Below are positions 1-64,000 of a stretch of 64,000 bases of DNA, in pieces. Both the position numbers and the translations under genes were made by a program. The stretch covers positions 14,632,001-14,696,000 of the forward strand of contig OX597828.1 in NCBI GenBank assembly GCA_951406725.2. The letters are read 5' to 3'. Within the stretch, counting starts at the first letter, position 1, and every line of letters starts with the position of its first letter. The DNA is from Octopus vulgaris. Taxonomy: Eukaryota. A model generated the notes under the pieces. That model did no database searches, was not told where the DNA came from, and was given only the letters and a program-made list of their open reading frames with translations.

Positions 1-298
1 AAAAGGATGAAAGGCAAAGTCGACCTCGGCGGAATTTGAGCTCAGAACGCAGCGGCAGACGAAATACCTATTTCTTTATTACCCACAAGGGGCTAAACAC
101 AGAGGGGACAAACAAGGACAGACATAGGTATTAAGTCGATTACATCGACCCCAGTGAGTAACTGGTACTTAATTTATCGACCCCGAAAGGATGAAAGGCA
201 AAGTCGACCTCGGCGGAATTTGAACTCACAACGTAACGCAGACGAAATACCGCTAAGCATTTCGCCCGGCGTGCTAACGTTTCTGCCAGCTCGCCGCC
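1..298 (-). mobile_element. tRNA-derived SINE, family A (Meta-SINE-like core), with internal duplication, cut by window edge
   Basis: Reverse complement starts GGCGGCGAGCTGGCAGAAACGTTAGC (A box), then GAGTTCAAATTCC (B box) and the core GTCGACTTTGCCTTTCATCCTTTCGGGGTCGATAAATTAAGTACCAG. More than ten copies in the window. Confidence 0.85.
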
Positions 299-1970
299 TT
301 GTTCACATTAAAGTAACGTTTACTTTAACTCTTTGAACTCCCCAGTATGCTTTAGCAGAGTAGTCATTTAACTATATTCCTGGAAAATACAAAATCGGGT
401 GGCCACATGCAAGGGTCAATTTTGGCCATTGCTCAAGGAACGCCAAGCATTTAGAGCCCCTTTAACTCAGAGAAGCTAAAAACAGAGTTAAAAATCAAGA
501 ATATATTTACATGAATCAAATAGATAATTTGTTATTTTTTTTACTTGTTTAAATGATTTTAAATCCAATATAATCCTTTTAAAATTACTGAACCCTCTTG
601 GTTTATTGGGATCTTTTAAGTTTAAAAAGCCGTTAAATTTATTTGAGTCCCGCTTAATCTACTGAAGTTTTGGGGCCTCTCCAAGCTGTTTGGGACTCTT
701 AGATTTAATGGGATCCTCTTTGTTTTCTTATTATGTTTTGAATTACCAATATCACAGGGGTCGCCAAAAGCTGTTGGCTTAGGGTCTAAATCCGGCCCTG
801 ACCACATAGATTTGTGTGTACGATTTGTTAATGGCATAAACATTATTTTCAGCCGTAAACGCAAAACCATTGTCCGTCTATTTTTGTGTTTTCTTTGCGG
901 GTAGTTAAACGAAATTGCACCCTGTAAAGCGTTCTCGCAGGCTGAAAGGGTGAATGAGGTTTAACTAAATTGGGTTGAAGCGCTTTGCTTTTTTGTTTCT
1001 TTGTTTGTTTTTGTAGTTTTACTTTAGTTTTTTTTTTTTCGTGATGTTTGTGCGCACCCGCGTAGTTCTGTGTTTGTTGGAATTTTAGATAAATCATTAT
1101 TATTGTTTATTCAAATATTGCTCTTGAAAACCAAAGTGTAACCTAACAGTATTTTCCTCATGACCGATCCTCATATGGCAGTGGAAACCGCTTACTGGGC
1201 TTACATTCGGACTGATACATTTTTAATTAGACCTCGGGGGTGGGAGGGAATGAAAGACAAAGTTGACTGCGGTGGGATTTGAACTCAGAACGTTAAGAAC
1301 CGTAACAAAAAGCGCAAAGCATTTTTTTCCGGCTTTCTAACGATTCTGAACATTAGTTACAGTTAGTATTACACTAACAATAGCAATGGTAACAATTAGC
1401 AACAATAACAACAATAACAACCACAATAATATCTGCAATAGCAACAACAACGATAACTACCACTACTACTACTAAAACTATTATTATCACTACAACTACT
1501 ACTAATACTAATACTACAACTACAATTGTAATAATAGCAGCGATTTTTACGGTGAGGTGACATGGAAATGAAATAGAGCTTTAACATTAACAGCAACAAC
1601 AATAATAACAATAAAATGACGTCAGCAACGATTTTTGAAAAACATAAAGAAAAGTGGAAATAGTTGTGAGTGCAGCAAAAGGTTAAGGTGTTGCTTAGTC
1701 CGACGTCACCTCTGACGAAGCAGACGAGCTACGATCAAAAGGCAGGCTTTTCAGGGATTTCCAGGGCTAGTTTATTAAATACGTCTTCCGCCATTTTTAA
1801 AAAGAAAAACTGGATGTAATGTGAGGCGCATTTGGTTGATATTTCTAGCAGATCGAACGACCAACAACAAGTTCTATTATTAGGTTCACAAAGAAGTTGA
1901 GCGGAGATTAAAAAATTGAGGTTAAAGGTTTGCGCAGAGGTTCTAAAAGGATTATATATATATGTGTATG

Positions 1971-2048
<78 letters not shown>

Positions 2049-2085
2049 TTGAATCAGGACTAGCTAGTTTGATACGGTTATATGG

Positions 2086-2122
<37 letters not shown>

Positions 2123-2123
2123 C

Positions 2124-2166
<43 letters not shown>

Positions 2167-2175
2167 TACATATAC

Positions 2176-2228
<53 letters not shown>

Positions 2229-2288
2229 AATGTATGTATGTATGTATGTATGCATATATATATATATATGTATGAATGTATGTATATG

Positions 2289-2347
<59 letters not shown>

Positions 2348-2378
2348 GTATATGTATATATGTATATATATATGTATG

Positions 2379-2410
<32 letters not shown>

Positions 2411-2709
2411 TGTATGTATGTATGTATGTATGTATATATGTATGAATGTATCAGAAGTGAATTGACCTGTGATCATGTGTTCATAGTGTTGAAAGTAATG
2501 ACCGGAAAGGCAGACTATTTAAAGCACATACAGTCACTGACATACGAAAACTTTGTCTATCCGAGTCGCAGGTGGGAAGCGAAAAGTTTTGATACCAGAA
2601 AAAGCACTTAGCGGAAAGTGAATCTAACTGCTTTTTGCATTTTCAAATGGATGAAATGAGGCTGGCTCCCGTTTGTGTAATTATGCAATAAATATATATA
2701 TAACTACCA

Positions 2710-3033
2710 AGCGTAGGTTAGCGGTAAGTGTATTCGGTTCACGATTGTAAGGTTATGAATTCGAGTCTCGGTGATATGTTGTGTCCTTGAGCAAGACACT
2801 TTATTTCACATTGCTCCAGTTCACTCCACTCAGTTGGCAAAAATGAGTAGTACCTGTGTTTCAAAGGGCCAGGCTTGTCACATTCTGTGTCACGCTGAAT
2901 AAATCTCCCCGAGAACTACGTTAAGGGTACACGATTCTGTGGAGTATTCAGCCACTTGGACGTTAATTTCACGAACAGGCTGTTTTTGTTGATCGAATCT
3001 ACTGGAACTTCCGTCATCGTAACCGACGGAGTG
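2710..3033 (+). mobile_element. tRNA-derived SINE, family C (V-domain-like core)
   Basis: Core TTGTGTCCTTGAGCAAGACACTTTATTTCAC; highly similar to 35986-36302. Confidence 0.8.
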
Positions 3034-3359
3034 CTAAATCTTAAACACACACACACATATACATACATACATACATACATACATACATACATACATACAT
3101 ACAATACATACATACATACATACATACATACATACACACACACATACATACATACATACATACATACATACATACATACATACATACATACATACATACA
3201 TACATACATACATACATACATGTTATATCTTTTCTCTGACTGAAGAATTTCTTATAGGAAATTCTTTACATGTCCATTTAACATGTAAAACTTTATAATT
3301 CCTATTAGCATATGAAACACGTGTAACGGTAGATAAATAATACTCAACAGTTATGTGTC

Positions 3360-3434
<75 letters not shown>

Positions 3435-3663
3435 AACAAGACGTAATCGGTATTACTGCTTCATATAATAAAGACTTGGTTTATAATATTGGCAGACATC
3501 AATTACCTCGGCATAAAACTCAGTTACGTGAACGAATGGCAAAGAATGATACTGATGACATTTATTCAAGTAACTGAGTTTTATACTCACATAATTAATG
3601 TTTGCCGTTCCTATGACACACCTGTATATTACATAAAAAATGTATATATATATATATATATAT

Positions 3664-3909
3664 AAATTGAAACTGATTTGAAAATCGGAAATCCACCTGA
3701 AGATTGTCATTCAAGACATGAAACAATTGTAGTGGCGGTTTTTTTTTACTTTTTATTAAAATTTTATGTATTGATTAAGTCTTTCCTTGTTTGTTTTGCA
3801 AAATAGTGGTTTTGACTCTAATTAATATTATATAATATTTTACTATAAAATTGGATTTAATCCTAAATCTGATTTTTTCCCTGTAAATTTGGATTTATTC
3901 CCTAATATT

Positions 3910-3912
<3 letters not shown>
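3664..3912 (+). mobile_element. Non-autonomous PLE terminal-repeat-like island embedded in (TA)n
   Basis: Flanked by (TA)n on both sides; near-identical to the copies at 16040-16645; contains a hammerhead motif. Confidence 0.75.
3693..3735 (+). ncRNA. Minimal type I hammerhead ribozyme
   Basis: CCAC-CTGAAGA-t-TGTC(attcaa)GACA-t-GAAA-C-AATT-G-TA-GTGG. Stem I is CCAC/GTGG, stem III is the palindrome ACAATTGT, cleavage triplet GUA. Confidence 0.8.
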
Positions 3913-3996
<84 letters not shown>

Positions 3997-4240
3997 CGAA
4001 ACGTAGAGTAGATGAAACCATAGCGACTGAAGAAGGGGTTTTTTATTTGTGTTAATTGTCCTGTGCTCTTTTTTTTTTTTTGTTTAAAAAAATGTCCAGT
4101 TCCTTGGGTTTGTGTCTATGTTTTCGTTTCTCATTGTGTTCGACGTCTTTTTGGTGTCCTGTACTCATATATGCGTGTATATGTACATGTAGAGGAAGGT
4201 ACGTACATATATGTTTATATATATGCATATGTTTTATTTA

Positions 4241-4287
<47 letters not shown>

Positions 4288-5076
4288 CGCAGACGTCGCA
4301 CATTAGCTTATATGGAGTTAAGAGAATTATTTAACTACGTCACAGATAAGAATTCAGGGGGAAACCAATCTGCTATTCTCATACATATTGGTCAAGTGTC
4401 ACGCCTTTAGGCGGGCCTTTTGAATGACAAAGAAACGGGTGACGTTTACATGTTTGTATGTTTGTTACTGTAGACACTCCTTGATATTGTGTGAACTGAG
4501 GCCGCTTGATATCAAATTCCAAGCACTGACGCAAATCAGTAGCGCCAGTTCTTTGAAGCAACTAGACTTGATATGTATACAAACAGATTGGCTACTTGTT
4601 CTCTGGGATTGGTCAAGTGATGTAGACAGCACTGATAAGACCCCAATAAGGGCCGAAAATCGATTAAGGTCGTTCATTATATTTTTTCACACTGCAAAGA
4701 AACAGGAAAACTATTGACACCTTTGTCTGTCTTATTACATTGGTTTGTGTTCATGCGTGCCTGCGTGTATGTGGGGGTGGATGGTTGTGTGTGTGTGTGT
4801 GTGTGTGTGTGTCTGTGCTGACCTGGCGTGAATAATGTATAACGAACCTATGTGTCCTCTTCATGATAAGAACTTGTCAAAAAAGGCAGCCAACAATGAG
4901 TTTAACAAACGTCAGCCAAGTCCACTGTTCCCGCCACTCTTTATTCTTCCCGTGCCTTTCCCATTCGTTTCTTTTTTTTTTCTTTATTGCTTCGATTTCT
5001 TTGTCTCTGTTGTTGTTTTTTTCGTCTCGCTTCGATTTAGTCATGCAAAGCAAGCACGGATATGTATGTGTATGCT

Positions 5077-5180
<104 letters not shown>

Positions 5181-5460
5181 CGCGCACACGTGTATCCGCA
5201 CAAGTAAATATCGCAAGACTAGAAAATACCACACACTACCTCACTGCTCGTAATCATATTCATGCATACATAGCATACACACACGCAGACACACACTCAC
5301 ACACACATGCAGATACGTACACGCACACACACATACACACAAACACATAATACACACACTCATACACATACTTTCATACACGCACACATACAGACATACA
5401 TATGACAGAATACATTCACACATAGATACATACATGAATACTCACGCACACACACATACA

Positions 5461-5492
<32 letters not shown>

Positions 5493-5690
5493 CATACATA
5501 CATACATACACACATGGATACATACATACATACACACATGGATATACACACATACACATAACTAATTAAGGCACAGCTAATTAACAAATTGCAATTACAA
5601 GCCATTAATGGAGCTGCAAAAGTATGTAACACATTCCAGTAGGTTAGTCTCTTAAAAGTGTATCTACACACTCGTAGACAAAACATGTGA

Positions 5691-5772
<82 letters not shown>

Positions 5773-5879
5773 GGGTCAAGCACGCGAACACTCACAAACA
5801 TAGACATCTGTTTGCACACACGCGCACACACACGCACACATATATATACGTGTATGTATGTGTGTGTATATATATGTAT

Positions 5880-6205
5880 GTTGAGACCCCCTTCGGTCAT
5901 CAATGACCATGGTATTGCACCTAGGAAGTTACCCTCCCAGGCACAAGTCCGGGCAAGGTTGTTTATGGAAAACCAGCAGTCGCCCACGCATACCGGCCAC
6001 CTCTCTCCACGCCACTGATGTTACCCAAGGGAAAGGCAAAGGGGCCGATACAGCTTGGCACCAGTGGCGTCTCAACTAATTTCTACAGCTGAGTGAACTG
6101 GATCAACGTGAAATAAAATGTCGTGCTCAAGAACACAACATGCAGCCCGGTCCGGGATTCGAACTCACAACCACTGAGCTCTAACCACTGAGCCATGCGC
6201 CTTCA
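5880..6205 (-). mobile_element. tRNA-derived SINE (family C-related head, different tail)
   Basis: Reverse complement GGCGCATGGCTCAGTGGTTAGAG...GAGTTCGAATCCC...TTGTGTTCTTGAGCA. Confidence 0.75.
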
Positions 6206-6236
6206 CTATATATATGTATATATGTATGTATATAAT

Positions 6237-6305
<69 letters not shown>

Positions 6306-6613
6306 CATAATTGTGTGCTCGTGTTTGTGCTTGTCCCCCACCGCCATTTACAATAGGTGTCGAGTATTTTACGTGCTCGTAACTTAACGGGTTCCCTAAA
6401 GACATCGATAAAATAAGTGCTGCGATCGATTTGTTCGACTTCAATCCAACAAGATGGTACTCCAGCATGACCGAATTCCAATGACTGAAACAAGTAAAAG
6501 ATTAAAAAGTGAGAACGTACGCACACACAAATATTATATATATATTTTGAATTGTTAAAGAGATTCAAAGTCAAACCGGTGTCGTCATTGCTGTTCACTG
6601 GCTTTCAATGCGC

Positions 6614-6655
<42 letters not shown>

Positions 6656-6817
6656 TTGTATTTTGGGATAGTATTTTTTTTTTGTCAAATAAACACATGC
6701 ACTATAGTATGTGTTTATTCGGCAAAAAAAAAAGAAAAATGACCATCTCGAAATACAACAATATCTGTTTCAACACACGACTTCACATCAGGAATCTTGC
6801 AGCACAAATTCATAAAC

Positions 6818-6869
<52 letters not shown>

Positions 6870-6871
<2 letters not shown>

Positions 6872-7038
6872 CGGGAAGCTTTATGAAAATAGACAAAAGA
6901 CGAAGGCAGGTTTACGGAAATAAACAAAAGACGAAGGCAGGTGGAATACAAACAAACAATTGTATTAGTATGGCGCTCAGGAAATATAAATAAAACAAGT
7001 CTTTAACGTTTCGAGCCTACGCTCTTCAACAGAAAGAT

Positions 7039-7040
<2 letters not shown>
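6870..7040 (-). mobile_element. PLE-derived island in (TA)n/(CA)n
   Basis: Homologous to 49661-49860; microsatellite-flanked; contains a hammerhead-like motif. Confidence 0.7.
7000..7037 (-). ncRNA. Minimal hammerhead variant (core CUGUUGA)
   Basis: Minus strand TCTTT-CTGTTGA-A-GAGC(gtag)GCTC-GAAAC-GTT-AAAGA. Stems I and II pair perfectly; stem III is reduced to the palindrome AACGTT. Confidence 0.65.
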
Positions 7041-7119
<79 letters not shown>

Positions 7120-7265
7120 CGTATATATATATATATATATACGTATACGTATATATATAACGGCGGTGCATCAGCATAGCCGCAGCTCTGAGCTGAAACT
7201 AGAGAGAAAAAATATAAGACTTTTCCCAAGCGTCAAACTAATACACCTTCTTGCTCTTCTCTCAC

Positions 7266-7706
<441 letters not shown>

Positions 7707-8159
7707 AATGTAATGCAGTTTTTATGTGTTTGCGTGTGTGCGTGTAGCTGGCTGCGCGCGCGCACGACTGTAGGTGTGTGTGCATAGGTGGGTGGGTGTG
7801 CGTAGGCGTGTGTGCGTAGCTGTGCATGAATATAAGGAGAGCACGACAAGGGTGTGCCTTGATGTTCGTATTGTTTTGCAAGCGGGTACATACACACACA
7901 CACTCAACCGCATGCACATACGGATATTGTTTAAGTCGAGAGGGAAGGAGGGCGAGAAATAGAGAGAGGGTGGGTGGAGATAACAGACAGACAGTCCGGC
8001 AGTCAGACAAAAAGAAATAGAAGCACTGGATTTAGGTTAGAGACCGTCCTTTATTCTATTGGCAAGGAATCTATAAATAAAACTAAATAACATCCATACA
8101 TAAATGCACACACACACACACACATATGAGTGTGTGTGTGTGTATAGATAAATAAATAA

Positions 8160-8199
<40 letters not shown>

Positions 8200-8569
8200 A
8201 TGTATATATGTATATAGATATATATGGATGTATATGTATATAATTAAGATTCGGTTGAATTAGATACGTCAATTAAGGCACCTTGTTAGATCGATCTAAT
8301 TTGCTCACCTGAACAATATCAGGTGACTATCAAACTCATTTCAGAAATGTTTGTACTTAATATTCCTGCAGTGTATTCAGATAACACGACCCAACTTAGT
8401 GAAGAGACCTGCTCTTGCTTGTCCAGGCATGTACTTTATATAAACATACAAAAATACTTTCTGTAAAATTCCCGAAGTGCAGATTCCAGGGTAGGTGAAT
8501 AAAATATGAGTAAGAAAGATGAAGTCGCTTGAAACGGCCGTTATGAATTGACACCTGTACATCCAGTTT

Positions 8570-8790
8570 CATCCAGTACAAGACATCTCCAACGAGTGAA
8601 AAATACGTAAACATATAAGGACAGACATGTACGGGACAAAATACCAAAAGAAGTCTAACGCCTCCTCAGTTGTCGACTGTTTATTGCTCACGTCCTGTTC
8701 TTACTGTGTATTTTTTGGTATTTTGTCCTGTACTTATCTCTCGTGTGCTTACGTATTTTCCACTCGTTAGTAATGTCCTGTACTTGATGT
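8570..8790. repeat. Diverged inverted repeat next to (TA)n, PLE-like architecture
   Basis: CATCCAGTACAAGACAT...GGACAAAATACCAAAA versus TTTTGGTATTTTGTCC...ATGTCCTGTACTTGATG. Confidence 0.6.
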
Positions 8791-8791
8791 A

Positions 8792-8863
<72 letters not shown>

Positions 8864-8870
<7 letters not shown>

Positions 8871-9418
8871 GAGAAATAACCCCTGTTAAGTAATTCAATA
8901 GTGAAAGACATTATCTATACCATATAGAAAAAAATTTAGATGTACTATAATAAATATTATTCAAAAAATCACTAAATGAAATAAACATTAAATTGACTAC
9001 GCGCGTTTCGTGACTATATCTTCAAATCGATAATAATAAAATAGATACTATTAAAATTAATTCGATTTAAAATTAATTTGATTTTAAAAAATATACCCAC
9101 TCTTCGGGTCTAAAATAAAAATTTTAATCGAATTAGTTTTAATAGTATCGATTTTATTATTATCGATTTAAAGATATAGTCACGAAACACGCGTAGTCAA
9201 TTTAACGTTCATTTAATTTAGTGATTTTTTGAATAATATTTATTATAGTATATTTAAATTTTTTCTATATAGTATAGATAATGTCTTTCACTATTGAATT
9301 GCTTAATAGAGGTTATTTCTCTTAATTATATACATATATTATATATTGTGAAATTTGATTTAGAATTGCTAAATTGAATTTTTCCCTGTAAGTTTGGAAT
9401 TATATTCCCTACTATTAT
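8864..9418. mobile_element. PLE-type inverted-repeat island in (TA)n
   Basis: About 210-bp arms (8864-9075 and 9120-9330); the right arm extends into the shared terminal motif; (TA)n flanks. Confidence 0.8.
8995..9110 (-). ncRNA. Hammerhead variant with long stem II insertion (core CCGAAGA)
   Basis: Minus strand GAC-CCGAAGA-GTGGGTATAT...~70 nt...ATATAGTCAC-GAAAC-GCGC-GTA-GTC; stem III is the palindrome ACGCGCGT. Confidence 0.65.
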
Positions 9419-9967
9419 ACATATATATATATATATATGCAACCATCCAGTTGATGTCTAAATTCCAATAAAAGAGCTTTGTTTTGGGATTGGAAACCGA
9501 CCTTTTCTCTGTTGGTGAGAAAGCTTATAAATAAAACCAGAACGCAAACACACACACACACACACAGCATTCATCCATCTACCCATCAATACATGCATAC
9601 ATGCATACATACATACATACATACATACAGACAGACAGACAGACAGGCAGACAGACAGACATCTGCTACGAAAACCCCAGCTTCTATGGTTAGGCATATT
9701 CACATTTCTACCAATAATAATTGGTGCACTTAGTTTTCTGAGTAAATGACTAAATGACAATCTGGATAAGCTAGGGGTTTCAGAAAAAAAATTAATCAGC
9801 TCACATGCACATTACTAATACAATCTGTAAGCGGAACAATAAGAATATGCAAGACTTTTCTTAAGTTTAAAATGTGTCATTGTTTTTATTTACAACCTTC
9901 CACCGATTGAGCTTTATATCCTTGTTACAAACCAAGTCCTTAGAAGAGTTCAATTAATTAAAATACA

Positions 9968-10680
9968 ATATGCATTCCAGAAGTTTTGAGACTTTTTCAA
10001 ACGAGACATTTATTAATTTCAAAGAAATACAGAATTCTAATCTCCTTCAAAGTAGTTTTTTATGACTTCTTCAATGCTCGTATTGTAGCGCCCCAGTCAC
10101 TTCGCGAAGGCCTCATGGAAATCTTCCAATGCGAAGGCATTCATGACCATTGTTACGGCTTCCTTCATTTCAATGTCTTCAAAATGACTGCCCTTGAAGC
10201 CTTGAAGTTCTTTTTCAGCTTGGTGAACAACCAAAAGTCTCAGAGAGCAAGTCTGGAATGTAAGGGTGGGTGAGGGACCGTTTTGATACCCATATCTTCC
10301 AAATAGTTGGTTATCAGGATGGAATTATGAACTGGTGCATTGTCCGCATTGTGCCACCGAGCTGAGTGGAAGAGCTCAGGTCTTTTACGATGAGATCTCT
10401 TCGTGCATCCCATCAAAACTTCCACAAAGTGCACTTGGTTGAATATCTGGCCGGAGGGAACCAGTGGACATAGTTGATGCCCTCGCTGTCGAGAAATAGG
10501 ATCACCATGAGCTTCCTGATGGACTTGATATGCCTGATCGTCTTGGGTGCAAGAGAGTTAGGATGCTTCCACTGGGCAAAAGCCCCGATCGCTTTCTGCA
10601 AACTAGTCCAATGTGACAAGCAGTGTTTAGTAGGGTGTATCCAATGTGCTGTCACAATCAACTCCTTCAATTTGGCATAA
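9968..10680 (-). pseudogene. Degenerate mariner transposase remnant
   Basis: Frameshifted pieces KLMVILFLDSEGINYVHW, RKRPELF..WHNADNAPVHNS and VPHPPLHSRLAL resemble the mariner HHDNAP and HPPYSPDLAP motifs. Confidence 0.85.
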
Positions 10681-10690
10681 CAAAATTTGG

Positions 10691-10785
10691 AAGGTCGGCT
10701 TATTTAGTAAGGCCTGTATAGTAAGGTTGGCTTGTTTAGTAAGGTCGGCTTGTATAGTAAGGTTGGCCTGAATTTGGTAGGTCGG
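10691..10785. repeat. Degenerate ~18-bp tandem repeat (TAAGGTCGGCTTGTATAG)
   Basis: About five imperfect units visible. Confidence 0.7.
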
Positions 10786-11749
10786 TTATATGTAATGTAA
10801 GGATATACTAAAATTACAATAATCTAGGACACTGTGCATAACAGGCGAATCGCCTGTCTAAACTGCCGGTCCATGCACTCCTTTCGTCTCTCGTCTCTTG
10901 AACCAGAGACTTCCTGTCAGATTGTACCATTGTACTTAATATAGCTCTCTCCTTCTCTTTCTCTCTGTCTCTCTCATTTTCTCTCTTTCTCTCTTTCTCC
11001 CCTTCTCTCTCCCTCGCTCTCTCTTCGGACTCACTGACCTGCAAGCTATCAACTTTGGTGTCCCACAAGGTTCTGTGTTCTTTTCAACTTTCTTCCAACC
11101 GACAGCGTAGTTTCTGTAACCCACAAACGTCCACTCCTACTATTCAAACGTTATCGCCAATGATTCCTTCTTATCTTACCACACCCGTATATTAATCAGC
11201 TACAACCTTACCCCAAACTTGCATTAACGGCGTGGCTTTCAAGATCATATTGTAGGGCAGGATTCGTGACAGACGAACTGTAGACAGATACCTCACTGCG
11301 GGCTAGCTAGGAAGTTGGTCAGCAGGAAGACAGAATGACTTCCGGGGAAGGAGAAGGTAAACAGAAGAATGTAAACAGCGAGCGTTAAACGAATCTGAGT
11401 GAACTATACAGAAATAACTGACGAATTAAGCCCTATTGTACCTAAAGTAATAAACCTTTGGTAAATGTATTCTCGTCCCCACTAGTTTGTTTGCGTATTC
11501 CTGGAACGGGCGATGCGTCGTGTTCTTGAGCAAAACACTTCATTTAACGTTGCTCCAGTCTACTCAGCTGGCAAAAATGAGTAACGCTGTGATGAACTGG
11601 CGTCCTGTCCAGCTGGGGAACACATACGCCATTGAAACCGGGAAACCGGGCTCATGAGCCTGGCTTAGGCTTTAAAAGGGCGCATTTGCTATTTTATTAT
11701 TTATAGCTTAACAAAGCTACAACATCCTCTCCACTTTGCATTGTCCATA

Positions 11750-11963
11750 TTTAGCTTTTATCCTTTACTGGACTGTGACCATGCGAGGGAACATCAACCC
11801 CAGTACTTAGTTATTGTTTTTTTGTTTGTTTGTTTTTTCATAGTCTGTATTTATTCTATCGGGTTTCTTTAGGATGAACTGCAAAGTTATGGGAACACGA
11901 ACAAACCGGCACCAGTTGTCAAGCGGTAGTGGTCAACAAACACAGATATAAACACGCACGCAC

Positions 11964-12035
<72 letters not shown>

Positions 12036-12195
12036 CAGGCATCCATACAGTTTCCGTCAATCAAATTCCCTCATAAGGCTTTGGTCGGCCCAGGACTATA
12101 GCAGAAGACATCTGCTCAACATGCTACGCAGTGGGGCTTAACCAGAAGCCAGTGTTTGCAAAGTGAGTTTCTTGACCATTGAACTGTGCCTGCCC
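11750..12195 (-). mobile_element. SINE family B (diverged)
   Basis: CAGTTTCCGTC...AAGGCTTTGGTCGGCCC...CTATAGCAGAAGACA with internal (CA)n. Confidence 0.7.
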
Positions 12196-12995
12196 TATGT
12201 CCAAAAGTATTGCCCAAAATTCCAGTCAACTAGTTTAACTTGAGTTATCTCCCTTCCTTTTGTTTTGATTTTTAAACACTCTGATAGGGGGCGGTTTTTC
12301 TCTATACGCTGCTTGAATGATCTCCGAAATGCTAGAAATAGCATTTCAGGCAGTGCTCCAATATGATCCTGGCTTCGTTTGCTAGAGCAAACTATAAGAT
12401 AAATAAATAATAGTACACAGGACCGTCTAAGATAATAAAGAACACAAAAAACCTGGCCTCGGTGGGATTTGAACTCAGAAAGCCAGAACAAACACTACAA
12501 GATATTCTATTTGACCATGTAACAACCCTGCCACTTCACCGTCTTGGTGTTTGTTTTTTCTTTTCTTTTCTTTTTATTGCCTTCGCAAAACACACTCACC
12601 CACATACATACACAATCATAAACACACACAACATACATGCATATCACACATATACATATACAAACACAGACAGAATTCACACACAAGTACAATACACACA
12701 CTACGCAAACACATATATACACACAAACGCATACACATACACTCACACGCACGCACGCACGCACAACACACACAGATAGACACACACGCACACACAAACA
12801 CCATACACGCACAAAATACATATACACACATACACTCTCTCTCTCTCACACACACACACACATCCTTAGACATAAATAGACTTGTGTACTCAAGCATAAA
12901 TTTATTTTTCCTTCCATTGAATAATTGTGTGGCTTGCAGGAGCTCTAGACATGCTCTCACACACACATTACATATACGTACTTACCCCCCCCCCC

Positions 12996-13103
<108 letters not shown>

Positions 13104-13142
13104 TACCCACATAAATATACATCTATATATATATACATATAT

Positions 13143-13224
<82 letters not shown>

Positions 13225-13225
13225 G

Positions 13226-13270
<45 letters not shown>

Positions 13271-13273
13271 GTG

Positions 13274-13346
<73 letters not shown>

Positions 13347-13363
13347 ATGTAGATATATATATG

Positions 13364-13406
<43 letters not shown>

Positions 13407-13864
13407 CCGTAGCTTAATTAATCCGGTTCATTACTTATGAGATGAGTTCGCTTAGCTCTAAATAAAAAAGATAGAAGCCAAAAAAAGAATGAGATATGTG
13501 GGACAAATGCGTCGAGTTATTGTGAACGTTCCAGCTGAAGGAATATTTGGTGCTGTTGTTGATGGAATCACGCTTCGTTATTTGATATTGGACCAAGGTA
13601 GGTCCTGAGGTATTTTCTCTTTCTCTCCCATGAATACGTATAGAAGCCTGTTGAAATATGCAAGTAATTACAACAAAACTAAGAAACACGCTTCGTTAAA
13701 CAAGGCTTCATTAAATATCCATAATATGGTTGACCTTTATATTGCTCGTTATTGTTGTTATTGTAGTTGCTCTTTGTTTGTTTGTTTGTTTGTTTGTTTG
13801 TTGAGCAAAGCGGTCTTCATCCCATTAGTGGGAGAAGTCCGAAACGTGGTCCTTTGCTATTCGT

Positions 13865-14155
13865 AAGATCCGCAGAAGAGAAAGCAGGTCAACCCTCGAC
13901 ACCGAGAGCATCGACGGATGGACGAATGCGCATCCAAGTTCAGCGGTTGTGTAGGATGTCGAGGACAAGAAGCAGGAAGAAAGAGTGAGAGAAAGTTGGG
14001 GCGAAAGAGTACAACAGGGGTTGCCACCACCCGCTGCCGGAGCCTCGTGGAGCTTTAGGTGTTTTCGCTCAATAAACACACACAACGCCCGGTCTGGGAA
14101 TCGAAACTGCGATCCTCCGACCGCGAGTCCGCTGCCCTAACCATTGCGCCTCCAC
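13865..14155 (-). mobile_element. tRNA-derived SINE, family D
   Basis: Homologous to 44480-44812; head GGAGGCGCAATGG...GTTTCGATTCCC on the minus strand. Confidence 0.8.
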
Positions 14156-15145
14156 TGCAATTGATGATGTCGGAGTAGTGATGGCAAATATATGATATGC
14201 TTGCCTGCAATGAAGTGCGATTGGCTTTGGTGATACGCTTTGAAATTTATAGAATATAAAATATCTCTTGCAATATCATGCAACAAGTTTATCTATAAGA
14301 TAGACTGAAATAAATTTAAGTATTAGAAAAACTCAGCTGGAAAAGGAAATTATGAATATGTAGATATATTCCTTTTTTGTTTTTGGTGTGTGGAAAAGCA
14401 GTGGGCAGACCGCTGACATACCGTTTCGTAGTTTGTTGACCGCCCTTCAGACGTGGCGTATCTAGCTTTCTCCCCCAAGTCGATAGCATAGAACATTCAG
14501 TTAATATAAAAAGGAGTAAAAAGATTGTTCGATGAACTGAATTGCCTGTTCCTGAATTAACGTGTGAGGCACTGAGGATTCCACAGACGCGTGTTTCCTT
14601 AACGTAATTCTCGGGCAGAATCAGCGTGACCCAGTGTATGACACGGCTGTACATTTCGAATTACTGGTACAATCCACTCGATGGGCAATTATATGGTTTT
14701 TGTCAACCTAATTTCACAAATAAAGTATAGGTCGCCCGGAGACTATAGAAGAAAACACTAACTCAAAATGACCCATGGTTGCCGAGAGAACTTCTAATTT
14801 TCTGTGTCGTTCCGCACAGTTTTCAGAGAGAGAGCTTAACCACTTCAAAGAGCAGAAAGTTCAGTTGATTGAACAACTAACAAAAAAGTTATCATTGAAA
14901 CCAACAAAGATCCATTTCATACAGTAGTGTAAACGCCATGATGTGACTCCCAAGTGGCAACATGGAACACCGCATGGCGATAAGTGACACCATGTGGAAC
15001 CATGGGGCACAAAATATCTGTCTAAACTAATCTAATGGAAGCTTTATGCATATTTTCCTTTTCTGTCTTTCGCCTTTTTCTGATTATCACCATCATCATC
15101 ATCATCCTTATCATCATCATCATCATCATCATCATCACCACCACC

Positions 15146-15177
<32 letters not shown>

Positions 15178-16003
15178 TCAGATAGTCGTTTTGCTCTTGA
15201 CGTGACTAATTACTAGCTATTGTGAGCACTTGACTATTGTTATTTTTTTCTCTTTTCCTAATCGATCAATCAATACTACTTGTTGATGGCAAAGTATTTC
15301 AGAACACAGATTTATAGTACGTTGTGAGAAGGACTAAAATCCGGTTCATTTTCTCTGTAACAATACTGTTTATTTATCGTCAGCCATTTTGTCGATTCTG
15401 CCGATTCGGTTTTGTGATTCTAAAATATTGATATTTCCTGGCAGAAAACCTTTTATTATTTTCTTTCAATTCATTAGAGAAATTTACATTACTTAGAAAC
15501 AAATATGCATCAGCTCCAACCGAAACACATTGTTACACCGTAGAAAATGCCAACGTCTTACATTCTGAGCTCAAAGCCTGGTGAGATTGACTCGCCGCTG
15601 AATCTTTTTGAAGTCCGAAAAATAAAGCAACAGCCATTTATTTAGATCGAAATGACTGCCTATTCCCTCAGCCTCCTCCACCCTCTCACCAAATTTCTGA
15701 CTTTATATCTATGTCAGAAATCCCTATATTATTTTAGCAGGGATCCAGAACCCACCGAGAACAACTCAATCATCCTGCGAGGAACTGATAAAATAAAAAT
15801 TCCTACCTAAATGAACTGGAGTCAGTATAATTGACGATACCTTTCCACGAAATCAACCTTGTGTTATGAACACAACTACATACATACATACATTTATACA
15901 TACATACATACATACATACATACATACATACATACATACATTTATACATACATACATACATACATACATACACACACATATACATATATACATTCATATA
16001 CAT

Positions 16004-16048
<45 letters not shown>

Positions 16049-16220
16049 ATATTAGGGAATAAATCCAAATTTACAGGGAAAAAAATCAGATTTAGGATTA
16101 AATCCAATTTTATAGTAAAATATTATATAATATTAATTAGAGACAAAACCACTATTTTGCAAAACAAACAAGGAAAGACTTAATCAATACATAAAATTTT
16201 AATAAAAAGTAAAAAAACCG

Positions 16221-16263
16221 CCACTACAATTGTTTCATGTCTTGATCGACAATCTTCAGGTGG
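16221..16263 (-). ncRNA. Minimal hammerhead ribozyme
   Basis: Minus strand CCAC-CTGAAGA-tTGTC(gatcaa)GACAt-GAAAC-AATT-GTA-GTGG. Confidence 0.8.
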
Positions 16264-16400
16264 ATTTCCGATTTTCAAGTCAGTTTCAATTTATATATAT
16301 ATATATATAATATTAATTAGAGACAAAACCACTATTTTGCAAAACAAACAAGGAAAGACTTAATCAATACATAAAATTTTAATAAAAAGTAAAAAAAACG

Positions 16401-16443
16401 CCACTACAATTGTTTCATGTCTTGATCGACAATCTTCAGGTGG
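16401..16443 (-). ncRNA. Minimal hammerhead ribozyme (tandem copy)
   Basis: Identical to 16221-16263, 180 bp away. Confidence 0.8.
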
Positions 16444-16512
16444 ATTTCCGATTTTCAAGTCAGTTTCAAATTATGAAGTGCATAATTTGAAACTGACTTG
16501 AAAATCGGAAAT

Positions 16513-16555
16513 CAACCTGAAGATTGTCGATCAAGACATGAAACAATTGTAGTGG
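16513..16555 (+). ncRNA. Minimal hammerhead ribozyme (inverted copy, one stem I mismatch)
   Basis: CAAC-CTGAAGA...GAAAC-AATT-GTA-GTGG. Confidence 0.75.
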
Positions 16556-16639
16556 CGGTTTTTTTACTTTTTATTAAAATTTTATGTATTGATTAAGTCT
16601 TTCCTTGTTTGTTTTGCAAAATAGTGGTTTTGTCTCTAA

Positions 16640-16686
<47 letters not shown>

Positions 16687-16717
16687 ATGAATGTATATAT
16701 TTATATGTGTGTATGTC

Positions 16718-16782
<65 letters not shown>

Positions 16783-17249
16783 GAATGTATATATGTATGT
16801 GTGTGTCTGTGTATGTATGTATGTATGTATGTATAAATGTATGTATGTATGTATGTATGTATGTATGTATGTATAAATGTATGTATGTATGTAGTTGTGT
16901 TCATAACACAAGGTTGATTTCGGGGAAAGGTATCGTCAATTATACTGACTCCAGTTCATTTAGGTAGGAATTTTTATTTTATCAGTTCCTCGCAGGATGA
17001 TTGAGTTGTTCTCGGTGGCTTCTGGATCCCTGCTAAAATAATATAGGGATTTCTGACATAGATATAAAGTCAGAAATATATATATATATATGCTTATATT
17101 AAATAAATTGCTTACATTAAATAAATTGCTTACATTGTCTGCATTAATATAAATAATCCTTTAAAACCATGCAGAAATTAAGCTTCCTCATCAGCTGAGA
17201 GAAAAATCCTTAAATACTAAAGTCTCGACGTAACGTTTCAAGAGCGCAA

Positions 17250-17480
17250 AGTCAATATTTAAATAGAATCTTAAAAGATATGGAAGGCAATAATAATAAA
17301 ATTAATACAAAATGATAAAACCATTTTCTACCAAAGGAAAGGGAATTTAGGTAATACAATTATGAAGTAACTAGTACATATCTTCATAAATCTCCTTTGT
17401 ATTCTTAGAAAATTGTTTTATTTGTATTAATTTTACTTTCGTTGTCTTCCATACGTTTTATGAATTTTAAAAATATATTT
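17250..17480. repeat. Old AT-rich inverted repeat (MITE-like)
   Basis: TATGGAAGGCAA...AAAATTAATACAAA...TTTTCTA versus TAGAAAA...TTTGTATTAATTTT...TTGTCTTCCATA. Confidence 0.55.
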
Positions 17481-18650
17481 ACTTATATCTTTAAATGTCT
17501 AAAAAAAATTAATTTAATATTGTACATATTTCTCTTGTCGATATCAAATCCTATATTTTATAAACATTGTCACTAAAAGCTTTTATTTAGTTTCAGTTTG
17601 TTATATTATTTCTGCTCTATTTTTGTTTTCTAGATTTTTAGCAATAAATATATCAGTTGGGGCTGAGGTAGGGGTAATGAGCATTGATTAGTGTTTTACT
17701 ATTGTACTTTGGCTGTACTTAAGAAGTTAATGTAAGCAGGGTAATATTAATGGGGCTTGGCAAAAAAAAAACAGAACATGTAAAAACATGCCAGGTCATG
17801 TTCAAAACAAAAAATGACTTTTCATACGTGTAACGCTAACGTCTGTCACACGGTATCCTTCTAATAATTTCATATAATCTCCTAATATAATCAGAGCCAC
17901 CCCAGAGAAAATAGAACTGTGATGATAAGCCATGTGACCCCCTGCTTTGATTCTTAGTAGTGGCAGTGGTGGTGGTGGTGGTGGTCATCGTGGTGTTCAA
18001 TTCTGAGACGGTCCTGATCGATTATATCTATGACCAATGGACATTCCAAACGTGACCATTCCAGTGTTCTTTTTTTTTTTCAAATACATTATTTCAAGAA
18101 TCGTAAAACGAACAGCCAACGGAAGGCGGTACCTTGGCCGACTTGTTAGAGAGTAGGATAAAATACTTAGCGATAATTGCTATGACTCTTTGTACTTTGA
18201 GTTCGATTTCCACCAAGATCGGTTTCTTCCTTCTGGGGTCAAAAAGCAGTGGATAAACGAAATTGCTAAAGGGTTCAAACGGGTCATCATGCAGTATTTG
18301 TTCAGGTTCATTGCATTTGACGTCACGCTTTTGATGGCACTGTGCCAAGCCAAGTCAGCCCTTGCTTTGCGTTTCCCTTGGATATCATCTCTGGTATATA
18401 TAGGGGACACTTGCATGCATGGGCAACCTTTTGTCTTTCACAAAGAAAATGCCCATATCTGCGCTTTAGGGAAGGACCTTCCAATTGCACATGCTCACTA
18501 GAACCGTTAACCATCATATATTTCCCTTTTTTTTTCTTTCTTTAAAACTATTATGCTAGGGCGTAACTTGTGAAGAAATTTGGCAGTTATTTCTAGCACT
18601 TAAAGTGGGTACTTGAAGATGTCCTTGTTGGTTTGTGTTCCACGAATGGA

Positions 18651-18720
18651 TCACATGGTGGTACATGGTGGCACATAGTGGAACATAGAGGCACATAGTG
18701 GCACATAGTGACACAGTGGT
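18651..18720. repeat. 10-bp minisatellite (GGCACATAGT), about 7 units
   Basis: Direct inspection. Confidence 0.8.
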
Positions 18721-18812
18721 GTTCATTTGTTTTTCTTTTTTGTTCTTTTATGGATTTTTTTGTCATTATATGATTTAAATTACATCCAAACCAACGAGTG
18801 AAAGGGACATAC

Positions 18813-18865
<53 letters not shown>

Positions 18866-19198
18866 AACAGACGGAGAAAGAGAGAGAGAGAGAGAGAGAA
18901 ACAAACAGACAGATCGACAAAGCTTCCAAGCGGCCTCTCGATCTACGAGAAACAGCAACCAAATCTTCTTCAAGATTGCTTTGATCATAGGTCTATTCGA
19001 TCACGGTTAACCTGGTGTTAAACAGTGACAACAATAGCAACAGCAACATGAACGAGGACAAAACTGTTATGATGATTGGAATTTTAAAATATTTATGCTT
19101 TGGATTATGAAATTCCAAACTTTTCAGTTGTTTTTTTTTTCTGCCATGACCTTAGCTCAGTTTATTAACCGAATATTTCTAATATTGTTATATTATAA

Positions 19199-19410
19199 GG
19201 CGGAGTGCTGGCATAATCGTTAGCATACAGAGCAAAATTATTAGCGGCATTTATTTTGTCCTCACGTTCTGAGTTCAAATTCTGCCGAGGTCGTCTTTGC
19301 CTTTCATCGCTTCGGAGTCGATAAAATAAGTACCAGTTGATTACTGGGGTCGATGTAATCGATTAACCCTGTCCCCCGAAATTGCTGGCCAAATTTCCAA
19401 AGTTTGATAC
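19199..19410 (+). mobile_element. SINE family A
   Basis: A and B boxes plus core GTCTTTGCCTTTCATCGCTTCGGAGTCGATAAAATAAGTACCAG. Confidence 0.8.
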
Positions 19411-19568
19411 CAGTATTGTAATAATGAGTATCGGCACCCTTACAAATATAATTTTTTTAAAGATTTTTTTCTCAAGGTATAAAATCTCCAAACGCAGGAA
19501 TAAAATGCTTACTACAGTGTATTAAATACAGGAATAAAATACTTAGAGATAAAAATGAAAAAATTTAA

Positions 19569-19793
19569 ACAAGTCTAAGAAGGTTAATCTGGTCTATTAA
19601 AGACAGAAACAAAAACTATAATATCAACTGGGAATTAATCAGTACTGCAAATCCCATACAGACCAGGAACTAATAAATGTGACTTGTGTATAGAGGAATT
19701 ATACCAAATTTTTACATCTGAGCGTAATATAATAAATTCTAGACATGAACAAGCTTTATAAGATGCTTGCATGAGAGAAAATTTACCTTTGCT
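19569..19793 (+). pseudogene. Degenerate PLE GIY-YIG endonuclease C-terminus (probably Naiad-like)
   Basis: Manual translation across frameshifts: TSLRRLIWSIKDRNKNYNINWELISTANP/YRPGTNKCDLCIEELYQI..IINSRHE/RCLHERKF. This has the CxLCxxE...NxRxE...CxH signature. Confidence 0.75.
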
Positions 19794-19921
19794 CAATATA
19801 AATGAATTATGAATAATTAAATAACGAAATGTTTTGAAATTTCTAACTAACCGTAAGGAATAAACGAGTGATTATCCAACTTGGAACTGATGATAAAATT
19901 ATTGTAATTATTGATATATAT

Positions 19922-20088
19922 AGACGCAGAAGTGGTTGAGTGGTAAGTAACTTGCTTACCAGCCACATGGTTCCGGGTTCAGTCCCACTACGTGGCACCT
20001 TGGGCAAGTGTCTTCTACTATAGCCTCAGGCCGATGGACCAAAATCTTATGAGAGGATTTGGAAGACGGAAACTGCAAGAAGCCCGTC

Positions 20089-20146
<58 letters not shown>

Positions 20147-20348
20147 TTGTCCCCCCCCACCCAATATCGCTTGACAACCGATGCTGGTGTGATTACGTCC
20201 CCGTAACTTAGCGGTTCGGCAAGAGAGACCGATAGAATAAGTACCAGGCTTACAAAGAATAAATCCTGGGGTCGATTTGCACGACTAAAGGCGGTGCTCC
20301 AGCATAGCCGCAGTCAAATGACTGAAACAAGTAAAAGAGTAAAGAGTA
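19922..20348 (+). mobile_element. tRNA-derived SINE, family B (CORE-like), full length with internal microsatellite
   Basis: Head GGTTCCGGGTTCAGTCCC, core GTGGCACCTTGGGCAAGTGTCTTC, tail ending GAAACAAGTAAAAGAGTAAAGAG. Confidence 0.85.
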
Positions 20349-20440
20349 ATGTGTGTGCATGTGTGTGTGTGTATTATGTATACACATACACTCTAAGATA
20401 CGAAAATGCAAAACTCTCGGCCTTAAAGTTGATTGATAGA

Positions 20441-20479
<39 letters not shown>

Positions 20480-20488
20480 GCAGACAGC

Positions 20489-20748
<260 letters not shown>

Positions 20749-21658
20749 CTAACATATACGGAGGATTAACTATTTATTTCAATGAAATTCAGCAAATCAA
20801 AATAAAAAAATTGAGAGAAATTTATGTTTATTATTTTAATTATGATACCAAAACATAGATTTCTAAACTTTGCGTCAAAACTTCATTGAAAATATTCAAC
20901 GTGTGCTGTGTCATTATTTCTTAGGGATAGAAATAAAGAAAATGTATGCAGCCTAATTGAACAAAAACAAAAAAAAACAAAAAAAGCTGTCGTGGACAGG
21001 TAAGCAGGTAAGCAGGAATGAAAATAAAATTATGAAAAAATATGTATAAAATTATAAATAAAATTTAAAATGTATACATTTTTAACGCATATTAAACAAA
21101 TAAAAGTGTTTTTTACAGTGTCCGATTTCACTGAAATGGATAATTAATTCTGGGACACCCTGTATATGTACACATACAATATGCATACATACATTATTCA
21201 TTTATTTTGATTATGCATGCATGCTTGTATGTATGTATGTATGTATGTATGTATGTATGTATGTATGTATGGATGGATGGATGTATGTATGTATGTATGT
21301 ATGTATGTATGTATGGATGGATGGATGGATGTATGTATGTATGTATGTATGTATGTATGTATGGATGGATGTATGTATGTATGTATGTATGTATGTATGT
21401 ATGGATGGATGGATGGATGGATGGATGGATGTATGTATGCATGCATGCATGGATGTATGTATGTATGTATGTATGTATGTATGTATGTATGCATGCATGG
21501 ATGTATGGATGTATGTATGTATGTATGTATGTATGTATGTATGTATGTATGCTAGTTCCCTCCCACCAAATTTGTGGCTTTATGCTTTTTTTAAACATCG
21601 TTTTTTCAATAAACATTCCATTGTAGTTCAATTGTGTATGTGAGAAGGAGAGTGAGAA

Positions 21659-21728
<70 letters not shown>

Positions 21729-22046
21729 TGTGTGTGTGTGTGTGTGTGTGTGCGTGTAACAGTGATTTCTTTTGGTTGTACACAACAGAGGTGATAATAC
21801 AAATGTGTTGTGTGTGTGTGTGTGTGAAGGTGTCACAAAAGAAGGTGTTGTTGATGACGTCAGTGACATGTCTGTCAATGGAATGAGAAATTGACAACAA
21901 TCAAATGGAAAGTGGGTCGTGGACTCGGCAGTTTGTACATGCTCAATGTCACTCACTACTTTACATCACCACACACACACACGCACACACACACACACAC
22001 ACAACACACACATAATATACACATGTTTATACATGTATGCAAATAT

Positions 22047-22083
<37 letters not shown>

Positions 22084-22190
22084 CATATTTATACACATAT
22101 ACATATACTCTCATGTGTGTATGTACGTGTGTCTGTATCTGTATAACGTATGTATGTACATGTGTCTGTGTTTTTGTGTGCGTATGTGTA

Positions 22191-22260
<70 letters not shown>

Positions 22261-22270
22261 TGTTTATACA

Positions 22271-22460
22271 GGGGTGTAGCGAGCTTAAGGGGGCTCTGAT
22301 TAGAGGTAGTACCTTTGGTGTCTTGAAGCTGCACCTTGCCAGGGACCGTCGTGTTGACGGGCATCACTGACCCTCATTCACCTCCTAATCTCTCACTTGA
22401 TGGCTCTTAAGGCCATACTCCGGCACCCCACTTCAACTGGTGGGCTAAACCAAGTGAGAG
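22271..22460 (+). ncRNA. HDV-like self-cleaving ribozyme
   Basis: P1 GGGGTGT(22271)/ATACTCC(22415); P2 CTCTCACTTG(22390)/CAAGTGAGAG(22451); P3 GGC/GCC; L3 TCTTAAG; P1.1 GG(22422); P4 CCCAC/GTGGG; J4/2 CTAA with C at 22445. Confidence 0.8.
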
Positions 22461-22817
22461 GATGGTCTTAACACTGCACTCGTAGGCGAACGACTCCGGG
22501 GTTCCAAAGTGTCCCCAGCTAGGGCGGAGGAACCTGCTCAGGTCAACGGACAAGTATTCGTGGCCAAGGCGTGTTTCAAGTAGCTGCATACGGTTGTGGT
22601 TAACAGTTTAGAGAGGAATGGGCGACGCCAGACTAACCTGCCCATGATACATTCATGATCATGACAATCAGACCAGAATCCATAATTGATCGGTCGTTGC
22701 CCGGATTGCCGATTCACAGAATGCAACAGAAGACCTAGGAAGAGGGCGAAATTCGGTTGCGACGACATCAACGAATATCCCAACGACCACACGGTCAAGG
22801 GATGGGAGGAGGAAGAA

Positions 22818-22820
<3 letters not shown>
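22271..22820 (+). mobile_element. Short internally deleted RTE-type element between (TG)n tracts
   Basis: HDV-like ribozyme at the 5' end. The 3' end CCCAACGACCACACGGTCAAGGGAT plus GAA-rich tail resembles the RTE terminus (PQRP.R.RD). No RT in between. Confidence 0.7.
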
Positions 22821-22870
<50 letters not shown>

Positions 22871-22883
22871 TGTGTATGTGTGT

Positions 22884-22952
<69 letters not shown>

Positions 22953-23169
22953 TTCTAGCAGACACGTGATTCTCGATCCGGTACCACTATGTAGCTACTT
23001 ATTTTTACATTTTAACTGTCCTTTCTTCTCTTTTTCCCAACAGAACGAAGCCATTTGTTTGTTTGTTTTTTTATTCCTCCAAGTTGAGAGGAGCTTCTAC
23101 GTTGTCGTCACTTGACCTGTTGAAAGTAGCTGGCAATGTTCCCTTAAATTACATCCCTAAATTACAAAT

Positions 23170-23330
23170 GGCACAGTCGTGGACGTGTGGTTAATAAGCT
23201 TGCTTCCCACTTGGGCAAATGTCCTTTACTATAGTCTTGGGCCGATCAAAGACTTAATCGTGGGTTGTAGACGGAAACTGGAAGCCCGTCGCGTGTGTGT
23301 ATGTGTGTGTGTGTGTGTGTATGTGTGTGT

Positions 23331-23373
<43 letters not shown>

Positions 23374-23640
23374 TGTACGTATGTATGTATTTATGGATGC
23401 CTGTGTGCGTTTCTTTGTGTTTATGTTGAGTTTGTCCTCAGTACCGCTTGACAACTGGTGTTACTTTGTTTACGTCTCCATAACTTATCAGTTCGGAACT
23501 AGAGACCCGATACAGTAAGTAGAAGGATTAAAAATATTTTAAAAAAACTTAGGTCACTTTGTTTGACTAAACCCTTCAATGTGATGCCCAGCATGGCCGC
23601 AGTCCAATGACCAAAACAAGTAAAAAGTAAAAGATAAAAC
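23170..23640 (+). mobile_element. SINE family B (diverged)
   Basis: TTGGGCAAATGTC...GTAGACGGAAACTGGAAGCCCGTCG, (TG)n, tail CAGCATGGCCGCAGTCCAATGAC. Confidence 0.75.
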
Positions 23641-24285
23641 TAATGTGGTCCTAGATATATTAAATTACCCCATTATGAGATGTTTTAGACCATAAATCTA
23701 TCTAATGAGGGCTAAATTGAAATTAAACAGAAGAATAAAACACCCATTTTTTAAAAGCACACCTACTTCTCCCAGATGTGATACTGAAAGACACAAGATA
23801 CGCTTGAGTTCGTTCTCTTAGAATCCACCAATGAAACGCGGCGATTGTATGACGTAAAAAAATAAACATGGCAGCCATCATCTGAATTTCAAGGTTTCTG
23901 GTGTCATTAACACTGGAATTTATTACTGCTGTTTGCGTTACGTCATTTGTTCGATACGTGGTGTGTTAACCATCTATGTCATTCGACTTCTCCATTCATA
24001 CACAACTGTTACTGTAACATTAAATGACATGACTAAAGGTTTCGATTCCATTTTGCCAGTATTCCCACGCATTAAGACAATATTTTGAATATTTCAAGTA
24101 AATAACTTGAAATTATATATTCCCAATTACGTGTCAGCATACCAAGAAATGTGTGTATGTATGTATGTATGTATTCATGTAGATGCATATGTATTATATG
24201 TATATAGATGTATATGTATATGTGCATACATGCACACTCAAATATGCAGGTATACAAATGTACAGGTATATAAATATGTATATAC

Positions 24286-24383
<98 letters not shown>

Positions 24384-24389
24384 AATATT

Positions 24390-24431
<42 letters not shown>

Positions 24432-24804
24432 AATATTTTATAATTATAAACATAATTATAATTAGGGTTCAGCTAATTGCTTCGCCACATACCGAATTTA
24501 GAAATAGGAGTTAAAAATTCCATTTCTACTGATGTTTTATTGATTTAAGTATGTTTCTCCATTTTCTAATTTTGTAGTATTAATTTACGGTAATTTCATT
24601 ACCTTTACCCATATAATACAATAGATGAACTGATTGTTTGGCAATTTTAACATCTATGTATTAGTCTTGTTGGGTACCTATCTAGCAGTATATTGGATAT
24701 ATGTTATCCCATGGTGGGTTGAATTTTCAACCCCTATCTCATTTTATAATATATATATATATATATATATATGAATAAAGCTAGCTAGCCAGCTAGCTAG
24801 ATAT

Positions 24805-24904
<100 letters not shown>

Positions 24905-26489
24905 TGTAAGAATCCCTATATCATGCCCGTCTGACAAACGCCTTTTTAGGTTTTCCTATATCTTGTGCGAAATCAATTGGTAAAATCTATGCATAATACT
25001 GTACAATGTGTGCGTGTGTGTGCATATCTTTGTTATTCTCCTTCAACTGCCAAATGTGACATTAAACAGGGTGACATGTTTGGCCTAAGTCAATCTCCGT
25101 ACGACATAACCAACCGTAGGCTATATGACAGTGTTAGCAGCGTAGCTCCAGATTTCATAGAAATAAATGTCCAGGCTGTTTGATCAAATAACAGCGTAAC
25201 TCCTTCGCAAGCGTTCGATGATACTCTATCTGTCCAAGCAAGCTTTCCGCCTGAGTTGTACTGAAAGGACTGGTTTCACCACAGAAACAATAACAACACA
25301 AGCAATAAAAATAACTTCTACATCCTACAACAATAACATTGACAGTCAAACATTCCTTAAACAAATCCCCTTCACTATGGAAACAACAAATCCTGGACAC
25401 TTTGTACACAGCTCAGATATGCTAACGGTGGTTAAATGAAGAACCAAAATAAGATGAGATGCCAAATATAACGTGATATGATTAAAGCCGTAGACAGCGT
25501 CTCGATGGGGAAACTGTCAGTGGTGGACCTTCCGTCGGTCTCGTGGGAGACCATTTAGTTTTTCTACTAAACAGATTTCTAATCTTGAAATTAACGTGTA
25601 AACGGTGAGTATCTTGTGTTCACGTGACATCATACGACAAAGCTGGACCTCTGGATTTAAAATGCACGTATAATCCAAAGAGAGGGAGAGGTAGACAGTG
25701 AGTGAGTAAATGAGTGAGTGAGTGAGTGAGTGAGTGAGTGAGAGAAGAATTTATCCGAGGCTGGAATTTAACGCCTTTGATGCCTTAAAGAGGGAAAGTG
25801 AAGAATAACCTCGCCGGGATTTGAACTCAGACCCCAGAGACACAGAACGAATACCACGATGTAATTCATCTGAAGTTCTACGCCTAGCAACTGTATTTCT
25901 TTTCTTTCTTTTTTTATTTATTGTTTAGTCAGGAGGGATGGACACTTCTAATGACTCTTTATAAGGCCCCTAAGACTGACGGGAAAAAAGGGAAACCCAA
26001 ATGCTAGCTACAAGGTGGATTCTACTAAAAGTCCCCAATGACCAGCAGGCTACGGCAGGATTTGACCGCAGAACGCAAATAACCAGAACAATTACAGCGA
26101 GACATCTGTCCGACGTTCTAACGATTCTGCCAGTTCACTGCTCTAGTTCTGGAGTTCAATTATCAAACTCAGCGGCCGATAAATGGTAAGGGAAGCGATG
26201 AAAAGCAGAGTTGACCGCGGTGAGAACTGAACACGGAACATATGAAGCTGGATTAAAGACCGAAAAATTCGAATCATTGGTTTGAACAATTGCTCCAGAC
26301 AGAAACGTAGTGAGAGTGATCGCTCGGCCCGGGCGACGCTTTCATGGAGGCACTGTATTATAAGCTTGATGTAAGGTCAGGAAGAGTGACGCGCTAAACT
26401 CAAAGACTGCCCTGGGTGGAGCACACTCTAGTTACACAAATGGATCTAGATCCACCAAACTTTATTGAATTATCTATAAAGTAATTAAA

Positions 26490-27125
26490 GGTGACGAGCT
26501 GGCAGAATCATTAGCACGCCGGACAAAATGCTTAACTGTATTTCCGTCCGTCTTTAGGTTCTGAGTTGAAATTGCACCGAAGTCGACTTTGCCTTTCATC
26601 CTCTTGGGATCGATAAAATAAGTACAAGACGAGTACTGGGGTCGATGTTATCAACTATGCCCCCTCTCCCAAATTCCAAGCCTTGTGTTTATAGAACAAA
26701 AGGATTATCTACAAAGGCAGAGATTAAAGGCAGAGATCTTGCAGAATCGTTAGCATTTGGTTCATCTTCACGTTCTGAGATGAATTTCCGCCAAAGTCGA
26801 CTTTGCATTTCATCTTTTCTGAGTCGATAAAATAGATACCAGTCAAGTACTGCAGATGATGTCATCCACTTTTCCCTTCCCAAAAAAAAAAACTGCTGGC
26901 CCTATGCCAAAATTTGAAACCATCATCTAAAAAATAATCAAAGGCAGTGAACTGGCAGAACCGTCATCGCACCGGACAAAATGCTTATTGCATTTCTTCT
27001 GGCTTTACATTCTGAGATCAAATGCCGCCGAGGTTGACATTGCCTTTCCTCTTTCTGGGGTCGATGTAATTGATTGCCCTCCCTCCCACAAAACTTCAGG
27101 CCTTGTGACCATAACAGAACAGATT
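26490..27125 (+). mobile_element. Three head-to-tail SINE family A copies
   Basis: Heads at ~26490, ~26729 and ~26942, each followed by the core. Confidence 0.8.
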
Positions 27126-27944
27126 ATTAAGTAAGTCATACATACCCCACCGAAAAAAAATTAAACAACTAAATATTTTTTACTGTCATTAGTGAAATAT
27201 TCAAAATTATTAAAGGTTGAGTAACACTGTGCTTCTGAATTCCTTGACTTTAACCTATTTCTATAATGAAATTTTTGACCGCACAATGATAATAAAAAAA
27301 AAATGGTGTGTTGAGTGAACCTTAAAAATTGTTCTGTACTGTTTACATTTGGCGCAATTTTTCACTTTACTGCACGCAGAAGCATTTGCTATGGTTATAG
27401 AATCTTTTACATTTCGTTCAAAATTTGGATCTTGTGCTTGAAAAATAAAATTCGTAAACCCGGGATCACGTAAAGCAAGTCCTCGTAAAGCGAGGTATTA
27501 CTGTATAATTAGATTATGAGATTTCACTGTCATGGCTTCCAGTCTCTATCGCAATTTACTTACACTTTTTAGGACACTAAACTGCATGTTAACAGCTGTA
27601 TAACCATTCTTTACTAAAGGAAGGTTGTTATTATTACTGTTTGAGTAAACCTACGATGAATGTACGATAACATGATCGCTTACGTATCATTAGTCACGAC
27701 TTTTCGAGATTCCTTCACTCACCTTCGAGTAGGTGGGAAAACAATGTTAATAGAGGATACAATTTCTGACCAAAGAAATAAGTTTCTTACCATAATAGGC
27801 CAAAGAAGGAACATTCCAACCAGTTGATAAATTTCAAAACTCTGGTCACGGTGACCCAGGGGATAAATTAGTCCACCACACAAACGGCAATCATTCACTA
27901 ACTCCAAAAAAACTGAATTTGTTGGTATTATTTCCCTTGTTCTT

Positions 27945-28075
27945 CCGTCGAGGTCGACTTTGCCTTTCATCCTTTCGGGGTCGATAAAATTAAGCACCAT
28001 TTACGCACTGGGGTCGATCTCATCGACTGGCCCCCTCCCCCAAAATTTCGGGCCTTTTGCCTAGAGTAGAAAAGA
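27945..28075 (+). mobile_element. 5'-truncated SINE family A with target-site duplication
   Basis: Core present; flanks ATTATTTCCCTTGTTCTT and ATTATTTCACTTGTTCTT. Confidence 0.8.
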
Positions 28076-28518
28076 TTATTTCACTTGTTCTTAGCGTTAT
28101 TTTAAAATTTTAAACGCTCAAAAAGATTTAGTGTACAGATTGCTTCGATAAAGTCAGCCGATCGATGCCTTTCAGCTCAATATATATTACCTGAGTGAGA
28201 CCTTACTATGTTTAACGATTCATTGATTTCTAAATTTGATTTGAAATAAGAATATAAAATTATTTAATAAATGTTGCAAGACGTGGCCTTTTGTCCGATG
28301 CCACGCCAATGTCCAAATTTTCCCGCCCTACAAATTTCTGATTTAAGCTGAAAGTTACGCATTTGGTGGGGGGGGTGTCTATAAGGCGAATGTTAATATG
28401 TATACATACAGAGAGAGAGATAGATAGTGACATGTTCATGCAAATGTTTGTGTATAAGTTTGTGTGTATGTATGTGTAAGCGTATATATCTATTTATCAA
28501 TCTAAAGACAGACAGACA

Positions 28519-28555
<37 letters not shown>

Positions 28556-28665
28556 ATACACTGACAATATCCCCATTGAGCATCCCTTTGATTTTCATTG
28601 CTTTTCTTTGGTTTTTGAATTCCACATTCGTCATAGATTTACCTATATATATATACCTACATACA

Positions 28666-28723
<58 letters not shown>

Positions 28724-28886
28724 CATATGTGTGTGTGTATGTATGTATGCATGTGTGTATGTATACATGTACATAAACACACACACATGTATGTATGTAT
28801 GTATGTATGCATGCATGTGTGTATACGTAGCCAGGGCATTGTCGGCCAGTCTGCCTCCACCAATTCTAGTATTCACTGTCTCTGAT

Positions 28887-29057
28887 ATAAATAGTTCCAT
28901 CTGAAAACAGAAATGCCGTTATTATACTATTTTTTTCTACTCTTATCAACAGCATAATCGTTTAATTCATCTGCTTTAACTCTTCTCCTCTCGCCGCATC
29001 TTGGCTTTAATCTTGGTTTTTGTCTGTCTGGGTGGGTGTGCGCATATATATATATGT

Positions 29058-29111
<54 letters not shown>

Positions 29112-29117
29112 GTATAC

Positions 29118-29164
<47 letters not shown>

Positions 29165-29166
29165 TG

Positions 29167-29205
<39 letters not shown>

Positions 29206-29237
29206 TCATACACACACACATATATATATATACATAC

Positions 29238-29276
<39 letters not shown>

Positions 29277-29450
29277 ATACATACTCATGTATGCAAACAA
29301 CATATATATACATATGTATATATATGTGTGTGTATATATATATATATATACGTGTGGGTGTGGGTGTGCGTGCGTGTGTGCGTGTGTCTGCGTACATGTT
29401 AGCGTGTTTATTTATAACTTACCGCACTCTTCAACTTACTCCTCTCGAAA
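28887..29450. repeat. Unclassified dispersed repeat with internal microsatellite; second copy at 33358-33545
   Basis: Both copies share ATAAATAGTTCCATCT...TTTCTACTCTTATCAA...CTTTAACTCT and TTTATTTATAACT(T/C)ACCG.ACTCTTCA. Confidence 0.7.
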
Positions 29451-29510
29451 AAAACGTAACCATGACAATAATAATTATTATTATTAGTGTTGTTGTTGTT
29501 GTTGTTGTTT

Positions 29511-29542
<32 letters not shown>

Positions 29543-29559
29543 AGTTCTTTATTAGCCAC

Positions 29560-30080
29560 AAGAGACGACGAGGACAATACAAAAGACAGGATATAACAAA
29601 ATGAGCGGGGAGCCTACAAAAAAAGCTAAAGGATAGAAAAATTCATGTAAAACGAACGTAACAAAAACAAAAGTTAACAAAAAAATATATCAAGAAAAAT
29701 TCCCAAAAGGCGGGAAATGGTCCCTAGGGACAGTCAAGGGACATCTTACAACCTGATCACCCGGGGCAAGCGCCATCCTCCAAATGTAATTTTCTAGTTT
29801 AAAGCGCATGTTCAGGGTGGACCCTCTATTCTTGAAAACATATTCGTCATTCTGTTACACCTTTCAGCAAATTTATTAGGTAACAGCATTTCCCCCCTAC
29901 CTTCGACTTCCTCATCTAAGAGGAGTGGTCGTAAAGTAAAGTAATATCTGATCTCTCTTCGGCCCCTCTTAGTCACGTTCACCGTAGAACCTGACTCGCA
30001 GTAAAGAGAAGAAAAACTATCTGCCCTTCCCGGCCAAACAGAAGGCGGTGAGTGATCTTTACAATGAACTTAGCCATTGG
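29560..30080 (-). mobile_element. Possible Tx1/L1-type LINE 3' remnant with (AAC)n tail
   Basis: Weak translated resemblance (LLPNKFAERCNRMTNM...STLNMR) and an adjacent simple-repeat tail; recognised from memory only. Confidence 0.4.
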
Positions 30081-30084
30081 ACGA

Positions 30085-30545
30085 AATAATGGAAACAGCT
30101 TAAAATTTCAAACAAATATATTTTAATATGGGGTAGGACCGCCTTTAGCAGTAATTACAAAGTTTCCAAAGGAATTTTTGTCCATTCTTCACCTAAAGCA
30201 GTCTGCAGTTCTTGTAGTGATGATGGTTGAGGATATCGACTCCTTACTTGTTTTTCTAAAATGTACCATAAATGTTCAATAATACTGAGATCTGGCGGAT
30301 TGTGGTGGCCAGATAAGATGTTCAACTTCACTAGAATGTTCCTCGTGCCATTCACTAACAACTTTGGCTGTGTGAATTGATGCATTATCATCCTGAAAGA
30401 TTATGTTTCCCTCCGGAAACTGTTTCGCAACCATAGGATGAATTTGATCAGATAAAATGCTTAAATAGTCTTGACTATTAATTCTGCCATGAAGGGGAAC
30501 CATTGGGACGGCGGATTTCCAAGATATAGCCTCCCTGATCATCAC
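30085..30545 (-). pseudogene. Tc1 (DD34E) transposase remnant
   Basis: GRINSQDYLSIL...IIFQDDNASIHTAK...LIWPPQS/PDLSIIEHLWYILEK with a frameshift. Confidence 0.9.
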
Positions 30546-31186
30546 ACACGTACCTATATATATTATATGCGTGTGAGTGAAAGAGAGATAGAGAGGGAGA
30601 GAGATAGATAGATAAAGTGTGCGTGTATTCAAAATTGAAGGATCAGAGCATCTAAAATCCGTAATCAGTCTCTCTTCAGGTGATATACCCTCCTCTTCCA
30701 CTTCCAAACAGCATCTGAAACAAAAAGCATCGATCCTTTACAGCCAAACCATACACGCCACCTTCGCACACCTATAAAATGTACTAGAGAGGTACTACAC
30801 TTCTCTTTTCATCTTCAGATTCTATTCTAAATAGGATAGGCAGAAGTTGATGAAGTCTGGTCAGGAAGGGAAAAAACATCTCTTTGTAGTTCTCCAGCTT
30901 TGCCATTCATGCGACCACCATGAGAAAGAAACAATACTTCATCCTCTTTATCAATGGAATTGCCATACTGCTTCATCGGTCCTATACTAAACGACTACAG
31001 ATTGACATAATCACTTTAGTCAGCAATCTGTTAACTTTAGTCTAGGGAAAACGTTTATCTCTCACAGTTAAAATGCTGGTTGGCTTGGTTTCTTCACGTA
31101 TCCTTGATCCACCAGATCGGAAATAAGAGCTCATTAGAATAACTTGTTTGAAATAAGCTTTTGGGTCGATTTGGTTAGCTAAGCCA

Positions 31187-31245
31187 TTCGTGCACCGCCG
31201 TTCGTGCACCGCCGTTCGTGCACCGCCGTTCGTGCACCGCCGTTC
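31187..31245. repeat. 14-bp tandem repeat (TTCGTGCACCGCCG) x4
   Basis: Four perfect units. Confidence 0.95.
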
Positions 31246-31849
31246 AACGTCTGAGACCAGCTCAGGGATTTAGATATCGATGCCGAGAGCATTCTCTCTT
31301 CTTTCCAAAGCAAGCACTCTTTAGAATGGAATGAGTGTATTTTCCACCAACTGCACACTACCCAATTAACATAATGCTGTTAGGGCCTGCCAAGCTCTCG
31401 TCTCTCTTTACGCTTGACCCAGTTTTACAGAACAGTTAAAGAGATGAGTTCGTCTGACTGACATTACGACTACACCTGCCTACTGTTCAAGATACTTTGT
31501 AAATAAAGTATGTTGAAGATTCATTAATCATAACATCCGAAAATGTCTTCAGGGCGACTGTAGGCAACAGATGTTCTTCTAACAAAAATATATAAATAAG
31601 TAAATAATGTAAGCACTCGCCACTTGTGCTCGGTCTGTAAGGGATAACTTTCTCCTAGGCCGTTTCTGAGTGCATTGAGCCATTTTGTTGTCATTTCTTC
31701 TCAGTCTAGCTCCCTCTGGAGATACAAACCAAGCCAAACCTCGAGCATTTTAACTGGTCCTTTAATCAGGGAACAAAGACTGTTGCCGGAGAGCCTATGT
31801 CGAGGGAATTCTTATATAAGGCATTCGACTTTGCTAAAACCTATACAGA

Positions 31850-32490
31850 TAGGTACAAGTGTGGCTGCGTGTAAAGAAGTTTGCTTCCTAATCGCATTGT
31901 TCTGGGTTCAGTCTCCCTGTGTGGCACCTTGGACAAATGTCTTTTATTATAGCCTGGGGTCGACCAAAGCCCTGTGAGTAGATTTGGTAGACGTCGTGTG
32001 TGTGTGTGTGGTGGAGTGTCTTTACGTTTGTTATTTCTTTACTGCCCACAAGGGGCTACACACAAAGGAGACAAACAAGGACAGACAAACGGATTAAGTA
32101 GATTATATCGATCCCAGTGTGTAACTGGTACTTATTTTATCGACCTCCGAAAGGATGAAAGGCAAAGTCGACCTCGGCGGAATTTGTACTCAGAACATAA
32201 CGGCAGACGAAATACCGCTAAGCATTTCGCCCGGCGTGCTTACGATTCTGCCAGCTCACCGCCTTCCTTACGTTTGTGTTTGTCCTCCAGCCGCGTTTGA
32301 CAACTGCTAAGCTACGGTGTGTTTACGTGCCCATAGCATAGCAGTTCGGTAAAAGATACCGATAGAATAAGTACCAGGCTTAACAAAAAGAAAAGTCCTG
32401 GAGTCGATTTATTTGATTAAAAATTCCTGAAAGCCCTGCACCAGCACGGCCGAAGTCTAATGACTGAAACTAGTAAAAGAATAAAAGATT
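31850..32490 (+). mobile_element. SINE family B with nested antisense SINE family A (32030-32265)
   Basis: Family B head and tail interrupted by a full family A copy; TTACGTTTG duplicated at the junctions. Confidence 0.8.
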
Positions 32491-32589
32491 AGTGACAGGG
32501 ACAAAGATATAATTATGAATGCCAGGAAATCCCTGATTGACAATGGGTCAACCTGGGCCAAACAAACGAACACAAATGACGGTTTTGAT

Positions 32590-32765
32590 ACGTCAAAGGG
32601 GCGTAATATAGATAGGTTCAGTAAGAACTGAACTATAACCTCAATTCCCTTATGATTATCATTGATACAAAACCTATCAATAGTTAACTTTTTAGATGTT
32701 ACCTTAGATCTAGATTAGTTCTTATAAATCCTTCTACAAGCCGGAACAAATACTACAAAAGTCTT
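32590..32765 (+). pseudogene. Degenerate PLE RT fragment
   Basis: Translates to GRNIDRFSK...IIIDT/IVNFLDVTLDL/YKSFYKP, typical of the PLE RT motif 6-7 region. Confidence 0.6.
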
Positions 32766-32782
32766 TCTTGCGTTCAAACGAT

Positions 32783-33112
32783 TCTGCTAATCTGCTGTCG
32801 TCTGCTAATCTGCTGTCGTTTGCTAATCTGCTGTCGTCTGCCAATCTGCTGTCGTCTGCTAATCTGCTGTCGTCTGCCAATCTACTGTTGTCTGCTAATC
32901 TGCTGTCGTCTGCTAATCTGCTGTCGTCTGCTAATCTGCTGACATCTGCTAATCTGCTGTCGTCTGCCAATCTGCTGTCGTCTGCTAATCTGCTGTCGTC
33001 TGCTAATCTGCTGTCGTCTGCTAATCTGCTGTCGTCTGCTAATCTGCTGTCGTCTGCTAATCTGCTGTCGTCTGCTAATCTGCTGTCGTCTGTCAATCTG
33101 CTGTCGTCTGCT
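32783..33112. repeat. 18-bp minisatellite (TCTGCTAATCTGCTGTCG), about 18 units
   Basis: Direct inspection; explains the ADDSRL and SANLLS pseudo-ORFs. Confidence 0.95.
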
Positions 33113-33788
33113 TCCTCTTTATAAACGTTTCTAACATAGGGCATGAAACTTTGGATGAGGGATTAGTCAATTACGTCAATCCCGTTCTTGACTGCTACCT
33201 AATTTAATCAACTCCTGGAAGAATGAAAGACAAAGTTGACCTCGTTGGGACTAGAACTAAGATCAGAAAAGGATGGAACTCTAATAATAATGCAATGGCA
33301 TTTTTTGTCTGATACCAGCACAAGTTCTTTGCCTATGTCTTCCTTCTCCTCATAATAATATAAATAGTTCCATCTATAAACAGAAATACTATTATTTTCT
33401 TTCTACTCTTATCAAATATATTCGTTAATTCTACTTTAACTCTGCCTCTCTCGTCTCCATGTCTTATCTTCCTTGTATTTATGTGCTTGTGTGTAATTTA
33501 TTTATAACTCACCGTACTCTTCAGCTTCTCGCTAATTTTTTCTCTTTTTAAAAAAAAAAATTCATAATAATAATAATAATAATGATGGTGATGATGATGA
33601 TGATGATGATGATGATGGTGATGGTGGTGGTGGTGGTCGTCGTGGTGATGACGATGACGATAATTAAGTACCGAATGCACATATATAAACAGATAGTTGA
33701 CTTCGTTAAGTAAAAACACAGCTTCTAACTAACCCATGTAGTCCTGTCGACAACGAACCGACTGTGCATACTAGAACTGCTGCTGCTG

Positions 33789-33834
<46 letters not shown>

Positions 33835-34020
33835 CACAACCACCCTACCACCACCAAAATTACCTAGTAGTAGTAGTATTAATTCTTGTTTTGTTAACAA
33901 CCAACTCTGCCCTCAACACCACCAGCCCTCTTTCTCTCACTCGTGTATGTGTGTGTGTGTGTGTGTGTGTCTGTGTATGTGTATAGATAGATAGCTAGAC
34001 AGACAGACAGACAGACAGAC

Positions 34021-34107
<87 letters not shown>

Positions 34108-34113
34108 TAAATT

Positions 34114-34159
<46 letters not shown>

Positions 34160-34167
34160 TAGATAGG

Positions 34168-34199
<32 letters not shown>

Positions 34200-34311
34200 C
34201 AAATAGATAGATAGATAGAAGTATATTGTATTTGTACGTGTACATGTATGTATGTATTCGACATATACGTATATATCTGTGTTTGTGTATATATTTATGT
34301 GTATATACACT

Positions 34312-34343
<32 letters not shown>

Positions 34344-35597
34344 TATATACATGTATACATGAATGTATCCATATACACACATTTATATACATATGTGTGT
34401 GTGTGCATGCATGTATGTATGTATGTATTTACTTCACCCTTTCGCTTTTCTCTCTTTCTTTCTTTTTCTTTTTCTTCATTTATTTTGTTGAGAGTTTTCG
34501 TTATCAGGTATCTCTGTTCCTCACCATTTTAGGTGCGTCGCTCACTCGATAGACCTCGCCATTACGGTATTGCTTCCTTCTTTCCGTCTATTTACTCCAT
34601 GCAATATCAACATTCCTAGAAGACATCGACTTCCTGGAGAGAACGAATGAGAGTGATAGAGAGAGGGGTACAAAGAGAGAGAAAAAGAGAGTGAGAAAGA
34701 AAGAAAGAAAGAAAGAAAGAATGAATGAAGGAAGTAAGGAAGGAAAGAATGAGTGTGGGTGTATGTATGTGTGTGTGTGTGAGAAGATGAAAGGAGGAGG
34801 AGGGGAGAGAAAGAATGAATTACACTCTTGTTAGATTACTTATCTTACAAGAAGGAGCAATCTGCTCGTCTCGCCCGATCTTTTAAAGTGCTGTCAGTGA
34901 GAACATGAGATTTATTAACTCGAGACTTTGACGAGTAACAGACGATAGACGGTATTATACCACCATGTATGTGTGTGTGTATGTGTGTGTGTGATAAAAT
35001 ATTTGTTACTCAGACTCCATACAGGTGTCGTCGGAAAGAAGGTGTCAGAAAGCTCGTTATCCCAGCAATGTTTAGTTAGAATCACCGAGTTAAAATGGTC
35101 TTATATAGGTGTTTGCTATGCATACTGTATCGATCAAACTGTCTCTGGTCATTATGCACTTCGCATTATTCTAGCTTTCGAATTATGCCACCTTGCTGGC
35201 TAGGTGAGCAGGCCAATATTCACACTGATCGGAAGGCTAAACCGTTGCAGGGTCACCCATTTAACTGCTGAGTGGACTGGAGCAATGTGAAATGAGGTGT
35301 TTTGGTTCAAGAACACAACGTGCAGTCGGTCTAAGAATCGAAACCACAATGTCGTGATCGTGAATGTAACATCCCTAACCACTAGGCCACACGCCTTGAC
35401 ATTTGGTATATAAATTCACATAGTAAATAATTGAGAGTCACCTATACATACATAGATATTTGATGCATAAATTAACGTGTAGATATTTGGCCATCATACT
35501 ATAAGAGAGACAAACAGACAGAGACATACATACATACATACATACATACATACATACATACATACATACATACATACATACATACATGCAGACAGTC

Positions 35598-35673
<76 letters not shown>

Positions 35674-35706
35674 GGATAGATGGATGGATGGATGGATGGA
35701 TGGATG

Positions 35707-35780
<74 letters not shown>

Positions 35781-35985
35781 CAAACAGACAGATACCGAGA
35801 GAAAGGAGGCAAGGATCGAAACTGTGCTATGACTGACACTTTGTCTACTAAACCCCAAAAGGATTACAGATAAAGGGAATCCTGGTGGGATTTGAACTCA
35901 GAGAGCCAAAGCAAGTACCGCAACATAGTCTATGCGATGCGCAAACGATTCTGCCAATTTGCCGCGTTATAGTGTTAGACATGAA

Positions 35986-36302
35986 GGCGCGTGGCTAAGT
36001 GGTTAGAGCATTTGGCTTACGATCGTAAGGCCGTGAGTTCAATTCCCGGCGACGCGTTGTGTCCTTGAGCAAGACACTTTATTTCATGTTGCTCCAATCC
36101 ACTCAGCTGGCAAAAATGAGTAGTACCTGTAGTTCAAAGGGCCAGCCTTATTACACTCTGTGTCACGCTGAATCTCCCTGAGAACCACGTTAAGGGTCCA
36201 CGTGTCTGTGGAGTGCTCAGCCACTTGCACGTTAATTTCACGAGCAAGCTGTTCCGTTGATCGTATCAGCTGGGACCCTCGTCGTCGTAACCGACGGAGT
36301 GC
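35986..36302 (+). mobile_element. SINE family C, full length
   Basis: GGCGCGTGGCTAAGTGGTTAGAG...GAGTTCAATTCCC...TTGTGTCCTTGAGCAAGACAC; flanks TTATAGTGTTAGA and TTATTAGTGTTAGA resemble a TSD. Confidence 0.85.
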
Positions 36303-36805
36303 TCTTATTATTAGTGTTAGATATGCAATGGTCGACGAAAAAGAAACGGGATAGTCATGGCTAGAACGCTTCCCCCGTAGAATGTACATATTTAGGTAAA
36401 AGACACCTAGTGGCGACCGGAGATGAAGCCGAACTAAACGTTCTACAGATGTGACTATGTAATCAATGTTTCGCAGGAGTGGCTGGGTGGAAAGAAGCTT
36501 GCTTTCCAACCACATAGTTTCAAGTTCAGTCCCACTGCGTGGCACCTTGGACAAGTGCCCTCTACTATAGCCTCGGTGCAACCAAAGACACCAACATTTT
36601 TAAAGCTTATCTGTAAAGCTTATCACGGTAAAGCTTATCTAAAGCAGAACCAGAAATCCTTGGATCTTGAATTATTCAATAATTTTTGCTTGTATGTTTT
36701 GTCCCTCCGCTTTACCTCATGGTGCGATATGAACATTTAACGTGGTTTTATAGTCAGAGTTTCGACTGCTATTTCGGCATGTTGGTGTCTTTTAGACACC
36801 CTCAT

Positions 36806-36868
<63 letters not shown>

Positions 36869-37363
36869 TATACATATATATATACATATATATATATACA
36901 TATACAGTATTACAGTATATGTGAGTGAGTGAGTGTCCTTGTGACTGTGTTTCTCTCGCTACCGCTTGACAAGCGGTGTTGGTGTGTTTACGTCCCCGTT
37001 ATCTAGCGGTTCAGCAGAAGTGCCTGGCTTAAAAAAATTGTAAGATTCGTTCAACTAAAATTCTTCTAGCGGTGCCCCAGCATGGCCACAGTCTAATGAC
37101 TGATACAAATAAAAGGTAAAAGGTAAAAAGACAAGGTTTTTCAAAGGGCAGTGACTTGGCAGAAGTGTTAAGGCGTCGGATGAAGTATGGTATTTATTCC
37201 AGCGTGCTACGTTCTGAGTTCAATTCCTGTCCAGATAAACTTTGTTTTTCATCCTTCCGGTGTCGACAAAGAAATTTTTTAAAATAACAAAAATACCATC
37301 CTAAACCCTTATAAAATTACTATTTTTAAATCTCAAAACAATAGATATTCAGCAACAGTACTT

Positions 37364-37621
37364 TGTAGTAAAGCTTGTTTGCAAACATAACATGGTAGTC
37401 CTGGTTTAGGAAGAATGTTGCTGTAATTTAGCCCCAGGAGACGTCGTCTCCAGCTTGCTATACGACACGATCTGTGTCCTTATACTTTCCCTTGTTCGAA
37501 AATATAGAGACGCAGATCCTGTCGTATAGCTAGCTGGATACGATGTCTCCTGGGGCTAAATTACAGCAACATTCGTTCTAAACCAGGACTGCCATGTTAT
37601 GTTGGCAAACAATCTTTACTA
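37364..37621. mobile_element. Palindromic MITE
   Basis: About 110-bp terminal inverted repeats TAGTAAAG.TTGTTTGC.AACATAACATGG... with a short spacer. Confidence 0.8.
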
Positions 37622-37719
37622 CATCCTAAAGCCATGAAGTCGTTTGATGCTCATTCTTGTTTTTGATGGTATAACGGGAAGAGAGCGTAGGGTTGGAGAT
37701 ATGTTGTTGGAGAGTAGAT

Positions 37720-37973
37720 GGTCTTGAGAACGAATATAGATGGGCTGGCCACATTTCCCGACGGAAGGTCAACAGATGGACAATCAGGGTGACGGAATAC
37801 ACACCAAAACAACGAACAAGATCAAGAGGCCGACCAAAGACAAGATGGCGAGATGATCTCACTCGCTACATGGGGCCTACATTGCTACAACTGACCAGAG
37901 ATAGACAGCGGTGGAAGGAGTTCAAGATGGGATTCCGCCTTCAGGAATGATGAAACCCTGGAAATGAAGTGAA
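37720..37973 (+). pseudogene. RTE-clade LINE 3' fragment
   Basis: YRWAGHISRRKVNRWTIRVTEYTP...RSRGRPKTRWRDDL...RDRQRWK. Confidence 0.85.
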
Positions 37974-38519
37974 GAACCGCAAAGAGAGAGAATCGTTAGA
38001 TCGTGTACGAAATGCCTTGCGGTATTTGTTATGGCTCTTTCAGCTCGGAGTTAAAATCCCGGCGCAGGTTATTTGAGGTGGTTGACCTAACCCGCCGCTC
38101 GATTTAACACCACCAACTTGCCCTTCGGTTCCTCTAGCAGTGTTACAAATATTCCAGCTTGAGGATAGCTTCTTCCCTTGCTCACAAAAAAGTCTCGGAG
38201 GCTCGGAAGACCTTTAAAACGACATCGATACTGCTTACTTCTAACCAAAAGGATAATGAATATAATCTTTCAAAGTTTGGCTTCAGGGAGAGGGGTTAAT
38301 TCGATTATATCGACACCAGTTTTCAATTGCTACTTATTTTATCGGCCTTGTAAGGGGAAAGGCATAGTCGACTTAGCGGAATTTGAACTCAGAGCATAAA
38401 GACAGATGAAATACCGCTAAGCATTTTACCTGGAATACTAATGATTCAGCCAGTTCGCCACCTTAATGAGTGGATAGTATGTCTTCTGGGTAGTTCATAC
38501 TCTCCACTCCAATTAGGAA

Positions 38520-39330
38520 GAGGAGAGAGGACGAAACCCATAAACTGACCACAGTCTGTCTACTCTATATCAAAAGCCTCTCGGAAAAGGTACAAAAAAT
38601 ATGCGGTCCAAATGGCATCAGGGATGTATTCAGGAGTAATACAATACATCTCAAATATCTCCTCCAGGTAAAAACCACCCATAGAAGATAATAAGACCAA
38701 AAACTGCGTGTACTCCATCCCATGCAGTTGCGGTAGGGTGTCTCCCCCTTAAAATAAGAGTAAAGGAACATCATAAAGCTGTGATACGAGGGGATATTGA
38801 AAAATCGGGTACAGCCGATCATGTATGGAGAAACGGAGACCATCTTCCCCTGTGGGATGAAGTTAAAATAATAGACAGAGAACGCCACTGGAAAATACGA
38901 AAATTAAAAGAGGCAGCATATATGCTAGGTCACAATAACCTCCTAAGTAGATCTAGTGCAGATATGAATGTAATATGGGAATTAAGAAAAGATAAAATAT
39001 TAGGTTTATAAGCTCAAAAATTAACTCTATAATTGCCCACGGTCTTATAGTGTAGTGGATAAGAGCGTGGGCTACAGACCCTCGGGTTCTGAATTCAATC
39101 TCAAGCAGGAACTTGAGAAATAAAATCAACAAAAAATAACATCAGCAAAAAAGAATACCTTAGGAATGAGAACAGAGTACCCCATTGGTCAAATAAAGGG
39201 TTGGGTTCGAAATTCCACCAGAACACCTGATGAAGGCTGGAAAGTACATCAGCCGAAACATTGTGGCAGCAACAAACAATGTGAGGGCACCTATCCGTCC
39301 ATTGAAAATTATATATTATTTCTAATATTT
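38520..39330 (+). mobile_element. Decayed Penelope/Poseidon-type PLE 3' portion (linker, GIY-YIG, 3' terminal repeat)
   Basis: YIKSLSEKVQKIC...NCVYSIPCSC...IRGDIEKSGTADHVW...WDEVKIIDRERHWKIRKLKEA, followed by a tRNA-like segment and a hammerhead. Confidence 0.85.
39224..39265 (+). ncRNA. Minimal hammerhead ribozyme (one stem III substitution)
   Basis: CAC-CTGATGA-A-GGCTG(gaaagtacat)CAGCC-GAAAC-ATT-GTG. Confidence 0.75.
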
Positions 39331-39620
39331 CGTGAGTATGATTGCCCCCCATTTTGCTTTCCCAAGCGGCAGTTTTTCATGCTCGATTTCAGATGAGCCA
39401 TACAAGATTTGTATCCCCGCTCAATTACTGTAATAATTTATGTTTAATATAGATGTATTTTAGTACTTTTTAATGTTATATTAATTTAATATTTATAAGA
39501 GAAAGGGCAATGGGAAAATTACTTGCTTTAATGAGAAATTTGAGCATGTTTTCATTTTGCCAAGTTTTTAATGGTTGGCGTTAAATTAGTTACCGAGAGC
39601 AACATATACATATATATATA

Positions 39621-39667
<47 letters not shown>

Positions 39668-40837
39668 CATCAAATTTGAATCAGTTAATCGCGACCTCGC
39701 TTTGGATTTTATCACTTTTATGGATGATAATGTATTTTCACATCTGTACGTTCCTCCGAAATGCAATATGTAATTCTGGATAAATTTTCTTACTTCTCAA
39801 AAATGTTCAGTGAGTAATGATCACTAAAAATTACTCATGTCGACAGCATTTGTAACTGAAGGACGCTCATCAAATTTCATTACGCTTTCAAGCTAAGTTC
39901 TATCCAATGTTTCTATGCATTCTCGTGGCTTTATTGTTCATTAAGTACAAATATGATTAGGAATACGAGTATTCAGTCTTCTTTAGTAAAATCACACATA
40001 ACGACTTTCAAATGAGTTTCTTTCTTTTTTTTTTCTTTTTTTTGGGGGGGAATAACCTGATTTCTTTCAGTATAATCAACATATTTTTTTGTAAAATTGC
40101 CATTTTCCTAGGCACGTTTATTCCGCTCTTTTAAGTGTGAAAACTAGTTTAAATTCTCATTTGCAAACTGATAGATGAACATTTCAAATTTCAGCTTGAA
40201 TGCATTGATATCATTTAGCAAGCTTGAAAACAATTTGTTCTTGTCTTGTAGTTTCTTATTTAGATCATTGAGATGGCTGGTTATATCAGCTAAAGATGGT
40301 AAATCAAATAGCTAATTGTTCTGACATAAACGGATTCTTTCTTCGCGAAAATCTAACCAGAACTAGTCCTCTAGAAAGCCAGCGCAACTCACCATGGAGG
40401 TCATGATCGCTACATTCCATTTTGTAATGTTCTCCAAATTCTTGTTTATTTAACGTCCTTGTTCTAATTCTATTCACGTATCTCACAACCATTACTATAA
40501 TATCACATAATAACTTTTTGGCATATAACGCAGTGATATTTTAGTAAAAGTTCTCAAATTCTTTCACTGAACATGAGAGTCCAAACGCTTTTGCAAACCA
40601 ACGACGAAGCTTTTTCAGTATATTAAAATTTACTTATAAATCTATCTTGCGAAGATTTTATTTCGTTAAGCTTGCTTCCCAACCACATGGTTCCGGGTTC
40701 TTCCACAATAACAACGGGCCGAACAAAGCCTTGTGAGCGGATTTGGTAGACGGAAGCTGAAAGAAACACGTCGTGTGTGTATATATATATGTGTGTGTGT
40801 GTGTGTATGTATGTTCAAATCACAAATAAGACTTAAG

Positions 40838-40868
<31 letters not shown>

Positions 40869-40887
40869 GTATATATATATGTATATA

Positions 40888-40992
<105 letters not shown>

Positions 40993-41026
40993 TAGATATA
41001 GATATATAGATATATATAAATATATA

Positions 41027-41410
41027 TAGGGTTAGGTTTAGGGTTAGGGTTAGGGGTTAGGGGTTAGGGTTAGGGTTAGGGTTAGGGTTATAGTTAGGGT
41101 TAGGGTTTAGGGTTAGGGTATAGGGTTTAGGGTTAGGGTTAGGGTTAGAGGGTTAGGGTTAGGGTTAGGGTTAGGGTTAGGGATTAGGGTTGAATGTTTA
41201 GGGTTAGGGTTAGGGGTTAGGGTTAGGGTTAGTGTTAGGGTTAGGGGTAAGGGTTAGGTTTAGGGTTTGGGTTAGTGTTAGGGTTTAGGGTTTGGGTTAG
41301 TGTTAGGGTTTAGGGTTTTTGTTAGGGATAGGGTTCGGGTTAGAGGTTAGGGTTAGTGTTAGGGTTGTTAGGGTTAGGGTTAGGTTTAGGGTTAGGATTA
41401 GGGCTAGGGT

Positions 41411-41447
<37 letters not shown>

Positions 41448-41627
41448 GTTAGGGTTAGGTTTGTGTTAGGGTTGTTGTGTTAGGGTTAGGGTTAGATTTA
41501 GGGGTTAGGGTTTTTGTTAGAGTTAGTGGTTAGGGTTAGGTTTAGGGTTTGGGTTAGTGTTAGGGTTTAGGGTTTTTGTTATGGTTAGGGTTCGGGTTAG
41601 AGGTTATGGTTAGTGTTAGGGTTAGGT

Positions 41628-41662
<35 letters not shown>

Positions 41663-41993
41663 GGTTAGGGTATAGGGTTTAGGGTTAGGGTTAGGGTTAG
41701 GGTTAGAGGGTTAGGTTAGGGTTAGGGTTAGGGTTAGGTTAGGGTTAGGGTTAGGGTTAGGGATTTAGGGTTGAAGGGTCTAGGGTTTAGGGTTAGGGTT
41801 AGGGTTAGGGGTTAGGGTTAGGTTTAGTGTTAGGTTTGTATTAGGGTTAGGTTTAGGGTTAGGGTTAGGGTTAGGGGTTAGGGTTAGGGTTAGTGTTAGG
41901 GTTAGGTTTAGGGTTTGGGTTAGTGTTAGGGTTTAGGGTTTTTGTTAGGGTTAGGGTTCGGGTTAGAGGTTATGGTTAGTGTTAGGGTTAGGG

Positions 41994-42031
<38 letters not shown>

Positions 42032-42354
42032 ATAGGGTTTAGGGTTAGGGTTAGGGTTAGGGTTAGAGGGTTAGGTTAGGGTTAGAGGGTTAGGGTTAGG
42101 GTAAGGGTTAGAGTTAGAGTTAGGGATTAGGGTTGAATGTCTAGGGTTTAGGGTTAGGGTTAGGGTTAGGGGTTAGGGTTAGGTTTAGTGTTAGGTTTGT
42201 ATTAGGGTTAGGTTTAGGGTTAGGGTTAGGGTTAGGGGTTAGGGTTAGGGTTAGTGTTAGGGTTAGGTTTAGGGTTTGGGTTAGTGTTAGGGTTTAGGGT
42301 TTTTGTTAGGGTTAGGGTTCGAGTTAGAGGTTAGGGTTAGTGTTAGGGTTAGGG

Positions 42355-42395
<41 letters not shown>

Positions 42396-42594
42396 GGTTA
42401 GGGTTAGGGTTAGGTTTTAGAGTTAGGGTTAGGGTTAGGGTTAGGGGTTAGGGTTAGGTTTAGTGTTAGGGTTGTGTTAGGGTTAGGGGTTAGGGTTAGG
42501 TTTAGGGTTTAGGTTAGTGTTAGGGTTTAGGGTTTTTGTTAGGTTTAGGGTTCGAGTTAGAGGTTAGGGTTAGTGTTAGGGTTAGGGTTAGGGT
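41027..42594 (+). repeat. Interstitial telomeric array (TTAGGG)n with variant units
   Basis: About 1.57 kb of TTAGGG interspersed with TTAGTG, TTTAGGG, TTCGGG and TTAGAGG; unique DNA on both sides. Confidence 0.97.
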
Positions 42595-42863
42595 ATTACT
42601 GTATTGAACAATTACAAGCCGGTGAGTAATATGTAATTTCTAATTATCCATATCGTCACTTTTGAGTTTCCTCGTCGACACGCCACGATGCGACAGTATA
42701 GGCATGTTGTGTTTGTTTCCTTTTGTGGCCTGGTCTTTTCTCGAATGTCTATAGGCTCTGCTACCGCTGCTTTTCCTCCAACTCCTCCTCCTTTTACCAC
42801 TACTATTACTACCACTAATACTACTCCAGCTACTGCTACTGCTGCTGCTGCTGCTGTTGATGG

Positions 42864-42896
<33 letters not shown>

Positions 42897-43017
42897 CAAC
42901 GAAGAAGAGTGTCGGATAAAGTAGACACGTCGAGAACAATGCAACATTTTGTGCCCATCTTTATATGAAACGTGTGTTTGTGTGTGCGTTTGTGTGTGTG
43001 TGTGTGTGTGTGTGTAC

Positions 43018-43074
<57 letters not shown>

Positions 43075-43845
43075 AGCGCGTGTGTGATTCGAGAAAAATT
43101 TGGTTGCTATTTCCAGCAAATGTAATGACCACACAGCGATTTCCCCGTCGGCTCGTCAGCCATTTAACGTGGTCTGAATGTGTGGGTGAAGACGCCGGAT
43201 AAAATGGTTTGTGTGTTATAACACTCATCATGTATTAATCTATCAAAACAGTTTCATTTTTGTTTCATTTTCCTGGAACGTGTAGGAGGGAGGTGGAGCG
43301 AGGGGTAGGGATCTCTGAAACATTGACTTCTATAATACACTTGTTGATACGGCAACGCTTAAACAGAAAGACAAATAAAAGAGCCATTTTAAAACTACAG
43401 AGTACGGTATATAACCCCTCATAACTAAAAAGATTTTGCTGCGTTTTAAGGGCTATTTAGCTATTATTTTTAGCACATCTCATGACCACCTCATACCCTC
43501 CTCGTGTGTTTGTTAGTATGACGTATTGATGTTTTTCCATATCTTTCTCCCCATACACACATTTAATGCTGAGATTTATTGCTGAGATGTAAGCTAAAAA
43601 TTCGGACTTCATATTTTAAACTGTGATTTTAAAAAAACTCTCTTTTTTCTTTTTTTTTTTTTAGCCTCGTGAATTCCTGTGTATAGAGAATACAAATTCG
43701 CGAAAATTTTCTGAAAATTCAAAAAAAATAAAAGTAGTTATGAGGGGTTGTATGCCGTGCGTAAGGCAGAATTCCGCCGAGTGGTCGACTCCCTATGTAA
43801 TAAACAGATAAGAAAACCTTAGCTTTATAAACAATATTTCGTGGA

Positions 43846-43905
<60 letters not shown>

Positions 43906-44053
43906 CAGAGAAAGAGAGGCAGAGAGAGAGAGACGGAGAGAGAGAGAGAGAGAAACTTAGCTTCAATACTGTGTTTAGATTTCACCAACCTTGTGTACCC
44001 GTTTTATCTGTTCAGGGAGATTCTTTAAGAAACCCAATATTACTAAGGACTAT

Positions 44054-44220
44054 GGCGGCGAGTTGGCAGAAACGTTAGCACGCTGGGCGAAATGCTTTAT
44101 GTTCTGAACTCAAATTCCGCCGAGGTCGACTTTGCCTTTCATCCTTTCGGGGTCGATAAATTAAATACCAGTTGCGTACTAGAGTCAATCTAATCGACTG
44201 GTCCCTTCCCCAAAAAGAAG
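44054..44220 (+). mobile_element. SINE family A with TSD ATTACTAAGGACT
   Basis: Head, core and a 13-bp flanking direct repeat. Confidence 0.85.
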
Positions 44221-44479
44221 ATTACTAAGGACTTAATCAAATCGCGAAAATCATTTTGCTAATTTGCATAGTATAAACGCATTCTTATTCGATAGTTCGG
44301 TGCGTTAAGAGTGTATTGTTTAAATACTATAGTGTACATCTAGAAATACTATACTGTACGTCTATACGATACTGTAAGATTTATCTGGCTTGTTATTTAA
44401 TATAACCCTATTTGTCTAAGTTGTTCAAGTACACGCTAATGACCCCTCTCAGTTATTTGTCTCTGCTTTATCTAGGCCA

Positions 44480-44812
44480 AAGATGCTTTCTCTTTCTTTG
44501 TGACGTGACGTGACGTGACCGACCAGGCTATCAGATGTTGCTATACATCGCTGGTCACAATGCGCTTCGCATTGTTTTAGCCTTCAAATGACGCCACCCC
44601 GCTGGCTAAGCGAGCAGGCCAACAGAAGAAAGAGTGAGAGAAAGTTGCGGCGAAAGAGTACAGCAGGGATCGCCACCATCCCCTGCCGGAGCCTCGTGGA
44701 GCTTGTAGGTGTTTTCGCTCAATAAACACTCACAACGCTCGGCCTGGAAATCGAAACTGCGTTCCTACGACCGCGAGTCCGCTGCCCTAACCACTGGGCC
44801 ATTGCGCCTCCA
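44480..44812 (-). mobile_element. SINE family D with (GTCAC)n tail
   Basis: Head GGAGGCGCAATGGCCCAGTGGTTAGGGCAGCGGAC on the minus strand. Confidence 0.8.
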
Positions 44813-44822
44813 CCTCTTTCTT

Positions 44823-44960
<138 letters not shown>

Positions 44961-45084
44961 AGGGGATTTGGTAGACGGAAACTGAAAGAAGCCCGTCGAA
45001 TATATATATGTATATATATATATATATATATGTGTGTGACTGTGTGTGTGTGTGTGTGTATATCAACATGTAGAACTGTTAATC

Positions 45085-45139
45085 CCGACTGACGAAGGGA
45101 GGGCTGTTATAAGCTAACCCTGAAATCGGTCCGATATGG
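45085..45139 (+). ncRNA. Hammerhead motif in (TA)n-embedded island 45063-45383
   Basis: CTGACGA-AGGG...CCCT-GAAA-TCG(gtc)CGA-TA-TGG; stem I is imperfect. Confidence 0.6.
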
Positions 45140-45381
45140 TAATAATGGAATTTTTTAGAAATTTCTGTCCACCTTTTTTCGAGTAGCGTGCGTATTGTGA
45201 AAAAATTATATGGTTAATGGACAATATGTCCAATTTTTCGGCATATTTGGCATTAGAAATTTTTTCGTTTGCCCTTATCTATGAATTGTTTATAAATTTT
45301 ACCTTTAAAGGTATTTTTTAATATGCTGGCCATTGATAAAATGTTTTTTGGAAAAGAAATTTTTCGAAAAATGTTTTATCC

Positions 45382-45492
<111 letters not shown>

Positions 45493-46255
45493 GACGGCCT
45501 TTTTTCAGTTTCCGTCTACCAAATCCACTCACAAAGCTTTGGTCGGCCCGAGACTATAATAGAAGACACTTGCACAAGGTACCATGTGGTTGGTAAACAA
45601 GCTACTTACCACACAGCCACTCTTACGCCTATAAACCTGTCTATGTTTAGACAGATTTAATCATCTTCGCTTGTATCTGTGCGTTAAATACAGTGTTGGC
45701 TAAAATCTATATACATATTCTATAGTACTGTATAGCAGTAAAACAAGGCACTAAAATTTACTAAAGAAAAGAACATTTCCATTATAAACTGTAATAGATA
45801 TCGATTGTCGTATAACAATGTTAATTTAACTAATTAGAAGCCTCACATAAACCGTTATGAAAATCGTTAGGTATAAAACAACAACTGCAGACTAGCAGCA
45901 GGCATGTCTAATTAGGAAACTGACAGGCTAATAGATAAATCAACAAGGTAAACGAAAATGATGTAACAGACTGATTTTTTCTTTTTTATTTTTTATTTTA
46001 CAAGTGGGTGTTCTTTTTTTTTCTTTTTTATATTTGTTTGTCATTTGACAGCGGGCCATGCTGGGGCACCGCCTTTAGTCGAGCAAATCGACCCCAGGAC
46101 TTATTTTTTGTAAGCCTAGAACTTATTCTATCGGGTCTCTCTTTTGTCGAACTTCTAAGTGACGGGGACGTAAACACACCAGCATCGATTATCCAGCGAT
46201 GTTGGGGGGACAAACACAGACACACAAACACAGACACACAATCACATACACATAC

Positions 46256-46319
<64 letters not shown>

Positions 46320-46402
46320 TTCCATTTTCCTGAGCGCCTAATAATAATAATACTGTAATTGTTCCACGTGTTGTTGTTTTTTCTGTTTTCCCGTTTGGAT
46401 TA

Positions 46403-46444
<42 letters not shown>

Positions 46445-46448
<4 letters not shown>

Positions 46449-46663
46449 TAAAAACGGTAAGATAACAAAAGAAAGAAAGAGACCTCAATATTATGTAAAT
46501 AGAGGAAATTTATCTGTAAAATAATATGTGACAATTATTCGGTAGCCAAGATAAAACTCTGAGTTTCGGATGCTGAAGATAACCGAAGAGATGGTGTTCT
46601 GGATTTCCACTTCGGCATCCGAAACTCAGAGTTTTATCTTAGCTATTGAATAATTGTCCCATA

Positions 46664-46667
<4 letters not shown>
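46445..46667. mobile_element. PLE-type inverted-repeat island in (TA)n
   Basis: Arms ~46523-46578 and 46610-46667 are reverse complements. Confidence 0.75.
46576..46640 (+). ncRNA. Hammerhead variant (core CCGAAGA)
   Basis: AAGATAA-CCGAAGA-GATG...CATC-c-GAAA-CTC-A-GAG-TT-TTATCTT; 7-bp stem I. Confidence 0.7.
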
Positions 46668-46723
<56 letters not shown>

Positions 46724-46835
46724 TTATATGAAGAGAAAATACAATCTGATCTTTTGTTCGAATATTGACGAGGTTTTAGAAAAGGAATGTGTGCGTGTAT
46801 ATGTGTTTGCGTGTGCGTGTGTATGCATATATATA

Positions 46836-46870
<35 letters not shown>

Positions 46871-46936
46871 AATCATCATCATGTATGTATATATATATAT
46901 ATATACATATATGGACACATACATGTACATATACGT

Positions 46937-47057
<121 letters not shown>

Positions 47058-47214
47058 TATATATTTTTTTACTCTCTTACTTGTTTCAGTCATTTGATTG
47101 TGGCCATGCTAGAGCAGCGCCTTTAGTCGAACAAATCGACTCCAGGACATTCTTTGTAAGCCTAGTACATATTCTGTCGATCACTATTGCCGAACAAGTA
47201 AGTTACCGGGACGT

Positions 47215-47260
<46 letters not shown>

Positions 47261-47379
47261 GTCCTCTCCGGGTAAAAAAATCGCAGTAGAGTCCTCTCGA
47301 ACGGACAGCCATATTAAAGTGGCTACGAATATTACTTATATATATTTGCATTAATGCAAGCATGTAAGTAACTTATTTA

Positions 47380-47528
47380 TTGTGTGGTAAGTAGCTTGTT
47401 TACCAACTACATGGTTCCGGGTTCAGTCCCACTTCGTGGCACCTTGGGCAAGTGTCTTCTACTATAGCCTCGGGCCAACCAAAGCCTTGTGAGTAGATTT
47501 GGTAGACGGAAACTGAAAGAAGCCCGTC

Positions 47529-47565
<37 letters not shown>

Positions 47566-47770
47566 TGTATGTGTTTGTCTCCCTAGCATCGCTTGACAAC
47601 CGATGCTGGTGTGTTTATGTCCCCGTTACTTAGCGGTTCGGCAAAAGAGACCGATAGAATAAGTACTGGGCTTACAAAAGAATAAGTCTCGGAGTCGAGT
47701 TGCTCGATTAAAGGCGGTGCTCCAGCATGGCCGCTGTCAAATGACTGAAACAAGTAAAAGAGTAAAAGAG
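47380..47770 (+). mobile_element. SINE family B
   Basis: Near-consensus head, core and tail. Confidence 0.85.
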
Positions 47771-48134
47771 AGAGAGAGAGTATAATCGTAGAAATTATTT
47801 ACATGTTTTTAAATTACGAAACAATTCATCGTGAAATTATTGTTAAATAAGATTTCATCAAACTATTTCTCTGTCGTTTATGACTTCATAAACTTTATAT
47901 GTTTTGTAAAATGGTACATTAAGGAGTCTTTTTTATGAGTACTACCGGATTACTTGAATCCATACATTGTAACTTAAATGTATCACACACACTCACATAT
48001 TCGCACATTCATACGGATGCCCCAGCATGGCTATAGTCCAGCGATGTTGTGTATGCGTACACACATACACACACTTTGTTATATGGGCCCATATTGCTGA
48101 GGAACTTGGGTTAAAAGAAGCATTAATGTATTCT

Positions 48135-48718
48135 TTTCTACTCCAGGCACAAGGCCCGAAATTTTGGGGCAGGGGGGCCAGTCGATTAGATCGACCCCAG
48201 TATGCAACTGGTACTTAATTTATCGACCCCCCCAAAAGGATGAAAGGCAAAGTCGACCTCGACGGAATTTGAACTCAGAACGTAAAGACAAACATACCTA
48301 TTTCTATACTACCCACAAGGGGTTAAACACAGAGGGGACAAACAAGGACAGACAAACGGATTAAGTCGATTATATCGACCCCAGTGTGTAACTGGTACTT
48401 ATTTAATCGACCCCCAAAAGGATGAAAGGCAAAGTCGACCTCGACGGAATTTGAACTCAGAACGAAAAGACAAACATACCTATTTCTATACTACCCACAA
48501 GGGGTTAAACACAGAGGGGACAAACAAGGACAAGGACAGACAAACGGATTAAGTCTATTATATCAACCCCAGTGCGTAACTGGTACTTATTTAATCGACG
48601 CCGAAAAGATGAAAGGCAAAGTCGACCTCAGCGGAATTTGAACTCAGAACGTAGCGGCAGACGAAATACTGCTAAGCATTTCGCCAGGCGTGCTAACGTT
48701 TCTGCCAGCTCGCCGCCT
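48135..48718 (-). mobile_element. SINE family A with triplicated ~180-bp internal unit and TSD GAAGCATTAATGT
   Basis: Core at ~48240, ~48420 and ~48610, with a single head. Confidence 0.9.
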
Positions 48719-49125
48719 TGAAGCATTAATGTGTTAACGTATTAATGTATATTGGTTGATACAAAACTTCAAATAAGGCAATCAAAACAAGTAATTTTGA
48801 TATCTTTGTAAAAGCGTGAGCATTACCGCTTCTAATTGTCTTGAAATAACTTTAGGCTTATTAATGTGTATGCACGGAATATATTCATTGCGAAGGTAAG
48901 TAAGGGAGATAAGTAAACAAAACTATAAAACTATGTTCGCGAATTATCGCCACTGGTGATTTACAAGAAAAATAATTCCACTGGAAAATATTTCGAATCT
49001 TCACTGAATATCTGAACATGAATGAAGAATTCAGAAAACAACTTGTATTGCCTTGGGATACGGATATGGTAGCTATTTATAGCAAGCATATGTTATTATG
49101 TTCGCTTTTTTTTTTATTACGTATG

Positions 49126-49226
<101 letters not shown>

Positions 49227-49228
49227 TA

Positions 49229-49640
49229 GGCGCAGGAGTGGCTGTGTGGTAGGTAGCTTGTTTACCAACCACATTGTTCGGGTTCAGTCCCACTGCGTGG
49301 CACCTTGGGCAAGTGTCTTCTACTATAGCCTCGGGTCGACCAAAGCCTTGTGAGTGGATTTGGTAGGCGGAAACTGAAAGAAGCCCGTCGTATATATGTA
49401 TATATATATATATGCGTGTATGTGTTTGTGTCTGTGTTTGTCCTCCTAGCATTGCTTGACAACCGATGCTGGTGTGTTTATGTCCCCGTTACTTAGCGGT
49501 TCGGCAAAAGAGACCGATAGAATAAGTACTGGGCTTACAAAAGAAAAAGACCCGGGGTCGAGTTGCTCGATTAAAGGCGGTGCTCCAGCATGGCCGCAGT
49601 CAAATGACTGAAACAAGTAAAAGAATAAAAGAAAGAATAA
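49229..49640 (+). mobile_element. SINE family B, full length
   Basis: Starts GGCGCAGGAGTGGCTGTGTGG. Further copies at ~36470-37130, 45490-45630(-), 46030-46260(-), 55140-55525(-), 55750-56150(-), 57620-57865(-), 58700-59205(-), 61200-61510(-) and 62265-62395(-). Confidence 0.9.
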
Positions 49641-49760
49641 AAAGAATATATATATATATATAACGGGAAGGTTTACGAAAATAAACAAAAGATGGCAGGT
49701 GGAGTACAAACAAACAAACAAATGTATTAGTATGGCGCTCAGGAATAGAAATAGAACAAG

Positions 49761-49798
49761 TCTTTTACGTTTCGAGTCTACGCTCTTCGACAGAAAGA
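49761..49798 (-). ncRNA. Minimal hammerhead variant (core CUGUCGA)
   Basis: Minus strand TCTTT-CTGTCGA-A-GAG(cgtaga)CTC-GAAAC-GTA-AAAGA. Confidence 0.6.
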
Positions 49799-49887
49799 TA
49801 CACAGAGAAAAATCAAGGAGAGGGAAAAATGCGTGTAAGAGCTAACGGTCCATCATGGCATATATATTGTAAACGTCCTATTCAGCA

Positions 49888-49965
<78 letters not shown>

Positions 49966-50939
49966 TGTGTGTGTGTATTTTTATTGTTGTTAACAAACCA
50001 AATTCTTCCTTTGTACATCTGCAAGCAGGTCACTGACACTTATTCAGGTGTATTTTTGTAGTTCAACACAATATTTCAAATCAAATTTCTTGCCAAACAA
50101 GCAAACCATGTAATTTATTGTACGTTTGCCAGAAAATACCGGAGAAAGCAATGACAGTACAAAGGAGAAAAAAAAAAAAAGATTCTTTAGTATTCCATTA
50201 CTGGAAATCAAGGGAAGCTACGCAATCACTAAGTGGAGTACCTCTAGAGTTGTCCCCCATATTTACCAAAACTCAGACTTATTAATATCAACTATTATAA
50301 TTAATCTTTTATCCACGTCGTATAAGTATTATTTATTAAAATATTTTTCACCCACAGTATTAAATATGAGAATCATATTCTAACTATTGTTTTATCAAAT
50401 GGAGTACATACTTGTATATTTTCCCTCAATTACGATAATAATTATTTATGCTTTCTCATTTTACATACTTGTACGTATAATAGAATGAAATATGAACATG
50501 CAGCAAGGAATACAAGTATATGCATTATATAGATTAAAGAAGAAAATGTACTCTATTTAGGTTTGTCAGACTAGTGTCCTCATCTTGATTGTTGCTTTCT
50601 CTACGTTAGAGGACAACAGGCCGAATAAGGTAAACTGGACGCTCCCAACCAGGCAGAAATGTATGTAGCGTTCTCGTTGGCCGCTGGCGTGACGCATTTC
50701 GCCTTTTCCCAATACATATTGTTTTTAAACACAGAACGACCATATGGTATATTATCTCCGGACGAATACCGCCGTAAATATGCCTATCATGATGCATTTA
50801 CATTAAGTATAATACATAACTGGCTATTTTAATCAAATACTCTTGTTGTGTATGTGAGAGAGAGTAAGCACTCATACACACACACACACACACGCACACA
50901 CTCAGATATATAATTATATATATTATACATATACATATA

Positions 50940-51595
50940 TAGAGAGGAGTTAATGTAAGGACAAGGAAATTAGGCAAGTCGATATACAAAAAATATCGCT
51001 TACTATGGACCAGGATAGGGTGTATGGAATATTTTGAGATTTGGGGTTGTATATATACGTTGCTAAGGAGGTTGGATTGGTGTATAGTGGAAGTTGTGTC
51101 CGTAGATTCAGGGTTAGTATTAGGAAAGAGATGTCCTATTTTAGTTTTAAGCTTACTGCTGTGGATATGATAAATTTCTCGCGGAAGCCGCTTATTTGGA
51201 GGGCCTGATTATAATAAGGAGTATGAGTGTTGAAACTTTTTTCGTTAGCAGTTGAGTTAGAGATTCTGCTAGTTATGCCTGTGACTACGTTATTAAGGGT
51301 ACGTTTAGGGTGAATCTGTCAATACCTCAAATGTAAAATTCTTCCCTGAAGAAGGAGGCTGGTGGTATCCGATCATGGAATCAAGTTACAATCATTATTT
51401 TGGACCAGCAAGTCCCCAGAAATAGTTGTTGAACTCATAAAACTCTTACTCAACACCTTTAAATCCAGATATCATTTCCATATCGGACATTATTTTATAT
51501 GCATATAAATGTACATTTTTTGTATTAAGTGTATTTAATATTTTATGTATCTCGACTTGCCAAACTTGCTTGTCCTTACATTTACTCCTCTACCT
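50940..51595 (-). mobile_element. Internally deleted PLE (RT thumb and EN remnants) with inverted terminal repeat
   Basis: Minus strand 51310-51170 reads PKRTLNNVVTGITSRISNSTANEKSFNTHTPYYNQALQISGFREKF, then SLATYI/NIPYTLSWSIV. 50940-51000 is inverted relative to 51538-51592. A degenerate hammerhead (CTGAAGA...GAAA) lies at ~51345-51435(+). Confidence 0.7.
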
Positions 51596-51672
51596 GCTCA
51601 ACTTCAAATCTGTTGAGCACTACAAAGTGTATTCTATACAGAGAATACCTGTCTCTAATCTATCTAGCTATC

Positions 51673-51706
<34 letters not shown>

Positions 51707-51947
51707 TATATATATATGTATGTATATATATATGTATATATGTATATGTACATATGTATATATATATATATATATGTATGTATATATATATATATATATG
51801 CACATTTATATATATATATATATACACATATGTATATATATGTACATATATATATATATATATGTATATATATGTATATATATGTATATATATATATATA
51901 TCTATATGTATATATATATGTATATATATATGTATATGTATATATAT

Positions 51948-51982
<35 letters not shown>

Positions 51983-52092
51983 TACGTATATATATATATG
52001 TGTATATATATGTATACATATATGTATGTATATATATGTATATATATATACATATATATATATATACATACATATATATACATGCATACATA

Positions 52093-52155
<63 letters not shown>

Positions 52156-52611
52156 ATCTACGTACACATACATACATGCATGCATACAATCATACATATA
52201 TGTATATACATACATGTGATCTCGTATGTTAATGCAATTAGTAAATTTGCCAAATATTATCTTGTTACTGTTGTATAGAGTGGAATAGAGAGTTGTTGTT
52301 GTTGTTATTGTTGTTGGGGGTGGCGGTGGCGGCGGGGGTGGCAGGGGTGTTGCTATCGTTGCCGTCGTGAAGTTAGTGGCAGTGGTGTGGTATATCAGCC
52401 TGCTTGATAGAACAAAACTCATTCCAAAGTTAGGTTTTCCAGCCATGACTCTCCCGCCATTATATTAAGTAATAATAGATTTTATGAAAATTATATTGGA
52501 TGTCTCTGGCTGTGTGGAGTGCGTGTGTGTGCGTTGTGTTTGTGCATGTATGTATGAATTTGTGTGTTAGTGTGTGTGTGTGTATGTGTTGTGTTAGTGT
52601 GTGTGTATGTG

Positions 52612-52671
<60 letters not shown>

Positions 52672-52777
52672 TGTGTCTGTGTCTGTGTCTCTATGTGTGT
52701 GTGCGTGGGCGTAGGCGTTGGTGTATTTACTATGATGTTTAAACTGTTTGACTTCTAGAAATACCAGCTAGCGTAGT

Positions 52778-52981
52778 GAAGAAGAAGAAGAAGAAGAAGA
52801 AGAAGAAGAAGAAGAAGAAGAAGAAGAAGAAGAAGAAGAAGAAGAAGAAGAAGAAGAAGAAGAAGAAGAAGAAGAAGAAGAAGAAGAAGAAGAAGAAGAA
52901 GAAGAAGAAGAAAGAGAAGAAGAAGAAGAAGAAGAAGAAGAAGAAGAAGAAGAAGAAGAAGAAGAAGAAGAAGAAGAAGAA
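52778..52981. repeat. (GAA)n tract, about 67 units
   Basis: Direct inspection. Confidence 0.98.
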
Positions 52982-53304
52982 ATAACGTATATAAACCAAA
53001 AGAGAAACATCAACAACGCTAACAAATTTAGCATTCCCCTGATGAGTTTTGTGTGTGTAGCCTTTCACCAGTTTTCTTATCTTTTATTATGTAAGAAAGA
53101 AATTTTAATCATGCCGTTTCTAATTTCACATATTTGAGCAGTGAGCAGTTGAACAGCACATCTTTGTTTATATTTCAAGCAGGTTAGAAGTGGTTTTTCT
53201 TTTTGCTGTTTTTTTCTTTTATGAATAACATGTAGTTAAAGTGGAGACTAAATTAATGTAGTAAACCAAAAATTGAATAATGACGATAATGATAATAGAA
53301 AAAA

Positions 53305-53675
53305 AAAGGACTTCCTTTTGTAACCCCTACCACCATATTTTCTTTTTTAATATTACACATGATAGAAAATTGATTCCCTACCATGTTTTATAATAATAAT
53401 GATGAGAAAGTCATAAAAAGTCACAAAAATTAAGAATTTCTACTCATGTGTCGGCAAATTTCAGAGTTAGGCAATTTAGATCTTAACGTTAGGCAAATTG
53501 AGACATGAATATATATAATTCAGAACTGAATTTTTTTCATGGAAATTCTTAATTTTTATGACTGTCTCATCATTATTATTATAAGACATGGTAGGAAATC
53601 AATTTTCCAACATGTGTAATATTAAAAAGATAAAAAATTAGGGGGTGAGGTGGGGTACAAAAGTAAGTCTTTCCA
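53305..53675. mobile_element. Long inverted repeat, MITE-like
   Basis: TTAATATTACACATG..GAAAATTGATT.CCTACCATG... versus CATGGTAGGAAATCAATTTTC..CATGTGTAATATTAA. Confidence 0.7.
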
Positions 53676-53802
53676 AAAAAATAATGAATTAAAAAAACAG
53701 CCGTAATAAAAAAAAATCATTCGAGTCATCAGGGGAGACAATTCCGAAATCTGAATACATTAGGAACGTGCATTGGAGAGTAACTCCGAAATTTAGTAAT
53801 TA

Positions 53803-53922
53803 CTAGCAGTATAACCCAGCTTTGCCCGGGATTAAGTTAGGATTATTAAGCTAATCAAGTTCTTTATTTCAAACCAAACTAAGTAACATTGACGTCAAAT
53901 TTGGGTGAAATCTGTTGAAATT

Positions 53923-53979
<57 letters not shown>

Positions 53980-54386
53980 GCAACACACACACCTACACAC
54001 ACGTACGTACGTACACCTATTGCATACATGTTCGTGTGTGTGTTGCCCATATATCAACAAAACACTTTTTTCCTCGATAGAAAAAAAACACACAGCAAAA
54101 GTCTTAACAAAAACTTACTCGTCGCTAGAAAGACACTTAACTCCTGTTTGCAAACAATGGTGATTTCTCCGACTTGAAAATAGTTAAAAGTTTTGGTTGA
54201 AAAATTATTTTTACTGCTATTCGCTGGTGCCTATGGGAAAAATAAGTTGACGAAAATACAGCTAGGATCATGACGAATGTCCTCCTAAAATTGGAGCGAC
54301 ATGCGTGCTAATTTGTGGACGTGCATAAATTACATTCACGTACACACTCACACAAACACACATCCTGCCTCTTTTATATATACAGA
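53803..54386 (-). mobile_element. Non-autonomous Helitron
   Basis: Minus strand 5' TC(TGTATATATAAAAG), 3' hairpin CCCGG-GCAAAG-CTGGG then CTAG; inserted between A and T. Confidence 0.8.
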
Positions 54387-54651
54387 TGATGATTTGATTT
54401 AGGCATAATGGCCAGCAATTTTGAGATGAAGGCGTTAGTCAATTATATCTACCCCACCACTACTGCATATATCTCTCTGAGATATTTAGAAATGTAATAT
54501 TTCTATAATTATTAATTTGTACTTTATATAATCGATCGTGCAAGATGACAGGGAAAGTTTACCTCGGTGAGATTTGAATTTAGACTATAAATAGCTGTAA
54601 CAATACGGTTAGGCAATTTGTCTGATGCTTCTTTGTGAAGTACAACTCCGA

Positions 54652-54795
54652 GTATACATTATTTACATTCGACGGATCTCTGTTCTCATCAACGTTTTGG
54701 CTGATATACCCTCCAGCCTTCATCAGGTGTCTTGGAGAAATTTCGAACCTGGGTTCTCTTTCCTAAGGTATTTTTCGATGTTGTTGTTGTTGTTG

Positions 54796-54836
<41 letters not shown>

Positions 54837-54918
54837 TAGATCACTGCCAGGAATCGAACTCGGAATCTTGGGGTTAGTAGCCCGCGCTCTTAACCACTAC
54901 GCCATATGCCCACAGGCA
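54652..54918 (-). mobile_element. tRNA-headed SINE-like or solo PLE terminal unit with hammerhead; inverted tail at 54919-54984
   Basis: A box TGGCGTAGTGG, B box GAGTTCGATTCC, (AAT)n(AAC)n spacer, then CAC-CTGATGA-A-GGCTG...CAGCC-aAAAC-GTT (54729-54688). Collinear with 39041-39310. Confidence 0.8.
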
Positions 54919-55042
54919 TGATGAGGACAAATGTAAATAATGTAAATAATGTACATAAGTCCTCATCTCTTGAATATAGAACTGAACTCCAGGTATGTTC
55001 CGGGCTTATTAGGCTTCCTCAGTGAAGCAATGCTTTACTCAT

Positions 55043-55076
<34 letters not shown>

Positions 55077-55325
55077 CTTTACTCATATGTATATGTATAT
55101 ATATGTTTATATGTATATGTATATATATGTTTATATATACATGGAGCAGTGCCTTAAAGGGCTTTAGTCGAAGAAATTAACTCCAGGCCTTATACTTTGT
55201 AAGCCTAGTACTTATTCTATCGGCCTCTGTTGCCGAACCACTGAGTTGCCGGGGACATAAACACACCAGCATCGGTTGTCAAGCGATGGTAGGTGGGAGG
55301 ACAAACATACACACACACAAATATA

Positions 55326-55375
<50 letters not shown>

Positions 55376-55583
55376 GGGCTTCTTTCAGTTTCCGTCTACC
55401 AAATCCACTCTCAAGGCTTTGGTCGGCCCGTAGCTATAGTAGATGACACTTGCCCAAGGTGCTACGCAGTGGAACTGAACCCGGAACCATGTGGTTGAGA
55501 AGCAAGCTTCTTACCACACAGCCACGAAGATATGTAAGTGTTTACTGGGTTAAAACATTTGCTCATTCATTATCCAATATATC

Positions 55584-55886
55584 CAGGGCGGATTAAGACC
55601 CATAGAGGCCATAAGCACTTTTTGGTGCCCTCAAGTATGTATAATTCAAAATATAAACAATAATAAACCCTAAAATAGGTTTTTATTTTTCAAAATGAAA
55701 CAAACCTAACTAGAAGATGAAGAATAAGGTTTATTTTTGTATATTTCCACTTTTACTCTTTTACTTGTTTCAGTCATTTGACTGTGGCCATGCTGGAGCA
55801 CCGCCTTTAGTCGAGCAAATCGACTTATTCTTTATACATAAACACACCAGCGATGTTGGGGGTGGGGAGGGACAAACACAGACACA

Positions 55887-55964
<78 letters not shown>

Positions 55965-56408
55965 CATACATACATACATATATACGACGGGCTTCTTCTA
56001 GTTTCTGTCTACGAAGTCCACTCACAAGGCTTTGGTCGGCTCGAGGCTATAGTAGAAGAAACTTGCCCAAGGTGCCACACAGTGGGACTGAACCTGGAAC
56101 CATGTGGTTGATAAGCAAGCTACTTACCACACTGTCACTCCTGTGCCTATCATTTATATTTATTTATATTTAAAAAGTTTTCCCCTACTTTTTTTAATTG
56201 CAAGCTCTTTGATCACATCCTCAAACATTGATCTTACGCAACACATCTGTTCCCATATTTTATAGAGATAAGTTATCCCGAATATTATTTTAGCAAGTTT
56301 AAAGTGATTTCTTCCGTGCCGTTAACCATTTACCATTTCTGTAGTGCCCCCGCTTCCCTTGATGCCCTAAGCACATGCTTATTTTGCTTAATGGTAAATC
56401 CAGCGCTG
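55584..56408. mobile_element. hAT-like MITE with nested SINE family B
   Basis: Ends CAGGGCGGATT and AATCCAGCGCTG; subterminal GCC(A/C)TAAGCAC repeats. Confidence 0.55.
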
Positions 56409-56927
56409 AGCGTGTCGTAGCCATCAATAGCTGTTGGCTTCTTTTATATGAAAGATTCTGAGGCTATCAACCCATGAGATTCCCCTCTGCAGCTGAAAGC
56501 AATTCATTTTCAGATTAGTGAACTGAAACAACCTGAAATGAAGCACTATCCGAAAAACACAACTACCCGTTCAGACAGAAAATTGATCCCACGAACTTAC
56601 GCACATGAGTCCAACAGCCTAACAACTAGGCTACACACCTTGAATCGTAAAACAATTTAAATAATGACGTGGGGTGTTTTATAACTCACTACATTAGTTA
56701 CGTCACTGACATATGATATACTGGAATCGATTCAAGCAAACTTACCCTTCACCGGTGACGAAAAAAAGTCAGTCAGTACTACTAGGCATTAATTAACTAA
56801 TTAATTATTCTTAGAGTTATGAGCCCACGGTGTCAAATTTAGGAAAATAATTTGGGATGTAGTGATGTTCATTCTTTTCTTTCTAGACTATCATAACTTT
56901 GATGTTATTGTTATTTAGTACAAGTAA

Positions 56928-57592
56928 AGGCGGCGAGCTGGCAGAATCGACGCTGCTCCGGACAAAATGCTTTGCGATACTTTGTCCGTCTTTGCGTTCT
57001 GAGTTCAAATTCCTCCGAGATCGACTTTGACTTTCATCCTTTCGGGGTCGATAAATTAAATACCACTCAAGCACTGGGGTCGATGTAATCTTAACCATCT
57101 CCCTTCAAATTTCAGACCTTGTGTCTATAGTTGAAAGGTTATTTAGTTCAGGTAAGGCGGCGAGCTGGCAGAAACGTTAGCAAGCCGGGCGAAATGCTTC
57201 TTCCGCCGCTACGTTCTGAGTTCAAATACCGCTGAGGTCCACTTTGCCTTTCATCCTTTCGGGGTCGATAAATTAAGTACCAGTTACGCACTGGGGTCGA
57301 TGTAATCGACTTAATCCCTTTGTCTGTCCTTGTTTGTCCCCTCTATGTTTAGCCCCTTGTGGGCAATAAAGAAATAAGAATCCTTACCGCGCTGAACTAA
57401 AAGCTTGACAGCATTTCTTACAGCTCTTTACGTTCGGGTTTCAAATTCCCCCGAAGTCGACTTTGCTTTTCATCATTTAAGGGTTGATAAAATAAAGTAC
57501 CAGTCAAGCACTGGGGTCATTATGATCGACTACCCCCATATCCAAAATTTCAGACCTTGTGCTTATATAAGAAAGGGTTATTTAGTCCAGGT
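56928..57592 (+). mobile_element. Three stacked SINE family A copies
   Basis: Cores at ~57020, ~57240 and ~57457. Confidence 0.85.
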
Positions 57593-58902
57593 CAATTCTG
57601 ACCGAACATAATATTATCCTCTGCTTGTTTCAGTCACCAAATTGTGGCCATGCTGTGGCACCACCTTGAAGAATTTTTGTCGAATGAATCGATTCCAGTA
57701 TTTATTATTATGTAAAGCCTGGTACTTGTTGCATCGGTCCCTTTTGCTGAACCGCCTTGGTCGGCCCAAGACTATAGTAAAAGACATTTGCCCAAGATGC
57801 CACGCAGTGGGACTGAACCAGGAATTGTGTGGTTGGGAAGCAAACATCTTACCACACAGCCACACCCCAGGTATATATTGACCTCACGACCATAGTGCAG
57901 TGAGTTCGACTCCTTAATCGAACAATGTGTTGTGTCCATGAGCAAGATACTTAATTTCACGTTGTTACAATTGACTCACTTGAAAATGAGTACCAGTCGA
58001 GTGTTGGTGCCGCCATCTCACTCCATCCAACTGTCATATCCTGGGTGTTCCACTGGTTCAAAGGCACGAGGGCCGACAGAGCTCATTTTTGAGAAGCGAG
58101 ACGCATGAAATATAAATTATTCTCAAGTACGCTACTTATAAAATAATTCCAGATAATCTTTCGCTGGCGTGCTTTTCAGAATGTCCCGCGGGCCACAGTT
58201 TGTCGATTCTATTACCAAATTAGACAGAATAGTGAGAAGGCGATTTGGTTGTTATTTCTAGCTAATCAAACGATCACGCAGAAGCAACCTCATTAGCTTC
58301 ATAGAGTCTCTTTCGTTCGCTCGTAAGCCATCGTTACCTTTGTTTGTTTTGATGGGGTAAATTTAAGCGTTTCTGAAATCCCTCGAGAGTCGTATCACCC
58401 GATGCTTATCTTCAGGTAAGGTTGCTTATTGTAATGCACAGGTGTGATAAGTTCCAGAACGTTCGCAGCAAGCGAGGTAGTGGTGGTGTTTGGTTTTGGT
58501 GGCGGCGGTCATGGTGAAGTTATGGAATGTCAAAACTACTATTCTGTTTCGTATAACGCATTATATTTTGGCTACACACATACACACAAAAAATATATAA
58601 TACCTACACAGACAGAATTTGTGAATGCCAGTTCGCTTTAAATAATTCTTCAAGAAATTTTTAAATTTTTGTTTTTTTAATGATTCATCCTCTTACCCTT
58701 TTTTACTTTTACTCGTTTCAATCGTTTGACTGCGGCCATGCTGGAGCACCGCCTTTTAGTCGAGCAAATCGCCCCCCCCCCCCCGGGCTTATTCTTTGTA
58801 AGCCTAGTACTTATTCTATCCGTCTCTTTTGCCGAACCGCTAAGTTACGGGAACGTAAACACACCAGCATCGGTTGTCAAGCGATGTTGGGGGACAAACA
58901 CA

Positions 58903-59038
<136 letters not shown>

Positions 59039-59626
59039 CGACAGGCTTCTTTCAATTTCTGTCTATCAATTCCACTCACAAGGCTTTGGTCGGCCCGAGG
59101 CTATAAGTAGAAGACACTTGCCCAAGGTGCCACGCAGTGGGACTGAACCCGAAAAGATGTGGTTGGTAAGCAAGCTACTTACCACACAGTCACTCCTGCG
59201 CCTATATTATGTAAATATCTTTTTTCTGTTATTCAACGCAACGACATTTTCTTTCTTTTTTTTCTTTTTTTGTCAACGTTAAATATTTTGTATTTGGAAT
59301 TTTGCACAGACTTCTGTTCTGTCAACCAAACAAAATATTCCTTCGCTACAGTCTTAATCCAATAGTCGTATGGCAAGTAGATAGTTGTTCCAATATGTAT
59401 CATAAATTTCTGTCTAGTTCAAAAACAGATTGTCTATCTAGTCATCAGCTGTTTATCATGTCGAGTTATTTGGGTGTGAGGGTCGGGACAAATAAAGAGT
59501 GTAAAGCACCCTCCCGGCGATGGGCCTTGATGAAGGAACTTCACTGTACTACTTGTAGGATTTTTGCTATCTATCTCTGTGTGATATCTGCACTTGTTGG
59601 GTGCATCACACATTTCTCTACAATGT

Positions 59627-60021
59627 TGTAGAAAGGAATAAAACGGCAGGAACACGAATAGCTGAACAAATAACAATAATAGTTTATTACTTTCTCAGAA
59701 GGAGATACTTCATCGCTGGTCATCGGAAACATGAACGCCTGGGTGAGGAAGGCAGCAGAGTCGGATTAAATCACCATGGTTAAAACAGTCTTCACCGCCC
59801 GCGGAGTTTGGTTCGCCCCTTCGCTCGGAGCCTCGTCGGGATACGTCTTAATTCATCGACCGCCAAAGAGCCAAGAGGCTTGGAATTGCGGGAAAGCCTA
59901 ACTGCTCCTGATTACTGCGCATGCGCATCAGGGACTTCCGGCGGCCTACCGGAAGACACCAAACATTGCACATGCGCAGATGGACATCCCAAAATGACGT
60001 CTAAAACCTGGCGTCTCTACA
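59627..60021 (-). mobile_element. Probable solo LTR
   Basis: Termini TGTAGA...TCTACA; CpG-rich; AATAAA on the minus strand at ~59683; no clear TSD. Confidence 0.55.
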
Positions 60022-60243
60022 TACTCATTAATATCTACCAGAAAGCAACGTACATCGGCTGAAATCATACCACAGCAGAACAGCGGCTAATTTGCATCCA
60101 AGGGAATATTGTGAATCTTATTGTGTGTCAGGTATCTCTTAATGATGCAGATCACCTCGTAATGAACCACTGGCTACCTCGATCGCAGGATGGGTCGGTA
60201 TGTACAATAAACTACGAAATTGGCGAAGCCTGTGTAGTGATAC

Positions 60244-60815
60244 TATAACGGCGCGCGCTCGCGCACCGTCCATTTGTATTTCGCGCGTGTTGGTGCCTTT
60301 ACCAAGGCAGAGAGAGGAAGGGCCCTCTCGCGCATGCGCGAACCACCGGAAGCACGACCCTGGCCAAGGCAGGGGGATCGTAGAACGTTTGACCACTAGC
60401 AGCAGCAAGCGGTGACTTGGGACAGCAGCGATTGAAGGAGACGGTCACGCATATTTTCTCTCCGTTCGAACTTGCTTCTAGCAGTCCTTACCAAAAGGCC
60501 TTTAACCTGGATTGTTGCAGACATCATCTTCCCTGTTCGACGCCATCTTGAACCCGTTCTGGTTTTAGCGGCTGAATATTGTAAATATTACAATCGATTA
60601 ACTTTCAGCTTTGCGCGCCCCGAACCAAGGACATCAGATAACCACTTATTGTTATTGTTACCAAGAAAGAGAATAAAGTAGTATATATATATTTTACGTC
60701 TGCGTCTTGTTGTTTCTGACTGGTAGAGTCTGGATATAAAAGCAACGGCTTAGTGATTGCTTTCTTGTACCCCGAAAGTACAAGACAAGATATTCACACT
60801 CACATATTCGTTACA
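60244..60815 (+). mobile_element. Probable solo LTR
   Basis: Termini TaTAACG...CGTTACA; CpG-rich 5' part; AATAAA at ~60673; no clear TSD. Confidence 0.55.
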
Positions 60816-61620
60816 CCTGTATCAGTTAGATTTCGAATGTAAATTTTGAGCTGTGGGAGATGCCATGAAAACAATAACATTTTATGGAGTACAGTGTGGA
60901 AATCTAGGTCTGGGTCTGTTAGGTTTATCTTCCTCTGTTCAGCTCGTTTTCGTAGGTCTATTGTTCTTTAGCTCTCTGTTCATTTTAGATGAAACAGACC
61001 CCAGGCGCAGACTAACTATCAAATAATATAAGATCGTGCTAAGAGCAACAAGAGAATCAGAATATCGAAGAGTTTTTCCACTATTAGTTTTACCATTTTG
61101 CAAATAGTAAACTAAAATAGTTTTTGTTTTGTCCTTTGATTTTTTTCTTTTAGAAATAAGAAAACTTTGAAACTTTGCACTTTTCCTGTTTTTTTTTTCT
61201 TTTATGTTTCAGTCATCTGACTGCGACCATGCTGGAGCACCGCCTTTAGTCGAGCAAATCGACCCCAGGACTTAATCTTTGTGAGCCTAGTACTTATTCT
61301 ATCGGTGTCTCTTGCCGAACCGCTAAGTGACGGGGACGTAAACACACCAGCATCGGTCGTCAAGCGATGTTGGGAGGACAAACACAGAGGCACAAACGTA
61401 TACATAGATATATATACACGACAGGATTCTTTCAGTTTCCGTCAACCAAATCCACACACAAGGCTTTGGTCGACCCGAGGCTATAGTAGAGGACACTTGC
61501 CTAAGGTGCCTTAAATAAATTTGATTAAAGTAAAAGTTACAGTTTTATATGACATAATAAATGATCTGGCCACGTCGATGGTCTAGAAGAAAACTGAATT
61601 TTTAATCTATTATTTCACAT

Positions 61621-61682
61621 TCAGCACTTAGATTGTCTCGTCAGCACTTAGATTGTCTCTTCAGCACTTAGATTGTCTCGTC
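61621..61682. repeat. 20-bp tandem repeat (TCAGCACTTAGATTGTCTCG) x3
   Basis: Direct inspection. Confidence 0.9.
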
Positions 61683-62396
61683 TATTTCCCGAAGGGGGCA
61701 CATTGTGACGACGTAAAAGAAAAGCAACCAATATTTATGTCACTGCAGTAGACGTATCATTTCTGACAAGGTTACAGTGTCCTTTGTGTTATTTATTTTC
61801 AATATTATGGCAATGTTCACGACTTGGTGAAACAGTTGAGACTGCTCACTTGCAATGTTTTTTCTTCATATTCTGGCAAAAAAACCCACATTGTTTTGAC
61901 ATTTTAAACCTCCAATGCAACGAAGAAAAATTATATAATTTTTTTACCAGAAATATGACACAAACGATGCTAAAAAAACTAATCTTTGGCAATATGACAG
62001 TATGCTAATAATAACTGAACAGAATGTTTTTATTCATGTTTTACAAGATGTACCTAATTCGTTTTGAAGACAGGAAACTCATGATATCCTGAGGCATCAA
62101 CCCATGATATCCTGAAGCATCTTATAACAATAATAGGAGTTAGTGCACTCATCCATTCTCACACAGCATTTGCTAACATTGAACATTTTTATGCAGGTTT
62201 TCTAAGATGTACTTAAACCATTTCTTTGTGTAAGAAAGAGAATTGTTCATATATTTTTTCAAACTCTTTTACTCTTTTACTTGTTTCAGTCATTTGACTG
62301 CGGCCATGCAGTCAAATCGACCCCAGGACTTATTCTTTGGAAGCCTAGTACTTATTCTAGTACTTATCACAGGCATACAAACACACACACATATAC

Positions 62397-63548
62397 TACG
62401 CCAACTCTGTAATGGGATACTTAGAAGAACAACTCTACCAAGAGGTGGAGGTAAACTATGGCACTGGATTTAGAAAGTATATTGAAAGGGCATGGAAGAG
62501 ATACCTAGACGACTGTTTCATAATCTGGACAGAATCTCTAAATACTCTGGAAGAGTTCAATATCCTCCTGAACAACCTACACCCATCTCTCAAATTTACA
62601 AAGGAGATGAGTAGTACCAAATTACCATTCCTGGATATAATGGTAATTAAAAAAGACACCACCATCACCACAGATATATACTATAAACACACAGACACAC
62701 ATCAATACCTAAATTTTAAGTCGTGCCATCCACCACATACAAAACGTAACATCCCATACTGCCTAGCCAGAAGAATTTGTACTATTGTAGAAGATGCAAA
62801 TATCAGGAACAAACGCCTAATAGAACTAAGAGAATTTTTGCTCAAACAAAAATACCCATCTCTACTTATAGAAAATGGCATACAGCGGGCTATAAAAATA
62901 CCTATACAACAACTTAGGACAACCCAAGGAAGAGGAAAACAAGAACAAGTCATACCATTCATAGTGACACACAACCCATGTCACCAGAATATCTTCAACA
63001 TTGCCAAAGCAAACCTACCAATCATTGCCCAAAGTAATGAATTAAAAGACATAATCAAGGATCGAGCTATGGTGCTTAGTAAAAGACAGCCTAAAAACTT
63101 GAAAACATTACTAACAAAGGCAAAATTTGACCTCAGCAACAAAGACCAAACATTCACGGTATCTAAATGCAATGATAGCCGATGTGGCACATGCCAATTC
63201 ATACATACCGGTCAATATATAAACACAAAAACCGGGAAAATATTCACAAACGCGAATATGAACTGCAAAAGCAGAAATTTAATTTACTGCATCAAATGCC
63301 CAAATTGTGAAGAAATATATGTAGGTCAGACGGGAAACGCACTATTAGAACGCTCACGTGTACACCGGCAACAGATTAGAGACCCAGAGGTCCGTCAGAT
63401 ACCTTTGAGTAACCACCTAGCAACATGTGGTCGGAAAATATATATAATATTTCCATTCTACAAATTACACAGCCCAAGTGAAATCGAGAGGAAAATCAGA
63501 GAAAAGAATTTTATTGATAAATTCGAACCCAAGCTAAATAAGCAATAA
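62397..63548 (+). CDS. 5'-truncated Penelope-like retroelement ORF (RT C-terminal half, Zn-finger linker, GIY-YIG endonuclease), Neptune-like
   Basis: YANSVMGYLEE, WKRYLDDCF, LPFLD, YYKHTDTHQYLNFKSCHP, KCNDSRCGTC, NLIYCIKCPNCEEIYVGQT...R...H, REKNFI...LN. No stops or frameshifts over ~383 codons. The ATG at 62412 is internal. Confidence 0.93.
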   Translation, partial: YANSVMGYLEEQLYQEVEVNYGTGFRKYIERAWKRYLDDCFIIWTESLNTLEEFNILLNNLHPSLKFTKEMSSTKLPFLDIMVIKKDTTITTDIYYKHTDTHQYLNFKSCHPPHTKRNIPYCLARRICTIVEDANIRNKRLIELREFLLKQKYPSLLIENGIQRAIKIPIQQLRTTQGRGKQEQVIPFIVTHNPCHQNIFNIAKANLPIIAQSNELKDIIKDRAMVLSKRQPKNLKTLLTKAKFDLSNKDQTFTVSKCNDSRCGTCQFIHTGQYINTKTGKIFTNANMNCKSRNLIYCIKCPNCEEIYVGQTGNALLERSRVHRQQIRDPEVRQIPLSNHLATCGRKIYIIFPFYKLHSPSEIERKIREKNFIDKFEPKLNKQ

Positions 63549-64000
63549 TAATAATACTTAGAGGTATTACTTCCACTGCTACGACCATGACCACTAACAA
63601 CAACAACAATACTAAAGGTGATCAAGACGAAGATAGCAGGAAAATTATCTTATTTAGGGTTAAAAGTTCTATTGCCACCACCATCACCACTAGCAACAAT
63701 AATTAAGGTGCTGACAATGATGATGATGACAATTGAAATATAAAAATATAAAAATCTCTGACAAAGGATATTTACAACATTTCTAAAAATAACCCAACAA
63801 TTGCTGCTTCGGCCAGGGTCAAGATACAGGACTCTTGACCTGTCCAACAAAGCGTGATGCCTAAACCAATCAGCTCAACCAACCAATCAGCTTAAGTAAT
63901 TGAGTGATACTACACACTGATTGGTCAGAATACAGTTTGCAAAACCTAGCACTCTGGAGCCTACCCAGCTGTATTTATAGCACAGAATCACTCATCTTGC

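Follow-up and report, generated by a model that had tools for sequence, protein, structure and literature searches.

Architecture of the locus

The locus lies in a window of 64,000 nucleotides of Octopus vulgaris DNA (contig OX597828.1), the whole stretch that was analysed and from whose first letter all positions below are counted; the window is AT-rich, microsatellite-dense animal DNA with zero N. The locus is characterized by two inverted repeats: an inner pair (16310-16475 / 16481-16646; 166 nt, 99%, spacer 5 nt) nested in an outer pair (15693-16003 / 16767-17077; 311 nt, 94%). A preliminary description had presented it as a 1.4-kb palindrome. The two nested repeats are real, but the palindrome is not continuous, with ~270 bp found only on the left and ~90 bp only on the right. 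The arms, the 180-bp spacing of the tandem units (16124-16294 and 16304-16474) and the positions of the hammerhead cores bear out the arrangement given there, of two tandem units on the minus strand and one inverted unit on the plus strand around ~16478. The components of the locus, and the one solo copy of its unit, are as follows.

15557..15727, plus strand: decayed SINE-like copy spanning the outer breakpoint at 15693 (profile from other copies, E 4e-9)
15693..15721, no strand: perfect hairpin with a stem of 9 bp and a loop of 11 nt, starting at the outer breakpoint (+/-2 nt); fold z -3.5
15693..16005, plus strand: native flank, 185 nt of non-microsatellite sequence and a compound (TACA)n microsatellite (sequence, profile alignment)
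16006..16035, no strand: (TA)n, putative left part of the insertion target (sequence)
16036..16125, minus strand: ~90-nt tail, left arm only (alignment to the tail of the solo copy)
16124..16291, minus strand: unit 1, hammerhead motif 16221-16263, 5' end resembling the solo copy
16292..16309, no strand: short (TA)n between units 1 and 2 (sequence)
16310..16475, minus strand: unit 2, without tail, hammerhead motif 16401-16443, one private substitution (16398)
16476..16480, no strand: 5-nt spacer at the centre of the inner palindrome, putative snap-back loop
16481..16646, plus strand: unit 3, inverted, tailless; hammerhead motif at 16513-16555, its stem I disrupted at 16514
16643..16674, no strand: (TA)n at the end of unit 3
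16675..17077, minus strand: derived inverted copy of the left flank, 403 nt, including ~90 nt of duplicated microsatellite module; non-microsatellite part 16893-17077
17076..17091, no strand: outer junction, 2-nt AT microhomology into (AT)n, the presumed right part of the original target
3665..3911, plus strand: solo copy, unit and tail, in another (TA)n tract with unrelated flanks (sequence search and alignment)

Read from the centre outward, the left arm consists of unit 2, a short TA stretch, unit 1, the ~90-nt tail, TA and flank, and the right arm of unit 3, TA and flank. The left-only sequence is unit 1 together with its tail (16036-16291), and the right-only sequence is the duplicated microsatellite module. 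In total the arms differ at 4 of 350 non-microsatellite bases, in addition to differences in microsatellite structure: units 2 and 3 differ at 2 of 165 nt, and the flank arms outside the microsatellite at 2 of 185; unit 1 differs from each of the other units at 1 of 159 nt. Both sides therefore carry the same flank, as had been claimed, although it is not the unique sequence it had been taken for but a decayed SINE-like repeat. The extent of the duplication, put earlier at ~330 bp, also stands, the right side mirroring ~340 bp of the left flank. At the TA junction a single T of unit 2 is missing from unit 3. The centre is a perfect stem around a loop of 5 nt; no trace of TA is left there, and the arms end at one and the same base. 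The outer join has a microhomology of 2 nt (AT) with the (AT)n tract at 17076-17091, in keeping with the earlier reading of the outer breakpoint as a hairpin followed by (TA)n. No reading frame crosses either breakpoint in a six-frame translation of both flanks. The locus is of no evident function; it has the look of a real, locus-specific variant of a known insertion type, at a single site in repeat-rich non-coding DNA.

The repeat unit and its hammerhead motifs

The tail is restricted to the left arm and the solo copy (98.9% over 89 nt to 3828-3915), and the solo copy as a whole differs from unit 1 plus tail by 4 substitutions and 2 internal indels. At the 5' end one version is common to unit 1 and the solo copy, and another to units 2 and 3. 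TA tracts adjoin all four copies. Since the solo copy consists of unit and tail between unrelated flanks, the mobile piece would be ~250 bp long and would exclude the mirrored flank; the possibility, raised in the preliminary description, that the flank belongs to the element consensus elsewhere is not borne out. A distant relative (72-75%) of the 3' half of the unit and of the tail is found at 9272-9438, within the palindrome 8866-9330. An interpretation as a MITE, a two-armed whole moving between terminal inverted repeats, is contradicted by the lone arm with tail at 3665-3911.

On sequence features, the unit is likely a non-autonomous Penelope-like (PLE) terminal repeat: the locus shows the direct and inverted head-to-head repeats, the one-sided tail, the hammerhead motif and the (TA)n target by which PLE pLTRs are recognized. 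No member of the unit family in the window has an ORF attached to it, so the assignment to PLEs is based on the hammerhead motif, the tail, the layout and the TA target. Within the window, comparison of the unit with the PLE-type ORF fragments at 38685-39011 and 62361-63548 gave no significant link, and its similarity to the hammerhead region near 39241 is not significant (E 4.8). The PLEs of A. vaga are described as having two pLTRs in direct and one in inverted orientation, an optional one-sided tail and junction palindromes (PMC3846280), and Pen2a and Pen3a are the closest in plan, with two direct units and one inverted unit, head-to-head, and a junction palindrome. The tail at one end, the (TA)n target and the hammerhead in the repeat are likewise found in A. 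vaga and in the schemes for Naiad, Neptune and Poseidon (PMC8557442). In contrast to PLE insertions, the present locus has no ORF between its repeats, its tail is ~90 nt rather than 30-40 nt (PMC8557442), and a short direct target duplication is not readable in TA. The principal difference is that its inverted arm runs into ~340 bp of its own target flank, a feature absent from the parts of these two descriptions drawn on here (PMC3846280; PMC8557442).

A motif scan places hammerhead cores at 16439 (minus), 16259 (minus), 16517 (plus) and 3697 (plus). The core bases and the NUH cleavage triplet, which is GUA, are present in all copies, and in geometry helix I has 4 bp, helix II has 4 bp and a basal U-U, and helix III has 2 bp and is closed by a palindromic tetraloop. 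Three of the four copies pass a stem scan, and unit 3 fails it because a C-to-A substitution private to that unit (16514) disrupts its stem I. Across the window the core pattern was matched 13 times where 2.85 matches would be expected, a count that 0 of 100 shuffles reach, and four of the 13 matches are the unit copies. Matches at 43140, 45089, 58370, 59407 and 61613 failed the stem scan. Rfam returned no family at the gathering score over the whole window, no hammerhead family among the best 150 of 254 matches at E<=1, and no hammerhead among the 4 matches at E<=10 in 16040-16400. Hence, the ribozyme call rests on motif and fold geometry: the hammerhead identity proposed earlier stands for the core motif in all units, but not for an intact stem I in unit 3 or for a match in Rfam. 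The microRNA matches in Rfam lie far below their gathering scores and are accounted for by palindromes and microsatellites.

The motifs resemble the minimal type-I metazoan PLE hammerheads (PMC4209133) in the core bases, the 4-bp helix I, the 2-bp helix III and the palindromic loop, as well as in the occurrence of motif pairs on opposite strands 100-700 bp apart. They differ in helix II, which is 4 bp long with U-U at the base in all four copies in place of the G10.1-C11.1 pair described there as highly conserved, and the present motifs are known from sequence. An axolotl hammerhead with U-U in this position has been reported (PMC7229834).

The tandem pair had been taken for the configuration needed for dimeric cleavage and release of a unit-length RNA. 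The geometry agrees with this: cuts are predicted after 16405 (unit 2) and 16225 (unit 1), which would release exactly 180 nt; helix III and its loop form an 8-nt self-complementary stretch that suits a dimer; and two isolated 43-nt motifs cofold into a double hammerhead as their minimum (-20.2 vs 2 x -7.4 kcal/mol). However, the energy gain is not unusual, 181 of 300 shuffles being as good, and in the real transcript the double-hammerhead fold is unfavourable, at +4.9 kcal/mol (16443-16221) to +10.8 kcal/mol (16478-16124) relative to the ensemble, these energies being computed without tertiary contacts, magnesium or protein. For single motifs the hammerhead is not the minimum-energy fold and its stability is no better than that of shuffles (z -0.34 to 0.65, four of four). 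A plus-strand transcript across both arms (16124-16660) folds into a hairpin of -287 kcal/mol. Minimal PLE hammerheads are described as cleaving weakly in vitro (PMC4209133), and hammerhead cleavage in an anole PLE as protein-assisted, with hammerhead mutants having no effect on insertion in vitro (PMC11167929). Judged from these models, dimer cleavage by the tandem pair is possible, but the product would not be a unit-length RNA, as 180 nt is not the unit length of the mobile copy (~250 nt with tail). As it lacks a tail, it could not be the template of tail-bearing copies either. Dimer cleavage is probably not what built the locus, and in this the ribozyme was probably a passenger rather than an agent.

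There is a comparable likeness to the non-LTR retrozymes, which are non-coding, low-GC tandems with a type-I hammerhead in each unit (PMC7229834; bioRxiv 10.64898/2026.07.22.740005). The predicted 180-nt monomer falls within their range of 170-400 nt (same sources), and units 1 and 2 follow one another in tandem and each has a complete type-I hammerhead, which makes up the required minimum of two. In contrast to retrozymes, the locus has only two tandem units with unlike 5' ends, the tail of the dispersed copy lies outside the monomer, and the family is known from DNA alone; nor is a canonical hammerhead with loop-loop contacts found, helix I being of 4 bp against the canonical 6. The view of animal retrozymes as non-autonomous PLE derivatives (bioRxiv 10.64898/2026.07.22.740005) fits the unit and has no bearing on the flank.

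Other palindromes and Penelope-like remains in the window

A local inverted-repeat scan of the window returned ten candidates, the present locus included. Five of the others are TA-bracketed, head-to-head inverted repeats:

3491-3606
6650-6764
7502-7655
8866-9330
46519-46669

The arms of these five are 74-92% identical. Extra sequence is present on one side only in four of them (54-90 nt) and on both sides in the fifth (63 and 36 nt); three contain hammerhead-like half motifs; mirrored outer flanks occur in none of the five, and further copies of these palindrome families were not found in the window. By this comparison of sequences, the head-to-head, one-tailed layout in (TA)n appears to be ordinary in the genome from which the window comes, and the mirrored flank to be the exception. 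The centre of the palindrome at 46519-46669 apparently coincides with the would-be helix II of a hammerhead, as though a cDNA had snapped back there. Four inverted repeats without TA brackets (8565-8794, 17249-17484, 37364-37623, 53306-53672) are outside the count of mirrored flanks; those at 37364-37623, 53306-53672 and 8565-8794 are possibly MITEs or older fold-backs.

A plus-strand, stop-to-stop frame of 395 aa at 62361-63548 contains a GIY-YIG domain (Pfam E 9e-6). The ORF is of a 5'-truncated PLE type, with the end of the RT and a CX4CXXC linker before the GIY-YIG core, an arrangement that Neptune and Nematis PLEs are described as having (PMC8557442). RT and GIY-YIG domains are found in the relatives of this ORF, and those with a name come mostly from molluscs (best 120 of 281 matches); among the matches listed an Octopus sinensis protein has the highest identity, 81% over 194 aa. 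No terminal repeat was recognized after this ORF. Recently active Penelope-like families are described for Octopus vulgaris, at 31 families and 336 insertions (PMC13282606). At 38685-39396 (plus strand) a short GIY-YIG-like frame with no Pfam match is followed by a hammerhead core motif at 39227; the segment is possibly the 3' end of another PLE. Two further arrays are present: ~253 degenerate copies of a telomere-type hexamer in mid-window (41027-42594), directly after a TA-rich microsatellite, and an 18-bp tandem array of 18 copies (32783-33112; 93%) that is open in both directions.

Origin of the mirrored flank

The flank and the DNA to its left are decayed members of the commonest short repeat of the window (nhmmer), which we read as SINE-like. 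BLASTN over the window did not recover any further copy of the flank, whose repeat origin became visible only with the more sensitive nhmmer, and elsewhere in the window the flank was not found above the level of the decayed repeat. Besides the copy that spans 15693, a second remnant (15770-15872) matches the same profile. The profile was built from 9 of the 16 hits outside the locus, those that reach the 3' part. It gives 23.7 bits to the native left context, 14.7 to its upstream part alone and -6.1 to the right-arm context, and when the 43 nt past the breakpoint are shuffled, 0 of 200 versions match the real score or extent. The old repeat is thus continuous across 15693 on the left and starts abruptly on the right, which marks the left arm as native and the right arm as the copy. 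As the left arm predates the event, the flank is not part of the element.

The breakpoint lies at the base of a hairpin. Perfect stems of this kind start at 24 of 56,714 eligible window positions (~0.04%), two of these being the breakpoint hairpin and its copy, and for a feature picked after the fact the coincidence suggests that the hairpin had a role. Since the entire hairpin was copied, the stalling of a polymerase before a template hairpin fits badly; the release of a new 3' end as it folded on itself would fit.

The reading we favour, with modest confidence, is that snap-back synthesis from a PLE cDNA ran into the flank, came off at the 9-bp hairpin and was attached to the far TA by the 2-nt microhomology. 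A PLE endonuclease and RT acting in trans would cut the TA tract and prime cDNA from the left end, giving the minus-strand units; the 3' end of the cDNA would then pair back through ~3 bp around the loop at 16476-16480 and extend on its own strand, giving unit 3. Normally the new strand, on reaching the AT-rich end of the unit, would switch to the TA of the other DNA end, leaving a one-tailed palindrome such as those at the five other sites. Here, (TA)n being self-complementary, it would instead have continued on the TA of its own side and copied ~340 nt of flank; past 15693 its new 3' end would fold into the 9-bp hairpin, leave the template and join the right (AT)n through AT. In the DNA-templated part, either the PLE RT or a host polymerase would fit. 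The lack of unit 1 and the tail in the right arm demands an extra step of this model: either the strand made a jump between TA tracts, out of the short and into the long one, which is favoured by the one-tailed layout of the other palindromes, or unit 1 and its tail were inserted later, as a solo copy, into the left TA tract, which is favoured by the solo-like ends of unit 1.

Fold-back copying of host DNA, one of the two origins put forward in the preliminary description, is supported by the native polarity of the left arm, the hairpin centre with its 5-nt loop and the microhomology: the locus holds an inverted copy of break-adjacent DNA, of known polarity, with a far microhomology of 2 nt, within the 0-5 nt by which such inversions are recognized. 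The 5'-end variant common to units 2 and 3, which neither unit 1 nor the solo copy has, supports a snap-back centre. The divergence is the same between element arms (2 of 165) as between flank arms (2 of 185), which is what a single event predicts, in a comparison of low power, and the GIY-YIG ORF fragment of PLE type in the same window counts for a PLE-based fold-back. Against it count the T missing from unit 3 at the TA junction and the length of the mirrored flank, which exceeds that of the local fold-backs of yeast.

Parallels come from other systems. In A. vaga, self-priming on an antisense template was proposed from the junction palindromes (PMC3846280). R2 insertions show snap-back of cDNA onto cDNA or nearby target DNA (PMC11371274), and for L1 three insertions are described that contain inversions and three that contain genomic DNA copied from a local template (PMC11702581); in both, as proposed here, the cDNA 3' end primes DNA-templated synthesis before the far junction is made. 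These are products of other retroelement proteins in cultured human cells, whereas the present locus occurs in nature, is apparently fixed and has a self-complementary microsatellite at both junctions. At yeast breaks, fold-back, synthesis, unwinding and capture by the other end are described, with a median microhomology of 2 bp (PMC11724301). The local fold-back inversions of that study are alike in fold-back priming, strand release and capture with 0-5 bp of microhomology, and differ in being 2 to ~150 bp long, against ~340 bp here, and in involving no retroelement.

A later repair by the host, separate from transposition, would give the same product: a break in the right TA of an existing one-tailed palindrome, pairing of the units that brings the broken TA end onto the left TA, and fold-back copying of the flank by a host polymerase. 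Long palindromes and TA tracts are break-prone, and since unit 3 pairs with either unit and TA with TA, the missing unit 1 and tail are explained without a jump; the yeast mechanism shows, moreover, that no retroelement is required (PMC11724301). We nevertheless hold this to be unlikely: the five other palindromes, with arms of 74-92%, show no such event, and the equal divergence of element and flank arms suggests no long gap between the two, even if 2 against 2 differences have little power. Insertion of the entire 1385-bp block in one piece, with the flank belonging to the element, deserves hardly any credence. The arms do have a common end point, and AT is available for priming at either end, but the left breakpoint lies inside a continuous old repeat copy, which excludes it, and the flank of the solo copy differs.

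The other origin put forward earlier, PLE-mediated 3' transduction, would here have to take place in cis: an RNA reading from a minus-strand unit through into the flank, inserted next to where it came from, with reverse transcription starting from the base of the RNA stem-loop at 15693 and primed by the right TA end. The flank is on the 3' side of the units, the anole PLE begins reverse transcription internally in a stem-loop (PMC11167929), and A. vaga PLEs capture host DNA between pLTRs (PMC3846280). The fit is poor all the same, and we think this distinctly improbable: the RNA of the present left arm would include the tail and unit 1, both absent from the right arm, and reinsertion would have to be into the tract adjacent to the source, inverted, ending at the very base of unit 2 and with no central TA. 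Transduction is recognized by a new locus colinear with the source transcript, whereas this copy adjoins its source in inverted orientation, and in the rest of the window nothing matches the flank better than the decayed repeats do. There is a similarly small chance of an assembly or read artefact, be it a fold-back chimera or two haplotypes joined inverted through a real inner palindrome. An arm difference of ~1% is also plausible as allelic, and palindromes beside TA tracts are hard to assemble, as noted for PLEs (PMC8557442). Yet a fold-back read would mirror the tail and unit 1 as well; a repeat-driven misjoin leaves unexplained the return to unrelated DNA at 17078 through 2 nt of homology; and 4 of 350 non-microsatellite bases, as well as the microsatellite structure, differ between the arms, in a window without N.

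The origin of the tandem and inverted ends of PLEs is stated to be open (PMC8557442), and the second-strand steps of the anole PLE are described as not validated (PMC11167929); it is as a clue to this step of integration that the locus is of value. A mirror that extends beyond the element is more than RNA-templated priming at the second end can provide by itself, and calls for DNA-templated fold-back or a read-through RNA of the same locus. By analogy, the one-tailed layout of the other palindromes could equally stem from priming at both DNA ends. The anole PLE extends both strands in vitro. A search, mainly of the open literature and by title and opening of the abstract, found no report of a PLE insertion with an inverted copy of its target flank, though Figs S9 and S10 of PMC11702581 may hold parallels. 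It is conceivable, if on the doubtful side, that mirrored flanks are a recurrent and overlooked by-product of PLE integration into (TA)n, the inverted pLTR arising through DNA-templated snap-back of the cDNA. Owing to the self-complementarity of TA, the strand would at times settle on its own side and copy hundreds of host bases in inverted form. Were this so, loci with mirrored flanks would be natural records that decide between snap-back and two-end priming for inverted pLTRs, would, if common, offer a genome-scale test of the snap-back model, and would be a steady supply of long host-sequence hairpins in TA-rich genomes such as those of octopuses.

Two minor features adjoin the outer breakpoint and junction. 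The hairpin at 15693-15721 is more perfect than the equivalent stretch in 9 other copies of the old repeat, and this extra perfection may reflect an earlier quasi-palindrome correction. To the right of the outer junction (17092-17484) are an 18-bp tandem (17091-17136) and a 70% palindrome (17249-17484), and the DNA there may be an older TA-anchored element.

What the first reader, a model, noticed from the sequence alone, without database searches (positions are those of the whole stretch)
22271..22820. HDV-like ribozyme heading a ~545-bp internally deleted RTE element
Seen: a complete nested double pseudoknot in canonical order (7-bp P1, 3-bp P3, 7-nt L3, GG for P1.1, P4, J4/2 CUAA, 10-bp P2) with a ~110-nt J1/2. 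The predicted cleavage site G22271 coincides with the element's 5' boundary next to the (TG)n flank, and the 3' end resembles an RTE terminus. Established: R2, RTE and L1Tc LINEs use 5' HDV-like ribozymes, and R2 gives rise to SIDEs. Inference: a promoterless ribozyme-headed non-autonomous retroelement that cuts itself out of host transcripts. This is a second ribozyme class in the window.
Basis: partly seen in the sequence, partly recalled or inferred. Interest (0 to 1): 0.8.

Follow-up and report, generated by a model that had tools for sequence, protein, structure and literature searches.

The report
Decayed ribozyme-headed short RTE retroelement
This is one old, mutated copy of a short jumping-gene family whose copies begin exactly at the predicted cut site of a self-cleaving RNA fold and end like a longer retrotransposon in the same genome; the design is already known from other animals, and this copy is likely a poor or dead cutter.

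Summary
The fold is real. All five HDV-like helices and C22445 lie where stated; a descriptor hits only this site in the window and 0 of 5,000 element shuffles. The element belongs to a dispersed family of at least 57 distinct copies, 74-85% identical to column majority. Homology starts exactly at ribozyme G1, and target-site duplications abut G1 (8 of 19 copies vs 4% of cross-pairs). The 3' end matches 5'-truncated reverse-transcriptase-coding LINE copies in the same genome. No full-length partner carrying the 5' part was found, so that link is inferred. The window copy has a shorter junction shared by about five others. It keeps all 25 helix pairs but has lost the L3 guanine (G25 equivalent) and gained a competing P1, so it probably cleaves poorly; the family's commonest letters are canonical. 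'Promoterless' is untested, and the ribozyme would make only the 5' end. Ribozyme-headed bipartite non-autonomous LINEs are published (PMC5786205, PMC3414825). The scan noted twister-headed analogues in other genomes. New member of a known kind.

The parts
22271..22819 (+). Whole element: bipartite non-autonomous retroelement copy (short-junction variant)
   Evidence: profile of 5' part joins directly to 3' part
22271..22460 (+). HDV-like double-pseudoknot fold; predicted cleavage 5' of G22271
22271..22277 (+). P1 5' arm; G22271 is the family's 5' boundary
   Evidence: G in 21 of 35 other anchored copies, A/T-rich unconserved sequence upstream; TSDs abut
22278..22389 (+). J1/2, 112 nt, including a 10-nt insertion just after P1 seen only in this copy
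22390..22399 (+). P2 5' arm (pairs 22451-22460)
22402..22414 (+). P3 and L3; L3 carries T22407 and A22410 where the family has C and G
22415..22423 (+). P1 3' arm and the GG of P1.1
22423..22429 (+). Competing alternative P1 3' arm (predicted misfold)
22427..22450 (+). P4 and J4/2 with the catalytic-C equivalent C22445
   Evidence: C in 26 of 43 other copies
22461..22708 (+). Rest of the 5' part: presumed LINE 5' UTR, ending in a short ATG-led frame from 22655 that may be the first codons of the LINE ORF (inferred, not shown)
22709..22805 (+). Last ~32 codons of the partner LINE's RT-containing ORF (decayed)
22806..22819 (+). Remnant of the (GAA/GAAG)n 3' tail

Best explanation
This is a decayed copy of an old multi-copy family of short elements that begin at an HDV-like ribozyme fold and end in the 3' end of an RT-coding LINE, most likely made by internal deletion of an RTE-type LINE and likely copied by that LINE's enzyme from RNA whose 5' end the ribozyme is predicted to have cut. 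Inferred mechanism: a master copy was transcribed by Pol II (read-through or internal promoter, not distinguished); the ribozyme cleaved before G1; the LINE protein bound the retained 3' end and inserted the RNA by target-primed reverse transcription, leaving short target-site duplications and a (GAAG)n tail. Copies then decayed neutrally. The window copy likely descends from a minor master with about 30 more bases deleted at the junction, and is probably a weak or dead ribozyme.
For: Shown: at least 57 distinct copies join the 5' and 3' parts, 49 at one junction; 30 of 30 fetched 5'-part hits (of 34 matches) carry the 3' part downstream. Homology starts at G1. The 9 nt before G1 recur after the tail at >=7 of 9 in 8 of 19 copies vs 4% of cross-copy pairs, 0 of 10,000 permutations. 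At all 27 pairs the commonest pair is a standard one; 78% of cells pair vs 32-45% for slid registers. Family L3 has U and G at the reverse-wobble positions in 33 of 43 copies each. 21 loci continue upstream of the junction into RT coding sequence instead of the 5' part; 16 of them with a full 3' end are 82% identical to the element's 3' column majority vs 78% for 30 element copies; they match RT proteins P0008/P0014 (e.g. L100, E 4e-42; Pfam RVT_1 and Exo_endo_phos). Star-like tree, median end branch 0.21. G25A strongly impairs a C. briggsae HDV-like ribozyme (PMC13635239 passages) and the same change abolished cleavage in a Nasonia R2 (PMC3774820 passage).
Against: No locus links the 5' part to an endonuclease/RT ORF: 0 of 20, 0 of 18, 0 of 30. 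No covariation above shuffles (430 of 500 reach the score); this is expected for copies decaying from one master, but it gives no independent support for the fold. No Rfam hit. tblastn of three RT proteins finds nothing in the window copy itself. The RTE label rests on recalled motifs and a single EN-RT ORF in unnamed proteins, not on a tree with named references. The short-junction group is not recovered as a clade (5 changes) and its shared rare letters are marginal (8 vs null mean 3.8, p=0.05). PMC3774820 notes that the G-to-A change does not fully eliminate cleavage in HDV itself.
Confidence: 0.82

Rival explanations
1. The element is a hybrid: the ribozyme-bearing 5' part came from a different LINE than the 3' part, as in the R2/R1 hybrid SIDEs.
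For: No full-length partner carrying the 5' part was found. Hybrid SIDEs exist (PMC3414825 abstract).
Against: Partner copies are all 5'-truncated within about 1 kb of the 3' end, so absence is expected. Simple internal deletion is the usual origin for RTE bipartite elements (PMC5786205).
Confidence: 0.08
2. The 5' end at G1 was set by an internal Pol II promoter; the fold was inherited from the parent LINE and was not needed for this family's spread.
For: L1Tc/NARTc have promoter and ribozyme in the same 77 nt (PMC3383444 listing). No covariation. The core is no better conserved than the rest (0.80 vs 0.83 and 0.80).
Against: The family's commonest letters give an intact catalytic core and insertions begin at the predicted cut site. 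The two roles are not exclusive.
Confidence: 0.06
3. The window copy has been kept by the host as a slow, functional ribozyme.
For: It is the only one of 44 copies with 25 of 25 helix pairs and the only one to pass the descriptor.
Against: L3 has three changes including the G25 equivalent. It retains 16 of 20 CpG sites, which spares CpG-containing pairs. An orthologous contig in run X1 differs at 9 sites, 1 in the 71-nt core, as expected with no constraint (1.1).
Confidence: 0.04

Closest known systems
Bipartite non-autonomous RTE LINEs (RTESINE1/2, WALLSI3, MAR4_MD, Bov-A, RTE-N1/N2_Lch; Kojima 2018, PMC5786205: passages and section 23 read)
   Same: 5' part plus extreme 3' end, no ORF, no RNA-derived head; the paper states that such elements usually keep the LINE 5' end and links this to 5' self-cleaving ribozymes.
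   Different: Longer (about 570 bp). The paper's main text and supplement do not mention octopus, and three motifs from this element were absent from its supplement. The parent's 5' end was not recovered here.
R2 SIDEs and R2/R1 hybrid SIDEs (Eickbush and Eickbush 2012, PMC3414825: abstract read)
   Same: HDV-like ribozyme at the 5' end joined to a LINE 3' end and spread by the LINE's TPRT.
   Different: R2 SIDEs are site-specific in 28S rDNA, so their co-transcript is known. This family is dispersed and its source of transcription is unknown.
NARTc, RIME and SIDER elements with Pr77/L1TcRz (PMC4035085 abstract; PMC3383444 and PMC3185411 search listing)
   Same: Dispersed short derivatives of a LINE that retain an HDV-like ribozyme at the 5' end; some copies have lost function.
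   Different: Ingi/L1Tc clade in trypanosomatids, a minimal 77-nt ribozyme with shown promoter activity; here J1/2 is about 100 nt and no promoter was tested.
HDV-like ribozymes at RTE 5' ends (Ruminski et al. 2011; not held; known only as cited in PMC5786205 and PMC3774820)
   Same: Cleavage site at the element's 5' junction.
   Different: Reported for autonomous elements; the paper itself was not seen.

Membership tests
HDV-like ribozyme | P1, P1.1, P2, P3, P4 in nested double-pseudoknot order | tested here: met
HDV-like ribozyme | Catalytic C in J4/2 followed by A at +2 | tested here: met
   C22445; C in 26 and A in 39 of 43 other copies
HDV-like ribozyme | L3 U-G reverse wobble (U20-G25): family | tested here: met
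   U in 33 and G in 33 of 43 other copies
HDV-like ribozyme | L3 U-G reverse wobble (U20-G25): window copy | tested here: not met
   A22410; strict descriptor fails
HDV-like ribozyme | Covariation supporting the helices | tested here: inconclusive
   not above shuffles in 18 copies decaying from one master
HDV-like ribozyme | Match to a curated Rfam ribozyme model | tested here: not met
HDV-like ribozyme | Mg-dependent self-cleavage 5' of G1, lost in the C-to-U mutant | not testable with these tools
   needs in vitro assay
Bipartite non-autonomous RTE LINE | 3' end shared with an autonomous-type LINE | tested here: met
Bipartite non-autonomous RTE LINE | 5' part is the same LINE's 5' end | tested here: inconclusive
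   no full-length partner in 20, 18 and 30 loci
Bipartite non-autonomous RTE LINE | Multi-copy with a shared deletion junction | tested here: met
   57 distinct joined copies, 49 at one junction; window junction shared by about 5 others
Bipartite non-autonomous RTE LINE | Target-site duplications and short-repeat tail | tested here: met
   an earlier cruder test was weak; unreadable in the window copy
Bipartite non-autonomous RTE LINE | Partner RT belongs to the RTE clade | tested here: inconclusive
   EN+RT single-ORF relatives; clade name from recalled motifs, no reference tree
SINE (small-RNA-derived head) | tRNA/5S/7SL-derived head | tested here: not met
   no tRNA, no Rfam hit, homology starts at G1

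The most novel reading that the evidence does not exclude
The window copy, alone among 44 in keeping every helix pair, has been retained as a slowed HDV-like ribozyme that cuts a host transcript, in the manner of CPEB3, with its L3 changes tuning the rate rather than killing it.
Probability: 0.04. Interest if true: 0.6.

Novelty: new member of a known kind. Interest (0 to 1): 0.27.

Why it matters
It is a clean genomic example for the idea, stated in PMC5786205, that bipartite RTE derivatives keep the LINE's 5' end because a ribozyme defines it: insertion junctions and target-site duplications fall on the predicted cut site across many copies. Two searches (octopus + RTE + ribozyme; HDV-like + ribozyme + cephalopod) listed no paper on such a family in cephalopods, but Repbase/Dfam and repeat-library files were not searchable, so it may already be catalogued. 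It does not change any mechanism and the family appears extinct.

Tried and rejected
Rfam scans: no ribozyme hit. First pattern for the partner's 3' ORF gave two short fragments with no match to the window element. Protein search with a 42-aa peptide found nothing. Searches for a full-length partner: 6 kb upstream of 20 partner-type loci, 18 RT loci and 30 endonuclease loci had no match to the 5' profile; L164, a related near-full-length LINE, has a 5' inversion that ends at the ORF start. A junction-centred DNA search found only 2 other loci of 3 candidates, neither with the short junction. First TSD tests were weak (by local alignment; mean 6.75 vs 5.8-6.75 for offsets); the tail-stripped test was the third try and used 19 copies with an intact 5' end and 3' part out of 44. 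The per-copy line was wrong (slice too short) and was redone. RNAalifold on 18 copies recovered only J1/2 helices and a P4-region hairpin, not the pseudoknot. Sequencing runs: no RNA holder listed; two presumed RNA runs gave only short pieces of other copies; no evidence either way on expression. Ruminski 2011 is not held. A Ceph-SINE relationship was considered and not supported (motif look-up and reading by eye only).

Full report
Observation. The stretch 22271-22819 lies between two (TG)n arrays. A relaxed descriptor found this one site on both strands of the window, and nothing in 5,000 shuffles of the element or 60 locally shuffled windows; it was written after seeing the site. Rfam gave no ribozyme match.

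Family. G000 is 2.8 Gb in 227 contigs; I take it to be an octopus-like animal from size and recalled repeat content (not tested). Searching with the element gave 42 matches from 40 scored of 110 candidates: the element itself and others at 68-77% identity. Thirty aligned copies are 74-85% identical to column majority and 69% pairwise. Pooling four searches, 57 distinct copies join the 5' part directly to the 3' part, 49 of them at one junction. All 30 fetched hits (of 34) to the end of the 5' part carry the 3' part downstream, two with later insertions in between. The window copy lacks about 30 further bases at the junction; L007, L020, L138, L016 and probably L136 have the same shorter junction. 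That points to a minor master, but the tree is star-like, does not group them, and shared rare letters are marginal (8 vs null mean 3.8, p=0.05). The true copy number is probably in the low hundreds (inference; searches give lower bounds).

5' end. With 35 other copies anchored on an internal motif (36 of 44 passed the anchor score), conservation begins at the G1 column (G in 21 of 35) and the sequence upstream is unconserved and A/T-rich. In 19 of 44 copies with an intact 5' end and 3' part, the 9 nt before G1 recur just after the tail at 7 of 9 or better in 8 copies, against 4% of cross-copy pairs; none of 10,000 permutations reached the observed mean. Two earlier, cruder tests were weak. 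Insertions therefore begin at the predicted cleavage site. There is no tRNA head.

Ribozyme state. In 18 aligned copies the commonest pair is standard at all 27 positions, 78% of cells pair against 32-45% for slid registers, and covariation does not exceed shuffles (the window row's own P1 5' arm is offset in that alignment by its insertion). Among 43 other copies L3 has U (33) and G (33) at the reverse-wobble positions and C, C (29, 34) for P1.1; the catalytic C is in 26. So the master most likely had a canonical core. The window copy is the only one of 44 with all 25 pairs of P1-P4 and the only one to pass the descriptor, but it has T22407 and A22410 in L3, and an alternative P1 arm at 22423-29 that binds more strongly (-12.1 vs -6.9 kcal/mol). 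G25A left no observable cleavage after 60 s in a C. briggsae HDV-like ribozyme (PMC13635239, passages); the same change abolished cleavage in a Nasonia R2 but not fully in HDV (PMC3774820, passage). None of the 44 copies keeps all catalytic features. The window copy's intact pairing needs no selection: the pooled chance of keeping the 18 pairs of P2-P4 is 0.013 per copy, it retains 16 of 20 CpG sites, the core is no more conserved than the rest of the family, and an orthologous contig in run X1 has 9 substitutions with 1 in the core and none in L3.

Partner LINE. Of 30 loci fetched with the 3' 135 nt, 24 were joined copies, 2 were 5'-truncated copies and 4 continued into RT coding sequence. 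A search with that coding stretch gave 22 loci, 18 with the 3' end and none with the 5' part. Twenty-one such loci switch from LINE-specific to shared sequence at the element's main junction, and 16 with a full 3' end are 82% identical to the element's 3' column majority, against 78% for element copies: same family, similar age. They match RT proteins from public sets (P0008, P0014; Pfam RVT_1 and Exo_endo_phos). The longest reach about 0.9 kb upstream. No locus joined the 5' part to a LINE ORF (0 of 20; 0 of 18; 0 of 30). The name RTE rests on recalled C-terminal and RT motifs, the single EN-RT ORF of the relatives and the short-repeat tail; no reference tree was built.

Mechanism. Shown: bipartite structure, shared junction, 5' boundary at G1, TSDs, tail, partner 3' ends, neutral-looking decay. 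Inferred: internal deletion of one RTE-type LINE, Pol II transcription, cleavage before G1, TPRT by the partner's protein. Untested: promoter, host read-through, cleavage itself. The ribozyme would define only the 5' end.

Comparison. PMC5786205 (passages, section 23 and a supplement look-up) lists RTE, Ingi, Vingi and R2 as the clades that yield bipartite non-autonomous LINEs, names several RTE examples, and relates their intact 5' ends to self-cleaving ribozymes. PMC3414825 (abstract) describes ribozyme-headed R2 SIDEs; PMC4035085 (abstract) shows HDV-like ribozymes across trypanosomatid L1Tc/ingi-clade elements. Searches listed no paper on this family or on HDV-like ribozymes in cephalopod retroelements; a 2026 octopus repeat annotation does not contain the word ribozyme in its main text (PMC13282606, passages; supplements not seen and may hold the family). 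The scan's index had no look-alike sequence and two twister-headed RTE analogues in other genomes.

Verdict. Observation confirmed; interpretation partly supported; new member of a known kind; interest 0.27.

Noticed in passing
family copies L001-L143: CpG retention is strongly uneven: 21 of 44 copies keep 3 or fewer of about 20 sites, 20 keep 5-16, at similar non-CpG divergence. This fits insertion inside versus outside methylated gene bodies (octopus methylation pattern, PMC9476566 passages); the window copy keeps the most, 16 of 20.
   Followed up: partly
window 45083-45140 (+): Hammerhead-like core (CUGACGA ... GAAA with a stem II) found by a pattern scan; below Rfam gathering.
   Followed up: partly
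window 62361-63548 (+): 395-aa open frame with a GIY-YIG match (E 9e-6); looks like the C-terminal part of a Penelope-like element ORF (recalled).
   Followed up: partly
window 41027-42594: About 1.57 kb array of telomere-type hexamer repeats in the interior of a long contig.
   Followed up: no
L164:2411-5137: Related near-full-length LINE whose endonuclease segment is inverted relative to the rest, as expected from twin priming.
   Followed up: partly
L182, L186, L187 about 300-400 nt upstream of the endonuclease match: Another LINE family in this genome whose copies share a 5' start and a GC-rich 5' UTR with a motif resembling this element's P4/J4/2 end; my descriptor did not hit it.
   Followed up: no
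L026:1501-2203 and L045: Copies followed by an inverted partial duplicate of themselves.
   Followed up: no
L065 and L066 (contig C20): Two near-identical copies, likely a segmental duplication rather than recent transposition.
   Followed up: no
window 32783-33112, 16120-16474, 48180-48651: An 18-bp x 18 tandem array and two about 180-bp tandem duplications.
   Followed up: no

What the first reader, a model, noticed from the sequence alone, without database searches (positions are those of the whole stretch)
39041..39310. PLE whose 3' terminal repeat contains a tRNA-derived Pol III promoter upstream of the hammerhead
Seen: right after the GIY-YIG remnant come a tRNA-like segment (TAGTGTAGTGG A box, anticodon-like arm GGG-CTACAGA-CCC, degenerate B box), a spacer and a hammerhead. 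The same tRNA-spacer-hammerhead order recurs as a standalone unit at 54652-54918. Inference: the tRNA module is part of the element, so the terminal repeat could be self-transcribing and self-cleaving. This is an unusual chimera of SINE head and PLE.
Basis: partly seen in the sequence, partly recalled or inferred. Interest (0 to 1): 0.8.

Follow-up and report, generated by a model that had tools for sequence, protein, structure and literature searches.

The report
Penelope retrotransposon with tRNA-derived promoter
This is the end of a broken copy of a protein-coding Penelope-type jumping gene whose terminal repeat starts with a piece of an arginine tRNA gene; that piece likely lets RNA polymerase III, normally a maker of short non-coding RNAs, transcribe both short SINE-like copies and the whole 2.8-kb element, a job thought to need polymerase II.

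Summary
Confirmed and extended. 39041-39112 is a tRNA-Arg(ACG)-derived head built into the terminal repeat (pLTR) of a Penelope/Poseidon-clade retrotransposon family: 25 of 29 other copies found with the GIY-YIG DNA alone carry it at the same junction. The unit at 54655-54911 (minus strand) is a solo pLTR of a sister subfamily.

Three indirect signs point to Pol III transcription. (1) 53 of 70 head copies begin within about 10 nt of the tRNA start, often keeping a 2-8 nt leader. (2) 7 of 9 ORF-linked 5' pLTRs that reach the head also begin there. (3) The sense strand has no TTTT (Pol III terminator) in 2,824 column-majority positions, against 11 in 2,208 nt of a Neptune-type PLE in the same genome.

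The ORF overlapping the hammerhead and the 3' tail are already known (Anolis PAc). Self-cleavage is not shown; both window hammerheads carry core mutations. Public RNA reads were uninformative. The short form resembles schistosome Sm-alpha and Helenus/Cassandra. My literature searches found no autonomous, protein-coding element with such a promoter; Repbase and Dfam could not be checked.

The parts
38461..38495 (-). Short inverted copy of the element's own sequence at the 5' truncation point (fold-back junction)
   Evidence: Its reverse complement matches the sequence around 38496 in other copies
38496..39011 (+). 3' part of the PLE ORF (end of the RT-EN linker and GIY-YIG endonuclease), 5'-truncated and frameshifted; stop TAA 39009-39011
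   Evidence: other copies extend upstream into RT
39012..39040 (+). Short 3' UTR ending in the leader GCCCAC, which with the head's first bases forms a GC-rich palindrome in the family; likely transcription start about 6 nt before the head
   Evidence: the start site is inferred from the 5' ends of copies
39041..39112 (+). tRNA-Arg(ACG)-derived head; A box 39048-39058, B box 39091-39101 (decayed in this copy, GTTCAATCC in its subfamily)
39113..39165 (+). A-rich spacer (an (AAT)n/(AAC)n tract in the sister subfamily)
39166..39310 (+). Duplicate of the ORF start: ATG at 39166 and a frame that reads through the hammerhead and the tail
   Evidence: Open frame; joined to the RT ORF in 5' pLTRs; the same residues in homolog P0003
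39221..39267 (+). Minimal type I hammerhead (no helix III); this copy has G to A at the 16.2 position
   Evidence: architecture as in PMC4209133
39268..39315 (+). PLE tail up to the shorter of the family's two 3' ends
54655..54911 (-). Solo pLTR (SINE-like copy) of subfamily B: head 54911-54838 (A box 54904-54894, B box 54861-54850), (AAT)n spacer, hammerhead core 54726-54720 with G12 to A, shortened tail
54912..54984 (+). Fold-back junction at the head's 5' palindrome (loop read in cDNA sense) and an inverted copy of the tail, part of the same insertion

Best explanation
[quoted passage not shown] SHOWN: the order ORF-stop, head, spacer, ATG, hammerhead, tail in the family; solo copies of the repeat with the PLE's own 3' ends; 5' ends piled up at the head; no TTTT on the sense strand; two protein-coding subfamilies that both keep the boxes. 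INFERRED: Pol III would start about 6 nt before the head. From a 5' repeat it would run through the terminator-free ORF and the 3' repeat; from a 3' or solo repeat it would give a 250-350 nt RNA. The PLE protein would start reverse transcription inside the tail (as shown for Anolis PAc), copy back to the RNA 5' end, and the cDNA end would often fold back on the GCCC-AC-GGGC palindrome, giving the inverted duplicates. Whether the protein is translated from this uncapped RNA or from rarer Pol II read-through RNA is untested. The hammerhead is probably not needed for copying.
For: Head downstream of GIY-YIG in 25 of 29 copies picked without it. 709 exact matches to a 31-nt head motif. Of the first 70 in genome order, 55 have their 5' boundary between 12 nt before and 9 nt inside the tRNA start by script; I count 53 after removing L147 and L154, which by eye are GIY-linked. 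The binomial P is below 1e-23 even at an assumed truncation rate of 1 per 100 nt. In the window's subfamily, 8 of 18 start at the head by eye. ORF-linked 5' repeats that reach the head: 7 start there (L165, L193, L194, L212, L218, L427, L430) and 2 run on into GIY-YIG (L415, L420) (by eye, pooled from three searches). Leader bases are kept: loop AC in 17 and GT in 8 of 55, which a cut at the tRNA +1 would not leave. TTTT runs: 0 in 2,824 majority columns (shuffle mean 5.1, P=0.006); against synonymous shuffles T4 P=0.049 and T3 P=0.006; 4 in 9,075 nt of decayed natural copies, versus 11 in 2,208 nt of a Neptune-type PLE of the same genome with similar T content and 246 in 95,921 nt of 62 other Poseidon-like loci. 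Subfamilies A and B differ at 13 third versus 4+4 first and second codon positions and both keep TRGCNNAGTGG and GTTCRANNC. 3' ends: 33 of 54 at +117 to +129 and 12 of 54 at +143 to +146 from the ATG (146 was the end of the reference). PMC8969392 places the Pol III promoter 10-15 nt from a SINE's 5' end; here it would be 13 nt.
Against: No transcript evidence: reads from two unstranded RNA runs of a related species label showed no start sites, and the depth step at the head (about 2-fold) is no larger than in two contig sets of unrecorded kind. GGGG is also absent (P=0.03 mononucleotide, 0.15 synonymous). Six of 62 control loci also have no TTTT in their matched ORF part; one family (L281, L285; about 2 kb each) does so without any tRNA head, though its 3' UTR has six T runs. 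The head as a whole diverged between subfamilies at 11 of 72 columns, about as fast as third codon positions, so keeping the invariant box bases is weak evidence of selection. The same start-at-head share in solo and ORF-linked copies could also reflect a reverse-transcription stop on long RNAs. Kojima 2024 (PMC10886601) argues Pol III is too weakly processive for autonomous elements. Pol III RNA is uncapped; translation from it is shown only in reporters (PMC8223928). The truncation rate in the binomial test was assumed, not fitted.
Confidence: 0.58

Rival explanations
1. The head is a working Pol III promoter only for the short solo-repeat (SINE-like) RNAs; the full element is made by Pol II from tandem arrays or host read-through, and head-starting long copies arise by occasional Pol III read-through or template jumps.
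For: 2 of 9 ORF-linked repeats reaching the head continue into GIY-YIG, and L078 and L431 have GIY-YIG upstream across deletions; chimeras joining ORF sequence to the head exist (L196, L228). All described PLE promoters are Pol II type (PMC8557442 passages). It solves the cap problem.
Against: It does not explain the lack of TTTT along 2.8 kb, including all six TTT codons being flanked by non-T, nor that most ORF-linked repeats reaching the head start there.
Confidence: 0.27
2. The tRNA-like segment is not a promoter but an RNA processing or stop signal on Pol II multimeric RNA (RNase P cut at the tRNA-like 5' end, or cDNA fold-back at the palindrome) that defines the unit's 5' end.
For: 5' ends sit at a palindrome and 35 of 55 head-starting copies have an inverted piece within 140 nt; it would explain equal start shares in solo and ORF-linked copies.
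Against: Many copies keep 2-8 leader bases upstream of tRNA +1, which RNase P would remove; the heads do not fold as tRNA; nine other palindromes with stems of 5 bp or more lie in the element with no pile-up seen in the scattered truncation points (not tested formally); it predicts no T-run avoidance.
Confidence: 0.1
3. An independent SINE or tRNA fragment landed once in the 3' UTR of an ancestral copy and has been carried passively.
For: The head diverges between subfamilies at about the neutral rate. A single ancient insertion is the likely origin in any case.
Against: Passive carriage gives no reason for 53 of 70 copies to start at the head or for T-run avoidance; no head with a different shared tail (a donor SINE family) was seen among 70 + 18 sampled heads (the downstream part of 40 of them was scored only by script).
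Confidence: 0.05

Closest known systems
Penelope/Poseidon-clade PLEs, e.g. Poseidon of Anolis carolinensis (PAc; Frangieh et al. 2024, PMC11167929, parts 1-2 of 4 read)
   Same: One RT + GIY-YIG ORF, pLTR with a minimal hammerhead overlapping the ORF start, tail inside the ORF with two 3' ends, 5' truncation and inverted 5' pieces. An Anolis protein (P0091, likely PAc by my reading) is 44% identical to the RT here.
   Different: No tRNA head or Pol III promoter is mentioned in the parts read; PLE promoters described so far are Pol II type.
Schistosome Sm-alpha / Sj-alpha SINE-like elements (passages of PMC6765202 and PMC2770079; the original papers were not read)
   Same: tRNA-related Pol III promoter followed by a type I hammerhead in a short non-coding repeat.
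   Different: Non-autonomous, tandem, with an active canonical hammerhead; no autonomous partner carrying the same promoter is named in the passages seen. Here the short unit is the terminal repeat of the autonomous element, mostly single or inverted, with a minimal hammerhead.
TRIMp3: Cassandra, Helenus, Ajax (Kojima 2024, PMC10886601, passages)
   Same: A small-RNA-derived Pol III promoter inside the terminal repeat, from which the element is transcribed (shown for Cassandra).
   Different: These are non-coding LTR elements of 311-1263 bp, and the paper states their autonomous partners must use Pol II. This family is a non-LTR PLE coding a protein of about 830 aa.
Non-LTR retrozymes (PMC7229834 passages; bioRxiv 10.64898/2026.07.22.740005, parts 1-2 of 5 and a term search)
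   Same: Short hammerhead units derived from PLE pLTRs and moved by PLE proteins.
   Different: Tandem arrays and circular RNAs; 'tRNA', 'Pol III' and 'promoter' occur 0 times in the preprint's main text.
Octopus tRNA-derived SINEs OK, OR1, OR2 (Ohshima and Okada 1994; seen only as a citation)
   Same: tRNA-derived repeats in a genome whose repeats look octopus-like to me (recalled, from no call); I recall OR1 and OR2 as tRNA-Arg related.
   Different: OR2 is a CORE SINE (PMC4758252 passage). I could not compare sequences, so the solo unit may already carry one of these names.

Membership tests
Penelope-like element, Penelope/Poseidon clade | Single ORF with RT and C-terminal GIY-YIG | tested here: met
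   RVT_1 E=2.8e-10 on a natural copy; GIY-YIG-type motif C-terminal; Pfam did not score the GIY-YIG part. The majority frame is open over codons 0-130 and 105-826 with one 1-nt offset, probably an alignment artefact.
Penelope-like element, Penelope/Poseidon clade | No Neptune/Nematis zinc-finger linker; RT groups with Poseidon-type proteins | tested here: met
   The CX2-5CxxC motif is in the Neptune-like control but not in P0001, P0003 or P0091; our RT groups with P0001, P0002 and P0008 at 100/98, far from the Neptune-like row. No named reference set was available beyond the Anolis protein.
Penelope-like element, Penelope/Poseidon clade | pLTRs, inverted 5' pieces, optional tail | tested here: met
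Penelope-like element, Penelope/Poseidon clade | Minimal type I hammerhead in the pLTR | tested here: met
   Core, stem II and stem I present in both subfamily majorities and in the fold of L126; Rfam does not score it
Penelope-like element, Penelope/Poseidon clade | Hammerhead self-cleavage | not testable with these tools
   6 of 44 copies keep an intact core; no pile-up of 5' ends at the cut site by eye among 40 junction copies
tRNA-derived SINE (SINE2), for the solo unit | tRNA-derived head with A and B boxes 10-15 nt from the 5' end | tested here: met
   decayed in unit 1
tRNA-derived SINE (SINE2), for the solo unit | 3' end shared with an autonomous partner | tested here: met
   The whole unit is shared with the PLE, not a LINE
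tRNA-derived SINE (SINE2), for the solo unit | Transcribed by Pol III | not testable with these tools
   Only indirect signs; the RNA runs were unstranded and showed no starts
tRNA-derived SINE (SINE2), for the solo unit | Target site duplication | tested here: inconclusive
   AACTCC flanks unit 2 on both sides with a 3-nt offset; not surveyed in other copies
Non-LTR retrozyme | Head-to-tail tandem arrays of hammerhead units | tested here: not met
   Sampled copies are mostly single or inverted pairs
TRIMp3 (Helenus) | Non-coding LTR element with PBS and PPT | tested here: not met
   The internal region is an RT + GIY-YIG ORF of PLE type; PBS and PPT were not searched for

The most novel reading that the evidence does not exclude
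A natural autonomous retrotransposon transcribed by RNA polymerase III: a tRNA-derived promoter in its terminal repeat drives a 2.8-kb, terminator-free RNA that is both the template and the uncapped mRNA for RT-endonuclease, while the same repeat alone spreads as a SINE. One element is its own LINE-like master and its own SINE, which offers a route by which tRNA-plus-hammerhead repeats such as Sm-alpha could arise. L265, an intact tandem PLE from another organism with an A/B-box pair before its hammerhead, may be a second case.
Probability: 0.42. Interest if true: 0.9.

Novelty: new variant of a known kind. Interest (0 to 1): 0.76.

Why it matters
Autonomous retrotransposons are held to use Pol II (or Pol I co-transcription), with Pol III left to short non-coding SINEs; Kojima 2024 states this as a limit set by Pol III processivity. 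A protein-coding PLE with a tRNA promoter and an ORF without TTTT would break that rule and give a natural case of a long Pol III mRNA. It also links PLEs to tRNA-hammerhead SINEs by showing an autonomous partner that shares the whole unit. A defined RNA 5' end with a fold-back palindrome makes the unexplained inverted 5' structures of PLE insertions testable. Even under the main rival, this is a SINE family that is a solo PLE terminal repeat.

Tried and rejected
ARAGORN and Rfam do not detect the head or the hammerhead; the Rfam microRNA hits are simple repeats. The apparent fixed 5' end at 38496 is only the window copy's own truncation point. The first head sample (0 of 30 GIY-linked) was biased because its query held the fold-back junction; it was replaced by a motif sample. 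The first column-majority attempt kept deletions of its reference and was redone by multiple alignment. The relaxed A/B-box pattern missed my own positive controls; the pattern finds them (except decayed unit 1) and hits 1 of 45 control loci (L265; 0.027 expected, but the pattern was widened after seeing L265, and Rfam gives L265 no tRNA hit). Sequencing runs: no RNA holder listed; the lay of two RNA runs and two contig sets showed no starts. No PDB sequence match for P0003. No earlier scan notes. No head copy was found in 37 control loci of about 139 kb, so the family is not among the densest repeats; several thousand copies is my estimate from 709 exact matches. Literature searches that found no tRNA-headed PLE: (open-licence PubMed Central and bioRxiv only). 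Repbase, Dfam, the 1994 octopus SINE paper and the supplements of PMC13282606, PMC4209133 and PMC8557442 were not seen and may bear on novelty.

Full report
Observation. The window is G000:C15:14632001-14696000 of a 2.8-Gb genome; its repeats look octopus-like to me (recalled, from no call). After the end of a GIY-YIG frame (38685-39011; 66% identical over 82 aa to P0001) come a 29-nt UTR, a tRNA-like segment from 39041, an A-rich spacer, an ATG at 39166 and a minimal hammerhead (core 39227-39233). The second unit lies on the minus strand at 54911-54655 with an inverted tail piece at 54919-54984. ARAGORN and Rfam do not call these modules. A pattern search found host tRNA-Arg(ACG) genes; unit 2 matches one at 53 of 73 bases and unit 1 at 44 of 73. 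No other tRNA type was compared.

The head belongs to the element. A search with GIY-YIG plus head plus hammerhead gave 22 other places spanning nearly the whole query at 75-83% identity among 40 scored candidates. With GIY-YIG DNA alone, 25 of 29 other copies carry the head at the same junction; three of the rest keep its first bases and one breaks off earlier. Walking upstream gave the RT (RVT_1 E=2.8e-10) and 5' repeats joined to the ORF. The RT groups with Poseidon-type proteins, away from a Neptune-type PLE of the same genome, and is 44% identical to an Anolis protein. The frame runs from the ATG in the repeat through the hammerhead: a natural copy has a 309-codon open frame there, and homolog P0003 has the same residues. 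This overlap and the internal tail are known from PAc (PMC11167929, parts 1-2 of 4). There are two subfamilies, A (the finding) and B (unit 2), differing by a 27-nt in-frame indel and by 13 third-position against 4+4 other changes. Both were therefore protein-coding lineages, and both keep A and B boxes.

5' ends pile up at the head. A 31-nt motif starting at tRNA position 10 has 709 exact matches. I took the first 70 in genome order. The script placed 55 boundaries between 12 nt before and 9 nt inside the tRNA start, 4 at 13-30 nt and 11 further upstream; two of the 55 are GIY-linked by eye, leaving 53. With an assumed truncation rate as high as 1 per 100 nt the binomial P is about 1e-23. In subfamily A, 8 of 18 start at the head, 2 about 20 nt upstream and 8 are GIY-linked, by eye. 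Of the 55, 35 have an inverted piece nearby, 17 keep the leader loop AC and 8 show it as GT, the cDNA sense. I read this as fold-back of the cDNA 3' end on an RNA that began about 6 nt before the head, 13 nt before the A box, where SINE promoters sit (PMC8969392 passage). Their 3' ends fall at the PLE's two tail positions (33 and 12 of 54 measurable). ORF-linked 5' repeats are mostly truncated before the head. Of nine that reach it, seven start there and two run on into GIY-YIG (by eye). Three more have fold-back head pieces with deletions (L214, L416, L443) and two have GIY-YIG upstream across deletions (L078, L431); these five were left out of the count.

No Pol III terminators. A column-majority yardstick from 110 of 114 distinct fragments covers 2,824 positions and has no run of four T on the sense strand. 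Mononucleotide shuffles give 5.1 (P=0.006); synonymous shuffles of 720 codons give P=0.049 for T4 and P=0.006 for T3. Twelve natural stretches have 4 in 9,075 nt. A young Neptune-type family has 11 T4 and 4 T5 in 2,208 nt, equal to its shuffles, and no A/B pair in L262. Among 79 related loci from metagenomes, the 62 of at least 1 kb have 246 in 95,921 nt. Against this reading: GGGG is absent too (P=0.03 and 0.15), six of the 62 have no T4, and one headless family (L281, L285) has none in about 2 kb of ORF, though six in its UTR. TTTT as a Pol III terminator and translation of Pol III reporter RNAs are described in PMC8223928 (passages).

What is not shown. No run on record as RNA holds the stretch. 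Two unstranded RNA runs of a related species label gave 11,574 and 8,637 laid reads with no start sites; the depth step at the head mirrors copy structure. The hammerhead lacks helix III, 6 of 44 copies keep an intact core, both window copies are mutated, minimal PLE hammerheads cleave poorly in vitro (PMC4209133, parts 1-2 of 4), and PAc does not need cleavage for insertion in vitro. The head diverged between subfamilies at 11 of 72 columns, so box conservation alone is weak.

Mechanism. Most likely (0.58), Pol III starts at the head and, meeting no terminator, can make both the short repeat RNA and the full RNA; the PLE protein primes in the tail and copies to the 5' end. The main rival (0.27) limits Pol III to the short copies and leaves the full element to Pol II. 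A processing or stop signal (0.10) and passive carriage (0.05) fit less well.

Comparison. It is a Poseidon-clade PLE by every feature tested. The solo unit works like a tRNA SINE and resembles Sm-alpha (PMC6765202, PMC2770079; passages), non-LTR retrozymes (PMC7229834 passages; bioRxiv 10.64898/2026.07.22.740005, parts 1-2 of 5) and TRIMp3 elements (PMC10886601 passages), all non-coding. Nine literature searches showed no PLE with a tRNA head; passages of PMC13282606, PMC8557442 and PMC4758252 showed none either. Repbase, Dfam, subscription papers and supplements were not seen, so the consensus may exist under some name. One of 45 control loci, L265, an intact tandem PLE, has an A/B pair before its hammerhead. 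It has two T4 runs per unit, no Rfam tRNA hit and is not close on the tree, so it is a lead only.

Verdict. Real, family-wide and apparently undescribed architecture; Pol III transcription of the full element is well motivated but indirect. New variant of a known kind, interest 0.76.

Noticed in passing
window 62396-63549 (+): 5'-truncated Neptune-type PLE with an unbroken frame from the RT C-terminus through a CX2C-type linker to GIY-YIG; used as a T-run control.
   Followed up: partly
L235-L264, e.g. L262 (G000:C11:74917041-74920961): Young Neptune-type PLE family, copies 95-97% identical, one with a 736-codon open frame and a hammerhead-like motif after the stop.
   Followed up: partly
L265 2741-3030 (JGI1357J11328_10009043): Intact tandem Poseidon-like PLE with an A-box/B-box pair, an A-rich spacer and a hammerhead overlapping the ORF start; possible second tRNA-headed PLE.
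   Followed up: partly
L281, L284, L285: Poseidon-like family with no TTTT in the matched ORF part but a T-rich 3' UTR and no tRNA head.
   Followed up: partly
window 41038-42593: Interstitial block of degenerate TTAGGG telomere-like repeats, 159 exact hexamers.
   Followed up: no
G000:C2:211.887-211.907 Mb: Cluster of about 23 tRNA-Arg(ACG)-like motif matches, many spaced about 206 bp apart.
   Followed up: no
window 37675-37950 (+): Fragment whose translation looks like the C-terminus of an RTE-type LINE ORF (recalled resemblance; no Pfam hit).
   Followed up: no
window 37365-37620: Long inverted repeat, MITE-like.
   Followed up: no
window 38286-38465 (-): Abundant unrelated short repeat directly abutting the element's inverted 5' piece.
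   Followed up: no
window 32711-33178: Tandem array of an 18-bp unit, open in frames on both strands.
   Followed up: no
L196 and L228: Chimeric copies in which ORF sequence is joined directly to the start of the tRNA head, suggesting template jumps from the short RNA's 5' end.
   Followed up: no
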